Origin: an uncultured Ruminococcus sp. | GTDB lineage: Bacteria; Bacillota; Clostridia; Oscillospirales; CAG-272 | DNA length: 45,435 nt | Reading direction: 5' to 3' | Assembly: GCA_964424525.1 (NCBI GenBank) | Contig: CAYRJG010000001.1 | Location: 1-45,435 of the forward strand | In this document: positions 1 through 45,435 of the stretch, in pieces | Layout: every line of letters begins with the position of its first letter | Numbering within the stretch: position 1 is the first letter of the stretch | The notes under the pieces: generated by a model | What the model was told of the DNA's origin: nothing | Databases searched by the model: none | The model's input: only the letters and a program-made list of their open reading frames with translations | Translations under genes and position numbers: made by a program

Positions 1-58
1 AATTATTTTGTGACAACTCCTTGCGAACCATCGGGACTTGAACCCTCGACAATATCGC
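1..58 (-). repeat. tRNA T-arm-like repeat, copy A (may continue left of the window)
   Basis: Positions 1-46 match 3048-3094 with one substitution and one 1-nt indel (ttttgtgacaactcYttgcgaaccatcgggacttgaaccct). The reverse complement contains the T-loop-like GGGTTCAAGTCCC, but no D-arm or anticodon arm follows. Confidence 0.7.
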
Positions 59-167
59 ACCTTTGATAGATTTCCTTTTTTCTGATATATTCTGAAAAAA
101 CTCTTTATATGTCAAAAAGAGGTCAAAGGCGAAGTTTTTAAATGATCGCAGATGAAGATTTTTTTAC

Positions 168-195
168 TTGACTTTTGAGAGAAAACTGTTACAAT
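168..195 (+). promoter_or_regulatory. sigma-A-type promoter candidate for the 262..2037 gene
   Basis: TTGACT (168-173), 16-nt spacer, TACAAT (190-195). Confidence 0.5.
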
Positions 196-261
196 GATGA
201 ATAAAGTTTATAAAAATATGTGTGAATTGATATACGCAGATATATGAAGTGGGGGAATTTT

Positions 262-2037
262 ATGGCGATTAAAATAATTAAAGCTACAAAAGGGGCAGAC
301 AATTATGTTTTTATCCCCGCATGCTGTTATGCGGGAAATCAGTTTGACGTGCGGGAATGCCGATATCCACCTATGTTTCAGCTTTCTGACACCAAAACGA
401 ATATGCCAGTTACTATCACCAATGTGCCGAGGCTGAACCAGGATGGCAGCGGAAAAATCGAAGTCACAACGGGAGATGCCGCAGTCCCCTGCATCGGCGT
501 ATTTTCCCCTTCCGAAAAACGTGGTATTTTGGTCTTTACCGTACAGGAGATCGGCGGAAAGAATATCGGTCTGGCGTATGAAAATGGAGAAATCCGCCTG
601 ACATGGCCAGCACGTCGAGAGAAGATTTATCGGATGTGTTCTATGTACGACAATCCGGAACCGTGGATAGACGAACCGGCGGAAATTGAGCACCGAATTT
701 TGGATTTCACTTGCGAAAGTCTGGCGGATTTCTACAGAGTGTTCTTTGAAAACCGCAAGATCATGGGATTGGATTGCGAATACCCTGCCGTTCTCCCGCC
801 AGAAGAACAGTTTGCCATCCAGAGAAAGAAATTCAATACTATGAACTGGCACGACGAGTTGGGATTCTACATGGTCGGCACTAACAGAAAGCATTCTCAG
901 GTATGGCAGCCCGGCTGGATCGGCGGAGCCATGAGCGGATACGCACTTATGAAGTTGGGTGGCGAAATAGAAACCGAGCGGGAAATGAGTACCTTGAGAT
1001 TTCTCTTCTCCACCCAAACCGAAAGCGGATTTTTTCATGGTATCGTGGATAACGAAGGAAAAGTTTTCGGAGACGGATTTAATGTACAGGGGGCTGAAAA
1101 CTGGCATTTGATCCGCAAATCCTCCGACGTGCTTTATTTCCTCTTTAAGCACTTCCGCCTTATGCAGGAAAGAAACCTGCCTATTCCCGAAGAATTTATC
1201 GAAGGAGCTAAGAAGACTGCTGACGGATTTGTGAGGTTGTGGAAAACTTACGGTCAGTTCGGGCAGTTTATAGACGTGTACACGGGAGAACTCTGTGTTG
1301 GTGGTTCCACCAGCGCGGGAATTGCACCTGCCGGTCTGGCTGAAGCATATCGTTTCTTTGGAGACAAAAAATATCTGGCAACTGCCGAAGAAAGCGCAGA
1401 ATATTATTATCAAACCAGCCTTTCGAGAGGATACACTACTGGGGGTCCCGGCGAAATACTGCAGTGTGTGGACAGTGAGAGTGCGTTCGGCCTACTCGAA
1501 AGCTATGTGGTGCTGTATGATGTCACCGGGAATGACAAGTGGCTCCGTTATGCGACAGAAAATGCACATTATTGCTCTAGTTGGGTGGTAAGCTACAACT
1601 ACCGCTTCCCCGAAAACAGCGAATTCGGTAGTCTCGGCATGAAAACCGTGGGTAGCGTGTTCGCCAATATTCAGAACAAGCACTCCGCGCCGGGCATCTG
1701 CACGCTGTCCGGCGACAGTCTGCTGAAACTGTGGCGGTGGACCAACAATTCGCTGTATTTGGAGCTGGCGAAGGATATCGCATTGACTATCAGTCAGTAT
1801 ATGTCCACAGAACAGCGCCCGATTTACGACTGGAAAATCCTCCCTGAGGAACGCACTGGCATAGATTTCGCCACGCTCGAAGCCCATCGAACACCTGCAG
1901 GCTTTATCAACGAACGTGTCAATATGTCAGACTGGGAAGGTGATCGCTGTATCGGCGGTGTGTTCTACGGTAGTTGCTGGGCGGAAACCAGTAATCTTCT
2001 GGCATTGGCGGAAGTGATTTCGCAGCTTGCGATGTGA
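262..2037 (+). CDS. Uncharacterised 591-aa protein, possibly an (alpha/alpha)-barrel glycoside-hydrolase-like enzyme
   Basis: Long ORF (track 244..2037). I prefer ATG 262 because GGGGGA (251-256) lies 5 nt upstream. W/G/Y-rich motifs (GWIGGAMSGYALMKLGG, YCSSWVVSYNY) are reminiscent of six-hairpin glycosidases, but I do not recognise a family with certainty. Confidence 0.8.
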   Translation: MAIKIIKATKGADNYVFIPACCYAGNQFDVRECRYPPMFQLSDTKTNMPVTITNVPRLNQDGSGKIEVTTGDAAVPCIGVFSPSEKRGILVFTVQEIGGKNIGLAYENGEIRLTWPARREKIYRMCSMYDNPEPWIDEPAEIEHRILDFTCESLADFYRVFFENRKIMGLDCEYPAVLPPEEQFAIQRKKFNTMNWHDELGFYMVGTNRKHSQVWQPGWIGGAMSGYALMKLGGEIETEREMSTLRFLFSTQTESGFFHGIVDNEGKVFGDGFNVQGAENWHLIRKSSDVLYFLFKHFRLMQERNLPIPEEFIEGAKKTADGFVRLWKTYGQFGQFIDVYTGELCVGGSTSAGIAPAGLAEAYRFFGDKKYLATAEESAEYYYQTSLSRGYTTGGPGEILQCVDSESAFGLLESYVVLYDVTGNDKWLRYATENAHYCSSWVVSYNYRFPENSEFGSLGMKTVGSVFANIQNKHSAPGICTLSGDSLLKLWRWTNNSLYLELAKDIALTISQYMSTEQRPIYDWKILPEERTGIDFATLEAHRTPAGFINERVNMSDWEGDRCIGGVFYGSCWAETSNLLALAEVISQLAM

Positions 2038-2169
2038 AAGATATATCTTCTCCCGCAGTCCGTGGTATTACCGTATATAATGGCTTATCAACGGTATTAT
2101 AATCCTATTCCTAAAAATGAACTGTTATTGATTTTGGTGAAAAGGGTTGATTCTGATTTGAAACAATGA

Positions 2170-2221
2170 GAGTTGTCATTTTGACCTCTAAACACATCTT
2201 TGGAGGTCAATTTGACAACTC
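2170..2221 (+). repeat. Long imperfect palindrome carrying the 27-nt motif gagttgtcattYtgacctctaaacaca
   Basis: GAGTTGTCAttttGACCTC (2170-2188) pairs with GAGGTC (2203-2208) and TGACAACTC (2213-2221). The left arm recurs at 5644-5670. Confidence 0.75.
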
Positions 2222-2228
2222 CGGCCGA

Positions 2229-2254
2229 AAGTCCTTGTTTTACAAGGACTTTTT
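2229..2254 (+). terminator. Rho-independent terminator after the 262..2037 gene, just left of the IS
   Basis: AAGTCCTTG-tttta-CAAGGACTT followed by TTT. Confidence 0.65.
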
Positions 2255-2351
2255 GGGTTGTATAGCGAAGCCTTTGTAAAAAGGGTTCGCTGGTAAACCA
2301 CCAGTCCGGCTGGTGGTTCCAAAAAGCTTTAGCTATGCATAGACAAAAATA

Positions 2352-2409
2352 TCCTCCTTTGGTAGAATAGAGATGGTCTGCCAACCGAAACTAAAAAACC
2401 AAAGGAGGA
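2352..2409 (+). promoter_or_regulatory. 5' UTR stem that sequesters the tnpA Shine-Dalgarno
   Basis: TCCTCCTTTGGT (2352-2363) is the perfect complement of ACCAAAGGAGGA (2398-2409). The latter contains the SD for the GTG 2418 start. Salmonella IS200 is known to use the same translational-occlusion design. Confidence 0.7.
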
Positions 2410-2417
2410 ATCAAGTC

Positions 2418-2894
2418 GTGAAACTTGACACAGATAGTTTAGCACATACGAAATGGAATTGCAAGTACCGTATAGTTTTTGCACCAAAATACAGGAGGCA
2501 AATAATATACGGGAAGATAAAAGCGGATATAGGAAAGATGCTTCGAAAGTTATGCGAGTATAAGCAAATAGAGATACTTGAAGCTGAAGCATGCAAAGAC
2601 CATATCCATATGCTCATTTCAGTACCGCCTAAGTATAGCATATCTCAAGTAATGGGATATCTGAAAGGTAAAAGCAGCCTGATGATTTTCGAAAAATATG
2701 CGAACTTGAAGTATAAATACGGAAACCGTCATTTTGGGTGCAGAGGGTTTTACGTAGATACAGTAGGGCGCAATAGAAAGGCTATTGCGGAGTACATAAG
2801 GAATCAATTACACGAGGATCACGAGGCGGAGCAATTAAGTTTAAAAGAGTACATAGACCCGTTTACGGGTGAGCCGACAAAAGAAGGCAAATAA
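2418..2894 (+). CDS. tnpA: IS200/IS605-family Y1 (HUH) transposase TnpA
   Basis: The HUH motif lies in KDHIHMLISVP and the catalytic-Tyr region is AIAEYIRNQ. Overall it resembles IS200 TnpA (WNCKYRIVFAPKYRR). The track ORF begins at 2373, but AAAGGAGGA precedes GTG 2418, giving a typical 158 aa. Confidence 0.93.
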   Translation: MKLDTDSLAHTKWNCKYRIVFAPKYRRQIIYGKIKADIGKMLRKLCEYKQIEILEAEACKDHIHMLISVPPKYSISQVMGYLKGKSSLMIFEKYANLKYKYGNRHFGCRGFYVDTVGRNRKAIAEYIRNQLHEDHEAEQLSLKEYIDPFTGEPTKEGK

Positions 2895-3047
2895 AACAAC
2901 CCCTTTAGGGGTAAGCCGGTGAAATCTGCGCGTTTGGCAGACTTTTCGACGAGCCTATAGGCTCACCGAGCCGGTGTTACGCCCTAAGGGGGCTGTGCAA
3001 GCCACCGGCACGGCCGGTGGTTATGACTTTTAGGGCAAAAAGTTAAG

Positions 3048-3108
3048 AATGTATTTTGTGACAACTCTTTGCGAACCATCGGGACTTGAACCCTTACAGT
3101 ATTTTACT
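3048..3108 (-). repeat. tRNA T-arm-like repeat, copy B
   Basis: Near-identical to 1-46, with weaker similarity continuing about 12 nt further. TGACAACTCT (3059-3068) is the exact inverted complement of AGAGTTGTCA (2169-2178) on the other side of the IS. Confidence 0.75.
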
Positions 3109-3136
3109 TGAAAAAATAATAGATTTATGATATAAT
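3108..3136 (+). promoter_or_regulatory. Promoter candidate for the AraC-family gene
   Basis: TTGAAA (3108-3113), 17-nt spacer, TATAAT (3131-3136). It abuts repeat copy B. Confidence 0.55.
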
Positions 3137-3161
3137 TAATTAAGGAAAGGATGGTTAGCGC

Positions 3162-4031
3162 ATGCGTATTTATAAAACCGAAGAATTCATGAAGAGCAGT
3201 AAAAGCATGCACGTGTTCAAATGCGATATTTCTACAGGCTCGGCGTACGAAATGCCTCATACTCATGAATTTATTGAGATCGTCTATGTTTTGTCTGGGC
3301 ATATGACGCACGCGATCAATGGTCAAACATATGAGGTCAAGCATGGGGACATCCTTTTTATGAATTACGGTTGTACCCACGCGTTCTTTTCCAAGGAGGA
3401 GTGTTCTTATGTCAATATTTTGTTTTCTCCCGAGGTAATGAGCGAAGAAATCGTTACGCTATCGAATGCCTTTTCCGTGTTGTCCTTGACAGCCTTTAAC
3501 GATATGAGAAGTGAATCGGACTATGGAAGGATCAGCTTTGGGGGTGAGGACAGAAAAGAAATAGAAGATATTATATTCGCTATGATGAAGGAATATGGCG
3601 CAAAACAGACCTCGTGGGAAACGGTACTGGGGAACTATCTGAATACCTTGATTGTCAAGATGCTGCGAAAAACCGAAATTGGAATAGAGCAATCGGAGCT
3701 TCACGATATTTGGCAGAAGCTTTCCGAATATATTGACGACAATTTGGAATCGAAGCTCACATTGAACGATCTGGCTCAAAAATGCTTTTACAATCCGTCC
3801 TATTTCAGTCGGATCTTTAAGGAAAAATTTAAAATTCCGTTTGTGGAATATATTACGCAAAAGCGATTGGCTCGTGCGATCGACCTATTGAAAAATACGG
3901 ATGTTTCTGTGAGAGAGATCGGTCAGAGGGTAGGCTTTTCCGACAACAAAAGCTTTTATCACGCTTTTTCCCAATCTTATCATTGCACACCGTTGGAATA
4001 TCGAAAAATCAAATGTAAAAAAACGGAATAA
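3162..4031 (+). CDS. AraC-family transcriptional regulator (cupin sensor plus double HTH)
   Basis: The N-terminus is cupin-like (HTHEFIEIVYVLSG). The C-terminus has AraC HTH repeats (LNDLAQKCFYNPSYFSRIFKEKF; REIGQRVGFSDNKSFYHAF). Confidence 0.93.
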   Translation: MRIYKTEEFMKSSKSMHVFKCDISTGSAYEMPHTHEFIEIVYVLSGHMTHAINGQTYEVKHGDILFMNYGCTHAFFSKEECSYVNILFSPEVMSEEIVTLSNAFSVLSLTAFNDMRSESDYGRISFGGEDRKEIEDIIFAMMKEYGAKQTSWETVLGNYLNTLIVKMLRKTEIGIEQSELHDIWQKLSEYIDDNLESKLTLNDLAQKCFYNPSYFSRIFKEKFKIPFVEYITQKRLARAIDLLKNTDVSVREIGQRVGFSDNKSFYHAFSQSYHCTPLEYRKIKCKKTE

Positions 4032-4060
4032 AAGAGGTAAAAGTTCACTATTTACACAAG

Positions 4061-4106
4061 CCTCCTTGATATGATAGAATCAAAGCACATCATCAAGGAG
4101 GTTTTT
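4061..4106 (+). promoter_or_regulatory. Hairpin plus T-tract whose 3' arm is the SD of the next gene (terminator / translational occlusion)
   Basis: CCTCCTTGAT(at)GAT (4061-4075) pairs with ATCATCAAGGAGG (4089-4101), followed by TTTTT. The ATG at 4112 is 10 nt after the GGAGG. Confidence 0.6.
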
Positions 4107-4111
4107 ATATT

Positions 4112-5593
4112 ATGAAAAATCAAGTATACATGCGATTAAATTTTGAGGAGTACCGCAACCGTGTCTATGCTTGCTGGATCGGTAAAAATATTGGCGGCAC
4201 GATGGGCGCGCCGTATGAGGGGAAACGACGCACGTGGGATATTCAGGGCTTTAAGAGTGAGGCGGGGAAACCCTTGCCCAACGACGATCTGGATCTTCAG
4301 CTGATCTGGCTTCACGCCGTAGAGCAGATGGGTCCCTTGGCGATCAACGCCGCGACGCTCGGGGAGTTTTGGATCAGCTTGCTTCCTCCCAACTGGAACG
4401 AATACGGTATCGGAAAAAACAATATGAGGCGTGGCTTGACACCGCCTATGTCGGGAGATTATCAAAACACGTGGAAGGATTCCAACGGCGCGTGGATTCG
4501 TACTGAGGTATGGGCGTGCATGGCACCCGGCTGTCCTGCGCTTGCCGCAAAATACGCGATGGAGGATGGCAAGGTCGATCACGGCGCAGGAGAAGGAACC
4601 GTTGCGGCGGCGTTTGTCGCGGCAATGCAATCGGCGGCATTCGTTGTGCGTGATCTGAGAGCTTGTATCGAAATGGGTCTTGCGGCAATTCCCGAACAAA
4701 CCAGAATAGCGGACAGTATTCGTTTTGTATTGTCGTGTTATGACAAAGGACTGACCGCGATGGAAGCCCGTAACGCGATCTTTGAGCGAAACGCTGACAT
4801 CGGTGACGGTTGGTTTGAGGCACCGACAAACGTGTCCTATGCCATCATTGGCCTGCTGTGGGGCAAGGGAGATTTCAAACAATCGATGATCACTGCCATC
4901 AACTGCGGAGACGATACCGATTGTACAGGTGCAACGGTTGGTGCGACTATGGGTATCCTTGGTGGTACCGCGGCAATTCCAAAAGATTGGAGCGCGCACG
5001 TGGGCGACGATATCATTACGGTTTCGATCAACCGAGGTGACTATCGATCGGGGGGGTCGGTCCCCAAGACCTGCACCGAGCTTACCGACCGTGTCGTTGC
5101 GCAAGCACCTTTCATGCTATTTGCCAATCACACAATGGTCACTTTGACCGAGAGCAGTGAGGAAATCCCCGAGAATGCACAGGAGTTTATGCTTGCGCAA
5201 TGCGAGGAAATGAGAAAGACAACGGTGTTTGCTCCCTATTCGGCGCATTATGAGTCTGCCGCGCTTTGCGCTGATCTGACCCTGAATCATGCTCCCGACA
5301 TTGAGCCGACGGGAGAGATTACAGTGGATGTGTCGGTTTATGCTCGCCGTGCTCTGGGCGACGAGCTGATCAATTTGAATTGCCGCTGGTGGTTGCCCGA
5401 AGGATTTACTGTTACGGCAGGGAGGCAGACGGCGGTCATTACAAACAAGAACTCCCATGACAGCGGAATTGCAACGTTGAAATTTACCGTGAAGGCAGGA
5501 GAAACGGTAGAAGCGATCAATCGCCTTGTTTTGGAGCTTATGCCGATGGGACGGTGTACACCTTTGTATGTGCCCATTACTTTGCTGGGATAA
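4112..5593 (+). CDS. ADP-ribosylglycohydrolase-family protein with a C-terminal extension of about 170 aa
   Basis: N-terminal GKNIGGTMGAPYEG and the late metal-binding box CGDDTDCTGATVGATMG are typical of the ARH/DraG fold. The tail after about aa 320 is not recognised. Confidence 0.9.
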   Translation: MKNQVYMRLNFEEYRNRVYACWIGKNIGGTMGAPYEGKRRTWDIQGFKSEAGKPLPNDDLDLQLIWLHAVEQMGPLAINAATLGEFWISLLPPNWNEYGIGKNNMRRGLTPPMSGDYQNTWKDSNGAWIRTEVWACMAPGCPALAAKYAMEDGKVDHGAGEGTVAAAFVAAMQSAAFVVRDLRACIEMGLAAIPEQTRIADSIRFVLSCYDKGLTAMEARNAIFERNADIGDGWFEAPTNVSYAIIGLLWGKGDFKQSMITAINCGDDTDCTGATVGATMGILGGTAAIPKDWSAHVGDDIITVSINRGDYRSGGSVPKTCTELTDRVVAQAPFMLFANHTMVTLTESSEEIPENAQEFMLAQCEEMRKTTVFAPYSAHYESAALCADLTLNHAPDIEPTGEITVDVSVYARRALGDELINLNCRWWLPEGFTVTAGRQTAVITNKNSHDSGIATLKFTVKAGETVEAINRLVLELMPMGRCTPLYVPITLLG

Positions 5594-5643
5594 TAAATAT
5601 GACGGTCACGAGGAGATATTAAGCCTCCAATAGCAGCTTTGGC

Positions 5644-5670
5644 GAGTTGTCATTCTGACCTCTAAACACA
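5644..5670 (+). repeat. Second copy of the 27-nt motif gagttgtcattYtgacctctaaacaca
   Basis: Identical to 2170-2196 except for one T/C difference. Here it lacks the complementary arm and runs straight into a terminator. Confidence 0.75.
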
Positions 5671-5671
5671 T

Positions 5672-5706
5672 AGGACTTACACGAAAGTGTGAGTCCTTTT
5701 TCTTTT
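5672..5706 (+). terminator. Rho-independent terminator of the ARH-family gene
   Basis: AGGACTTACAC-gaaa-GTGTGAGTCCT (one G-U pair) followed by TTTTTCTTTT. Confidence 0.75.
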
Positions 5707-5707
5707 C

Positions 5708-5730
5708 CACGAACGATTTCGGGCTCGAAC
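5708..5730 (-). repeat. Degenerate third copy of the tRNA T-arm-like repeat
   Basis: cacgaacgatttcgggctcgaac compared with gcgaaccatcgggacttgaac. The similarity is partial and judged by eye. Confidence 0.4.
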
Positions 5731-5952
5731 TTAAGTGACATCAGCTTAACAATCATTGTATGCTTCGCATACTGACTGTGAATTTGCCGCTCGGGGTTTA
5801 ATTTTCAATAAATGTTCCGCTTATGATTTATGGAAAATACCATCTCCACGTGAAAAAACAATAGGTTGTCGGTTGTAATTTTTATTTTAAAGAGCATTTA
5901 GTAGATAATTGAAAGGACTATACTAAAATAGGCTAATGCACTAAATAAAGCA

Positions 5953-5981
5953 TTGATTTTCACCTGAAAACATGTTATAAT
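5953..5981 (+). promoter_or_regulatory. Promoter candidate for the HAD / Endo IV-like / glycosylase operon
   Basis: TTGATT (5953-5958), 17-nt spacer, TGtTATAAT (extended -10, hexamer 5976-5981). Confidence 0.55.
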
Positions 5982-6098
5982 TGGTATAAAAGCAGGTTAT
6001 GCCGATGCATAAATACAAAGTATCCGCCTTTGCACAAGCCGATAAGATTGTATTTTTCTATTATATTTTTACACAAAATTATCACGGATGGATAAAGC

Positions 6099-6740
6099 AT
6101 GAAAACTTATTTATTTGATTTTGACGGTACTTTGGTAGATTCTATGCCAACATATGTTGCTGTGATGTTGCGTATTTTAGACGAAAATAATATTGCATAC
6201 GGTAATGACATTATAAAAACGGTAACGCCGCTCGGATATGAAGGAACTGCAAAGTATTATCAATCACTCGGACTCCCTTATTCGGTTGAAGAAACTGTAG
6301 CTATGATGAACAACTATGCTAAAAAGGAATACGAAGAACATATCATAGCAAAGAAAAACGTAGCAGAGGTTTTGCGCGAATTAAAAAACAATGGCGCAAG
6401 TTTGAATGTATTGACCGCAAGTCCGCATACTATGTTGGATTGCTGCCTAAAGCGGCTTGGAATATTTGATTTGTTTGACAATGTTTGGTCATGCGATGAT
6501 TTTCACACAACAAAAACTAATCCTGAAATTTATAAAGCGGCGGCAAAGCGCATCGGAGTGAATGTTGGCGATGTGATTTTTTTAGACGACAATTTCAATG
6601 CTGTCAAAACAGCGAAAGAAGCAGGCATGCACGTATACGGTGTTTTTGACGCTTCTTCCAAGGAATACATATCGGATATGAAGTCAATTTCAGAAAGATA
6701 CATCACCGACTTTTCAGAGCTTTTGTTAGAATTGAACTGA
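6099..6740 (+). CDS. HAD-superfamily hydrolase (phosphatase-like)
   Basis: Motif I FDFDGTLVDS, motif IV IFLDDN, and a capped HAD-IA-like layout. Confidence 0.92.
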   Translation: MKTYLFDFDGTLVDSMPTYVAVMLRILDENNIAYGNDIIKTVTPLGYEGTAKYYQSLGLPYSVEETVAMMNNYAKKEYEEHIIAKKNVAEVLRELKNNGASLNVLTASPHTMLDCCLKRLGIFDLFDNVWSCDDFHTTKTNPEIYKAAAKRIGVNVGDVIFLDDNFNAVKTAKEAGMHVYGVFDASSKEYISDMKSISERYITDFSELLLELN

Positions 6741-6752
6741 AAGGATAAGACT

Positions 6753-7619
6753 ATGTACAAACAAAAAATCGGCATCTCCATCAGCAACGATTATGACATT
6801 CCGACAACGGATGTGCTTCGAATTATAAAAAACGTTGGATTTGATGCTATCTCCCCTATTTGGAAAACGGAAGGCACTTTGGCAGAAATTGTGAACTCTG
6901 CAAATAAGCTGGGGCTTGAAATCCAATCACTGCATGCACCTTTTGATAAAGCCGCGGATATGTGGAACAGCGATAAAAGCATTTCCGCACCGGCACAAAA
7001 AGAGCTTTTTGCTACTATAGATGCCTGCACTCGTTTTTCTATTCCGATTATGGTTGTTCATACCTGGATCGGTTTTGATTACGTTTTTGATAAAAGTGCT
7101 TTGAATTATGAAAATTTTGATAAAACAGTTAGTTACGCGGCGGAGCATAATGTAAAAATCGCATTTGAAAATACGGAGGGCGAAGAATATCTTCTGGCAT
7201 TGATGGATCACTTCAAAGATGACAGCACCGTCGGTTTTTGCTGGGATTCCGGGCATGAGCTATGCTATAATCGCTCAGAAGATATGCTTAAAAAATTCGG
7301 TGACCGCCTTATTATGACACATCTCAATGATAATCTCGGAATCAGCAGATTTGACGGAAAGATCTTCTGGACTGACGATCTTCATCTGCTCCCCTATGAC
7401 GGAATTGCAGATTGGGATGATAATATAAAACGCTTGAAGAAATCAAAGCCTTTGCCGATTTTGAATTTCGAGTTAGTTATAAAATCAAAACCCAACAGAC
7501 ATGAAAACGATTCTTACGAACAAATGACACTGACTCAATATTTCACCGAAGCATATAAACGGGCATGTAAAATCGCATACCGATATGCTAAACAGGAAGG
7601 ATTCCCTTCTAGAAAATGA
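6753..7619 (+). CDS. AP_endonuc_2 / xylose-isomerase-like TIM-barrel protein with an Endo IV-like metal-ligand pattern
   Basis: Boxes LHAPF, VVHTW, FENTEG, CWDSGH, THLND, TDDLH and ILNFEL line up by eye with the nine metal ligands of endonuclease IV (PHDSY, FHPG, ENTAG, DTCH, HLND, DRHH, LET). Confidence 0.85.
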   Translation: MYKQKIGISISNDYDIPTTDVLRIIKNVGFDAISPIWKTEGTLAEIVNSANKLGLEIQSLHAPFDKAADMWNSDKSISAPAQKELFATIDACTRFSIPIMVVHTWIGFDYVFDKSALNYENFDKTVSYAAEHNVKIAFENTEGEEYLLALMDHFKDDSTVGFCWDSGHELCYNRSEDMLKKFGDRLIMTHLNDNLGISRFDGKIFWTDDLHLLPYDGIADWDDNIKRLKKSKPLPILNFELVIKSKPNRHENDSYEQMTLTQYFTEAYKRACKIAYRYAKQEGFPSRK

Positions 7620-8092
7620 CAGTACATCCCATACCTCCGTTTTTTAACGAAGATTCCAAAATACTTATTCTCGGAAGCTTTCCTTCTGTAAAATCAAGAG
7701 AGGTCGGATTCTTTTACGGGCATCCGCAAAATAGATTTTGGCGGATACTTGCAGCGGTATTTGAAGAGGATGTTCCCGTCACAACAGAAGAAAAACGCGA
7801 AATGCTCCAACGGAACAAAATCGCGCTTTGGGACGTTATAGCCTCTTGCGAGATTGTGGGAAGTGCTGATAGCACTATACGGAAGGTAAAGCCCAATGTT
7901 CTCTCGGTAATCTTAAAGAATTCAAGTATTGAGCGAATATTCTTAAACGGCAAGACTGCCGAAAAATATTACAGAAAATATCAAGAAAAATCTATTATGC
8001 GCACAGCCATAACTCTTCCGTCAAGTTCACCTGCGAATGCGGCAATAAGCTTTGAGGAAATAGTGGCAATATGGCGCGATGAACTGACCTAA
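7616..8092 (+). CDS. DNA-deoxyinosine (hypoxanthine) glycosylase, UDG superfamily
   Basis: Motifs GFFYGHPQNRFWRILA, IALWDVIASCEIVGSADS and LPSSSPANA. The start overlaps the previous stop as ATGA. Confidence 0.9.
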   Translation: MTVHPIPPFFNEDSKILILGSFPSVKSREVGFFYGHPQNRFWRILAAVFEEDVPVTTEEKREMLQRNKIALWDVIASCEIVGSADSTIRKVKPNVLSVILKNSSIERIFLNGKTAEKYYRKYQEKSIMRTAITLPSSSPANAAISFEEIVAIWRDELT

Positions 8093-8105
8093 AGGAGATG
8101 CTGAT

Positions 8106-8657
8106 ATGAAATTCAGACTTGAGATTTCACTGTGCGACGAGGATTATTACGCATACAATGAGTTTTGTATTATACGCTCACACTACGGAAAAAAGCAGAT
8201 GCTGACCTATCGAATACTGCTCTCGCTTATTATACTTCTCTTCCCCATTTCATCATTATTATATTCCGGAGTGAATTTCGAATTCGTTGTGAGTGCGGTT
8301 GTATACGCAATTCTCATTATTCTCCTGAACATCTTTTTTAATAAAATTTTTGCGCGGTCTGTAAGATCTGTTGTCAAAAAGCAGAAAAAGACGGGTAAGA
8401 TGGCATATTCTCAAAGCGCGGTTATGGAGTTTTACGATGACAAATTTACCGAAGAAACCGAGCTTTCTCGTGGTGAGCAATCCTATTCTGTGCTTGAGAG
8501 AATAAGCTATATCGAGAGCGAAAAATTGCTCTATCTTCACATAAACAGCGCACAAAGCTACATAATTCCCTACTCTATTTTCGACTCCGATGAAGAGGCT
8601 CTTGCTTTTTTTGAGTTTATAAGCAGTAAATGCAACGTAATTGACAGATACAAATAA
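8106..8657 (+). CDS. YcxB-like membrane protein
   Basis: AAGGAG lies 8 nt upstream. There are two central TM helices followed by a soluble C-terminal domain resembling the YcxB family. The family call rests on resemblance only. Confidence 0.75.
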   Translation: MKFRLEISLCDEDYYAYNEFCIIRSHYGKKQMLTYRILLSLIILLFPISSLLYSGVNFEFVVSAVVYAILIILLNIFFNKIFARSVRSVVKKQKKTGKMAYSQSAVMEFYDDKFTEETELSRGEQSYSVLERISYIESEKLLYLHINSAQSYIIPYSIFDSDEEALAFFEFISSKCNVIDRYK

Positions 8658-8668
8658 AAAACAACCTT

Positions 8669-8705
8669 GCCCGATGCCGGTATTACGACATCGGGCTTTT
8701 CATTT
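8669..8705 (+). terminator. Rho-independent terminator
   Basis: GCCCGATG-12 nt-CATCGGGC followed by TTTTCATTTT. Confidence 0.8.
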
Positions 8706-8758
8706 TAACAAAACATAAACATTTTAAAAATCAATTAAAAACATAAAGATATTAAAAT
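8705..8758 (+). promoter_or_regulatory. A-rich upstream box plus -10 (TAAAAT) upstream of cls
   Basis: ttaacaaaacataaacatttt (8705-8725) ... aaaaacataaag ... TAAAAT (8753-8758). About 54 nt are collinear with 10878-10931. There is no good -35. Confidence 0.5.
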
Positions 8759-8800
8759 TAAAATATATTATCGAAAAATATAAGATTTTGGAGGTTTACT

Positions 8801-10366
8801 GTGAAAAAGAAATATCAATATCAAGCAGGAAACAAAACCGTTGAGCGCGAATACAGTTATATTCCTTTCCGATATATTCTTGCGGTAATGATAACTATAC
8901 TGGAAATTGCATCAATAATAGGACTTATGATAGTTATCTGCATTTTCGTGCCGTATTTTTATATCTTGTGCTACGTTACTGCATTTGCTTGCATTATAAA
9001 GATAATTGCATCCGATGACAATCCTGAATACAAGGTACCGTGGGTTTTATTCGTTCTTACTATACCGATTGCGGGTTTTATGCTATATCTTATGTTTTAC
9101 TCACGAAAGCTGAAAAATAAATTCATTCGCCGCCTTTCCGAGCTTAAAAGATACAATTACAAGAAAGACGATACCGGGGATTTTCATAATCTTGAAAATG
9201 ATAACATTGTAGCTTCCTCGGATGCAAAAATGCTATGCAAAATTTCAGGATCACATCTTTTCACCGATACGGAACAGGAATATTTCCCGCTCGGAGAGGA
9301 TATGTTCGCTCGGATGAAGGAAGACCTTGAAAGTGCTGAAAAATTTATCTTTATGGAATACTTTATTATTGAGGAAGGAATTTTCTGGAACTCAATTTTA
9401 GAGATATTAAAGAAAAAAACGGCGCAAGGATTAACCGTGCGAGTGCTTTATGACGATATAGGATGTATGTCTACCCTTCCCGGAGATTACGCAAAAACCT
9501 TGCACTCATATGGAATTGAAGCATCTCCGTTTTCTCGTTTGCGTGGTAATGCCGATAGTGAATTCAATAACAGAAACCATAGAAAGATATTAGTTATTGA
9601 CGGAAAAATCGGATACACCGGAGGTGTAAATATTGCAGATGAATACATAAACGAAACCATTCGCTTCGGTCATTGGAAGGATACCGCACTACGTCTTCAC
9701 GGTGAGGCGGTTTGGGAATTGACTCGACTTTTCCTTTCAGACTACGGAATTAATGTAAAAAAACTGCCCGATGATGGGGACGAGCTTTATCCCGAAATAA
9801 AAAATGTAAAAGCGAGTGGATATGTTATTCCCTTTGGCGACGGTCCTCATCCGCTTTATGAGCGCAGAGTTGGAAAAAGTGCGATACAGAATATGCTTAA
9901 CTCTGCTACAAAATATATGTATATGACAACCCCATATCTTATTATTGACAACGACCTTTGCACAAGCATTGAAAATGCCGCATTACGCGGAGTTGACGTA
10001 CGCATTATCGTTCCTCACATTCCCGATAAGAAACTGGTTTTCCAAATGACGAGAAGCTTCTATTACAGATTAATGAAGGCGGGCGTCAAGATATACGAAT
10101 ATGAGCCCGGCTTTATCCACGCAAAGAGTTATATTTCCGATGATGCTTACGCTATGATAGGCACGATAAATCTTGATTACCGAAGCCTGGTTCATCACTT
10201 TGAAAACGGGGTGTGGATGTATAAATGCGATTCGATATTCGACTTAAAGGCGGATATTCTTGATACACTTTCAAAATCAATAGAAATAACGCCGGATATG
10301 ATGAAAACAGGTCTGTTTACTCGCTTTGTTCGTTCTGTGGTTAGAATTTTTGCGCCAATGCTTTGA
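8801..10366 (+). CDS. cls: Cardiolipin synthase (PLD superfamily, two HKD motifs)
   Basis: GTG start with GGAGG 6 nt upstream. Two N-terminal TM helices. HKD motifs NHRKILVIDGKIGYTGGVN and IHAKSYISDDAYAMIGTIN. Confidence 0.93.
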   Translation: MKKKYQYQAGNKTVEREYSYIPFRYILAVMITILEIASIIGLMIVICIFVPYFYILCYVTAFACIIKIIASDDNPEYKVPWVLFVLTIPIAGFMLYLMFYSRKLKNKFIRRLSELKRYNYKKDDTGDFHNLENDNIVASSDAKMLCKISGSHLFTDTEQEYFPLGEDMFARMKEDLESAEKFIFMEYFIIEEGIFWNSILEILKKKTAQGLTVRVLYDDIGCMSTLPGDYAKTLHSYGIEASPFSRLRGNADSEFNNRNHRKILVIDGKIGYTGGVNIADEYINETIRFGHWKDTALRLHGEAVWELTRLFLSDYGINVKKLPDDGDELYPEIKNVKASGYVIPFGDGPHPLYERRVGKSAIQNMLNSATKYMYMTTPYLIIDNDLCTSIENAALRGVDVRIIVPHIPDKKLVFQMTRSFYYRLMKAGVKIYEYEPGFIHAKSYISDDAYAMIGTINLDYRSLVHHFENGVWMYKCDSIFDLKADILDTLSKSIEITPDMMKTGLFTRFVRSVVRIFAPML

Positions 10367-10486
10367 TCATAAAACGAAAAACAAAAAGTTTCTCAAATTT
10401 TGTTTTATAACATTTCAGAAACATACTGCAAACCAAACGGAAAAATCCTAAGCGTAAAATAGAATTATAACGAACAAGGAAAGAAA

Positions 10487-10867
10487 ATGAATATGGACAA
10501 CAACAAAACATTCACTTACCGATATTCGGCAAAACAAAACATAGAGATTGAGAATATCCGAAAGAAATATCTAGCAAAGGAAGAAAACAAGCTAGACGAG
10601 CTTCGCAGGCTTGATAACCAAGTGAGCTCTGCGGGAATGCTTAAATCCTTGATCCTGGGAATTTTCGGTTGCCTTATATTCGGAGTCGGTATGTGCTTTG
10701 GACTTGACGTGTTCTTTGAAGCTGATTGGTTGGCAATTTTGCTCTGCGGTATAGGCACTGCCATTATGATTTCCGCTTATCCAATATACAAGCATATCGC
10801 GACAAAAACAAAAGAGGAGCTCGGTCCACGTATACTGCGTTTATCCGATGAAATAATGAAATCATAA
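10487..10867 (+). CDS. Small 2-TM membrane protein, paralogue of 17621..18025
   Basis: The N-terminus F(T/R)YxYSA..E..NIR.KY..EE..L...RRLDN.V is shared with the 17621 ORF, followed by two hydrophobic helices. The start could be the second ATG at 10493. Confidence 0.8.
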   Translation: MNMDNNKTFTYRYSAKQNIEIENIRKKYLAKEENKLDELRRLDNQVSSAGMLKSLILGIFGCLIFGVGMCFGLDVFFEADWLAILLCGIGTAIMISAYPIYKHIATKTKEELGPRILRLSDEIMKS

Positions 10868-10877
10868 GTTTCAAAGA

Positions 10878-10931
10878 TTAACAAAACACAAACATTTTGC
10901 AAAAAAATCAAAAACATCAAAGCGGTATAAT
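10878..10931 (+). promoter_or_regulatory. A-rich upstream box plus -10 (TATAAT) upstream of the 11009 gene
   Basis: ttaacaaaacacaaacatttt (10878-10898) ... aaaaacatcaaag ... TATAAT (10926-10931). It is a paralogue of the cls upstream region. Confidence 0.5.
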
Positions 10932-11008
10932 CTTTTCGTAAGGTTGAAAAACTCAAAACAAAAATCAAAAAATCAATTAAATAACATTATAAAAAGGAGA
11001 ACAAAACC

Positions 11009-11311
11009 ATGGGAGAATTTTTCAAGAAGGCATTCAAGGATATGAAGGAGAGCGCAAAGGCACAGCACGAGGTTGACAAGGCTGAATTTGAGCAGGTTAA
11101 AGCAGAATCAAAGGCAAACTTTGAGGAAAACAAATTCCACAACACCTATGCTAAGGCTAAGGAACAGGGTAAAAAGAGCTGGGACGATGCTCATATGAGC
11201 CCCACTGAAAGAGCCGCTAAAGAGCAGGAAGCTCGCGATGCAAGAATCGCCGAGGCAAAGACAAAGACGGCTGAAGCAAATGCACGCTACGAGGCTGCAA
11301 AGAAGAAATAA
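11009..11311 (+). CDS. Small hydrophilic Lys/Glu/Ala-rich protein (100 aa), function unknown
   Basis: AGGAG lies 9 nt upstream. Composition is strongly helical and charged, with no TM segment or signal peptide. Confidence 0.7.
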   Translation: MGEFFKKAFKDMKESAKAQHEVDKAEFEQVKAESKANFEENKFHNTYAKAKEQGKKSWDDAHMSPTERAAKEQEARDARIAEAKTKTAEANARYEAAKKK

Positions 11312-11327
11312 ATAAACGTCACAAAAG

Positions 11328-11366
11328 AGGAAGCGAGCGCAAAGTCTTGTGCCACGCTTCCTTTTA
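11328..11366 (+). terminator. Hairpin plus short T-tract between the small protein gene and the first ABC operon (possibly leaky)
   Basis: AGGAAGCG-19 nt-CGCTTCCT followed by TTTAT. I find no recognisable promoter between it and 11391. Confidence 0.5.
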
Positions 11367-11390
11367 TAAGGAATTAGGAAAGGACAGATA

Positions 11391-12293
11391 ATGAACGCTA
11401 TTGAAATAAGAAACCTTTCAAAAAGCTTCCGCGGAATGTATGCGGTGGATCACCTTAATATGACCGTTCCTGTTGGGGCAATATATGGCTTTATAGGAGA
11501 AAACGGTTCGGGTAAATCTACCACGGAAAAGCTTATTTGCGGTCATCTCGTGCCTGACGGCGGTGAAATAAAGCTCTTTGGCAAGGATTATACCGATCCC
11601 GGTGTTCGCGTAAGAGTGGGAGCTCTTATTGAAAATGCCGGATGCTTCCCAGGTTCAAGTATATATCAAAATCTTCGTATGCAAACGATAAATCTCGGAC
11701 TTGAAAATCCCGATGAGGAAATTCGCCGTGTGCTTTCTATCGTGCGTATGGAGGATAACGCAAATCTAAAATTTAAAAACTGTTCACTCGGTATGAAGCA
11801 AAGAGTTGGAATCGCTATGGCACTGCTTGGGAATCCGGCTCTTCTCATTCTTGATGAGCCAATAAACGGTCTAGATGTAGACGGAATGAAAATTATTAGA
11901 GAAATTCTCGTTGATATAACTCAAAACTACGGATGCACCGTACTTATTTCCTCGCATATTCTCGGTGAGCTTGAAAAGATCGCAACGCACTACGGAATAA
12001 TCCGAAGAGGCAAAATGATAATTGAGCTTTCAGCCAAAGAAATGGACGACCGCGCTCAAGTATTCGTTTCGCTTAAAACGAAGGACATTGAGGGAGCATG
12101 GGCGCATCTTTGCGCAAAATATGAAACGGTAAAAGAGGAGGATGGATATCTTCGCGTTTATGACGTGGATGACACCGAATCTATCGTTGAGTATTTATTG
12201 AAAGACGGCTTTGTTGTCAGTGAGATAAAAAAGAATAAGATCGGTCTTGAAGAATACTACATTGAGCTGATGTCAAAAAAGGAGGAGAATTAA
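11391..12293 (+). CDS. ABC transporter ATP-binding protein, BcrA/LanF-like (copy 1)
   Basis: Walker A GENGSGKST, signature variant CSLGMKQRVGIA, Walker B LLILDEP. Confidence 0.93.
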   Translation: MNAIEIRNLSKSFRGMYAVDHLNMTVPVGAIYGFIGENGSGKSTTEKLICGHLVPDGGEIKLFGKDYTDPGVRVRVGALIENAGCFPGSSIYQNLRMQTINLGLENPDEEIRRVLSIVRMEDNANLKFKNCSLGMKQRVGIAMALLGNPALLILDEPINGLDVDGMKIIREILVDITQNYGCTVLISSHILGELEKIATHYGIIRRGKMIIELSAKEMDDRAQVFVSLKTKDIEGAWAHLCAKYETVKEEDGYLRVYDVDDTESIVEYLLKDGFVVSEIKKNKIGLEEYYIELMSKKEEN

Positions 12294-12294
12294 T

Positions 12295-13131
12295 ATGACA
12301 AGTGAATTGAAATTTGAATCTCCAAGCTTTACAAAAAGAATCAAGTGTATGCTCGGTGTAGATTTTTACCGTCTGTTCCATACCCCAATGTTTTATATTT
12401 TTCTTGCTATTGCCGCTATAATACCGGCTATGGTATCAGCTATGACTATGATCCCCGGTCACGATGGTAGTGCTACCCAACCTCTTTACTCGAATGTATG
12501 GCAGATTATGGCTGCATCCGAGCCGCTTTACGTTATCCGTGGTATTGCCGATTACGCTAACATGAATATGGTATTTATATTCGGTGGAATTATGGTATCT
12601 ATATTTATCGGTCACGACTACAAATCCGGATATGTAAAGCAATTGTTTACCACTCACGCAAAAAAGCAGGACTATATGATATCAAAAACCGTTGTATGCG
12701 CTTTTGCTATTGTATGTATGTGCATTACCTACCTTATCGGTGGTATTGCCGGCGGACTTTTTGCAGGATATGATGTATCCGTTGACGTAGGCTCTCTTGT
12801 GCTTGCCATTCTCGGCAAGATGATTATGAGCCTTGGTTGGGCAAGCCTTTACACCTTCCTGAATATTATTTTCAGAAGATATTTCGGTATATCAATAGCA
12901 TCATCCTTCTTTTTTGGCACAGGAATACTTATTATTGGTGCGGCGGCAATCGTAGAGAGCCTTTCCCTTCCCGCAGGATTTCTCAATATATTCCTTTACG
13001 GTTCCTCGGTCAATGCCTGCCTTGTAAGTGATATTACGACTCTTATTACCTGTATTGCAGTTTCAATAGGATGGACTGTTATTTATAATTTGCTCGGCAC
13101 AAGGATACTCTCAAAGAGTGACGTTTATTAA
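12295..13131 (+). CDS. ABC-2-type permease (copy 1)
   Basis: Starts 1 nt after the ATPase stop, with GGAGGAG upstream. About six TM helices, and N-terminal KFES..F..RIK shared with 14053..14868. Confidence 0.88.
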   Translation: MTSELKFESPSFTKRIKCMLGVDFYRLFHTPMFYIFLAIAAIIPAMVSAMTMIPGHDGSATQPLYSNVWQIMAASEPLYVIRGIADYANMNMVFIFGGIMVSIFIGHDYKSGYVKQLFTTHAKKQDYMISKTVVCAFAIVCMCITYLIGGIAGGLFAGYDVSVDVGSLVLAILGKMIMSLGWASLYTFLNIIFRRYFGISIASSFFFGTGILIIGAAAIVESLSLPAGFLNIFLYGSSVNACLVSDITTLITCIAVSIGWTVIYNLLGTRILSKSDVY

Positions 13132-13150
13132 AGAGGAGGCTTTCTCGAAA

Positions 13151-14050
13151 ATGAATGCAATAGAAATTAAAAATCTTTCAAAAAGCTTCGGACAAAAGCA
13201 GGCTGTATGCGGTCTTAATATGACCGTTCCTATGGGAAGTATATACGGATTTATCGGAGAAAACGGTTCGGGAAAATCAACAACCGAAAAGATGATCTGC
13301 GGTCTAATACCTAAAGATGGGGGAGAAATCAAGCTTTACGGCAGAGATCATACCGACCCCGATGTAAGAAGACACGTAGGCGTTCTTATCGAAGCTCCCG
13401 GATGCTTCCCCTCCCTCACGGTTTGGGACAATCTGATGCTTGAAGCGGCAAACCTCGGAATACGCGATGCAAAGGACGAGGTTATAAAAACGCTCAAGAC
13501 GGTTCGTATGGAGGGCGCGGCAGGAAACAAATATAAAAACTGTTCTCTCGGTATGAAGCAGAGAGTCGGTATTGCTATGGCTCTGCTCGGAGATCCGACA
13601 CTACTTGTGCTTGACGAGCCGCTCAACGGACTTGATGCAGACGGAATGAGAATTATGCGAGAGGTATTTTTTGACGTTATAAAAGACGGAAAACGCAGTA
13701 TAGTTGTTTCATCTCACTTGCTTGGTGAGCTTCAAAAGGTTGCAACGCATTACGGAATTATCCGCCAAGGCAAAATGATATGTGAGATGACTGCCGATGA
13801 GCTTGATTCAAGCTGCCGCACGTTTGTTGCACTCAAGGCAAATGATACAAGCTCTGCTAAAAATATTCTTTGCAATAAATACAATCGCGTTACAGAAGAC
13901 GAAGCGGAATATATACGCGTTTACGATACAACTCCCCCCGAACATATTGTTACCTATCTTTACGAAAACGGCATCACGGTAAGCGAGATTAAAACCGACA
14001 AAATAGACCTTGAAGAATACTATACAGACCTATTGAAGGGAGGCAAATAA
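13151..14050 (+). CDS. ABC transporter ATP-binding protein, BcrA/LanF-like (copy 2)
   Basis: MNAIEIKNLSKSF parallels the copy 1 start, so I prefer ATG 13151 over the track's 13118. It has the same Walker A, signature and Walker B boxes. I estimate about 60 percent identity to copy 1 by eye. Confidence 0.92.
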   Translation: MNAIEIKNLSKSFGQKQAVCGLNMTVPMGSIYGFIGENGSGKSTTEKMICGLIPKDGGEIKLYGRDHTDPDVRRHVGVLIEAPGCFPSLTVWDNLMLEAANLGIRDAKDEVIKTLKTVRMEGAAGNKYKNCSLGMKQRVGIAMALLGDPTLLVLDEPLNGLDADGMRIMREVFFDVIKDGKRSIVVSSHLLGELQKVATHYGIIRQGKMICEMTADELDSSCRTFVALKANDTSSAKNILCNKYNRVTEDEAEYIRVYDTTPPEHIVTYLYENGITVSEIKTDKIDLEEYYTDLLKGGK

Positions 14051-14052
14051 AA

Positions 14053-14868
14053 ATGGATAATACAATAAAATTTGAAAGCTTGAATTTCGCAGAACGTATA
14101 AAAAGAATGATAAAAGTGGATTTCAGAAGAATGTTCAAATCCCGTGTATTTTACATTATAATTGCCGCCGCACTTATTATGCCGATTCTTATGACGGTAA
14201 TGATGTCTATGATGGACGGCATGGAAACCGTTAACCAACAGACGGGCGAGTCTGTTATAATGCAAGGTCCTGAAAACGCATGGCAGAACATCGGTACTCT
14301 TCCCGGAGGCGAAACGATGGGTGGTATGGATGTTTTTGCTATGTGCAACATAAATATGGCATTTATGGGAGTTGCGGTTTTCATTTGTCTTTTTATTTCC
14401 GATGATTTCAGAAGCGGTTATTCAAAGAACCTATTTACTGTGCGCTCAAAAAAAGGAGATTACGTATTCTCAAAGATTCTTTCGGGATTCATTTGCGGTG
14501 CGCTTATGATTATCGCATACTTTATCGGTTCTGTACTCGGCGGTGCTATATCCGGACTTTCATTTGAACTTACAGCTTACGGGCTTTCATCTTTGAATAT
14601 AGTTTGCTGTTTTTTATCTAAAATACTGCTCATGCTTGTATTCGTGCCAATCTTTACACTTATAAGCGTAGCTGCAAAATCCAAGGCTTGGCTTGCAATA
14701 TGCGGCTCACTTGGGGGCGGTATGCTTCTCTTTATGATGGTTTCTATGATATCACCTCTTGAATCCACATTTATGAACGTTGGACTTTGTCTTGCAGGCG
14801 GAGCTTTATTTGCAATAGGACTTGGCGCTATCTGTAATCTTGTGCTCAAGAAAACAAGTTTAGTATAA
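14053..14868 (+). CDS. ABC-2-type permease (copy 2)
   Basis: GGGAGG upstream, multi-TM, and a distant paralogue of 12295..13131. Confidence 0.88.
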   Translation: MDNTIKFESLNFAERIKRMIKVDFRRMFKSRVFYIIIAAALIMPILMTVMMSMMDGMETVNQQTGESVIMQGPENAWQNIGTLPGGETMGGMDVFAMCNINMAFMGVAVFICLFISDDFRSGYSKNLFTVRSKKGDYVFSKILSGFICGALMIIAYFIGSVLGGAISGLSFELTAYGLSSLNIVCCFLSKILLMLVFVPIFTLISVAAKSKAWLAICGSLGGGMLLFMMVSMISPLESTFMNVGLCLAGGALFAIGLGAICNLVLKKTSLV

Positions 14869-14879
14869 TTATCATACGA

Positions 14880-14912
14880 GGCAACGCAAAATGCTGTTGC
14901 CTTGTATTTTTT
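14880..14912 (+). terminator. Rho-independent terminator after the second ABC pair
   Basis: GGCAAC-10 nt-GTTGCC followed by TTGTATTTTTT. Confidence 0.7.
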
Positions 14913-14922
14913 ATAAAAATCT

Positions 14923-14961
14923 CAAAACACAAACAATTTTTTAACATTTATATGTTAAAAT
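14923..14961 (+). promoter_or_regulatory. A-rich box plus extended -10 upstream of the two-component operon
   Basis: caaaacacaaacaatttt (14923-14940) shares the aaaacaYaaaca core with 8705 and 10878. TGtTAAAAT has its hexamer at 14956-14961. Confidence 0.45.
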
Positions 14962-14999
14962 AGGGTTAATCAGTGAAAATATTGCTTGGAGGACACAAA

Positions 15000-15671
15000 A
15001 TGTTTAAAATTCTTGTTGTTGAGGATGATCGCGATTTGAATCGTTCTGTTTGCTCATTTTTGAACAGAAGCGGTTATGAAGCAATAGGCTGCCTTGGCGC
15101 AGAGGAAGCTTATGACGAAATGTATAAGACTACTTTTGATCTCATTGTATCGGATATTATGATGCCGGGAGTTGACGGATTTGAATTCGTAAAAACCGTT
15201 CGCTCACTCAACAATGATATTCCTATACTCTTTATGTCTGCCCGTGACGATTTTGCATCCAAGCAACGCGGATTTCGTATTGGGATTGATGACTATATGA
15301 CAAAGCCTATCGATCTCGACGAGTTATTTTTACGAATAGGTGCTCTGCTCCGTCGTTCTAAAATCGCATCCTCAAGAAGACTTGAGGTTGGAGATTTCAT
15401 TATGGATGCAGATGAGAGAACTGCCGAGCTTTCAGGTGAGGAGATTCCTCTCACTCAAAGAGAATTCGATCTGCTCTATAAGCTTTTATCATACCCAAAA
15501 AAGACATTCACGAGAACTCAACTTATGGATGAATTTTGGGATGTGGATACACAGACAAGCACACGCACGGTTGACGTATATATGACCAAGCTGCGAGCAA
15601 AGCTTTCGGACTGTACCTCATTTGAAATAATTACAGTACACGGACTTGGGTATAAGGCGGTGATCAAGTGA
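15000..15671 (+). CDS. OmpR/PhoB-family response regulator
   Basis: GGAGG lies 7 nt upstream of ATG 15000 (the track starts at 14973). Receiver domain motif ILVVEDD...DLIVSDIMMPG and a winged-helix output domain (TVDVYMTKLRAKL). Confidence 0.93.
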   Translation: MFKILVVEDDRDLNRSVCSFLNRSGYEAIGCLGAEEAYDEMYKTTFDLIVSDIMMPGVDGFEFVKTVRSLNNDIPILFMSARDDFASKQRGFRIGIDDYMTKPIDLDELFLRIGALLRRSKIASSRRLEVGDFIMDADERTAELSGEEIPLTQREFDLLYKLLSYPKKTFTRTQLMDEFWDVDTQTSTRTVDVYMTKLRAKLSDCTSFEIITVHGLGYKAVIK

Positions 15672-16747
15672 AAAAAAGACTTACCTCACAAAAGGTGCTT
15701 CACGGATTATATAACTACCTTATGTTCTTTCTCATTGTGGCATTTTTGGTTACATGCTCTACTATGCTGTTCGTAACTGTTTTATCCAATTCTTTACAGC
15801 TTGAATTAACGGGAGATAATCTCGAAACTGCAGCAAAGCTTACATTTCTTAACGTGCTTTTCCTAAGTATACTCTTTACCGTAATAGATGCTATCCGCAG
15901 AAAGATGACCACAGAAAAGGTAACAAAACATATTACAACTGCTGCACAAGAAATTGTGAAGGGTGACTTTGATGTACGTATAGAGCCGATAAGCCGTTTT
16001 TCCGCTGACGATAACTACAACATTATTATAGATTGCTTTAACAAAATGGCATCCGAGCTTTCGAGTGTAGAAACTCTGCGAACGGATTTTATTGCAAACG
16101 TTTCTCACGAAATGAAAACACCTCTTGCCGTTATGCAAAATTACGGAACTCTGCTGCAATCCCCCGACTTATCCGAGGAACGCAGAATGGAGTACGCGAA
16201 GATAATAACCGACTCATCGCGCCGCCTTGCAAATATGATGACAAATATTTTGAAGCTCAACCGGCTTGAAAACCAACAAATATATCCTAATCTCAAAGAA
16301 TACGATTTGGGAGAACAGCTTTGCGAATCTCTTTTGCTGTATGAGGACGAATGGGAACGCAGAGGTATTGATATCGAAACCAATATTCAAGAAGGTGTTA
16401 TGGTACGTGCGGATGCCGAGCTTTTGTTACTTGTTTGGAATAACCTTTTGTCAAACGCCTTTAAATTCACGGATGACGGTGGGCGCATTTCTCTCCTTCT
16501 TACTACCGAATCGGGATATGCCGTTGTAAAAATAAGCGACACGGGTTGCGGCATAAGTCCTGAGGTCGGAGCGCATATGTTTGAAAAATTTTATCAAGGG
16601 GACACATCACACGCAACTCACGGAAACGGTCTTGGACTCGCACTTGTTAAAAGGGTCGTGGATATTATGAATGCAGAAATAAGCGTTGAGAGTGAGATTG
16701 GACTTGGAACTACATTTACCGTAAGGATGAAAACTTATGAAAAATAA
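15668..16747 (+). CDS. Histidine kinase with two TM helices and a very short outer loop (intramembrane-sensing type)
   Basis: GTGA overlap with the regulator stop. H-box FIANVSHEMKTPL, N-box LLSNAFKFT, G-boxes DTGCGI and GLGLALVK. Only about 20 residues separate TM1 from TM2. Confidence 0.92.
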   Translation: MKKRLTSQKVLHGLYNYLMFFLIVAFLVTCSTMLFVTVLSNSLQLELTGDNLETAAKLTFLNVLFLSILFTVIDAIRRKMTTEKVTKHITTAAQEIVKGDFDVRIEPISRFSADDNYNIIIDCFNKMASELSSVETLRTDFIANVSHEMKTPLAVMQNYGTLLQSPDLSEERRMEYAKIITDSSRRLANMMTNILKLNRLENQQIYPNLKEYDLGEQLCESLLLYEDEWERRGIDIETNIQEGVMVRADAELLLLVWNNLLSNAFKFTDDGGRISLLLTTESGYAVVKISDTGCGISPEVGAHMFEKFYQGDTSHATHGNGLGLALVKRVVDIMNAEISVESEIGLGTTFTVRMKTYEK

Positions 16748-17624
16748 AATAAAAAAGCTATTGGAGGCTTTATTTTTTCCTCATATAGCCATCTTATTCA
16801 TCCTTGTTCCTCTCTCGATATTTCTTCTTGTTTATACGATGGTATTTATCGGTCCTCAATCAATTGCAGCGTATATTTCTTATCCAATTTCAGCATACAC
16901 GCTGACCATCATTTGTGTAAGAATACCGAGAATCATTGTTTTTTGGAAAAGATTTAAGGCAGAAAACAAAATGGCAAAAAGGTGGACAAGCGATGCCGCA
17001 TTGAGAGTAAGTGTTTCACTTTATGCATCTCTTCTACTAAATACCGCTTACGCATTATTTATGCTGGGACTTGGGTTTTATCACTCATCATTTTGGTACT
17101 ATTCTCTTTTCGGATATTATATTATGCTAGCCTTAATGAGAAGCGGACTCGTGCGATTTGCACGAGATGAATCGGGCTCAAACAGGCAACGCGAGCTCAT
17201 CCGTTACCGCGCATGCGGAATAATATTTTTAATACTCAATCTAACGATATCTTTGATGACTTTCTTTATGATATATTGGGGCAGAACATTCGTTCATCAT
17301 CAGATTACAGCAATTGCCATGGCTGCATTTACATTCACATCATTAACCCTCTCTATTGTAGGAATAGTCAAATACAGAAAATATGACCGCCCCGCTTATT
17401 CGGCATCCAAGGCGATTTCTCTAGCCGCTTCGTCTGTATCTATGCTTACGCTTGAAACCACAATGCTTACAGCATTCGGCGATGCAGAAAATAACGCTAT
17501 AATGAATAAAATATTCCTCGGTGTAAGCGGTGCTGTCATATTCGCATTCATTCTTACTATGGCATTAATTATTATTATAAAATCAACAAAGAGCCTTCGT
17601 GCCCTTGAGAAAGACGAGTTATGA
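16737..17624 (+). CDS. Polytopic membrane protein (295 aa), family not recognised
   Basis: Overlaps the kinase stop by 11 nt. Six to seven hydrophobic helices. Confidence 0.8.
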   Translation: MKNKIKKLLEALFFPHIAILFILVPLSIFLLVYTMVFIGPQSIAAYISYPISAYTLTIICVRIPRIIVFWKRFKAENKMAKRWTSDAALRVSVSLYASLLLNTAYALFMLGLGFYHSSFWYYSLFGYYIMLALMRSGLVRFARDESGSNRQRELIRYRACGIIFLILNLTISLMTFFMIYWGRTFVHHQITAIAMAAFTFTSLTLSIVGIVKYRKYDRPAYSASKAISLAASSVSMLTLETTMLTAFGDAENNAIMNKIFLGVSGAVIFAFILTMALIIIIKSTKSLRALEKDEL

Positions 17625-18025
17625 ACGACAAAAACAAAAACGAAAGCTTCCGTTACACATATTCAGCACGGGAGCAGGCAGAACTAAAAAATATAAGAGC
17701 AAAATATATCGCTCAAGAGGAATCACCTCTTGAGCGAATAAGGCGGCTTGACAATAAAGTAACCGAAAAAGCCCAGATCACATCGCTCATTCTTGGTATA
17801 GTCGGCACTTTATTCCTTGGATTCGGTCTTAGCCTTATATTATCGGATTTAAAATATATCTTCGGTGGCAATAACGTTATTTCAATAATAATTGGCTCTA
17901 TACTTGGAATTATAGGTGTAATACCGATTTCTGCGGCATACCCTGCTTATAATTACATATTAAAACGTGAGCGTGAAAAAATTGCACCCGAAATTATAAG
18001 ACTCACCGATGAACTTATGAAATAA
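17621..18025 (+). CDS. Small 2-TM membrane protein, paralogue of 10487..10867
   Basis: ATGA overlap with the upstream gene. It has the shared N-terminal motif and two TM helices. Confidence 0.82.
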   Translation: MNDKNKNESFRYTYSAREQAELKNIRAKYIAQEESPLERIRRLDNKVTEKAQITSLILGIVGTLFLGFGLSLILSDLKYIFGGNNVISIIIGSILGIIGVIPISAAYPAYNYILKREREKIAPEIIRLTDELMK

Positions 18026-18037
18026 GCAACAAAAATA

Positions 18038-18066
18038 TTGCAATTTTAAAAGGATAGGTATATAAT
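18038..18066 (+). promoter_or_regulatory. Promoter candidate for the MocR-like gene
   Basis: TTGCAA (18038-18043), 17-nt spacer, TATAAT (18061-18066). Confidence 0.55.
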
Positions 18067-18116
18067 ATTCTTGAACATATCAAAATCACGATGAATCGAG
18101 GGTTTTATATATCCAG

Positions 18117-19217
18117 ATGAAATATGCAATAAAATCGAATTTGCAAAAGCCTATATATTTACAGCTTTACGAAGCAATAAAGGAAGATATAATACGAGGG
18201 CACTATATTTATGGTGCAAAGCTTCCATCAAAAAGAACATTTGCCGATGACCTTGGAATCAGCACAATCACGGTTGAGCATGCATATTCCCTGCTCTGTG
18301 AGGAGGGGTATACTGAGGCGAGAACACGAAGCGGATATTTTGTAATTTTTCGAAAGGATGACGGCTTTGCAAAATCAAGTACATCTCGGCATCTTCATAT
18401 AAATGAAGTATTCGGAGAATCGGATGACGAACCGCATTTCCCTTTTCCAACACTTGCCAAAACGATGAGATACGTTCTTTCCGAATTTGGTGATAGGATA
18501 CTGGTTCGCTCACCTAATAAAGGGTGCACCGAGCTTTGCGAGGCTATACGCGAATATCTTTTACGCAGTAAGGGAATAAACGCGGAAAGAGAGCAGATCA
18601 TAATCGGTGCCGGTGCCGAATATCTTTACGGTCTTACCGTCAAGCTTTTATCGGCAGAAATCGGTTACGCGATAGAATCACCTTCCTATGAAAAAATCGA
18701 AAAGGTTTATCGCGCTTCCGGGGCAGTACCGTATATGCTACCGCTTTCCGAGTGCGGAATAGAGAGCAATCCTCTTTGGGCTTGCCCTGCACGCGTTCTG
18801 CACATTACACCCTATCGCAGCTATCCCAGCGGAGTAAGCGCAAACGCTTCAAAGAGGCACGAATATCTGCGTTGGGGCGCAAGAGATGGGCACTACATTG
18901 TTGAAGATGATTTCGAATCGGAATTTTCAAAAGCCTGGAAAAACGAGGAAACGCTTTTTTCAAATTCCGATATGGACAATGTAATATATATGAACACATT
19001 TTCAAAAACCATATCCCCTGCACTTCGAGTCGGATATATGATAATTCCAAAACACCTTGTGGAAACTTTTGAAGAAAAGTTGGGTTTCTATTCCTGCACG
19101 GTACCGACATATATTCAACTTATACTTGCCGAGCTTATAACAAGCGGTGAATTTGAACGTCATATAAACAGAGTTCGCAGAGAACGCAGAAAAGTCGATG
19201 CTCAAAGGCAAAAATAA
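18117..19217 (+). CDS. MocR/GabR-type GntR-family regulator (wHTH plus fold-type I aminotransferase domain), apparently C-terminally truncated
   Basis: GntR HTH (LPSKRTFADDLGISTITVEHAYSLL) and PLP-lysine box NTFSKTISPALRVGYM. Only about 60 aa follow the Lys, whereas GabR-type proteins have roughly 160. Confidence 0.8.
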   Translation: MKYAIKSNLQKPIYLQLYEAIKEDIIRGHYIYGAKLPSKRTFADDLGISTITVEHAYSLLCEEGYTEARTRSGYFVIFRKDDGFAKSSTSRHLHINEVFGESDDEPHFPFPTLAKTMRYVLSEFGDRILVRSPNKGCTELCEAIREYLLRSKGINAEREQIIIGAGAEYLYGLTVKLLSAEIGYAIESPSYEKIEKVYRASGAVPYMLPLSECGIESNPLWACPARVLHITPYRSYPSGVSANASKRHEYLRWGARDGHYIVEDDFESEFSKAWKNEETLFSNSDMDNVIYMNTFSKTISPALRVGYMIIPKHLVETFEEKLGFYSCTVPTYIQLILAELITSGEFERHINRVRRERRKVDAQRQK

Positions 19218-19313
19218 CAGTTTTTTCAACTTAGCAATTGAAAAAGAGAAAAAATGTGTTAAAATATACAGAACAAAAATAAAACGGAGTATTGAATAGG
19301 AAAAAGCAATGCT

Positions 19314-19538
19314 GTGCCCGATATATATAATATCGCGCATGCTCATCTTGGAACTCCAAAGAATGAAATATGGGTCTTTGAGGATTCTATAATTGCACTT
19401 GAAACTGCGGTACGCACAGGCTTCCCTACAGTTGGCATCTACAATCCGAATAGCTTTGAACTTGAACGGGTTCGCGAAATTGCAACAATATTTATTGACA
19501 AAGATGAAACAATGCTTACTCTAAAAAGCAGAATTTAA
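19314..19538 (+). pseudogene. Remnant (C-terminal third) of a HAD-family hydrolase gene
   Basis: PDIYNIAHAHLGTPKNEIWVFEDSIIALETAVRTGFPTVGIY corresponds to HAD motifs III-IV only. There is no motif I (DxDGT) and no credible RBS. Confidence 0.65.
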
Positions 19539-19552
19539 TATACCGAAACAAA

Positions 19553-19592
19553 AAGAAGGATTTACAAAAAAACTGTAAATCCTTCTTTTTTA
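19553..19592. terminator. Bidirectional terminator between convergent genes
   Basis: AAGAAGGATTTACA-7 nt-TGTAAATCCTTCTT, flanked by A-run and T-run. Confidence 0.8.
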
Positions 19593-19598
19593 TTTAAA

Positions 19599-20081
19599 CT
19601 ACGAACCTTTTATTTTATGATATATTTTTCCTGCCAAACGGCGCGGCGGAAGATAGCATTTACGGATGATATAACGCAAAGGATAAATAAAATTCCAAAA
19701 TCTCGAATATAGCTTAAAGGAAAATTCCTCTGTTGAATGACGCTTTCCTTTACGGTTATACTCGGAAAGAATACCTATAATATTTTCCTTTGGAATATGC
19801 TCTTTTCGATAGGTATTATCACCGCGAATGATATACTCCTTCTCGCGAATGCCGATTATACGGTGCATAGTGTAATGATTACGCGCACCTGTATAAAGTA
19901 CAACGTCGTATTTGCGCAAAGGACGAGATGGTTTTTTTATATAAACAACATCACGCGAGGTTTTGAAAAGAGGCTTCATGCTTGGACCACGGGTGACCGA
20001 AGCATAAACACCGTACTTTTCCAGCTCGGATTCTATCAGTCCCTCTTGCATAGGGGTGGAAACATTATTGTTTTCTCTCAT
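19599..20081 (-). CDS. S24/S26-family peptidase, SipW/ER-type (Ser-His) signal-peptidase-like
   Basis: Nucleophile box TRGPSMKP. MHRIIG has His where bacterial SPase I has the catalytic Lys. RGDN box. The start overlaps the PqqD stop as ATGA. Confidence 0.85.
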   Translation of the reverse strand: MRENNNVSTPMQEGLIESELEKYGVYASVTRGPSMKPLFKTSRDVVYIKKPSRPLRKYDVVLYTGARNHYTMHRIIGIREKEYIIRGDNTYRKEHIPKENIIGILSEYNRKGKRHSTEEFSFKLYSRFWNFIYPLRYIIRKCYLPPRRLAGKIYHKIKGS

Positions 20082-20347
20082 TCATCCAAAATTCCGTTTG
20101 AGCGAAGCTTTTCTTCAAATGCGATAACATCGGTAGTAACGCGAGCCTCATCCACCTCATATTCGGCAAGAACCGCATCGATAAGCTCTCTGCGAGTCAT
20201 ATTTTTTTCGGAAAGCTTATTCCAAAGGAAAGCACCCGTTCCGTTCATTCTCACCATACCCGAAAAGTCGCCTGCTCTATCTCCGACTGCTACTGCAAGA
20301 TAGTCACCGCCGACCTCTTCGAGAACAAATCCGTCCTTTATCTTCAT
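20078..20347 (-). CDS. PqqD-family (RRE-type) peptide-binding protein
   Basis: MKIKDGFVLEEVGGDYLAV...MNGTGAFLWNKL...ELIDAVLAEYEVD is a typical PqqD fold sequence. GGGGGA lies 5 nt before ATG 20347 (the track's TTG 20365 is rejected). Confidence 0.85.
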   Translation of the reverse strand: MKIKDGFVLEEVGGDYLAVAVGDRAGDFSGMVRMNGTGAFLWNKLSEKNMTRRELIDAVLAEYEVDEARVTTDVIAFEEKLRSNGILDE

Positions 20348-20380
20348 TATTAATTCCCCCTGCAAAATCTCATTTTATAT

Positions 20381-20409
20381 ATTTTAACATATATTGATTT
20401 CTTTTTCAA
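20381..20409 (-). promoter_or_regulatory. Promoter candidate for the PqqD-peptidase pair
   Basis: On the minus strand: TTGAAA, 17-nt spacer, TGtTAAAAT. Confidence 0.55.
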
Positions 20410-20510
20410 GGGGTAGCACGAATTAAAAAAGGCTTTTATATTTCTTTTGTTATTTTAATTTTCGGTGTATAAAATACAGCTTTTATATCTATAATTAAAG
20501 AGCCGCAGAG

Positions 20511-21770
20511 TTAAAAACCGTAATACGGTGCAAAAAGCTCCGATTCTATTTTCATAAGTCGGTTATATTTGGCGGTGCGCTCACTTCTTGCGGGTGCACC
20601 GGTTTTTATAAAATGCGTTCCAAAGCCTACTGCAAGATCTGCTATTATACTGTCCTCGGTTTCTCCGCTTCTATGGCTCATAGCAGTCTTATAACCGAAG
20701 GTTTGGGCAGTCTTGATTGCCTCAGCGGTTTCGGTCAATGTTCCTATCTGATTTGGCTTTATCAGAACCGCATTTGCGATTTTTTCTCGTGCAGCTTCTG
20801 TAATTCTGTCCGCATCTGTAACAAAAAGGTCATCGCCTACAAGGATTGTCTTTTTACCCGAAAAGCGTTCCGACAGGCGAATCCAACCGTGACGATCCAC
20901 ATCAGCCATAGCGTCCTCAACCGAAAGAATCGGATATTCTGCTACTAAAGAATAGGTATAATCAACAAGCTCGTCCGATGTCATATCAACCTCACGCTTA
21001 GGAAGGTGATATCCTTTGCCTGTCCACCATTCGGAAGCCGCCATATCAAGACCGAGCGCAACATCTTCTCCCGCCTTATAACCCGCGTGCTTAATTGCCT
21101 GACAAATGAGGTCGAGCGCATCCTTATCCGAGGAGAGCATCGGAGCAAAGCCACCTTCATCGCCGACCGAGCATCCCAGCCCCAAACCCAAAAGATCTAT
21201 ACGGAGCGCGTGATATATCTCAGAACACATTCTGACTGCTTCCGCAAATGAAACAGCGCCGATTGGAAGTATCATAAACTCCTGAATATCCACATTATTC
21301 CCCGCATGGGCTCCGCCATTCATAATATTCATCATCGGAACGGGCATTCGCGTTAAAAAAGAACCGCCAACGTAACGGTAAAGCGGAACATGAAGCGAGG
21401 AAGCCGCGGCACGTGTCAGAGCTAATGAAACCGAGAGTATAGCATTCGCGCCAAGGCTTGATTTATTATACATACCGTCAAGAGTTATCATTATAGAATC
21501 AGCCTCTTCGATTTCGGTTGCCTTCATTCCAACAAGTGCCGGAGCAATAACATCATTTACAGAGCTTATTGCAGAAAGAACGCCTTTCTTATTATAGCGT
21601 CTAAAATCTCCGTCACGAAGCTCAACAGCTTCATTCTGACCTGTGGATGCGCCTGATGGAACCGATGCCGTTGCTACCGTGCCGTCTGTAAGCGTTACCT
21701 CGGCTTCAACTGTTGGATTCGCTCTTGAATCAAGAATTTCTCTTGCGGTTATTGCTTTTATCTCTACCAT
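20511..21770 (-). CDS. eno: Enolase (phosphopyruvate hydratase)
   Basis: REILDSRANPTVE, SGASTG, DIQEFMI, GDEGGFAP, VGDDLFVT, IKPNQIG, SHRSGETED. Confidence 0.96.
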   Translation of the reverse strand: MVEIKAITAREILDSRANPTVEAEVTLTDGTVATASVPSGASTGQNEAVELRDGDFRRYNKKGVLSAISSVNDVIAPALVGMKATEIEEADSIMITLDGMYNKSSLGANAILSVSLALTRAAASSLHVPLYRYVGGSFLTRMPVPMMNIMNGGAHAGNNVDIQEFMILPIGAVSFAEAVRMCSEIYHALRIDLLGLGLGCSVGDEGGFAPMLSSDKDALDLICQAIKHAGYKAGEDVALGLDMAASEWWTGKGYHLPKREVDMTSDELVDYTYSLVAEYPILSVEDAMADVDRHGWIRLSERFSGKKTILVGDDLFVTDADRITEAAREKIANAVLIKPNQIGTLTETAEAIKTAQTFGYKTAMSHRSGETEDSIIADLAVGFGTHFIKTGAPARSERTAKYNRLMKIESELFAPYYGF

Positions 21771-21921
21771 ATTTTATATCCTGCCATATCTGCGGTATAC
21801 CGCTGAATTTACAGAATTATTTTTCCCATAATGTTGAAAAAAATACCAAAACAAATTCGTCTGTAACAAAAGACATCGAAAATCATAAATTGAAATAAAA
21901 AACTAAAAAAGGAGATGCGAT

Positions 21922-23109
21922 ATGTATATACATACCGTAAGACCGGGCGAAACGCTTTATCATATAGCGAGAAAATACGGAACATCGGCAGTCAAAATTG
22001 CCGAAAATAACGGACTTGGTGACCCAGATAAAATTTCCGTTGGTCAAAAGCTATTAATTTTAACTCCTACGAGAACCTATACGGTAAGAGGCGGAGATAC
22101 TCTTGATGGAATATCCAGACGATTTGGAGTAGGACGCAGAACTATATTACAGTACAATCCTTATCTTGGTGGCAAGGACAGAACCTACCCCGAACAAATG
22201 CTGGCTCTTAAATACGATATGCCAACCCACGGCACAGCTCCTGTAAACGGATATATGTACCGTGGGTGCACAGAGGACAGACTTACCTTCGCCATGCCGT
22301 ATATCAACTATCTTTCGATTGCGGCTTACAAGGCTGAATGCGGACGGATAATGCGTCTTTTTGATGACGTAAAAGCCATAAGACTTGCAAAAGAATGGAA
22401 CAGATTGCCTGTTATGCGTGTTTACGAGCCACGGTGTCTTTCGGATATTCTTTCGGAAAAGGATGCATATATTTCGCGGCTTATAAACCTTGCACAAGGA
22501 CGTGGCTACGCAGGCATAACTCTTGGAGCATATAAAGCGTGCAGTGACGGATGGGAAGATTTCTTGTTTGAACTCAAAAAAAGAATGATAGATAACGGAC
22601 TCTTTCTGTTTTGCGAAATAGACGGTAATGCAAATCAACCACCGGACAACGTATCTGATGCTCAAGTGCTTTTCTATGAAAAATGCCACCTCCAAAACAT
22701 TCCGACCTTCGATGAAGGCGAAAAACATATTTATACCGATTATGCAAGGCGCACGGATGCAGCAAAGACTTTTATAGATTTTTCACCGTTCGCTTACGTA
22801 GGTGATACTCCAATGAGTCACAGAGAAGCAACCGAGCTTGCGTATCGCGCGAAGAGAGAGATAGAATATGACAACGAGAAAAAAATATGCAGTTTTGAAT
22901 ATAACAAATTTTCACCTATGGGAAAAGAGAGATGCGAGATAATTTTCGAATCCCCCGAAAATACAAAAGCCAAACTCGACCTAATAGGTGAGCTTGGCTA
23001 TATGGGAATATGCTTTGATATTATGCGCGCACCAACATCTCAAATAATGATGATGGCAACAAGCTTTGTTCTTGGCGTAGATTATTTGTCATCCTCTGCA
23101 CCGATGTAA
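21922..23109 (+). CDS. Protein with two LysM domains plus a GH18-like domain (YaaH/YdhD-like), catalytic motif apparently absent
   Basis: Two LysM repeats (HTVRPGETLYHIARKYG...; YTVRGGDTLDGISRRFG...). The rest resembles spore-type GH18 proteins, but the DGxDxDxE position reads YAGITLGAY. Confidence 0.85.
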   Translation: MYIHTVRPGETLYHIARKYGTSAVKIAENNGLGDPDKISVGQKLLILTPTRTYTVRGGDTLDGISRRFGVGRRTILQYNPYLGGKDRTYPEQMLALKYDMPTHGTAPVNGYMYRGCTEDRLTFAMPYINYLSIAAYKAECGRIMRLFDDVKAIRLAKEWNRLPVMRVYEPRCLSDILSEKDAYISRLINLAQGRGYAGITLGAYKACSDGWEDFLFELKKRMIDNGLFLFCEIDGNANQPPDNVSDAQVLFYEKCHLQNIPTFDEGEKHIYTDYARRTDAAKTFIDFSPFAYVGDTPMSHREATELAYRAKREIEYDNEKKICSFEYNKFSPMGKERCEIIFESPENTKAKLDLIGELGYMGICFDIMRAPTSQIMMMATSFVLGVDYLSSSAPM

Positions 23110-23714
23110 TCACGCACTCGGAGAGTCACTCCGGCATCCTGCGCGATAGCTTCACATTCGGATATTTCCTTTGCAGTAAGAGAAACTCCGACTACCGAGA
23201 AAATTACCGAAGGAATCTTCCCTTTTGCGCTTTTTGCATAGTCTATCAATGCATAAAACGCCGCTTCATGATGCACAGGGTGGCATATCTCACAATATCT
23301 TTCCGGAGTGGAGGCATTGAGGCTTATAGAAAGAGTATCAACAAGTCCGACAAGAGCGTCGACGCTTCCGCCGCCGTTTATAAGGTCAGAATGACCGTTT
23401 GTGTTTAATCTTATTTTTACCGTGGGATATTTTTCCTTTATTCCACGCGCAACCTCCGAAAGCACCGAAAGGCGCATAGTAGGTTCTCCATAGCCACAAA
23501 AAACTATCTCACGGTAAGAAAGAACATCACGCGAGAGAACCGAGCATAAAACCTCATCTGCCTCGGGCTCGCGAATAAGCCAAAGGGAGTCGGAGCCGTA
23601 TGCTCCTTCTCCGTTTTTTCTTATACAAAAATCGCAATTATTGGTACAACGGTTAGTGAGATTTATATATAGCGAACCGTCTACCTCATAGGTAATACAC
23701 ATACCGCGTTTCAT
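23082..23714 (-). CDS. Radical SAM protein of the TatD-associated type
   Basis: CTNNCDFC (CxxxCxxC) near the N-terminus, about 210 aa, and an ATGA overlap with the upstream tatD stop. Confidence 0.88.
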   Translation of the reverse strand: MKRGMCITYEVDGSLYINLTNRCTNNCDFCIRKNGEGAYGSDSLWLIREPEADEVLCSVLSRDVLSYREIVFCGYGEPTMRLSVLSEVARGIKEKYPTVKIRLNTNGHSDLINGGGSVDALVGLVDTLSISLNASTPERYCEICHPVHHEAAFYALIDYAKSAKGKIPSVIFSVVGVSLTAKEISECEAIAQDAGVTLRVRDYIGAEDDK

Positions 23715-24502
23715 TTTATACCGAAAAATCTCCTTGAATTATCAACAGTTATTTGTGCAGATTCCTCTTCACTGATTCCAAAAACGCCTGCCAAAGCCGC
23801 GTTTGTATAGCAAAGATTAGCCGAATGATTAAGTGTTCCGCGCTTCGGATGAGGTGCAAGATACGGACAATCCGTTTCTATAAGCACCGAATCCCTTGGA
23901 AGTATTGCCGCGACCTCACGGGGACGTCTTGCATTAGTAAAAGTAAGAGTTCCGGAAAAGGATATGATATATCCAAGTGAAATCAGCTCACGCGCTTGCT
24001 CTATTCCACCCGAATAGCTGTGAAATACACCGCGAACACCTTTATGCCGACGCACAGCATCCATAATATCGGCATGGGAATCTCTGTCATGAATAACAAC
24101 GGGAATATCAAGTGAGCGCGCAAGTTCAAGCTGTGCATCAAGATATCTCATCTGTAAAGCCCTATCGGTATCGGGATAATGATAATCAAGTCCTATCTCT
24201 CCGAGAGCTACACATTTATTTTCGGGGTTCTTGATTAAAGATTCAGTATCTGCGAGTACATCTTCAATAGATTGCTCAAGATACTGTGCATCGCTCGGAT
24301 GAATTCCGATTGCGGTATACATATTTTTATGTTTTTTTGCCTGCTCGATTGCCAATCGGTTTGTTTTAGGGGAGGTTCCGACATTTATAATATGAGATAT
24401 CTCCGACGACAAGAGAGCGCCGATAAGCTGATCGACGCTCCCTTCATATTCGGAAATGAATCTCTCGTCGTAATAATGAGCGTGAGAATCAAAATATTTC
24501 AT
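23711..24502 (-). CDS. tatD: TatD-family metal-dependent hydrolase/DNase
   Basis: FDSHAHY, GEIGLDYH, VIHDRD, FSG...E.DCPYL. Confidence 0.93.
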   Translation of the reverse strand: MKYFDSHAHYYDERFISEYEGSVDQLIGALLSSEISHIINVGTSPKTNRLAIEQAKKHKNMYTAIGIHPSDAQYLEQSIEDVLADTESLIKNPENKCVALGEIGLDYHYPDTDRALQMRYLDAQLELARSLDIPVVIHDRDSHADIMDAVRRHKGVRGVFHSYSGGIEQARELISLGYIISFSGTLTFTNARRPREVAAILPRDSVLIETDCPYLAPHPKRGTLNHSANLCYTNAALAGVFGISEEESAQITVDNSRRFFGIK

Positions 24503-26439
24503 CAGCGAATACGATCTCCGTTCTTTGCCGATTTATCGATAAATACAACCTTAACATCATCCTCACCGGATGCAAGAATCATTCCGCGGCTCTCAACACC
24601 GCAAAGAGTTACGGGCTTAAGGTTTACGATAACTGCTACCTTCTTACCAACAAGTTCCTCGGGCTTATAGAATTTCGCGATACCAGAAACTACCTGACGT
24701 GTTTCGTAGCCTATATCTATCTGAAGCTTAAGAAGCTTCTTCGCTTTTGGAACGGTTTCGCAAGCACGAATTTCACCTACACGGATTTCAAGTGCACCAA
24801 AGGCATCAATAGTAACCTCTGCCTCATGCTCCGGTTCGGGAATTGTTTCGTTCTCCGCAGCCTCTTTTGCACGTTTTGCTTCGATTTCTTCAAGGAATTT
24901 CTTTTCATCAATTCTTGCAAAGAGAGTGAACGCTTCACCAAGAGCCTTGCCGGATTCAAGTGCGCCGAACTCGGATACTGTAGCAAACTCGGTCTTGTCG
25001 GTTGCAAGCTGCGAGAATATGCTCTCTGCCGTTGCGGGAATATACGGAACGAGAAGAACTGCCGCGGTGCGGATTACCTCAAGGAGATTATAGATTACGG
25101 TTGCAAGACGGGGCTTCTTTGCCTCATCCTTTGCAAGAACCCAAGGCATAGTTTCATCTATATACTTATTCGCGCGGCGGAGCATCGAGAATATCTCGGA
25201 AAGAGAATCCGCAACGCGATATGCGCCCATAAGATCTACCGATTTTTCGATTGCTTCCTTTACTACCGAGATAAGTTCATCGTCAATAGGCTCACGAACA
25301 TCGGGCGTGGGAACAACACCTTCAAAATATTTTTTAGTCATCGCATGAGTGCGGCTCACAAGGTTACCGAGGTTATTTGCGAGGTCGTTATTGTAGGAAT
25401 TTATAACGCTCTCATATGTGATAGAGCCATCCTGTGCATAGGGCATCTCGGAGAGTGCGTAATAACGAACTCCGTCAACACCAAATACCTCTGCAAGCTC
25501 GTCTGCAAAAACCACATTACCCTTGGACTTACTCATTTTATCGTTGCCAAAATTAAACCACGGATGACCGAAAACCTTTTTGGGGAGAGGAAGATCAAGT
25601 GCCATAAGGAAAATAGGCCAATAAATGGTATGGAATCTAAGGATATCCTTACCGATGATATGAACATCGCAGGGCCAGTTTTTCTTGAAGAGCTCGGATT
25701 GCTCTTCAAAGCTCTTGTCGGGATCGTAGCCAATAGCGGTTATATAGTTGGTAAGCGCATCAAGCCACACGTATACGACGTGCTTATCGTCAAAATCAAC
25801 AGGGATGCCCCATTTGAATGAGGTTCTTGAAACGCAGAGATCCTGAAGACCTGCTTTAAGGAAATTATTTACCATTTCCTTTTTACGGCTCTCGGGCTCA
25901 ATGAATTCGGGATGGTCCTCGATATGCTTCATAAGTCTATCGGCATATTTTGACATTTTGAAGAAATAAGCTTCCTCTCTTGCTTGAGTAACTACTCTGC
26001 CACAATCGGGACACTTACCGTCAACTACCTGCGTTTCGGTAAAGAATGACTCGCAGGGAGTGCAATACCATCCCTCGTAGAAGCCTTTATAAATATCACC
26101 CTGCTCGTAGAAACGGCGGAATATCTTCTTTACTGCACGTACATGATAATCATCTGTCGTGCGGATAAAATGATCGTATTTTACGTTCATAAGATCCCAA
26201 ATGCGACGGATTTCTCCCGAAACACCGTCAACATACGCCTGCGGAGTAATATTAGCCTCAGAGGCAAGGCTCTCAATCTTCTGACCGTGCTCATCTGTAC
26301 CGGTGCAAAGGAATACATCCTTTCCCATTCTGCGCTGAAATCTTGCAAAGGCATCAGACATAATAATCTCATAGGTATTTCCAAAATGAGGCTTTCTGGA
26401 TGCATAAGCTATCGCAGTTGTTACGTAAAACTTTTCCAT
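24502..26439 (-). CDS. metG: Methionine--tRNA ligase with a C-terminal tRNA-binding (EMAP/Trbp111-like) domain
   Basis: HFGNTYE (HIGH-type), KMSKSKGN (KMSKS), Zn knuckle CPDCG. The stop overlaps the tatD start as TGATG. Confidence 0.96.
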   Translation of the reverse strand: MEKFYVTTAIAYASRKPHFGNTYEIIMSDAFARFQRRMGKDVFLCTGTDEHGQKIESLASEANITPQAYVDGVSGEIRRIWDLMNVKYDHFIRTTDDYHVRAVKKIFRRFYEQGDIYKGFYEGWYCTPCESFFTETQVVDGKCPDCGRVVTQAREEAYFFKMSKYADRLMKHIEDHPEFIEPESRKKEMVNNFLKAGLQDLCVSRTSFKWGIPVDFDDKHVVYVWLDALTNYITAIGYDPDKSFEEQSELFKKNWPCDVHIIGKDILRFHTIYWPIFLMALDLPLPKKVFGHPWFNFGNDKMSKSKGNVVFADELAEVFGVDGVRYYALSEMPYAQDGSITYESVINSYNNDLANNLGNLVSRTHAMTKKYFEGVVPTPDVREPIDDELISVVKEAIEKSVDLMGAYRVADSLSEIFSMLRRANKYIDETMPWVLAKDEAKKPRLATVIYNLLEVIRTAAVLLVPYIPATAESIFSQLATDKTEFATVSEFGALESGKALGEAFTLFARIDEKKFLEEIEAKRAKEAAENETIPEPEHEAEVTIDAFGALEIRVGEIRACETVPKAKKLLKLQIDIGYETRQVVSGIAKFYKPEELVGKKVAVIVNLKPVTLCGVESRGMILASGEDDVKVVFIDKSAKNGDRIR

Positions 26440-26624
26440 ATTGATCTCCTATCGTTTGAATAGCGATTTTTCGCGTATTCGATAATAATGCTTGTTTATC
26501 AAATTATTTTAACACATTTAAAAGAATATTACAATATTTTTTAAAAAGGTTTTAAAAAAAATAATAGTTTTTTATTAAAATATTGCCTATAAGTTAAGTT
26601 TTTTGCTACACATTACGAAAAAGA

Positions 26625-26653
26625 TTGACTTTTAACCATAAAATTGTTATAAT
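26625..26653 (+). promoter_or_regulatory. Promoter candidate for holB-ricT
   Basis: TTGACT (26625-26630), 17-nt spacer, TATAAT (26648-26653). Confidence 0.6.
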
Positions 26654-26770
26654 TATATTGTTATAGATATATTCGAACATTGAATTTTAAAATTAGGCAT
26701 CAGACTATAACAATTCAAATTGATTTTTACCCCAAGGCTGCCTATCCTTGAGGCTCCGGGAGGTGAAGGT

Positions 26771-27793
26771 GTGAGAGAGTTTTTTCAAAAGCTTTACGGC
26801 AACAATGCTGCAAAGCAAAGAATCGGACGTGCTATCGAAAGCTCTACTCTGCCCCACGCATTTCTTATAGTAGGTCCCGAAGGCTCCGGGAAAAAAACGC
26901 TTGCGCTTGAAATAGCAGCGGCAGTCAACTGCCACGAGCGTGAGAATCCTGTAAAAAAGCTCCCCTGCTATGAATGCAATAGTTGCCGAAGAATTTTTTC
27001 CGGCGAATTCACCGATGTAAAAGAGCTTTACCGTAAATCGGACAAGCAGACTATCGGAGTTGACCAGGTTCGTGATTTCAGAGAGGATATGTTCCTTTCC
27101 TCCACGGAATCGGATTATAAAATTTATATTATAAACGAATCCGAAAGAATGACTCCCAATGCACAAAACGCGCTTCTCAAAGTTCTTGAAGAACCGCCAA
27201 ACGGAGTTGTAATATTTCTTCTTTCTTCCACGGATGACGGAATTCTTACAACAATAAAAAGCCGTACTCAACACGTCAGTATGCAACGGTTTGAACCAAA
27301 AGAGATTCTTGAATATTTGAAAAAAGCAGGAAAAATATCTGCGCTTGCAGATAGAGAAAAAACTCTTGAGCTTCTTATGAGTGCAGACGGACGCATAGGA
27401 CGTGCGGCAGAGCTTTTAGGTGACGGCGCTGAAGATGTGCGCGAGCAAAGACGTATCACGGAAAATATTGTTTTGGCTATGCGAAAAAATACGCCTTATT
27501 CCACCCTTCTTACAGCAATCAAAGAGCTTCCTACAAAAAAAGACGAATTTGCCGCAACGCTTGAAAGCATTATATGTGCTATACGCGACCTGATTCTTTT
27601 AAAAAATGCACGGAATGCTCCTTTGGTTTTTTATTCCGACCGCGAGGCGGCAGAGGCACTTGCAGAGCAATTTAACACAAAAAGACTTCTGAGCGCATAC
27701 GATCTGCTTTGCGATGCTCTTCTTGATAATTCCAGGAATGTGAACACCGGCTCACTTATTGCCGTGATAGGTGCAAAAATCAAGTTTATATAA
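26771..27793 (+). CDS. holB: DNA polymerase III delta' subunit
   Basis: LPHAFLIVGPEGSGKKT, zinc-module-like CHERENPVKKLPCYECNSC, ALLKVLEEPP, SRTQ. GGGAGGTG lies 6 nt before GTG 26771 (the track starts at 26720). Confidence 0.9.
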   Translation: MREFFQKLYGNNAAKQRIGRAIESSTLPHAFLIVGPEGSGKKTLALEIAAAVNCHERENPVKKLPCYECNSCRRIFSGEFTDVKELYRKSDKQTIGVDQVRDFREDMFLSSTESDYKIYIINESERMTPNAQNALLKVLEEPPNGVVIFLLSSTDDGILTTIKSRTQHVSMQRFEPKEILEYLKKAGKISALADREKTLELLMSADGRIGRAAELLGDGAEDVREQRRITENIVLAMRKNTPYSTLLTAIKELPTKKDEFAATLESIICAIRDLILLKNARNAPLVFYSDREAAEALAEQFNTKRLLSAYDLLCDALLDNSRNVNTGSLIAVIGAKIKFI

Positions 27794-27805
27794 TTTGGAG
27801 ATAAT

Positions 27806-28711
27806 ATGAGTGAAGAAATGAAAAAACCGCCCGAAGCGGAAAATGAAAATACTGTTGAAATAATCGGAATCAATTTCCGTGAAGCGGGTAAGATATATTA
27901 TTTTGCTCCGATGAGCTTCAAGCTTTCGCTCGGAGAAAGAGTTATTGTCGAAACGGCTCGCGGTGTTGAAATCGGAACTGTAAAGATACCTAACAAAACA
28001 GTATCAACCAGCGAAATAGTTTCACCCCTTAAGCAGATAACACGACCTGCAACCGCAGAGGACATTGCAAAGGATGCCGAGAACCACGAGGCTGAAATGG
28101 AAGCGGCTCTTATATGTAAGAAAAAAATTGCGGCACACAAACTCGAAATGAGTATCGTTGCGGTTGAATATACATTTGACCGAGCAAAGCTTATCTTCTA
28201 TTTCACTTGTGAATCAAGAGTTGATTTCAGAGAGCTTGTTAAAGATCTTGCATCGACCTTCCGTACCAGAATAGAGCTTCGCCAAATAGGAATACGTGAC
28301 GAGGCAAAGATGATGGGCGGTCTTGGAGTTTGCGGAAGAAAATACTGCTGTGCGGGCTTCCTTACCGATTTCGTTCAGGTTTCTATTAAAATGGCAAAAG
28401 AGCAGAATTTTTCTCTTAACTCGGCAAAGGTTTCGGGCGCATGCGGAAGACTCATGTGTTGCCTTCGTTACGAGCACGAAACCTACGAGGAAGCAATTAA
28501 GGTTACTCCTCCTGTCGGTTCAATAGTTGAAACATCTGACGGAGTTGGAACAGTGACAGAAACAAGACCTCTTGCCGCAGAAATCAAGGTAAAGCTCAAT
28601 GATAATGAAAAGGATGCTCCCAAGCTTTACAAATGCTCCGATGTTAAGATTTTGAAATCTCCGAAGCGCCGCGAGAAAGAAGCATCCGAAGACGATATGG
28701 TTGAAGATTAA
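27806..28711 (+). CDS. ricT: PSP1-domain protein (YaaT/RicT-like)
   Basis: PSP1 core IELRQIGIRDEAKMMGGLGVCGRKYCCAGFL...CGRLMCCLRYE. Confidence 0.9.
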   Translation: MSEEMKKPPEAENENTVEIIGINFREAGKIYYFAPMSFKLSLGERVIVETARGVEIGTVKIPNKTVSTSEIVSPLKQITRPATAEDIAKDAENHEAEMEAALICKKKIAAHKLEMSIVAVEYTFDRAKLIFYFTCESRVDFRELVKDLASTFRTRIELRQIGIRDEAKMMGGLGVCGRKYCCAGFLTDFVQVSIKMAKEQNFSLNSAKVSGACGRLMCCLRYEHETYEEAIKVTPPVGSIVETSDGVGTVTETRPLAAEIKVKLNDNEKDAPKLYKCSDVKILKSPKRREKEASEDDMVED

Positions 28712-28752
28712 AGTTTTTTTGAGTTAATTAACCACTTTTTTATAAAATCCTC

Positions 28753-28780
28753 TTGATTTTTTCTATAATTGTGGTACAAT
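28753..28780 (+). promoter_or_regulatory. Promoter candidate for the ferredoxin gene
   Basis: TTGATT (28753-28758), 16-nt spacer, TGgTACAAT (hexamer 28775-28780). Confidence 0.55.
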
Positions 28781-28815
28781 AATAACAAACAAACATTACA
28801 TGGAGGTTATTTGAC

Positions 28816-28986
28816 ATGGCATACAAGATTACTGATGAGTGCATCAACTGCGGTGCTTGTGCAGATGCTTGCCCCACTTCTTGCATTTCCGAGGGTGATG
28901 GAAAGTACGTTATCGCTGAAGACGATTGCATCAGCTGCGGCACTTGTGCTGAAACCTGCCCTGTTGGCGCTCCTGTTGAGGAATAA
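28816..28986 (+). CDS. 2x[4Fe-4S] clostridial-type ferredoxin (56 aa); not in the supplied ORF track
   Basis: My own translation is MAYKITDECINCGACADACPTSCISEGDGKYVIAEDDCISCGTCAETCPVGAPVEE. It has two CxxCxxCxxxCP motifs, GGAGG 9 nt upstream and TAA at 28984-28986. Confidence 0.92.
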   Translation: MAYKITDECINCGACADACPTSCISEGDGKYVIAEDDCISCGTCAETCPVGAPVEE

Positions 28987-29056
28987 TCCTTAAGGAGTAC
29001 ATATCGCAGTATATTTTAACTGCGTAAATCAAATGCCTTTTTGATTAAAGGCATAA

Positions 29057-29090
29057 AGAACTCGATTTCCAAGCGAAATCGAGTTCTTTT
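29057..29090 (+). terminator. Rho-independent terminator after the ferredoxin gene
   Basis: AGAACTCGATTTC-caagc-GAAATCGAGTTCT followed by TTT. Confidence 0.8.
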
Positions 29091-29119
29091 GCTAAATTAA
29101 CATTTCATTCAGAGGTTAT

Positions 29120-29869
29120 ATGGAGCTTTTGGATAACGAAAGAATAGATTATGTAAACGATTCCTTATCTCTCATACAAAAAACCAACGGTCTTACCTTC
29201 GGTACTGATGCGCTTTTACTCGCAGGCTACATATCGGGAAAATATAAAATCGGAGTTGAGCTTGGTGGAGGTAGCGGAATAATATCGATGCTTCTTCTGA
29301 CGCGCGGAAAGCTTGATATATGCGAAGCTGTGGAAATTCAACCCCAATACGCTGATCTTATTAAACGAAATGCCGAGTTAAATTCACTCGGTGACAGATT
29401 AAGTGCCATCCCGTGTGACGTTAGAGAGTACAAAAGAGTGGGAGAATTTGATCTTGTTTTTACAAATCCACCTTATATGAAATCAACAAGCGGTTCACTT
29501 TGCACACACAATGCAAAGACTATTGCCCGCCATGAAATACATGGTGGAATAGAAGATTTTGCGAAAGCCGGAAACAGACTCCTTAAACACGGTGGTTGCT
29601 TTGCCGTAGTTTATAGACCCGACAGGTTTACAGATCTTATAACGGCACTACGCCTTCACTCACTTGAACCGAAGAGAATAACCTTCGTTCATGCAGATAC
29701 TCACTCGGAAGCTTCTATGGTTTTAATTGAAGCTAAAAAGGGAGGAAAAAGCGGCAATTTGCTTACACGCCCCCTTATTATATACAAGGATGACGCACAC
29801 AAGGAATACAGTGAGGATATGAATCATATTATGGAATTTGGTTCATTTCCTGCCGATTTCAAGCGTTAG
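29120..29869 (+). CDS. SAM-dependent N6-adenine methyltransferase, YabB/TrmN6-like (tRNA m6A37-type)
   Basis: GxGxG-like ELGGGSGI and the catalytic FTNPPY motif. It sits between ricT and rsmI, as yabB does in Bacillus. Confidence 0.85.
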   Translation: MELLDNERIDYVNDSLSLIQKTNGLTFGTDALLLAGYISGKYKIGVELGGGSGIISMLLLTRGKLDICEAVEIQPQYADLIKRNAELNSLGDRLSAIPCDVREYKRVGEFDLVFTNPPYMKSTSGSLCTHNAKTIARHEIHGGIEDFAKAGNRLLKHGGCFAVVYRPDRFTDLITALRLHSLEPKRITFVHADTHSEASMVLIEAKKGGKSGNLLTRPLIIYKDDAHKEYSEDMNHIMEFGSFPADFKR

Positions 29870-29877
29870 GTTTTAAC

Positions 29878-30741
29878 ATGGAAAAGATCGAAAAAAACAA
29901 AACAGAAGACTCTACCCTATATTTAGTAGCGACTCCGATAGGCAATCTTGCAGATATTTCCGACAGAGCAAAAAAAGTCCTATCAGAGGTTGATTTTATT
30001 GCGGCAGAGGACACGAGAAACACCTTGAAGCTTCTCGGTGTTCTTGGAATACATAAAGAGCTTGTGAGCTATTACGAGCACAATAAAAAACAAAGCGGTG
30101 AGAGAATAATCGCGCGGCTTCTTTCCGGAGAATCCTGCGCTTTGGTTACAGATGCGGGTATGCCTGCGATAAGTGACCCCGGTGAGGACATTGTTCGCCT
30201 TGCCGCGCAATCGAATGTTACGGTTACGGTAGTTCCGGGCGCATGCGCCGCAGTCAGCGCGCTTGCACTTAGTGCATTACCCACTGCTCGGTTTGCCTTT
30301 GAGGGGTTTATGCCTGCTGTCAAGGGCGAGCGCAAAAAAAGGCTTTTGGCAGTTAAGAGTGAAGACCGTACTATGATTTTTTATGAAGCACCGCACAAGC
30401 TAAAAGCAACCCTTTTTGATATGAAAGAGATTTTCGGCGGAGAACGCAAGATAACTCTTTGTCGAGAGTTAACCAAGCTAAACGAGGAGATAATCAGAAC
30501 TACCCTTGATGGAGCAATAGCTCTTTACTCCGAAAAAGACCCACGAGGAGAATATGTGTTGATTCTCGAAGGCAAAAAAGACGGTGATCCGACTGTAGAA
30601 GATGCCCCGCTTCTCTCCGAGCGCGAGGAGGTCGAATCTTTGATTTCGAAGGGAATGCCAAAAATGGATGCTATAAAAGCGGTTGCCAAGCACCGCGGAG
30701 TTCCTAAATCCGAAATATACAATTTAATGATAGAAGAATAA
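29878..30741 (+). CDS. rsmI: 16S rRNA (cytidine1402-2'-O)-methyltransferase
   Basis: LYLVATPIGNL.DIS.RA...L..VD.IAAEDTR and DAGMPAISDPG, typical of RsmI tetrapyrrole-methylase-fold enzymes. Confidence 0.93.
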   Translation: MEKIEKNKTEDSTLYLVATPIGNLADISDRAKKVLSEVDFIAAEDTRNTLKLLGVLGIHKELVSYYEHNKKQSGERIIARLLSGESCALVTDAGMPAISDPGEDIVRLAAQSNVTVTVVPGACAAVSALALSALPTARFAFEGFMPAVKGERKKRLLAVKSEDRTMIFYEAPHKLKATLFDMKEIFGGERKITLCRELTKLNEEIIRTTLDGAIALYSEKDPRGEYVLILEGKKDGDPTVEDAPLLSEREEVESLISKGMPKMDAIKAVAKHRGVPKSEIYNLMIEE

Positions 30742-30784
30742 GAAATAGTCGGTGCCGACATCACTGCGGCAACCGACTATTTCT
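30741..30784. terminator. Bidirectional terminator filling the gap between convergent genes
   Basis: AGAAATAGTCGGT-18 nt-ACCGACTATTTCT. Confidence 0.75.
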
Positions 30785-31704
30785 TATTTCAATTTATAAC
30801 AATCGTTTGGGAAAAGAGTTACTCTTTTTCCGTTGATTTTTGCATAAAGGGTTATATCGGAATTATTAACAACCTCATCCTCGGTTACCGTTGCCGCTTT
30901 TACCGCATCCTCGTAATGAAAAATATCACGCACGGTTGCATACCAAAAATCTTCCGGGCGATTGCCATATTTTTCAGCAAAATTTTCGAGAACGTCCCAA
31001 CAGTTATTATTCTCAAAATCGTGAGAATGAACTCCAAAACAGAACCATTTCAACTCACCGTCCTCCTCCATCTGCTCAAAAGCCTCTGCCTTTTCACAAA
31101 GGTTATTATGATGCGCGCCGTAGCTCCAATTGAAGCGGTCTTTGGGGAGATCAAACGTACTGTCAACCGTTTTTCTGACCGAGGAATAACCCATTTTTAT
31201 AATACGTTCAAGAACTTCGGGATCTTTTTGCAATCCATACGGCCAAACAAAAGCCTCAATACTACCTTCTCCAAACACTTCCTCAAGCTCGCGCTTTCCT
31301 TCCTCTACAAGAGTACAGTATGTATCCGCTGTTGCGATATAAGACCAATAACGAGGAGTATACTTGTAAAGATAAAGTCCATCCATATCTGTTTTATATA
31401 AATATTCGGGATCCGCTGTTTGTTCATTATATTCCTCATCGGTAAACTTATATTCTTTTGACGGATCAAAAGCAAGCGGATGGCACTTACAATGGTTTGC
31501 AATTTCGTATCCACGATACATTTTACGGTATTCATCCGGCGTAACGCCTTTTTTTAAAGGAGGATTAATATTGAATGTGCCGAGAATGCCTGCCGGCTTC
31601 ACAATACTTAAGAATTTCTTATCAAGAGGTATATTTCCGTCATCAATAGTAAACGAGATAGCCTTTCGTGTCCAGCCCGGAAAATAAAAGATTTTTTTGT
31701 TCAT
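30784..31704 (-). CDS. Polysaccharide-deacetylase-like (CE4-like) protein
   Basis: ISFTIDDG (the metal-binding DD position) and His boxes NHCKCHP and GVHSHDF. No signal peptide. Confidence 0.75.
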   Translation of the reverse strand: MNKKIFYFPGWTRKAISFTIDDGNIPLDKKFLSIVKPAGILGTFNINPPLKKGVTPDEYRKMYRGYEIANHCKCHPLAFDPSKEYKFTDEEYNEQTADPEYLYKTDMDGLYLYKYTPRYWSYIATADTYCTLVEEGKRELEEVFGEGSIEAFVWPYGLQKDPEVLERIIKMGYSSVRKTVDSTFDLPKDRFNWSYGAHHNNLCEKAEAFEQMEEDGELKWFCFGVHSHDFENNNCWDVLENFAEKYGNRPEDFWYATVRDIFHYEDAVKAATVTEDEVVNNSDITLYAKINGKRVTLFPNDCYKLK

Positions 31705-31746
31705 TTTTATAAATTCCTTTGTTTTATTATATTTTTGAATAAAAAA

Positions 31747-32607
31747 TTAACCTTTTTTATCGCTGTAATAAACCTTTTCTCCTGCCGGAACCGAATGAGT
31801 AAGCCAAACGTTACCGCCAATGACACAGCCCTCTCCGATCCTGGTATTTCCACCAAGTATAGTAGCATTTGCGTATATTACGCAATTATCACCTATATCG
31901 GGGTGGCGCTTGATACCCTTTATGGGATTACCGTCAGCATCAAGCTCAAAGCTTTTAGCTCCAAGAGTTACACCCTGATATATCTTGACGCGATTTCCTA
32001 TTGTTGTAGTTTCACCAATTACAATACCCGTTCCGTGGTCTATAAAGAAATATTCTCCAATTGTTGCTCCTGCGTGTATATCAATACCTGTTTTTTCGTG
32101 AGCAAACTCCGTCATAACTCTTGCGATGTAAGGAATCTTTTTTCTGTAAAATCTGTTAGCAATACGATAAATTGATACAGCATAAAAGCCGGGATATGAA
32201 AGAATAACCTCCTCCGGAGATCTTGCAGCAGGATCCCCCTCGTAAAGAGCCTGAATATCCTTTATAAGCATTTCTTTTACGTCAGGAAGCTCCGACAGAA
32301 TTTCGTAGGCGAGTTCCTCTGTATTAACTGCTCCGCTTTCATCACAAGCGCAAAAATAGTATGCAGCGGTAAGCTGACGCTTGAGCTTTAAAAAAGTATC
32401 CTCTATAATTTCCTGACGGCTTTTTCCGCGATTTTCAAGAAGAGAAAAATAATCAGGGAACATAAGCTCCTGAAGATTCTTAATTATTAAAACGATCTCC
32501 TTGCGACTTGGAATCATGAGAGAACGGTTATGGAAATACTGATACTCCCACTCCGGCATCTCATCCAGCCGTTTGAGCGTTTCGGATAGTATGTTATTTT
32601 GAAGCAA
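31747..32607 (-). CDS. cysE: Serine O-acetyltransferase (long EpsC/CysE type, hexapeptide repeats)
   Basis: DIHAGATIGEYFFIDHGTGIVIGETTTIG...HPDIGDNCVIYANATILGG. I prefer TTG 32607 (GGAGG 8 nt upstream, and downstream of the predicted promoter) over the track start 32622. Confidence 0.88.
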   Translation of the reverse strand: MLQNNILSETLKRLDEMPEWEYQYFHNRSLMIPSRKEIVLIIKNLQELMFPDYFSLLENRGKSRQEIIEDTFLKLKRQLTAAYYFCACDESGAVNTEELAYEILSELPDVKEMLIKDIQALYEGDPAARSPEEVILSYPGFYAVSIYRIANRFYRKKIPYIARVMTEFAHEKTGIDIHAGATIGEYFFIDHGTGIVIGETTTIGNRVKIYQGVTLGAKSFELDADGNPIKGIKRHPDIGDNCVIYANATILGGNTRIGEGCVIGGNVWLTHSVPAGEKVYYSDKKG

Positions 32608-32639
32608 AACGTTATCCTCCAAGGTAAAAGATTAATAAT

Positions 32640-32668
32640 ATTCTATCACATATATATTTTTTATTCAA
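32640..32668 (-). promoter_or_regulatory. Promoter candidate for cysE
   Basis: On the minus strand: TTGAAT, 17-nt spacer, TGaTAGAAT. Confidence 0.55.
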
Positions 32669-32685
32669 GATATTAGACTTAATAA

Positions 32686-32720
32686 AATCAAAAAACAAAG
32701 GGAAGACCGAAGCCTTCCCT
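32686..32720 (-). terminator. Rho-independent terminator of the 777-aa protein gene
   Basis: On the minus strand: AGGGAAG-8 nt-CTTCCCT followed by TTGTTTTTTG. Confidence 0.8.
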
Positions 32721-32747
32721 CTTAATGCGGTCTAAGCCGCGGAATAA

Positions 32748-35081
32748 TTAATTATAGATTGCTACACCGTTAACAGCGGAAACTATAGCAGCCGCAACGT
32801 CGGTTACCGAAACGATAGCATCATTTGCAGCCTTAACATCAGCCGTGAATCTTTCCATCTCAACCTCAAATGCAGCCTTTGCTTCAGCTACACCCGCGTA
32901 AGTATCCTCGGCATTCTCATTAGCATTATATGCAAGACGAAGAAGCTCACGACGCTTTTCAATAGAATCAAGCGATTCGATTTCTGCAACAAGTGAAATA
33001 AGAGTAGTACTGCTAAACTCGCGGAAGTTTACATCAGCTTCAGCAGCGGAAAGAGCAACATTTGCTTCTTTAACACCGGGATAACCAAGAACGTTACCTG
33101 CATCCTTTAACTCAATTGCAAGAGCAACAGCTTCCTTTTTAGCATAGAAATCATCCTCAGCATCAGCAATAGCATCAACTGCTGCTATGTAAGCATTAGC
33201 GTCTGCTTCAATTGCTGCACGAGTAAGACGAAGCTCATTATAAATTTCAACAGATTCGGTTATGTTCTCATAATCAATTGCAATATCTTTAAAAGCTGCA
33301 ACAGCAAGATCAAGCTTTTCAACAAACACGGTATAGTAAGAAGCGATCTGAGCCTGCTCTACAAGAGAGATAAAGAGTTCGCACTCAGCCTTCTTGGAAA
33401 GGATAGAGGGTTCGGTTCTCTTGTAGTAAGCGATTCTGTTCTTAAGTTCAGCATGAGAATCATTATCAACAGCGGGATGGATAACTCCGTTATTGTAAAC
33501 CTCAAATGCATGAACGTAAGCGGTATAACGCGCACCAAAAGATGCAGAAAGCTCGATAGAATCAACGTGAGTCAAAAACGCGTTGATATTAGCATTGATT
33601 TCATTAAACTTAGCAACGAATGCCTCTGCCTCTTTAACCAATTCGGGAACGCCCTCGTATGTGGGATCGAACTCCGAATAGAAGCGAGTCTGATAAGGAT
33701 ACTTTACGGTATCAAAACCTGCAAAAGCAGTATTATCTTCGGTATATTCATCATTAAGTTCTGCAACCCATACCTGCATCTGAACGTAATTTTTGTTATC
33801 AGCATCATAAACATTGGTCATGAAATCAATGTAGTTTTCAGAATGCTCCTTAACAATAGCTACGCTGGCCTTTTCAGCCGTAAGTGCATTTCTACATTCA
33901 ATGATATCTTCGATAAGTTCAGGAGTAAGACCGGGAGTTGTTGCAAGATCAGCATTCTGAGGAAGCTTTAACTCATACTTTTCAATCTTTTCAATCCATG
34001 CAGCTCTGCCTGCATAGTTGAGAGTATCATCTATTGCACCTGCACGAGCAATAAACTCTGCAGCAAGAGTTTCATACATCTTGGAAATAGAATCAACAGT
34101 ATTCTCATAGCTGATATCTACAGAATAGGTACTGTAAAGCTCGAAAAGAGTATCGGCAATTCTGAGCTTTGTAGCATAATCGGTAGTTTCTGCCGCATAG
34201 AACTCAACAAGATCCTCTACGTGGATTTTGGTGTTTTCCGACTTGTAAGAAGGTGAACGAGTGGTAGTACCCTCATAAATCTCTATGTTATCAAAAGAGA
34301 AGCTTGCTGCGGAGTTTGCGGTATGAGCAACAGAAAGGTTAAATCCTGCCATACCTGTAGCACCCTTAATCTCAACATTTCCTGTATTTACAAGAACTTC
34401 AGCTTCGCTTTCATCATCGGGAACATTCTTAATAATAAGGTTATAGTAATCAGCTTCAGCGTTAAAGGTAATAAGAATATCGTACCATACACCGGTAACC
34501 GCAGTAAAGTCCGCGTATGTATACTTATCGGCTTCCATTATCTGAGTTTCATCATCCCAACCGGAATAAGTAAGAGCACCGGTTTTCATATCGATTTTAA
34601 CGATATCGAAATAACGAGAAGAAGGATCAATCTCGGACTGAAGACCGGCATTAAGCTTAAAGTTAAGTCCATTGGTTGCAGACTCATCAAAATATACTCT
34701 TGCTGAAACAATGAGCTTATCGGTGAGAAGCTCACCGGGAGCAGATTCAAGCTTATAACCAACCGCAGTACGGTTTCTGGGAAGCGACGATGTCAAAACC
34801 ATATTGTCTGGATTCAACGGGTCAGCCGCAATCCCATAAGTAGGAACGTATCTTGATGCCTTGGTGATATTCAAGATATCCTCATTCCATGTTCCGTCCT
34901 CGTAGTTATCCGCAAGATAATCATCAAGAGCGTAATACTCAAGGATCTGTTCGGCCATAGTGATGGATCCAAGTCTGTAATCGTATTCACGATCCTCCTC
35001 CGCTACGGAAGAAAGAGCGAACATAGATGTCAGAAGAGCAATCGCAAGTACAGCCACAAGAATTCTCTTTGCAAATTTCAT
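32748..35081 (-). CDS. Large secreted protein: signal peptide, beta-rich (LamG/concanavalin-like?) domain, then a helical Ala/Glu-rich region of about 500 aa
   Basis: MKFAKRILVAVLAIALLTSMFALSSVAEE is a classical signal peptide. AAGGAGAG SD. I see no LPXTG, lipobox, SLH or choline-binding repeats. Confidence 0.85.
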   Translation of the reverse strand: MKFAKRILVAVLAIALLTSMFALSSVAEEDREYDYRLGSITMAEQILEYYALDDYLADNYEDGTWNEDILNITKASRYVPTYGIAADPLNPDNMVLTSSLPRNRTAVGYKLESAPGELLTDKLIVSARVYFDESATNGLNFKLNAGLQSEIDPSSRYFDIVKIDMKTGALTYSGWDDETQIMEADKYTYADFTAVTGVWYDILITFNAEADYYNLIIKNVPDDESEAEVLVNTGNVEIKGATGMAGFNLSVAHTANSAASFSFDNIEIYEGTTTRSPSYKSENTKIHVEDLVEFYAAETTDYATKLRIADTLFELYSTYSVDISYENTVDSISKMYETLAAEFIARAGAIDDTLNYAGRAAWIEKIEKYELKLPQNADLATTPGLTPELIEDIIECRNALTAEKASVAIVKEHSENYIDFMTNVYDADNKNYVQMQVWVAELNDEYTEDNTAFAGFDTVKYPYQTRFYSEFDPTYEGVPELVKEAEAFVAKFNEINANINAFLTHVDSIELSASFGARYTAYVHAFEVYNNGVIHPAVDNDSHAELKNRIAYYKRTEPSILSKKAECELFISLVEQAQIASYYTVFVEKLDLAVAAFKDIAIDYENITESVEIYNELRLTRAAIEADANAYIAAVDAIADAEDDFYAKKEAVALAIELKDAGNVLGYPGVKEANVALSAAEADVNFREFSSTTLISLVAEIESLDSIEKRRELLRLAYNANENAEDTYAGVAEAKAAFEVEMERFTADVKAANDAIVSVTDVAAAIVSAVNGVAIYN

Positions 35082-35136
35082 GTTTCTCTCCTTACTGACG
35101 CATTTCGCGCAGGTAATATAATTTTACTTATAAGTA

Positions 35137-35165
35137 ATTATAACATTAACTCGCAAAAAAATCAA
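35137..35165 (-). promoter_or_regulatory. Promoter candidate for the secreted-protein gene
   Basis: On the minus strand: TTGATT, 17-nt spacer, TATAAT. Confidence 0.55.
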
Positions 35166-35356
35166 CTCGGCAATATAGCAAATTTTCGCCTTGTTTTTTG
35201 TATCATTTGTACAATTACAATAAATTCCTATATATTTAACAACAGAATTTCAATTGAATTTTGTTCATAAAAACAACTTTGGTTTTACATTTTTAAAATC
35301 CGAAATCGCCTATCCCGAATTTTCCAAAAAAACTTTGTTATTTGCACAATTTTCGG

Positions 35357-35385
35357 TTGATTTTTCCGATACAATATGGTAGAAT
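35357..35385 (+). promoter_or_regulatory. Promoter candidate for the Hhe-like gene
   Basis: TTGATT (35357-35362), 17-nt spacer, TGgTAGAAT (hexamer 35380-35385). Confidence 0.55.
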
Positions 35386-35442
35386 GATATTTGCAAATAA
35401 TTTTCGGGAGCAATTTGTTGCACGGTGGAAAGGAGGAACGGT

Positions 35443-38400
35443 ATGTCAAGGAACATTTACACCTATTACAAAGAACGCCTTACCCAAATAGGCGGAGATA
35501 GCAAAAGTCTTTATCTTTCGTCTATCGTTCATTCCTCATCCTGTGACATTGGAAAAATACTCTCCGGACGCGATGAAAAAATTGCAGAATTTATCGCATT
35601 TTTAGGTTCTGACCGTCACTCCGAATTCACGCTCATTTCAAAAAAGGACAAAAAAAGTCTTTTGGACCTTCTCAACGCAACAGAAAGTAGCACCGAATCG
35701 CTTCCGTCTTTAGCAAATCCGGAAAAAGCGCAGCGCGTTGCAAAAATGAATGCACGCAAGCAGCGCGAGGAGCTGAAAAAGGAGCTTAACGAAGAGCTTT
35801 CTTCGATAAAAGCCATCCGAGCTCATTGCGAAGATATAGAAAAAGACACCGGAAAGAATGAGCTTTACGTAGGTTATCCTTTTGTTTTCGGCACGCTTTC
35901 TCATGGCGCGGTTAACACGCCTGTCAAAGCACCGCTTCTTCTCTTCCCTGTCAGGATTGATATAAAAGATGATGAAACCGTTATACTAAAGCATGATTTA
36001 AACGAAAAAATCCTTATTAATCCGTCTTTTATTTCCGCTTACTCCTATGCAAGAAAAATCAACACAGATGCCATTCAGCTTGATTTTGATTCACTTGACG
36101 GGTTCGGCAAACTCGAAAACCTCGCAAAATATATTTGCAAAAACAATATTTCCATAGAGTACTCCGATTCCAGAAACATGTTTGGATATTCAAGATTCAA
36201 GGAGCCTGCCGGTAAGAACAATTTCTCGATAAGATATGCTGCGGTATTATCTCGTTTTTCGCTTTCTCAACCTATATATAACGATTATACCGTTCTGGAA
36301 AAGATAAACGACGCAAACGAAGCAATAGACATTCTTTCGGAGGAATCCACTTCTTATTCTACAATATTTTCCAAGGCTTTTGAGCTTTTCGGAAAATTTG
36401 GAAAGCAGGAAAAGCCTGACGAGGCTACATATACTCTGAAAAATCTTGATTACCGTCAATTTGAAGCGGTTCGCAAGGTCGGAGACGGAAAATGCTATGT
36501 CATAAACACTCCGCCGTTTACGGGGTGTGCAAATGTTGCTGCCGATATGATAGTCGACGCCATTTGTAAGAAGAAACGAGTTTTACTTGTTTCTGACAAA
36601 AAGATGGCACTCGATTCAATCTTCAATACGCTTGGAGATCTAAAGAACAGGTGCGTTTATATCAACGACGAGAGCACCGAGCGCGAAGGCTTTTACGAAA
36701 ATTTGCGTTCAGCTCACGAAAACAGTCTGGCATCACCTCTTGCGGATGCAGATTCGCTTTTGCAATCTCATAAAGGCATAATCGATGAAATAAAAGCCGA
36801 AGAAGCGCATATTATTGCTTTCTTTGATAAGATGTCCGAAAAGCGTCCGTTTGGACTTTCGCTTACGGAGATGTATGATTCATCTTCTGCACTGTCTGCA
36901 AGATCATCGGATATCGATATATATACATCGCTTATTACAAGCCCCGACTTAATGGCACTCGACTACACGGCATTAAAAATTGCCGTTAACGGAATAAAAG
37001 ATGCAGATCTTGCCAAGGCTTATTACGAGTTCATCACGGAAAAGACAGAGAATCCCATATACGGATATATTCATCCCAACCTCGATGGACGTGTGATAAA
37101 AGAGATTCAAGCACTTGTCTCTGCCATAGCGGAAGAAAACAAGCCTGCATTCAATAGCACGAAATATCCGTACTACCGTCAAATCATGGCATACTACGCC
37201 GAGATCAACGATATGGCGGTTCTTGATTCTGCCGTAAAGCACGAAAGCCGCATCAAGCACCCGAAAAAGCTTTTCACATCACGAATCAGAGGTGAGATCA
37301 AAGAGGAATTTCTTGACACGCTTACCGCCATTCGTGAATATGCGCGAGATTATGAGCCCCTAAAACGCATTTTAACCGAAGCCGGATATACCGATGCACT
37401 GTGCAATATTCTTTCCGGAAATTCCGATTATATTGAGAGAATGCGCTCGGCTCTTGCCAAGTACGAAAAAATGCAAATTTGGGAAAAGCTTTTTGCATCA
37501 ACCGACAAGAGAATTATTTCTATTCTTGATTTTGCATACAACAATTCAAAGGATAAGCACCATTTTCTTGATATAATCGAAAAAATTATCCCTCTCAGAA
37601 TATACCACGAGCTTTCGAAATACGAAATAACGGAAAAGGAATTCTTTAAAGCTGCACCGAATCTTTCCGAATCAAGAGAAAAAATAAGCCGTCTTTATGA
37701 ACGCGCAAAAGATTTTACAAACAGCTTGACCGATATTTCTCGCGTAAACGAATACGTTTCCGCTTATATGCAAAACAAAGATAGGGACAAATATCTTGCC
37801 GATATATCCTGCGAAAAAGCTACACTATCAATAAAAAGACTTGTTGACTTTCATGAAAAGCTGATCTTTTCATTATTCCCCTGCTGGCTTCTCACACCGG
37901 AGAATGTTTCAAGTTTGCTACCTCTCAAAAAAAATCTTTTTGATGTCGTAATATTTGATGGAGCATCCCAGATGTTCATAGAAGAAGCGATTCCGGCAAT
38001 ATACCGTGGAAAAAGCATCGCTGTAATGGGAGATGGAAAGCAGATTCATCCGTCAGCCGCTTTTATGAGAAGAATGCTCGGAAACGATGACATTTTTGAA
38101 TCCGGCGAAAAACAGACTGCCCTCGAAGCAAAAAGCCTTTATGATATTGCTCAAAAAAAGCTTCCGATAACAAAATTATCCTATCACTACGGAACCGAAA
38201 AGGACGAATTTATAAACTTTTCAAACCGCGCCTTCTATTCTTCCGAGCTAATAGTTGCTCCAAAGCTACGAAAAAAGCAAAAGCAACGCCCGATAGAGCT
38301 TCATACCGTTGAAGGTAACGTCTTGGAAGGCCGATGCTCCAAGGAAGCAGAAAAAACGGTAGAACTCATCGTTGAGCTTTCGAAGAAAAAAAGAAATACG

Positions 38401-39225
38401 GGAAGCTTGGGCGTTATTACATTTACAAGTGAGCAACGCGATTGCATTATCGAAATGCTTAACGAAAAAATGGCTTGTTCGGAAGAATTGACAAAATTCA
38501 TCGAAAAAGAGAAAGCGCGCACCGAGAAAGGAAAAGATCTCTCATTTTTCGTTAAAACCATAGAAAACGTACAAGGCGAAAGGCGCGACACAATCATTCT
38601 TTCTCCTACTATTTCTCAAAATAACGCAACACGCCCCTCGCCTAACTCGCAAAATACAAGCTTTGATCTTCAAACGTCAATCAATGTTGCCATAACACGC
38701 GCAAAGCAAAAATTCATTCTCGTAAGCGGCGTTTTACCCGAAGATATTGATGACAAAGCTCACGGGATCGAAATCTATAAAAGATTCCTTGAATATATCA
38801 AGGCTTCGGCTGTGGGAACCAAGAGCGAGGTGACTTCAATTCTCTCGGATCTTAGCAATATGACCGATGCAAAAGAAGAGAGAATCTGTTCGCATCCTAC
38901 CACGAAAGAAGGAATAACAGAAAAGCTTGAACGGATGGGTTACACTGTAAAGTCGTATCCGGGAGGCAAGATGAGCAGAATATCTCTCGCGATATACGAC
39001 GAAAAAAAGGATAAATATCTTGCAGGCGTTATTCTTGATGAAGATGCGTTTAAATTTTCGGAGTCGGTTACCGAGCGCGAAATCTACTATCCTCAATATC
39101 TTGAGCTGATGGGATGGACGATACTTCGCGTTACCTCGCGAGAATGGTGGACGGAGCCAAAGAAGGTTTTGACATCTATAATCGAAGCAGCCGAATATAA
39201 CCGTTCAGATATAAAAAATACATAA
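35443..39225 (+). CDS. DUF4011-like / SF1 (UPF1-like) helicase-like / Vsr-DUF559-like protein (Hhe-like architecture) with degenerate catalytic motifs
   Basis: AAGGAGG lies 6 nt before ATG 35443 (the track starts at 35425). DUF4011-like ELYVGYPFVFG...KAPLLLFPVRI. Helicase boxes are recognisable but altered (NTPPFTGCANV, VIFDGASQ, GDGKQIHPS, HYGT, NVQGERRD, INVAITRAK). The C-terminus LAGVILDEDAF...GWTILRVTSREWW resembles Vsr/DUF559. Confidence 0.85.
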   Translation: MSRNIYTYYKERLTQIGGDSKSLYLSSIVHSSSCDIGKILSGRDEKIAEFIAFLGSDRHSEFTLISKKDKKSLLDLLNATESSTESLPSLANPEKAQRVAKMNARKQREELKKELNEELSSIKAIRAHCEDIEKDTGKNELYVGYPFVFGTLSHGAVNTPVKAPLLLFPVRIDIKDDETVILKHDLNEKILINPSFISAYSYARKINTDAIQLDFDSLDGFGKLENLAKYICKNNISIEYSDSRNMFGYSRFKEPAGKNNFSIRYAAVLSRFSLSQPIYNDYTVLEKINDANEAIDILSEESTSYSTIFSKAFELFGKFGKQEKPDEATYTLKNLDYRQFEAVRKVGDGKCYVINTPPFTGCANVAADMIVDAICKKKRVLLVSDKKMALDSIFNTLGDLKNRCVYINDESTEREGFYENLRSAHENSLASPLADADSLLQSHKGIIDEIKAEEAHIIAFFDKMSEKRPFGLSLTEMYDSSSALSARSSDIDIYTSLITSPDLMALDYTALKIAVNGIKDADLAKAYYEFITEKTENPIYGYIHPNLDGRVIKEIQALVSAIAEENKPAFNSTKYPYYRQIMAYYAEINDMAVLDSAVKHESRIKHPKKLFTSRIRGEIKEEFLDTLTAIREYARDYEPLKRILTEAGYTDALCNILSGNSDYIERMRSALAKYEKMQIWEKLFASTDKRIISILDFAYNNSKDKHHFLDIIEKIIPLRIYHELSKYEITEKEFFKAAPNLSESREKISRLYERAKDFTNSLTDISRVNEYVSAYMQNKDRDKYLADISCEKATLSIKRLVDFHEKLIFSLFPCWLLTPENVSSLLPLKKNLFDVVIFDGASQMFIEEAIPAIYRGKSIAVMGDGKQIHPSAAFMRRMLGNDDIFESGEKQTALEAKSLYDIAQKKLPITKLSYHYGTEKDEFINFSNRAFYSSELIVAPKLRKKQKQRPIELHTVEGNVLEGRCSKEAEKTVELIVELSKKKRNTGSLGVITFTSEQRDCIIEMLNEKMACSEELTKFIEKEKARTEKGKDLSFFVKTIENVQGERRDTIILSPTISQNNATRPSPNSQNTSFDLQTSINVAITRAKQKFILVSGVLPEDIDDKAHGIEIYKRFLEYIKASAVGTKSEVTSILSDLSNMTDAKEERICSHPTTKEGITEKLERMGYTVKSYPGGKMSRISLAIYDEKKDKYLAGVILDEDAFKFSESVTEREIYYPQYLELMGWTILRVTSREWWTEPKKVLTSIIEAAEYNRSDIKNT

Positions 39226-39269
39226 ATTATTGCTAATTTGTTATTTTTTTCAAAAAATCCCAAATGGGC

Positions 39270-39298
39270 TTGCAAATTTTAAAAAGATAATGTATAAT
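39270..39298 (+). promoter_or_regulatory. Promoter candidate for yajC
   Basis: TTGCAA (39270-39275), 17-nt spacer, TATAAT (39293-39298). Confidence 0.55.
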
Positions 39299-39332
39299 AT
39301 TTAAAGTTATTAAAAATTGAAAGGTTGATATT

Positions 39333-39737
39333 ATGGATAGTTTTATGCCCTTAATTATGGTGGTAGTACTTTTTGTTGTACTCTACTTCTTTATGATCCG
39401 TCCCCAGAAGAAGCAGGAGAAGAAGGATGCAGAAATGCGCAATTCTCTTCAGGTTGGTGACGAGGTTACTACTATTGGCGGTATCATTGGTAAGGTTGTT
39501 TCCGTAAAAGGAGAAACCTTCGTACTCGAAACCACAAAAGATAAGACAAAAATACGTTTCCTCAAAGGTGCTATCAGAACAGTTGACGTTAAGGCGGCAG
39601 ATCTTGCCGCTGCTGTAATGGAAGCTAACGACGCAGAAGAGACTCCCGTAGCAGAAGAGGCTCCTGCTGAAGCTCCCCAGAAAACCACCACAGAAAAGAA
39701 AAAGATGTTTTCTTTTGGGAAAAAGAAAGCCGATTAA
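39333..39737 (+). CDS. yajC: Preprotein translocase subunit YajC with an extended acidic/Lys-rich tail
   Basis: A single TM helix followed by MIRPQKKQEKK...LQVGDEVTTIGGIIGKVVSV, the YajC signature. Confidence 0.92.
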   Translation: MDSFMPLIMVVVLFVVLYFFMIRPQKKQEKKDAEMRNSLQVGDEVTTIGGIIGKVVSVKGETFVLETTKDKTKIRFLKGAIRTVDVKAADLAAAVMEANDAEETPVAEEAPAEAPQKTTTEKKKMFSFGKKKAD

Positions 39738-39752
39738 GAAAATTTATAAAAA

Positions 39753-39787
39753 AGAGTCCGCTTGAAAGATAGCGGATTCTTTTTTTG
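39753..39787 (+). terminator. Rho-independent terminator after yajC
   Basis: AGAGTCCGCT-8 nt-AGCGGATTCT followed by TTTTTTT. Confidence 0.8.
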
Positions 39788-39856
39788 TTTTTGCGAATAA
39801 AAGTGCTACCTTAAGAATATGTTATACAAAACATATTCAAAAAATCGGAGGCAAGC

Positions 39857-40264
39857 ATGAGCAAATCAAAAAAACGAAGCATAAAGAAAACAACCGCAAG
39901 CGCACTGCTATTTGGTATTATTCTTGCAACCTGCACATTTCTTGTGTGTGCATTTATTGGTGCTATTATAGCAAATATGCTTGATGACCCATCCTCGAAC
40001 ATAGGTGCTATTTCATTTTTTGTTCTGATTATATCGGGGGCAATTACGGGATTTTCCACCTCACGATACAAGGGAGAGGGCGGATTGTTGCCCAGTGCTC
40101 TTGCCGCCCTTCTCTTTGCACTCGTGTGTCTGTTTTTGGGAATCATAATGACAGGCGGAAAACTTCCTGTTGTCACCGCGGTCAATCTTTTGCTTTACGT
40201 CGCAACCTCAATTTTCTTTTCTCTTCTGGCTAAAAAGCATAAAACAAAGCGCCCAAAGCATTAA
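39857..40264 (+). CDS. Small polytopic membrane protein (YrzE/TIGR04086-like)
   Basis: CGGAGG SD, a basic N-terminus, and four hydrophobic helices. The family call rests on resemblance only. Confidence 0.75.
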   Translation: MSKSKKRSIKKTTASALLFGIILATCTFLVCAFIGAIIANMLDDPSSNIGAISFFVLIISGAITGFSTSRYKGEGGLLPSALAALLFALVCLFLGIIMTGGKLPVVTAVNLLLYVATSIFFSLLAKKHKTKRPKH

Positions 40265-40271
40265 ATAAAAA

Positions 40272-40300
40272 AGGAAAACTCTGAAAACCAGAATTTTCCT
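40272..40300. terminator. Hairpin between convergent genes (bidirectional terminator candidate)
   Basis: AGGAAAACTC-9 nt-GAATTTTCCT (one mismatch), flanked by an A-run and T-rich sequence. Confidence 0.55.
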
Positions 40301-40318
40301 CTTGCTTTATTAATATCA

Positions 40319-41170
40319 TTACTTTATATCGGTAGCACATTTTCCTATACGGTTGATATAATACGGAAGAGCCGTTTCAAAATTAACTCCGTAAAATCTG
40401 CGATTGGGATCAAGCGCAGTCATTTTCATTGTTTCAAGCGTATAATCAACAGCTATTGTAAGAGCATCCTCTACGGAGATACCGCGCATTATTGCACCAA
40501 GAACACTCGAAGCATAAATATCACCCGTTCCGTGATATGCGGTTGGAAGCTTTTCATTAAAATACTTGAAATAACTATCCTTTATGCTATCGTAATAATA
40601 AACGCCTATTTCGCTGTCCGAAAAGCTAATACCGGTAAGCGCAACACGAGGACAACCGAGCTTGGTAAGTGATTTAAGAAGTTCTCTTATGTACTGTTCA
40701 TCGTAATCGGGATTATACGGAATACCAAGCATAAACGCAGCCTCGGTCACATTAGGAACAACAAGGTCAGCTTTAGCAGCAAGCTTTGCCATAGCTTTAG
40801 CAAACTCCTCGGTAAATCCCGCATAAAGCTTTCCGTGATCTGCCATAACAGGATCGATAAGTACAAATGTATCTTCACGTTTGAAATCGGATATGAATTT
40901 ATCTACAAGCGAAAGCTGCAAAAAAGAACCAAGGTATCCTGTATATATGGCATCAAAGCCTATATCAAGTTCGCGGAAGGTATCTTGTATGGGAGTTATC
41001 TCGTCGGTAAGGTCGCGAAACGTAAATTTCGGAAACGCTGTATGAGTTGACAAAACCGCTGTAGGTAACACTGCCGTTTCAACTCCTGCGGCAGAGATAA
41101 TCGGAAGTGCTACGGTGAGAGAGCACTTTCCAACGCAGGAAATATCCTGGATCGTTATAATTCTTTTCAT
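40319..41170 (-). CDS. pdxK: Pyridoxal/pyridoxamine kinase (ribokinase-like fold)
   Basis: ITIQDISCVGKCSLTVALPIISA, DAIYTGYLGS, DPVMADHGKLY, GTGDIYAS. Confidence 0.88.
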   Translation of the reverse strand: MKRIITIQDISCVGKCSLTVALPIISAAGVETAVLPTAVLSTHTAFPKFTFRDLTDEITPIQDTFRELDIGFDAIYTGYLGSFLQLSLVDKFISDFKREDTFVLIDPVMADHGKLYAGFTEEFAKAMAKLAAKADLVVPNVTEAAFMLGIPYNPDYDEQYIRELLKSLTKLGCPRVALTGISFSDSEIGVYYYDSIKDSYFKYFNEKLPTAYHGTGDIYASSVLGAIMRGISVEDALTIAVDYTLETMKMTALDPNRRFYGVNFETALPYYINRIGKCATDIK

Positions 41171-41184
41171 TTTTATATACTCCT

Positions 41185-42408
41185 TTAATTTGTTTCATAT
41201 ATATCTGCTCCGACCAGTCGAAGCTTATCAACTATATTTTCATAACCGCGGAAAACAATATCCGTCCCATCAAGAACGCTTTCACCTTTTGCAATCAATG
41301 CGGCAATAATAAGAGCTGCTCCGCCACGCAAATCGGGTATTGAAGCATATGCGCGGTGAATCGAGGATGGATAAATCACAGCCTCGTCACCGTTGATGGA
41401 ATAATTGAGCCCAAACTTTGAAAGCTGGCTAAGATATCCGAATCTTGAGTGCCAAACGCGCTCTCTTATTCTGCCACCGAATGCCACAGCCATAAGCGGC
41501 GCAGTTTGAGGTTGAAGATCTGTTGGAAAACCGGGATACGGCTCTGTCACAATATCGAGCGGCTCACAAAGCGAGCATCCGTTAGTTACAGAATTTTCAT
41601 CAAAATAAAGTGACACGCCCCCGCGCATAAGCAGTTTTGTCAAAGATTCAACATGCACAGGATCAACTCCCGTTACCCGAAGGCGCGAATTAGTAGCAAT
41701 CGACGCGATAAGATATGTTCCCGCTTCTATCATATCGGGAATTATTTTTGCCTTTCCGCCCGAAAGCTCTTTTCCTACCACCTCTATGCGGTCTTCAAAA
41801 AATGTTATTTGCGCTCCCGCACTTTTGAGAAAATCCGCAAGTGCCATGACGTGAGGCTCTTTTGCATAGCCGTAAATATTTGACACGCCCTCCGCGCAAG
41901 CGGCAAGAATAAGCGAATTCACCGTTGCTCCAACAGAAATTTTAGAAAAGTGTATATCCGAACCTATAAGCTTCTTTGATAACACTCTGTCACCGTCAAC
42001 AGTAGCACCGAGCGAAAGCATAGCCTCTATATGCATATCTATCGGACGATTATCGAAATTGCAACCGCCAAAATGCTGTATATGAGTTTGACCGAATCTT
42101 GCAAGAGTTGCTCCGAGGAGATAGGATGAAGCTCGAATTGATGAAACAAGCTGTGCATCGGGCAAGGAATAAAACATATCTTCAGTATCTACATATAAAG
42201 CATCATCTAAACGCCAAATGCGCGCTCCCATATTTTCAAGCAAAGCTATGGCGACACGAACATCGATTATATCCGGTACATTGTATAAAACAGAAATACC
42301 GCGCGTTACAATGCAGGCAAAAATTATAGGAAGCGCTGCATTTTTTGATCCGCTGACGTGTATATCTCCGGAGAGCTTTCGCCCACCGTTAATAACGAAT
42401 TTATTCAT
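41185..42408 (-). CDS. murA: UDP-N-acetylglucosamine 1-carboxyvinyltransferase
   Basis: ISGSKNAALP-type N-terminus (VSGSKNAALPII), active-site Cys in GGCNFDNRPID, and LRGGAALIIAAL. Confidence 0.95.
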   Translation of the reverse strand: MNKFVINGGRKLSGDIHVSGSKNAALPIIFACIVTRGISVLYNVPDIIDVRVAIALLENMGARIWRLDDALYVDTEDMFYSLPDAQLVSSIRASSYLLGATLARFGQTHIQHFGGCNFDNRPIDMHIEAMLSLGATVDGDRVLSKKLIGSDIHFSKISVGATVNSLILAACAEGVSNIYGYAKEPHVMALADFLKSAGAQITFFEDRIEVVGKELSGGKAKIIPDMIEAGTYLIASIATNSRLRVTGVDPVHVESLTKLLMRGGVSLYFDENSVTNGCSLCEPLDIVTEPYPGFPTDLQPQTAPLMAVAFGGRIRERVWHSRFGYLSQLSKFGLNYSINGDEAVIYPSSIHRAYASIPDLRGGAALIIAALIAKGESVLDGTDIVFRGYENIVDKLRLVGADIYETN

Positions 42409-42470
42409 ACGACTCTCCGATATGATGTATTTAACATCATCTTATTCGAAGAGCGTTTTTTAGTTACATC

Positions 42471-43520
42471 CTATGAACGAATCTTGTTCATTATATAAGC
42501 CGTTAGCAATCGTGCGGTATTTGAATAACTTTTTGCACCGCGATCATCGCGAAGCGAAAGAGCCGCATCATTTGCCGCATTTGATATTTCTCCGATTTTA
42601 CCGTTACCGAGTAATACAGAAAATTTATAAGACCTCAACAGATCCTCTTTCGCAAATTTGGGAATATTCGAAGATAAGACACTATACTTTTCATAAGATA
42701 TGTGATATAAAGGATACGCCAAATATTCATAAGCGCGCAACGCGGCCGCATAACGCAGATATTGATTATTTGATTCAAACAAAGCACGAAATGCAAAAAG
42801 ATTTGCCTCATCTTCACGCGTAATGCCAAAGAAATGAGCCAGCTCATGCACCGCAGTATACGACATCATATATTCAGGTTGAATACCGTTTATCATGATT
42901 TCCGATGTTGGAAAGGCATAATATGCAAGGATGTTTGCATCGGTAAGGAATTCCGAGAGCAAGGATATTTTAGGCTTGGGCGCACAAACTGCTTTTGAAG
43001 GATAGTCCGCAAAAAAGCTTTTTGTTGCAAAGAGTGACATTTCAAGAATATCTTCTTTATCCGGGGCGGATATTATTTCATCCGATGAAATAACCGATAC
43101 CACCCATTCAGCCGCAGAAATGATATCTGAATCAGAAACATCCCCTACCCCGTGAGAAATTTTATTAGAGTAAACGGAAGGAATCCCCAATGTTACTCCG
43201 TAACAAAGTAAAAGTACTTCAACAGCTACCAGCAACATTGCAGTAGCTTTTTTTATTGGAAAGCGAAAACACTTCCAAACCGCAAGTGCAATTATTATTG
43301 GTGAAAACGCAATAAAAAGCTCAAATATCGAAAGTCCTACAATGGACGTAATTTGTGATAAAAACAGCCGCGCAGGACTCGCAAAATTTATTTCGAGGAA
43401 TTTTGCGAGTGATTCTATTCTATATGAAAGAATAAAAATCACTGCTATAAAAGCAAATAAAAACTGAAGTGCGACAAAAAATATTCTTTTCAGCACCGCT
43501 TTTTTGATATGAATGTTCAT
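42471..43520 (-). CDS. DUF3810-like membrane zinc-metalloprotease-like protein
   Basis: N-terminal TM helices and an HELAH zinc motif (AVHELAHFFGITREDEANLFA). The start is uncertain: ATG 43520 or the track's TTG 43547, neither with a good SD. Confidence 0.78.
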   Translation of the reverse strand: MNIHIKKAVLKRIFFVALQFLFAFIAVIFILSYRIESLAKFLEINFASPARLFLSQITSIVGLSIFELFIAFSPIIIALAVWKCFRFPIKKATAMLLVAVEVLLLCYGVTLGIPSVYSNKISHGVGDVSDSDIISAAEWVVSVISSDEIISAPDKEDILEMSLFATKSFFADYPSKAVCAPKPKISLLSEFLTDANILAYYAFPTSEIMINGIQPEYMMSYTAVHELAHFFGITREDEANLFAFRALFESNNQYLRYAAALRAYEYLAYPLYHISYEKYSVLSSNIPKFAKEDLLRSYKFSVLLGNGKIGEISNAANDAALSLRDDRGAKSYSNTARLLTAYIMNKIRS

Positions 43521-43667
43521 ACCTGTATTTTGTGCGGATAAATGCAAAACATTCTTTTAAACTATCAAATAAAACGTAGTATAAGTATACTTCGAATTAA
43601 ATTATGTGTCAATAACCAAAATGCGAAAAAAAAATATATCCACATAAGAAAATTACGGATGTAAATG

Positions 43668-43696
43668 TTGACAATTATTTTTGCGAGGTGTATACT
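43668..43696 (+). promoter_or_regulatory. Promoter candidate for the beta-helix protein gene
   Basis: TTGACA (43668-43673), 17-nt spacer, TATACT (43691-43696). It overlaps the track's GTG 43688 start, which I therefore reject. Confidence 0.6.
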
Positions 43697-43747
43697 AAAG
43701 GTAGCAAAAAACAATGGAGAGCATATCTTTATTTAAGGAGCTACACT

Positions 43748-45196
43748 ATGAACGAGAAAATTCTTAACTATGAACAATTCGGTGCGGTTGGTGACGGTAT
43801 AACAGATGATATGCCCGCAATAGTTGCCTGCCATAACTATGCAAACGAAAACGGACTCACGGTCACCGTGCGTAACGGTGCAACATATTATATTGGTAAG
43901 CGCGATCTTACAGCAACCATAAAAACAAGCGTAAATTTCGGAACGGCAAAATTCATAATTGATGACAGAGAGCTTGATAATATCAAGACGTCGATTTTCA
44001 ATGTTGCAGAAGACGAAGCTCCTTACGATATTGACATTTCATCACTCTCACAGAATCAAAAAAAGCTGGATTTCCCTCACACGGGTGATGCCTATGTAAG
44101 AATTTTTACCGACAGTCGCAAAATATATATCAGAAAAGGTCTTAACCAAAACGCAGGCGACAATCCTTCGGATTGCTTTATTGTTGATAATGACGGCAAT
44201 ATCAAAAACGAAATCAACTGGAACTATCCGACAATATCAAAAGCATACGCGAAGTCGATAAACGATAAACCTATAACTATTGAGGGCGGTGTTTTCACGA
44301 CCGTTGCAAACCGCGCTCCCTCAAAATATACCTATCACAGAAGAAATTTTCGCATTTCAAGATCCAATGTCACGATAAAAGGACTTACCCACTACATTGT
44401 AGGTGAAGGTGACCACGGAGCTCCGTACGAAGGATTTATTTCAGCTCAGGAGTGCTATAATTTCACTGCCGAAAATCTCCTCTTGACTCCGCACTTTACA
44501 TATATGACTGCAAGCCAGATTCCCGGCAAGGAAGTTTCTATGGGAACTTATGAGCTTTCATTTAGCGCGGCAATAAAAGCACGGCTCATTGGAATCAAAC
44601 AGACTATTGACATCAACGATAACAGATATTGGGGACTTATGGGATCTAATTATTCAAAGGAGATCTCACTTACCGATTGCGTAATGTCGCGATTTGACGC
44701 GCATTGTGGAGTAACTAACGGAAGTATCAAAAATTGCGTTCTCGGTCATCACGGACTCAACCTTATAGGTTTTGGAAAATTTGTTATCGAAAATACAACG
44801 GTTCGCGGTGGCGCGCTCGTCAATTTCAGACCTGATTACGGCTCATTCTTCGACGGTGAACTTACAATCAAAAACTGCACTTGGGTGCCTAGAGCTGTTA
44901 ATCCAAGCTCTATATTCTCCGCGCACAATACGGGCGATCACGACTTTGGATACAAATGTATGCTACCCCACATTTTCAAAATTGAAGGTCTTGATATCAA
45001 GCTTTCGAAGGATTGTGAGCTAACTAAACTTTACATTTTGCCAAATTACGACCCTGAATTCAAGCAGGATAAGCCTTTCAAATATCACACGCCCGAAACT
45101 GTTTACCTCTCCGGCATCACAGTTAACCGTGATGTTGAAATTGAACTTTGTGAAGTTACCGAAGAATACCTTGACACTCAAGCTGAGTGCCTTTAG
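43748..45196 (+). CDS. Right-handed beta-helix (pectate-lyase-3 / GH28-related) protein, no signal peptide
   Basis: AAGGAG lies 8 nt before ATG 43748. N-terminal FGAVGDGITDDMPAI motif typical of the Pectate_lyase_3 family. Confidence 0.82.
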   Translation: MNEKILNYEQFGAVGDGITDDMPAIVACHNYANENGLTVTVRNGATYYIGKRDLTATIKTSVNFGTAKFIIDDRELDNIKTSIFNVAEDEAPYDIDISSLSQNQKKLDFPHTGDAYVRIFTDSRKIYIRKGLNQNAGDNPSDCFIVDNDGNIKNEINWNYPTISKAYAKSINDKPITIEGGVFTTVANRAPSKYTYHRRNFRISRSNVTIKGLTHYIVGEGDHGAPYEGFISAQECYNFTAENLLLTPHFTYMTASQIPGKEVSMGTYELSFSAAIKARLIGIKQTIDINDNRYWGLMGSNYSKEISLTDCVMSRFDAHCGVTNGSIKNCVLGHHGLNLIGFGKFVIENTTVRGGALVNFRPDYGSFFDGELTIKNCTWVPRAVNPSSIFSAHNTGDHDFGYKCMLPHIFKIEGLDIKLSKDCELTKLYILPNYDPEFKQDKPFKYHTPETVYLSGITVNRDVEIELCEVTEEYLDTQAECL

Positions 45197-45206
45197 AACG
45201 AAAATC

Positions 45207-45247
45207 TCGCACGGGGAGGCACATTTCCCCGTGCGACAGACATTTTT
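45207..45247 (+). terminator. Rho-independent terminator candidate
   Basis: TCGCACGGGG-10 nt-CCCCGTGCGA. The T-run (ATTTTT) starts 5 nt after the stem. Confidence 0.6.
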
Positions 45248-45266
45248 AGAAACCTACATTTTTTTC

Positions 45267-45295
45267 TTGACTTTTGCTTTTTAATCTGTTATAAT
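45267..45295 (+). promoter_or_regulatory. Promoter candidate for the tRNA gene or operon
   Basis: TTGACT (45267-45272), 17-nt spacer, TATAAT (45290-45295). Confidence 0.65.
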
Positions 45296-45383
45296 AGTAT
45301 GGCACCTTGAGCGACTATCCCGCGAGGGCGCGCGGTAAAGATAGCACTTATTTTATTCCGTATATTCTAAAAACTTAATATTT

Positions 45384-45435
45384 CGGGGTGTGGCGCAGTT
45401 GGTAGCGCGCGACGTTTGGGACGTCGATGCCGCAG
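45384..45435 (+). tRNA. tRNA-Pro (anticodon UGG), 5' two-thirds; truncated by the window end
   Basis: CGGGGTG acceptor strand, TG, D-arm GCGC-AGTTGGTA-GCGC, anticodon arm CGACG-TTTGGGA-CGTCG (UGG at positions 34-36). The sequence stops at the start of the T-arm. Confidence 0.88.

What the first reader, a model, noticed from the sequence alone, without database searches (positions are those of the whole stretch)
35443..39225. Hhe-like DUF4011 / SF1-helicase / Vsr-like giant ORF in which every catalytic motif I can place is degenerate
Seen in sequence, the 1260-aa ORF has three parts in order:
- a DUF4011-like N-terminus (ELYVGYPFVFG...KAPLLLFPVRI);
- a split UPF1-like SF1 helicase core;
- a C-terminal Vsr/DUF559-like PD-(D/E)xK module (LAGVILDEDAF...GWTILRVTSREWW).

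From memory, this matches the single-gene antiphage system called Hhe (DUF4011 helicase plus Vsr endonuclease).

The catalytic boxes, however, are altered:
- Walker A reads NTPPFTGCANV where the family has GPPGTGK[ST]; the Gly, Lys and Ser/Thr are all gone.
- Motif II reads VIFDGASQ instead of DEASQ (codon GGA).
- GDxKQLPPT is GDGKQIHPS.
- HYRS is HYGT.
- QGDERD is QGERRD.
- The first acidic position of the nuclease (rIDlav) reads ISLAI.

Despite this, a 3.8-kb ORF stays open in AT-rich DNA, which argues for selection on the protein. My inference is either an ATPase-dead and nuclease-dead scaffold, sensor or decoy derived from a defence helicase, or a very recent inactivation.
Basis: partly seen in the sequence, partly recalled or inferred. 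Interest (0 to 1): 0.7.

Follow-up and report, generated by a model that had tools for sequence, protein, structure and literature searches.

The report
ATPase-dead helicase orthologue kept by selection
A 1260-residue helicase-nuclease-like protein of an uncultured gut Clostridia bacterium has lost every residue needed to burn ATP, yet three diverged lineages keep it intact in the chromosomal slot where about 80 related species carry the active version, so it is a naturally occurring "pseudo-helicase", not a broken gene or a mobile phage-defence gene.

Summary
ORF 35443-39225(+) encodes DUF4011, a split Upf1-like SF1B helicase core and an MTES_1575 (Vsr-like) domain. Walker A Lys/Ser/Gly, Walker B Glu, the motif IV Arg and the motif V Glu are all replaced, and no alternative P-loop exists.

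- It is not Hhe or ProA: scores are 221 and 348 bits against cut-offs of 2000 and 1500.
- It belongs to a shorter, single-copy, vertically inherited family of gut Clostridia, in a housekeeping neighbourhood (yajC, pdxK, murA) with no defence-island signal.
- 117 of 120 homologues are canonical. The three exceptions (the window's protein, P0002, P0003; 51-59% identical) share the dead state and form a derived clade nested among canonical-bearing species.
- The inactivation is ancient, not recent. Synonymous sites are nearly saturated and ω is about 0.25-0.35, against about 0.12 for canonical orthologues. The gene evolves about 3.3 times faster but stays under purifying selection.
- The nuclease's missing first Asp (ISLAI) is shared by the whole family and predates the ATPase loss.

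Best reading: a non-catalytic binding or scaffold protein. The closest analogies are RecC, AddB and Utp25. Its function is untested.

The parts
35357..35385 (+). Promoter-like site (TTGATT-17-TAGAAT with TG extension) upstream of the gene
   Evidence: Consensus scan. The number of sites is not above shuffles, so this is weak evidence.
35430..35436 (+). Shine-Dalgarno AAGGAGG, 6 nt before the ATG
   Evidence: Sequence read directly.
35443..39225 (+). Complete ORF of 1260 aa: ATPase-dead DUF4011 / SF1B-helicase-like / MTES_1575-like protein
   Evidence: The N-terminus aligns from residue 1 with all homologues.
35623..36033 (+). DUF4011 domain (aa 61-197). The core YPFVFG...KAPLLLFPV is conserved in all homologues.
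   Evidence: Pfam E=4.8e-8. Invariant columns. The AF2 model shows a beta-sheet at aa 141-192 after a long helix.
36430..36702 (+). RecA1 N-terminal part (aa 330-420): Q motif kept (Q339), Walker A lost, motif Ia partly kept
   Evidence: 36% of canonical-invariant sites are changed in all three clade members, and dN is 6.1 times canonical.
36505..36546 (+). Former Walker A: NTPPFTGCANVAAD in place of YGPPGTGKSQTIVN (G356T, G359F, K362C, S363A)
36703..37842 (+). All-helical insertion of about 380 aa that splits RecA1 (aa 421-800)
   Evidence: AF2 secondary structure and the alignment.
37843..38142 (+). RecA1 C-terminal part (aa 801-900), the best-conserved block of the dead clade (68-71% identity). 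It includes PCWLLTPENVS...LPLKKNLFD.
37948..37971 (+). Former Walker B / motif II: VIFDGASQ (E840G, codon GGA)
38029..38055 (+). Motif III: GDGKQIHPS (family consensus GDAKQLRPS; R869H is shared by the clade)
38143..38742 (+). RecA2 domain (aa 901-1100; Pfam AAA_12 at 903-1095)
   Evidence: Foldseek matches to Upf1-like helicases.
38185..38196 (+). Motif IV: HYGT (R917G)
38572..38589 (+). Motif V: QGERRD (E1047R; Lys in P0003)
38683..38706 (+). Motif VI: NVAITRAK, retained (R1086 is invariant in all homologues)
38911..39189 (+). MTES_1575 (Vsr/DUF559-like PD-(D/E)xK fold) domain, aa 1157-1249, without the canonical acidic residues
   Evidence: Pfam E=4.6e-16. Alignment with ProA nuclease domains.
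38980..38994 (+). ISLAI: Ser1181 at the position of the first catalytic Asp (ProA has IDLGI). The state is family-wide.
39028..39045 (+). VILDED: I1197 at the position of the Glu in ProA VECDG and family VELDKD. The change is shared by the clade (Ile/Met/Ile) but also occurs in some canonical members.

Best explanation
This is the orthologue of a conserved, single-copy SF1B (Upf1-like) helicase of a lineage of uncultured gut Clostridia. In one sub-lineage the gene was converted long ago into a pseudo-enzyme.

Shown:
- The ATP site is dismantled: Walker A Lys to Cys, Ser to Ala and two Gly lost; Walker B Glu to Gly; motif IV Arg to Gly; motif V Glu to Arg/Lys; motif III Arg to His.
- The change is derived, happened once, and predates the split of three lineages now 51-59% identical.
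- The gene still sits in the ancestral slot next to yajC, pdxK and murA.
- It evolves about 3 times faster than its active orthologues but remains under purifying selection.

Inferred:
- The protein can no longer bind or hydrolyse ATP, so it cannot translocate or unwind.
- Its Vsr-like domain lacked the first metal-binding Asp in the whole family already, and in this clade also lacks the Glu, so it is probably not a nuclease.
- The protein is kept for a role that needs no ATP. The most likely roles are binding of nucleic acid or of a partner, through the parts that stay conserved: the DUF4011 core, the PCWLL-PENVS / motif II-III block of RecA1, motif VI and the nuclease-fold domain. RecC, AddB and Utp25 use dead helicase folds in this way.

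The cellular process served is unknown, for the active family as well.
For: Architecture and dead motifs. Of 120 homologues, 117 have a canonical Walker A (GPPGTGKSQT) and only the window's protein, P0002 and P0003 differ. No other P-loop exists in the three proteins.

Upf1-like fold: PDB profile hits to IGHMBP2, Sen1, UPF1 and DNA2. Foldseek hits to Aquarius, DNA2, SETX, UPF1, IGHMBP2 and nsp13 at E=1e-7 to 1e-4.

Positional orthology: the same gene order (orf306, orf291, large secreted protein, helicase, yajC, DUF3792, pdxK, murA) occurs in the dead locus L003 and in canonical loci L004, L005, L008-L011 and L019. yajC lies within 400 bp downstream in 47 of 60 loci.

Derived state and gene-specific acceleration: in the MurA+PdxK tree the window and L003 are monophyletic (100/100), nested, and sister to five canonical-bearing species (100/100), with normal housekeeping branch lengths.

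Rate: at MurA 65-70% identity, canonical helicase pairs are 72-86% identical and the dead pair is 53%. dN is 0.34-0.44 against 0.12, which is 3.3 times overall, 4.7-7.1 times in the N-terminus and RecA domains, and about 3 times elsewhere.

Selection:
- Four-fold sites are 37-40% identical against 25-26% at saturation.
- ω is 0.25-0.35, against 0.12 for canonical orthologues and 0.21 for neighbouring murA.
- Neutral substitution at only 0.1 per site gives about 17 stop codons, with P(open ORF) below 1/2000.
- 199 of 357 family-invariant sites are kept in all three proteins.
- The new residues persist through synonymous turnover: TGT/TGC, GGA/GGT, CAT/CAC.

Independent assemblies (NCBI, ENA, Logan) carry the dead state.
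Against: - No biochemical or expression data exist, and only three sequences are known, all from metagenomes. None was found in JGI metagenomes or among the GTDB species representatives.
- Purifying selection is weaker than in the active orthologues, so part of the protein may be dispensable.
- The former catalytic positions are now conserved only at the average level: 35 of 81 share the same new residue, against 42% of all columns identical. Nothing points to a specific new active site.
- Nucleic-acid or partner binding is inferred from conservation only.
- AF2 gives low confidence around the former P-loop (aa 301-361) and aa 865-949. No canonical control was run, so local unfolding cannot be excluded.
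- The function of the active parent family is itself unknown.
Confidence: 0.7

Rival explanations
1. RecC-like arrangement. The dead protein is a regulatory or scanning subunit that works with an active helicase or nuclease encoded elsewhere in the same genome, possibly a canonical paralogue acquired before the local copy died. It supplies binding specificity while the partner supplies the motor.
For: There is precedent for inactivated helicase and nuclease-like domains used for DNA recognition inside RecBCD and AddAB (PMC1185551, PMC4614115). Motif VI and many surface blocks are retained.
Against: The family is single copy in the 80 assemblies sampled: 80 loci come from 80 different assemblies. 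No other helicase is found in the 45-kb window. The dead gene occupies the orthologous slot and is not an extra copy. The rest of the genome could not be searched.
Confidence: 0.12
2. It is an Hhe/ProA-type single-gene anti-phage protein, or a decoy or sensor derived from one. The family acts in defence and this clade carries a disarmed copy.
For: The best profile matches are to the defence models PDC-S37 (330 bits), ProA (348 bits) and Hhe (167-221 bits). The DUF4011-SF1B-MTES_1575 core is shared. Hhe is described as a single gene with helicase and nuclease domains (10.1101/2024.10.10.617714). Two loci have an Mrr restriction gene nearby.
Against: - Scores are far below the equivalog cut-offs, while true ProA proteins score about 2200 bits.
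- The protein lacks ProA's N-terminal extension and DUF3320.
- Only 37% of the PDC-S37 profile is covered.
- The slot is conserved and housekeeping, the gene is single copy, and helicase divergence tracks MurA and PdxK divergence (rho 0.50 and 0.36).
- Canonical ω is about 0.12.
- 66 of 68 ORFs in the variable flanks are metabolic or housekeeping.
- The presumed effector nuclease lacks its first catalytic Asp in the whole family.
Confidence: 0.1
3. It is a non-functional relic. The gene died with the ATPase and is drifting towards loss, and the open frame is only inertia.
For: Substitution is 3.3 times faster in every domain, and this continues within the clade. Former catalytic positions are no longer specially conserved. 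The clade is rare.
Against: - Three intact ORFs of 3.8 kb persist after a synonymous divergence of about 1.2-1.45 per site.
- The neutral simulation gives about 17 stops at only 0.1 substitutions per site.
- ω is 0.25-0.35, similar to neighbouring murA at 0.21.
- 56% of family-invariant sites are kept in all three proteins.
- The ribosome-binding site is intact.
Confidence: 0.05
4. It is still an NTPase or helicase that uses a non-canonical nucleotide site.
For: The Q motif (Q339), the motif VI Arg (R1086) and the GD.KQ core of motif III are retained.
Against: The Walker A Lys, Ser and two Gly, the Walker B Glu, the motif IV Arg and the motif V Glu are all lost together. No alternative P-loop or Walker B is present. 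The Pfam AAA_11 and AAA_19 models no longer detect the N-terminal RecA half.
Confidence: 0.03

Closest known systems
Canonical ~1250-aa DUF4011 helicases of uncultured gut Clostridia (e.g. P0011, P0109, P0121), annotated only as 'DUF4011 domain-containing protein'
   Same: Same length, the same three-domain order with a helical insertion in RecA1, and the same chromosomal slot next to yajC, pdxK and murA. The Ser at the nuclease's first Asp position is shared. Identity is 38-44%.
   Different: They keep GPPGTGKSQT, DEASQ, HYRS and QGDERD, and they evolve about 3 times more slowly (ω about 0.12). The window's protein has lost all of these residues.
ProA anti-phage protein (NCBIfam NF058533) / PADLOC candidate PDC-S37
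   Same: This is the best-scoring profile. It shares the DUF4011, Upf1-like SF1B and MTES_1575 core in the same order.
   Different: The score is 348 bits against a cut-off of 1500, while true ProA proteins score about 2200. True ProA is about 1960-1985 aa, with a ~400-aa N-terminal extension and a C-terminal DUF3320. It has an intact P-loop and the first nuclease Asp (IDLGI/IDIGI); the Enterobacter ProA reads VECDG while the B. finegoldii ProA reads ICDG. The examples found lie on plasmid records. I found no paper on ProA or PDC-S37 in the library.
Hhe (NCBIfam NF042953, PADLOC PDLC02194), a single-gene helicase-nuclease defence system of E. coli
   Same: It carries DUF4011, an SF1 helicase and a Vsr-like nuclease in one polypeptide.
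   Different: The score is 221 bits against a cut-off of 2000, and the match covers only the C-terminal third. The window's protein has no defence context, and both catalytic centres are degenerate.
RecC (RecBCD) and AddB (AddAB): inactivated SF1 helicase folds, in RecC together with an inactivated nuclease-like domain
   Same: A helicase-nuclease scaffold has lost catalytic residues and is retained for a non-motor role such as DNA recognition or scaffolding (PMC1185551, PMC4614115).
   Different: They belong to a different helicase lineage (SF1A UvrD/Rep-like), are obligate subunits of complexes with active motors, and were inactivated far longer ago. Here the active orthologue still exists in sister species. 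This is a functional analogy only.
Utp25/Def pseudohelicase of the eukaryotic SSU processome
   Same: A helicase fold with degenerate ATPase motifs is kept as a structural or binding factor (PMC9539457).
   Different: It is a eukaryotic, SF2 DEAD-box-like protein and is unrelated in sequence.
Upf1-like SF1B helicases with solved structures (UPF1, IGHMBP2, SETX/Sen1, DNA2, Aquarius, nsp13)
   Same: They share the fold of the two RecA domains, with insertions in RecA1.
   Different: All of these are active ATPases. Sequence identity is 11-18%. They have no DUF4011 and no Vsr-like domain.

Membership tests
Hhe anti-phage protein (NCBIfam NF042953 equivalog) | Whole-protein score at or above the curated cut-off (2000 bits), over the full-length profile | tested here: not met
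   The score is 221.4 bits, matching residues 792-1256 to profile positions 1241-1686 of 1797. The canonical orthologue P0011 scores 361 bits.
Hhe anti-phage protein (NCBIfam NF042953 equivalog) | Protection against phage when expressed | not testable with these tools
   This needs a plaque assay with the cloned gene.
ProA anti-phage protein (NCBIfam NF058533) / PDC-S37 | Score at or above 1500 bits, with the full architecture: N-terminal extension, DUF4011, SF1 helicase, MTES_1575 and DUF3320 | tested here: not met
   The score is 348 bits, covering profile positions 1077-1706 of 1903. The PDC-S37 match covers 771-1345 of 1550. Pfam finds no DUF3320 and no N-terminal extension, whereas the true ProA proteins L089 and L091 have both and score 2197 and 2224 bits.
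Defence-island gene (operational criterion for defence systems) | Patchy distribution and enrichment of known defence genes in the neighbourhood | tested here: not met
   The synteny is conserved and housekeeping. Only 2 of 68 ORFs in the variable flanks are defence-type (Mrr), and the other PADLOC hits are generic ABC-ATPase similarity. The 80 loci come from 80 assemblies. Helicase divergence correlates with MurA and PdxK divergence.
DUF4011 (Pfam PF13195) | Score above the gathering threshold (22.2 bits) | tested here: met
   33.6 bits, E=4.8e-8, residues 61-197. P0002 and P0003 score 37.4 and 39.8 bits.
Upf1-like SF1B helicase, fold | Two RecA-like domains with motifs Q and I-VI in order, and structural similarity to UPF1, IGHMBP2 and DNA2 | tested here: met
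   AAA_12 scores 51 bits. PDB profile hits to IGHMBP2, Sen1, UPF1 and DNA2. Foldseek probability 1.00 to Aquarius, DNA2, SETX, UPF1 and IGHMBP2. All motif positions can be aligned.
Upf1-like SF1B helicase, enzyme | Walker A GxxxxGK[ST], Walker B DE, and the motif IV and VI arginines needed for ATP hydrolysis | tested here: not met
   K362C, S363A, G356T, G359F, E840G, R917G, E1047R and R869H. Only the motif VI Arg1086 and Q339 remain. No alternative P-loop exists. Activity itself was not assayed.
MTES_1575 / Vsr-like PD-(D/E)xK nuclease | Pfam PF18741 score above the gathering threshold (38.2 bits) | tested here: met
   59.1 bits, E=4.6e-16, residues 1157-1249.
MTES_1575 / Vsr-like PD-(D/E)xK nuclease | Acidic catalytic residues: Asp of the 'IDL' strand, and Glu and Asp of 'ExD' | tested here: not met
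   Asp is replaced by Ser1181 in all 82 family members. The Glu is Ile1197 here (Ile/Met/Ile across the clade). Only D1199 is kept. Among the 152 superfamily sequences scanned, the first position is Asp in 117 and Ser in 18.
Pseudo-enzyme / pseudo-helicase (RecC, AddB, Utp25 type) | Recognisable enzyme fold, catalytic residues lost, gene retained under purifying selection | tested here: met
   Fold. Loss of residues. Selection: ω 0.25-0.35, three intact ORFs, and the neutral simulation.
Pseudo-enzyme / pseudo-helicase (RecC, AddB, Utp25 type) | A demonstrated non-catalytic function (binding, scaffolding) | not testable with these tools
   This needs binding assays, interaction partners or genetics.

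The most novel reading that the evidence does not exclude
The ~1250-aa DUF4011 helicase family of gut Clostridia is a housekeeping relative of the anti-phage proteins Hhe and ProA, not a defence gene. The dead clade is then a natural separation-of-function mutant. It would show that the role for which the gene is retained needs neither ATP hydrolysis nor nuclease activity, for example a nucleic-acid clamp or an assembly scaffold. It would be an early-stage, still-comparable version of the transition that produced RecC from a helicase-nuclease.
Probability: 0.3. Interest if true: 0.6.

Novelty: new variant of a known kind. Interest (0 to 1): 0.45.

Why it matters
Pseudo-helicases such as RecC, AddB and Utp25 are known only as ancient end-products. 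Here the active and dead forms are positional orthologues in sister species, so the residues and domains that matter for the ATP-independent role can be read from the comparison and tested by swapping motifs.

The result also cautions against annotating every DUF4011 / SF1 / Vsr-like protein as 'Hhe' or 'ProA' defence. This family is vertically inherited, sits among housekeeping genes, and had already lost a key nuclease residue. Lastly, it points to an uncharacterised, strongly conserved helicase family found in more than 330 gut Clostridia species.

Tried and rejected
- Metagenome scan with an alignment of the three dead proteins. The tool chose low-complexity peptide patterns, and none of the 600 stretches was a relative.
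- A clade-specific DNA pattern for VIFDGASQMF, validated on the window, L001 and L003, found nothing in JGI metagenomes.
- Exact look-up of the window's protein for its source record: not on record. Cluster look-up gave no names or accessions. The organism therefore could not be named beyond 'uncultured gut Clostridia/Eubacteriales', by analogy with its neighbours.
- Rfam scan of the window: nothing reached the gathering score in any family.
- Literature searches for ProA, PDC-S37 and DUF3320 found no paper describing them. The first Hhe search was swamped by HHEX papers.
- The midpoint-rooted helicase NJ tree put the dead clade outside all canonical members. I rejected this as long-branch behaviour, because the MurA+PdxK tree nests these species inside the family.
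- The first regional dN table was wrong, because L066 has an in-frame stop that shifted the codon indexing. I recomputed it without L066.
- NG86 dS is undefined (saturated) for the dead pairs, so I used four-fold-site distances instead.
- I considered a new Cys-based site, since Cys is gained at positions 34, 129 and 362 in all three proteins and P0003 reads CxxCxxxC. The CxxC pattern is not shared, so I did not pursue it.
- AF2 low confidence at the former P-loop is not used as evidence, because no canonical control could be run.

Full report
**1. The observation**

An ATG at 35443 follows an AAGGAGG Shine-Dalgarno sequence by 6 nt, and the frame runs to the stop ending at 39225, giving 1260 aa. 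The N-terminus aligns from residue 1 with all homologues.

Pfam finds three domains: DUF4011 at residues 61-197 (E=4.8e-8), AAA_12 (the RecA2 half of Upf1-like helicases) at 903-1095 (E=1.8e-13), and MTES_1575 (a Vsr/DUF559-like PD-(D/E)xK fold) at 1157-1249 (E=4.6e-16). The AAA_11/AAA_19 models that normally detect the P-loop half do not fire.

A profile of the family hits IGHMBP2, Sen1, UPF1 and DNA2 among solved structures. An AlphaFold model of residues 301-1260 (pLDDT 73, pTM 0.56) matches Aquarius, DNA2, SETX, UPF1, IGHMBP2 and nsp13 in Foldseek. The 'split' core is RecA1 interrupted by an all-helical insertion of about 380 residues.

**2. The motifs**

I aligned the 120 best homologues found among 5.8 billion proteins.

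| Motif | 117 canonical homologues | The three exceptions |
|---|---|---|
| Walker A | [VI][YS]GPPGTGKSQT | NTPPFTGCAN / NTPPFTRCAS / HTPPCTDCAK |
| Walker B | DEASQ | DGASQ in all three |
| Motif III | GDxKQLRPS | GDG[KM]QIHPS |
| Motif IV | HYRS | HYGT / NYGG / HYGI |
| Motif V | QG[DE]ER[DE] | QGERRD / QGDRRD / QGEKRD |
| Motif VI | NVA[IV]TRA[KR] | retained (NVAITRAK or NVSITRAK) |

The three exceptions are the window's protein, P0002 and P0003. The Q-motif Gln is also retained.

Of 357 positions that are at least 97% conserved in 79 canonical orthologues, 199 are kept in all three and 81 are changed in all three. The changes are enriched in the two RecA halves (36% and 31%) and are rarest in the nuclease-like domain (10%).

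Two details need correcting:
- The family's motif III is GDAKQLRPS, not GDxKQLPPT.
- 'ISLAI' is not peculiar to this gene. Every canonical orthologue also has Ser at that position, whereas true ProA proteins read IDLGI/IDIGI. Among the 152 superfamily sequences scanned, the position is Asp in 117 and Ser in 18.

The nuclease-like domain therefore lost its first catalytic Asp in the ancestor of the whole ~1250-aa family, before the ATPase died. The dead clade then also lost the Glu of VELD (Ile/Met/Ile) and changed D1213 to Glu.

**3. What family it belongs to**

The best profile matches are the defence models PDC-S37 (330 bits), ProA (348 bits) and Hhe (167-221 bits), but all are far below the curated cut-offs of 1500 and 2000 bits and cover only the C-terminal part of those profiles.

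True ProA proteins fetched from a Bacteroides record and an Enterobacter plasmid score about 2200 bits. They are about 1960-1985 aa long, with a ~400-aa N-terminal extension and a C-terminal DUF3320. Even a canonical member of the window's family scores only 569 bits for ProA and 361 bits for Hhe. The protein is thus a relative of these proteins but a member of neither family.

**4. Genomic context and inheritance**

The locus of P0003 has the same gene order as the window: polysaccharide deacetylase, hexapeptide acetyltransferase, a large secreted protein, the helicase, yajC, a DUF3792 membrane protein, a PdxK/ThiD-like kinase and murA. Canonical orthologues sit in the same slot.

- A scan of one genome per GTDB species found relatives in 330 species, all uncultured gut Clostridia/Eubacteriales MAGs. 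The 80 loci kept come from 80 different assemblies, so the gene is single copy there.
- yajC lies within 400 bp downstream in 47 of 60 loci.
- The segments that vary between loci hold GH20 glycosidases, ABC transporters, permeases, HPr kinase and purine genes. Only 2 of 68 ORFs (Mrr) are defence-type.
- The remainder of the window is ordinary chromosomal core, with MetRS, enolase, TatD and DNA polymerase III delta-prime.
- Helicase divergence tracks MurA and PdxK divergence among canonical pairs (Spearman 0.50 and 0.36).

This is the signature of a vertically inherited cellular gene, not of a mobile defence system.

**5. Polarity and age of the inactivation**

In a MurA+PdxK tree the window and L003 are monophyletic (100/100 bootstraps). 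They lie five nodes deep and are sister to five species that carry canonical helicases (100/100). Their housekeeping branch lengths are normal (0.346 and 0.351 against a mean of 0.344). The dead state is therefore derived, arose once, and the acceleration is specific to this gene.

The event is old. The three proteins are only 51-59% identical, and four-fold synonymous sites are 37-40% identical against 25-26% expected at saturation. The Walker A Lys-to-Cys change needed all three codon positions to change (AAG to TGY). The new residues also show synonymous variation between lineages: TGT/TGC, GGA/GGT, CAT/CAC. 'Very recent inactivation' is excluded.

**6. Selection**

At the same species divergence (MurA 65-70% identical), canonical helicase pairs are 72-86% identical and the dead pair is 53%.

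| Region | dN relative to canonical |
|---|---|
| Whole gene (0.34-0.44 against 0.12) | 3.3x |
| First 60 residues | 7.1x |
| RecA1 N-terminal part | 6.1x |
| RecA1 C-terminal part | 4.9x |
| RecA2 | 4.7x |
| DUF4011, insertion, nuclease-like domain | about 3x |

The elevated rate holds within the clade, so the constraint remains relaxed and this was not a single burst.

Even so, ω estimated with four-fold-site distances is 0.25-0.35. That compares with 0.12 (range 0.03-0.18) for canonical pairs, and with 0.21 and 0.15 for murA and pdxK of the same two genomes. In a neutral simulation, 0.1 substitutions per site already introduces about 17 stop codons into this ORF, and none of 2000 replicates stayed open. 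The three real lineages are separated by about 1.2-1.45 synonymous substitutions per site and all keep the full frame. The gene is therefore maintained by purifying selection on the protein.

**7. Mechanism**

*Shown.* The fold is kept, the catalytic residues are gone, and the protein is retained.

*Inferred.* Without the P-loop Lys and Ser, the catalytic Glu and the motif IV Arg, the protein cannot couple ATP to movement. Without the Asp and Glu of the PD-(D/E)xK centre, the C-terminal domain is unlikely to cleave DNA.

What selection preserves is the following:
- the DUF4011 core (YPFVFG...KAPLLLFPV);
- the PCWLL-PENVS...KN-FD-VIFD block and motif III of RecA1, which is the most conserved segment of the dead clade at 68-71% identity;
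- motif VI;
- 70% of the invariant positions of the nuclease-fold domain.

The most economical reading is an ATP-independent binding or scaffold role that the active parent also performs. RecC and AddB (PMC1185551, PMC4614115) and Utp25 (PMC9539457) are analogies, not relatives.

I give this reading 0.7. The four rivals are a RecC-like partnership with an unseen active paralogue (0.12), a defence or decoy role (0.10), a drifting relic (0.05), and a non-canonical NTPase (0.03).

**8. Limits**

- Only three sequences carry the dead state, all from metagenome assemblies. None was found in JGI metagenomes or among the GTDB species representatives.
- The rest of the genome, expression and activity could not be examined.
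- The function of the active family is unknown.
- AF2 confidence is low around the former P-loop (aa 301-361) and aa 865-949 in both models. No canonical control could be run, so I draw no conclusion from it.
- Former catalytic positions are now conserved only at the average level (35 of 81 share one new residue, against 42% of all columns identical), so there is no sign of a new active site.

**9. Novelty and score**

Catalytically dead helicase homologues are a known kind. The domain architecture is known from Hhe and ProA. What is new is a documented, selection-maintained dead orthologue inside an otherwise active, core, uncharacterised DUF4011 helicase family, plus the finding that this family does not behave like a defence gene. 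I rate it a new variant of a known kind, with interest 0.45.

Noticed in passing
L066:6001-9798 (canonical orthologue, assembly JBGVRO010000052.1): This otherwise canonical family member has an in-frame stop at codon 286 (…GDYCVL*KKNLTNDAI…). It could be a true pseudogene, a sequencing error or recoding. It also broke my first codon-indexed dN table.
   Followed up: partly
P0238 (1233 aa) and P0151 (535-aa fragment): These are two other superfamily representatives with impaired ATPase motifs. P0238 reads GPPGTGRSQV (Lys to Arg), FEEAVQ, GDEKQVLA and QGDVRD, yet keeps an intact nuclease (CIDLGI, IECDG). P0151 reads APPGTEKSQA. They may be independent, partial inactivations elsewhere in the DUF4011 superfamily.
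   Followed up: no
window 38980-38994 and all 79 canonical orthologues: The first catalytic Asp of the Vsr-like domain is Ser in the entire ~1250-aa Clostridia family, and in 18 of the 152 superfamily sequences scanned. The 'nuclease' of the active helicases is therefore probably non-catalytic too. This is a family-level feature worth testing in its own right.
   Followed up: partly
window 32748-35081 (-), and the equivalent gene in L003, L005, L008-L011 and others: The divergently transcribed upstream gene encodes a 777-aa protein with a signal-peptide-like N-terminus and no Pfam match. It evolves very fast: 47% identity to L003 and 23-35% to the others, while the flanking genes are 65-83% identical. 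Its length varies (778-1174 aa), and it is absent from many loci, where orf291 abuts the helicase.
   Followed up: partly
L022, L031, L036, L044, L079, L080, L083 and one other locus: the segment between the helicase and yajC: A GH20 glycoside hydrolase gene (eight ORFs matched; the ones I inspected are about 500-566 aa on the opposite strand) is inserted between the helicase and yajC in a subset of species. Other loci have ABC-transporter pairs plus an Mrr restriction gene there (L006, L014). The helicase-yajC junction is thus a recurrent insertion point.
   Followed up: partly
window protein residues 34, 129 and 362 (nt 35542-35544, 35827-35829, 36526-36528): All three dead proteins gained Cys at three positions where the canonical proteins have Tyr, Val/Ile and the P-loop Lys. 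P0003 additionally reads C359-x-x-C362-x-x-x-C366. No shared metal-binding pattern is evident.
   Followed up: partly
window 39226-39332 and 39748-39785: No terminator-like hairpin lies between the helicase stop and yajC. A strong one (15-bp stem followed by a T-run) follows yajC, and a promoter-like site lies at 39270-39298. Read-through co-transcription of the helicase with yajC is possible but untested.
   Followed up: no
window 1-28711 or 43688-45196 (one of the 26 ORFs scanned as a set): One ORF matches the IS200-like transposase family Y1_Tnp (E=9.8e-37), and one matches a PLD-domain protein, which gives generic PADLOC 'DrmC' hits. The summary output did not say which ORFs these are.
   Followed up: no
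AF2 models of window protein residues 301-1260 and 1-1100: Both models give pLDDT below 50 for the strand and loop that carried the Q motif and P-loop (aa ~301-361) and for aa ~865-949 (between motifs III and IV), while the helical insertion and most of RecA2 are confident. No canonical control was possible, so it is unclear whether this reflects the degenerate sequence.
   Followed up: no
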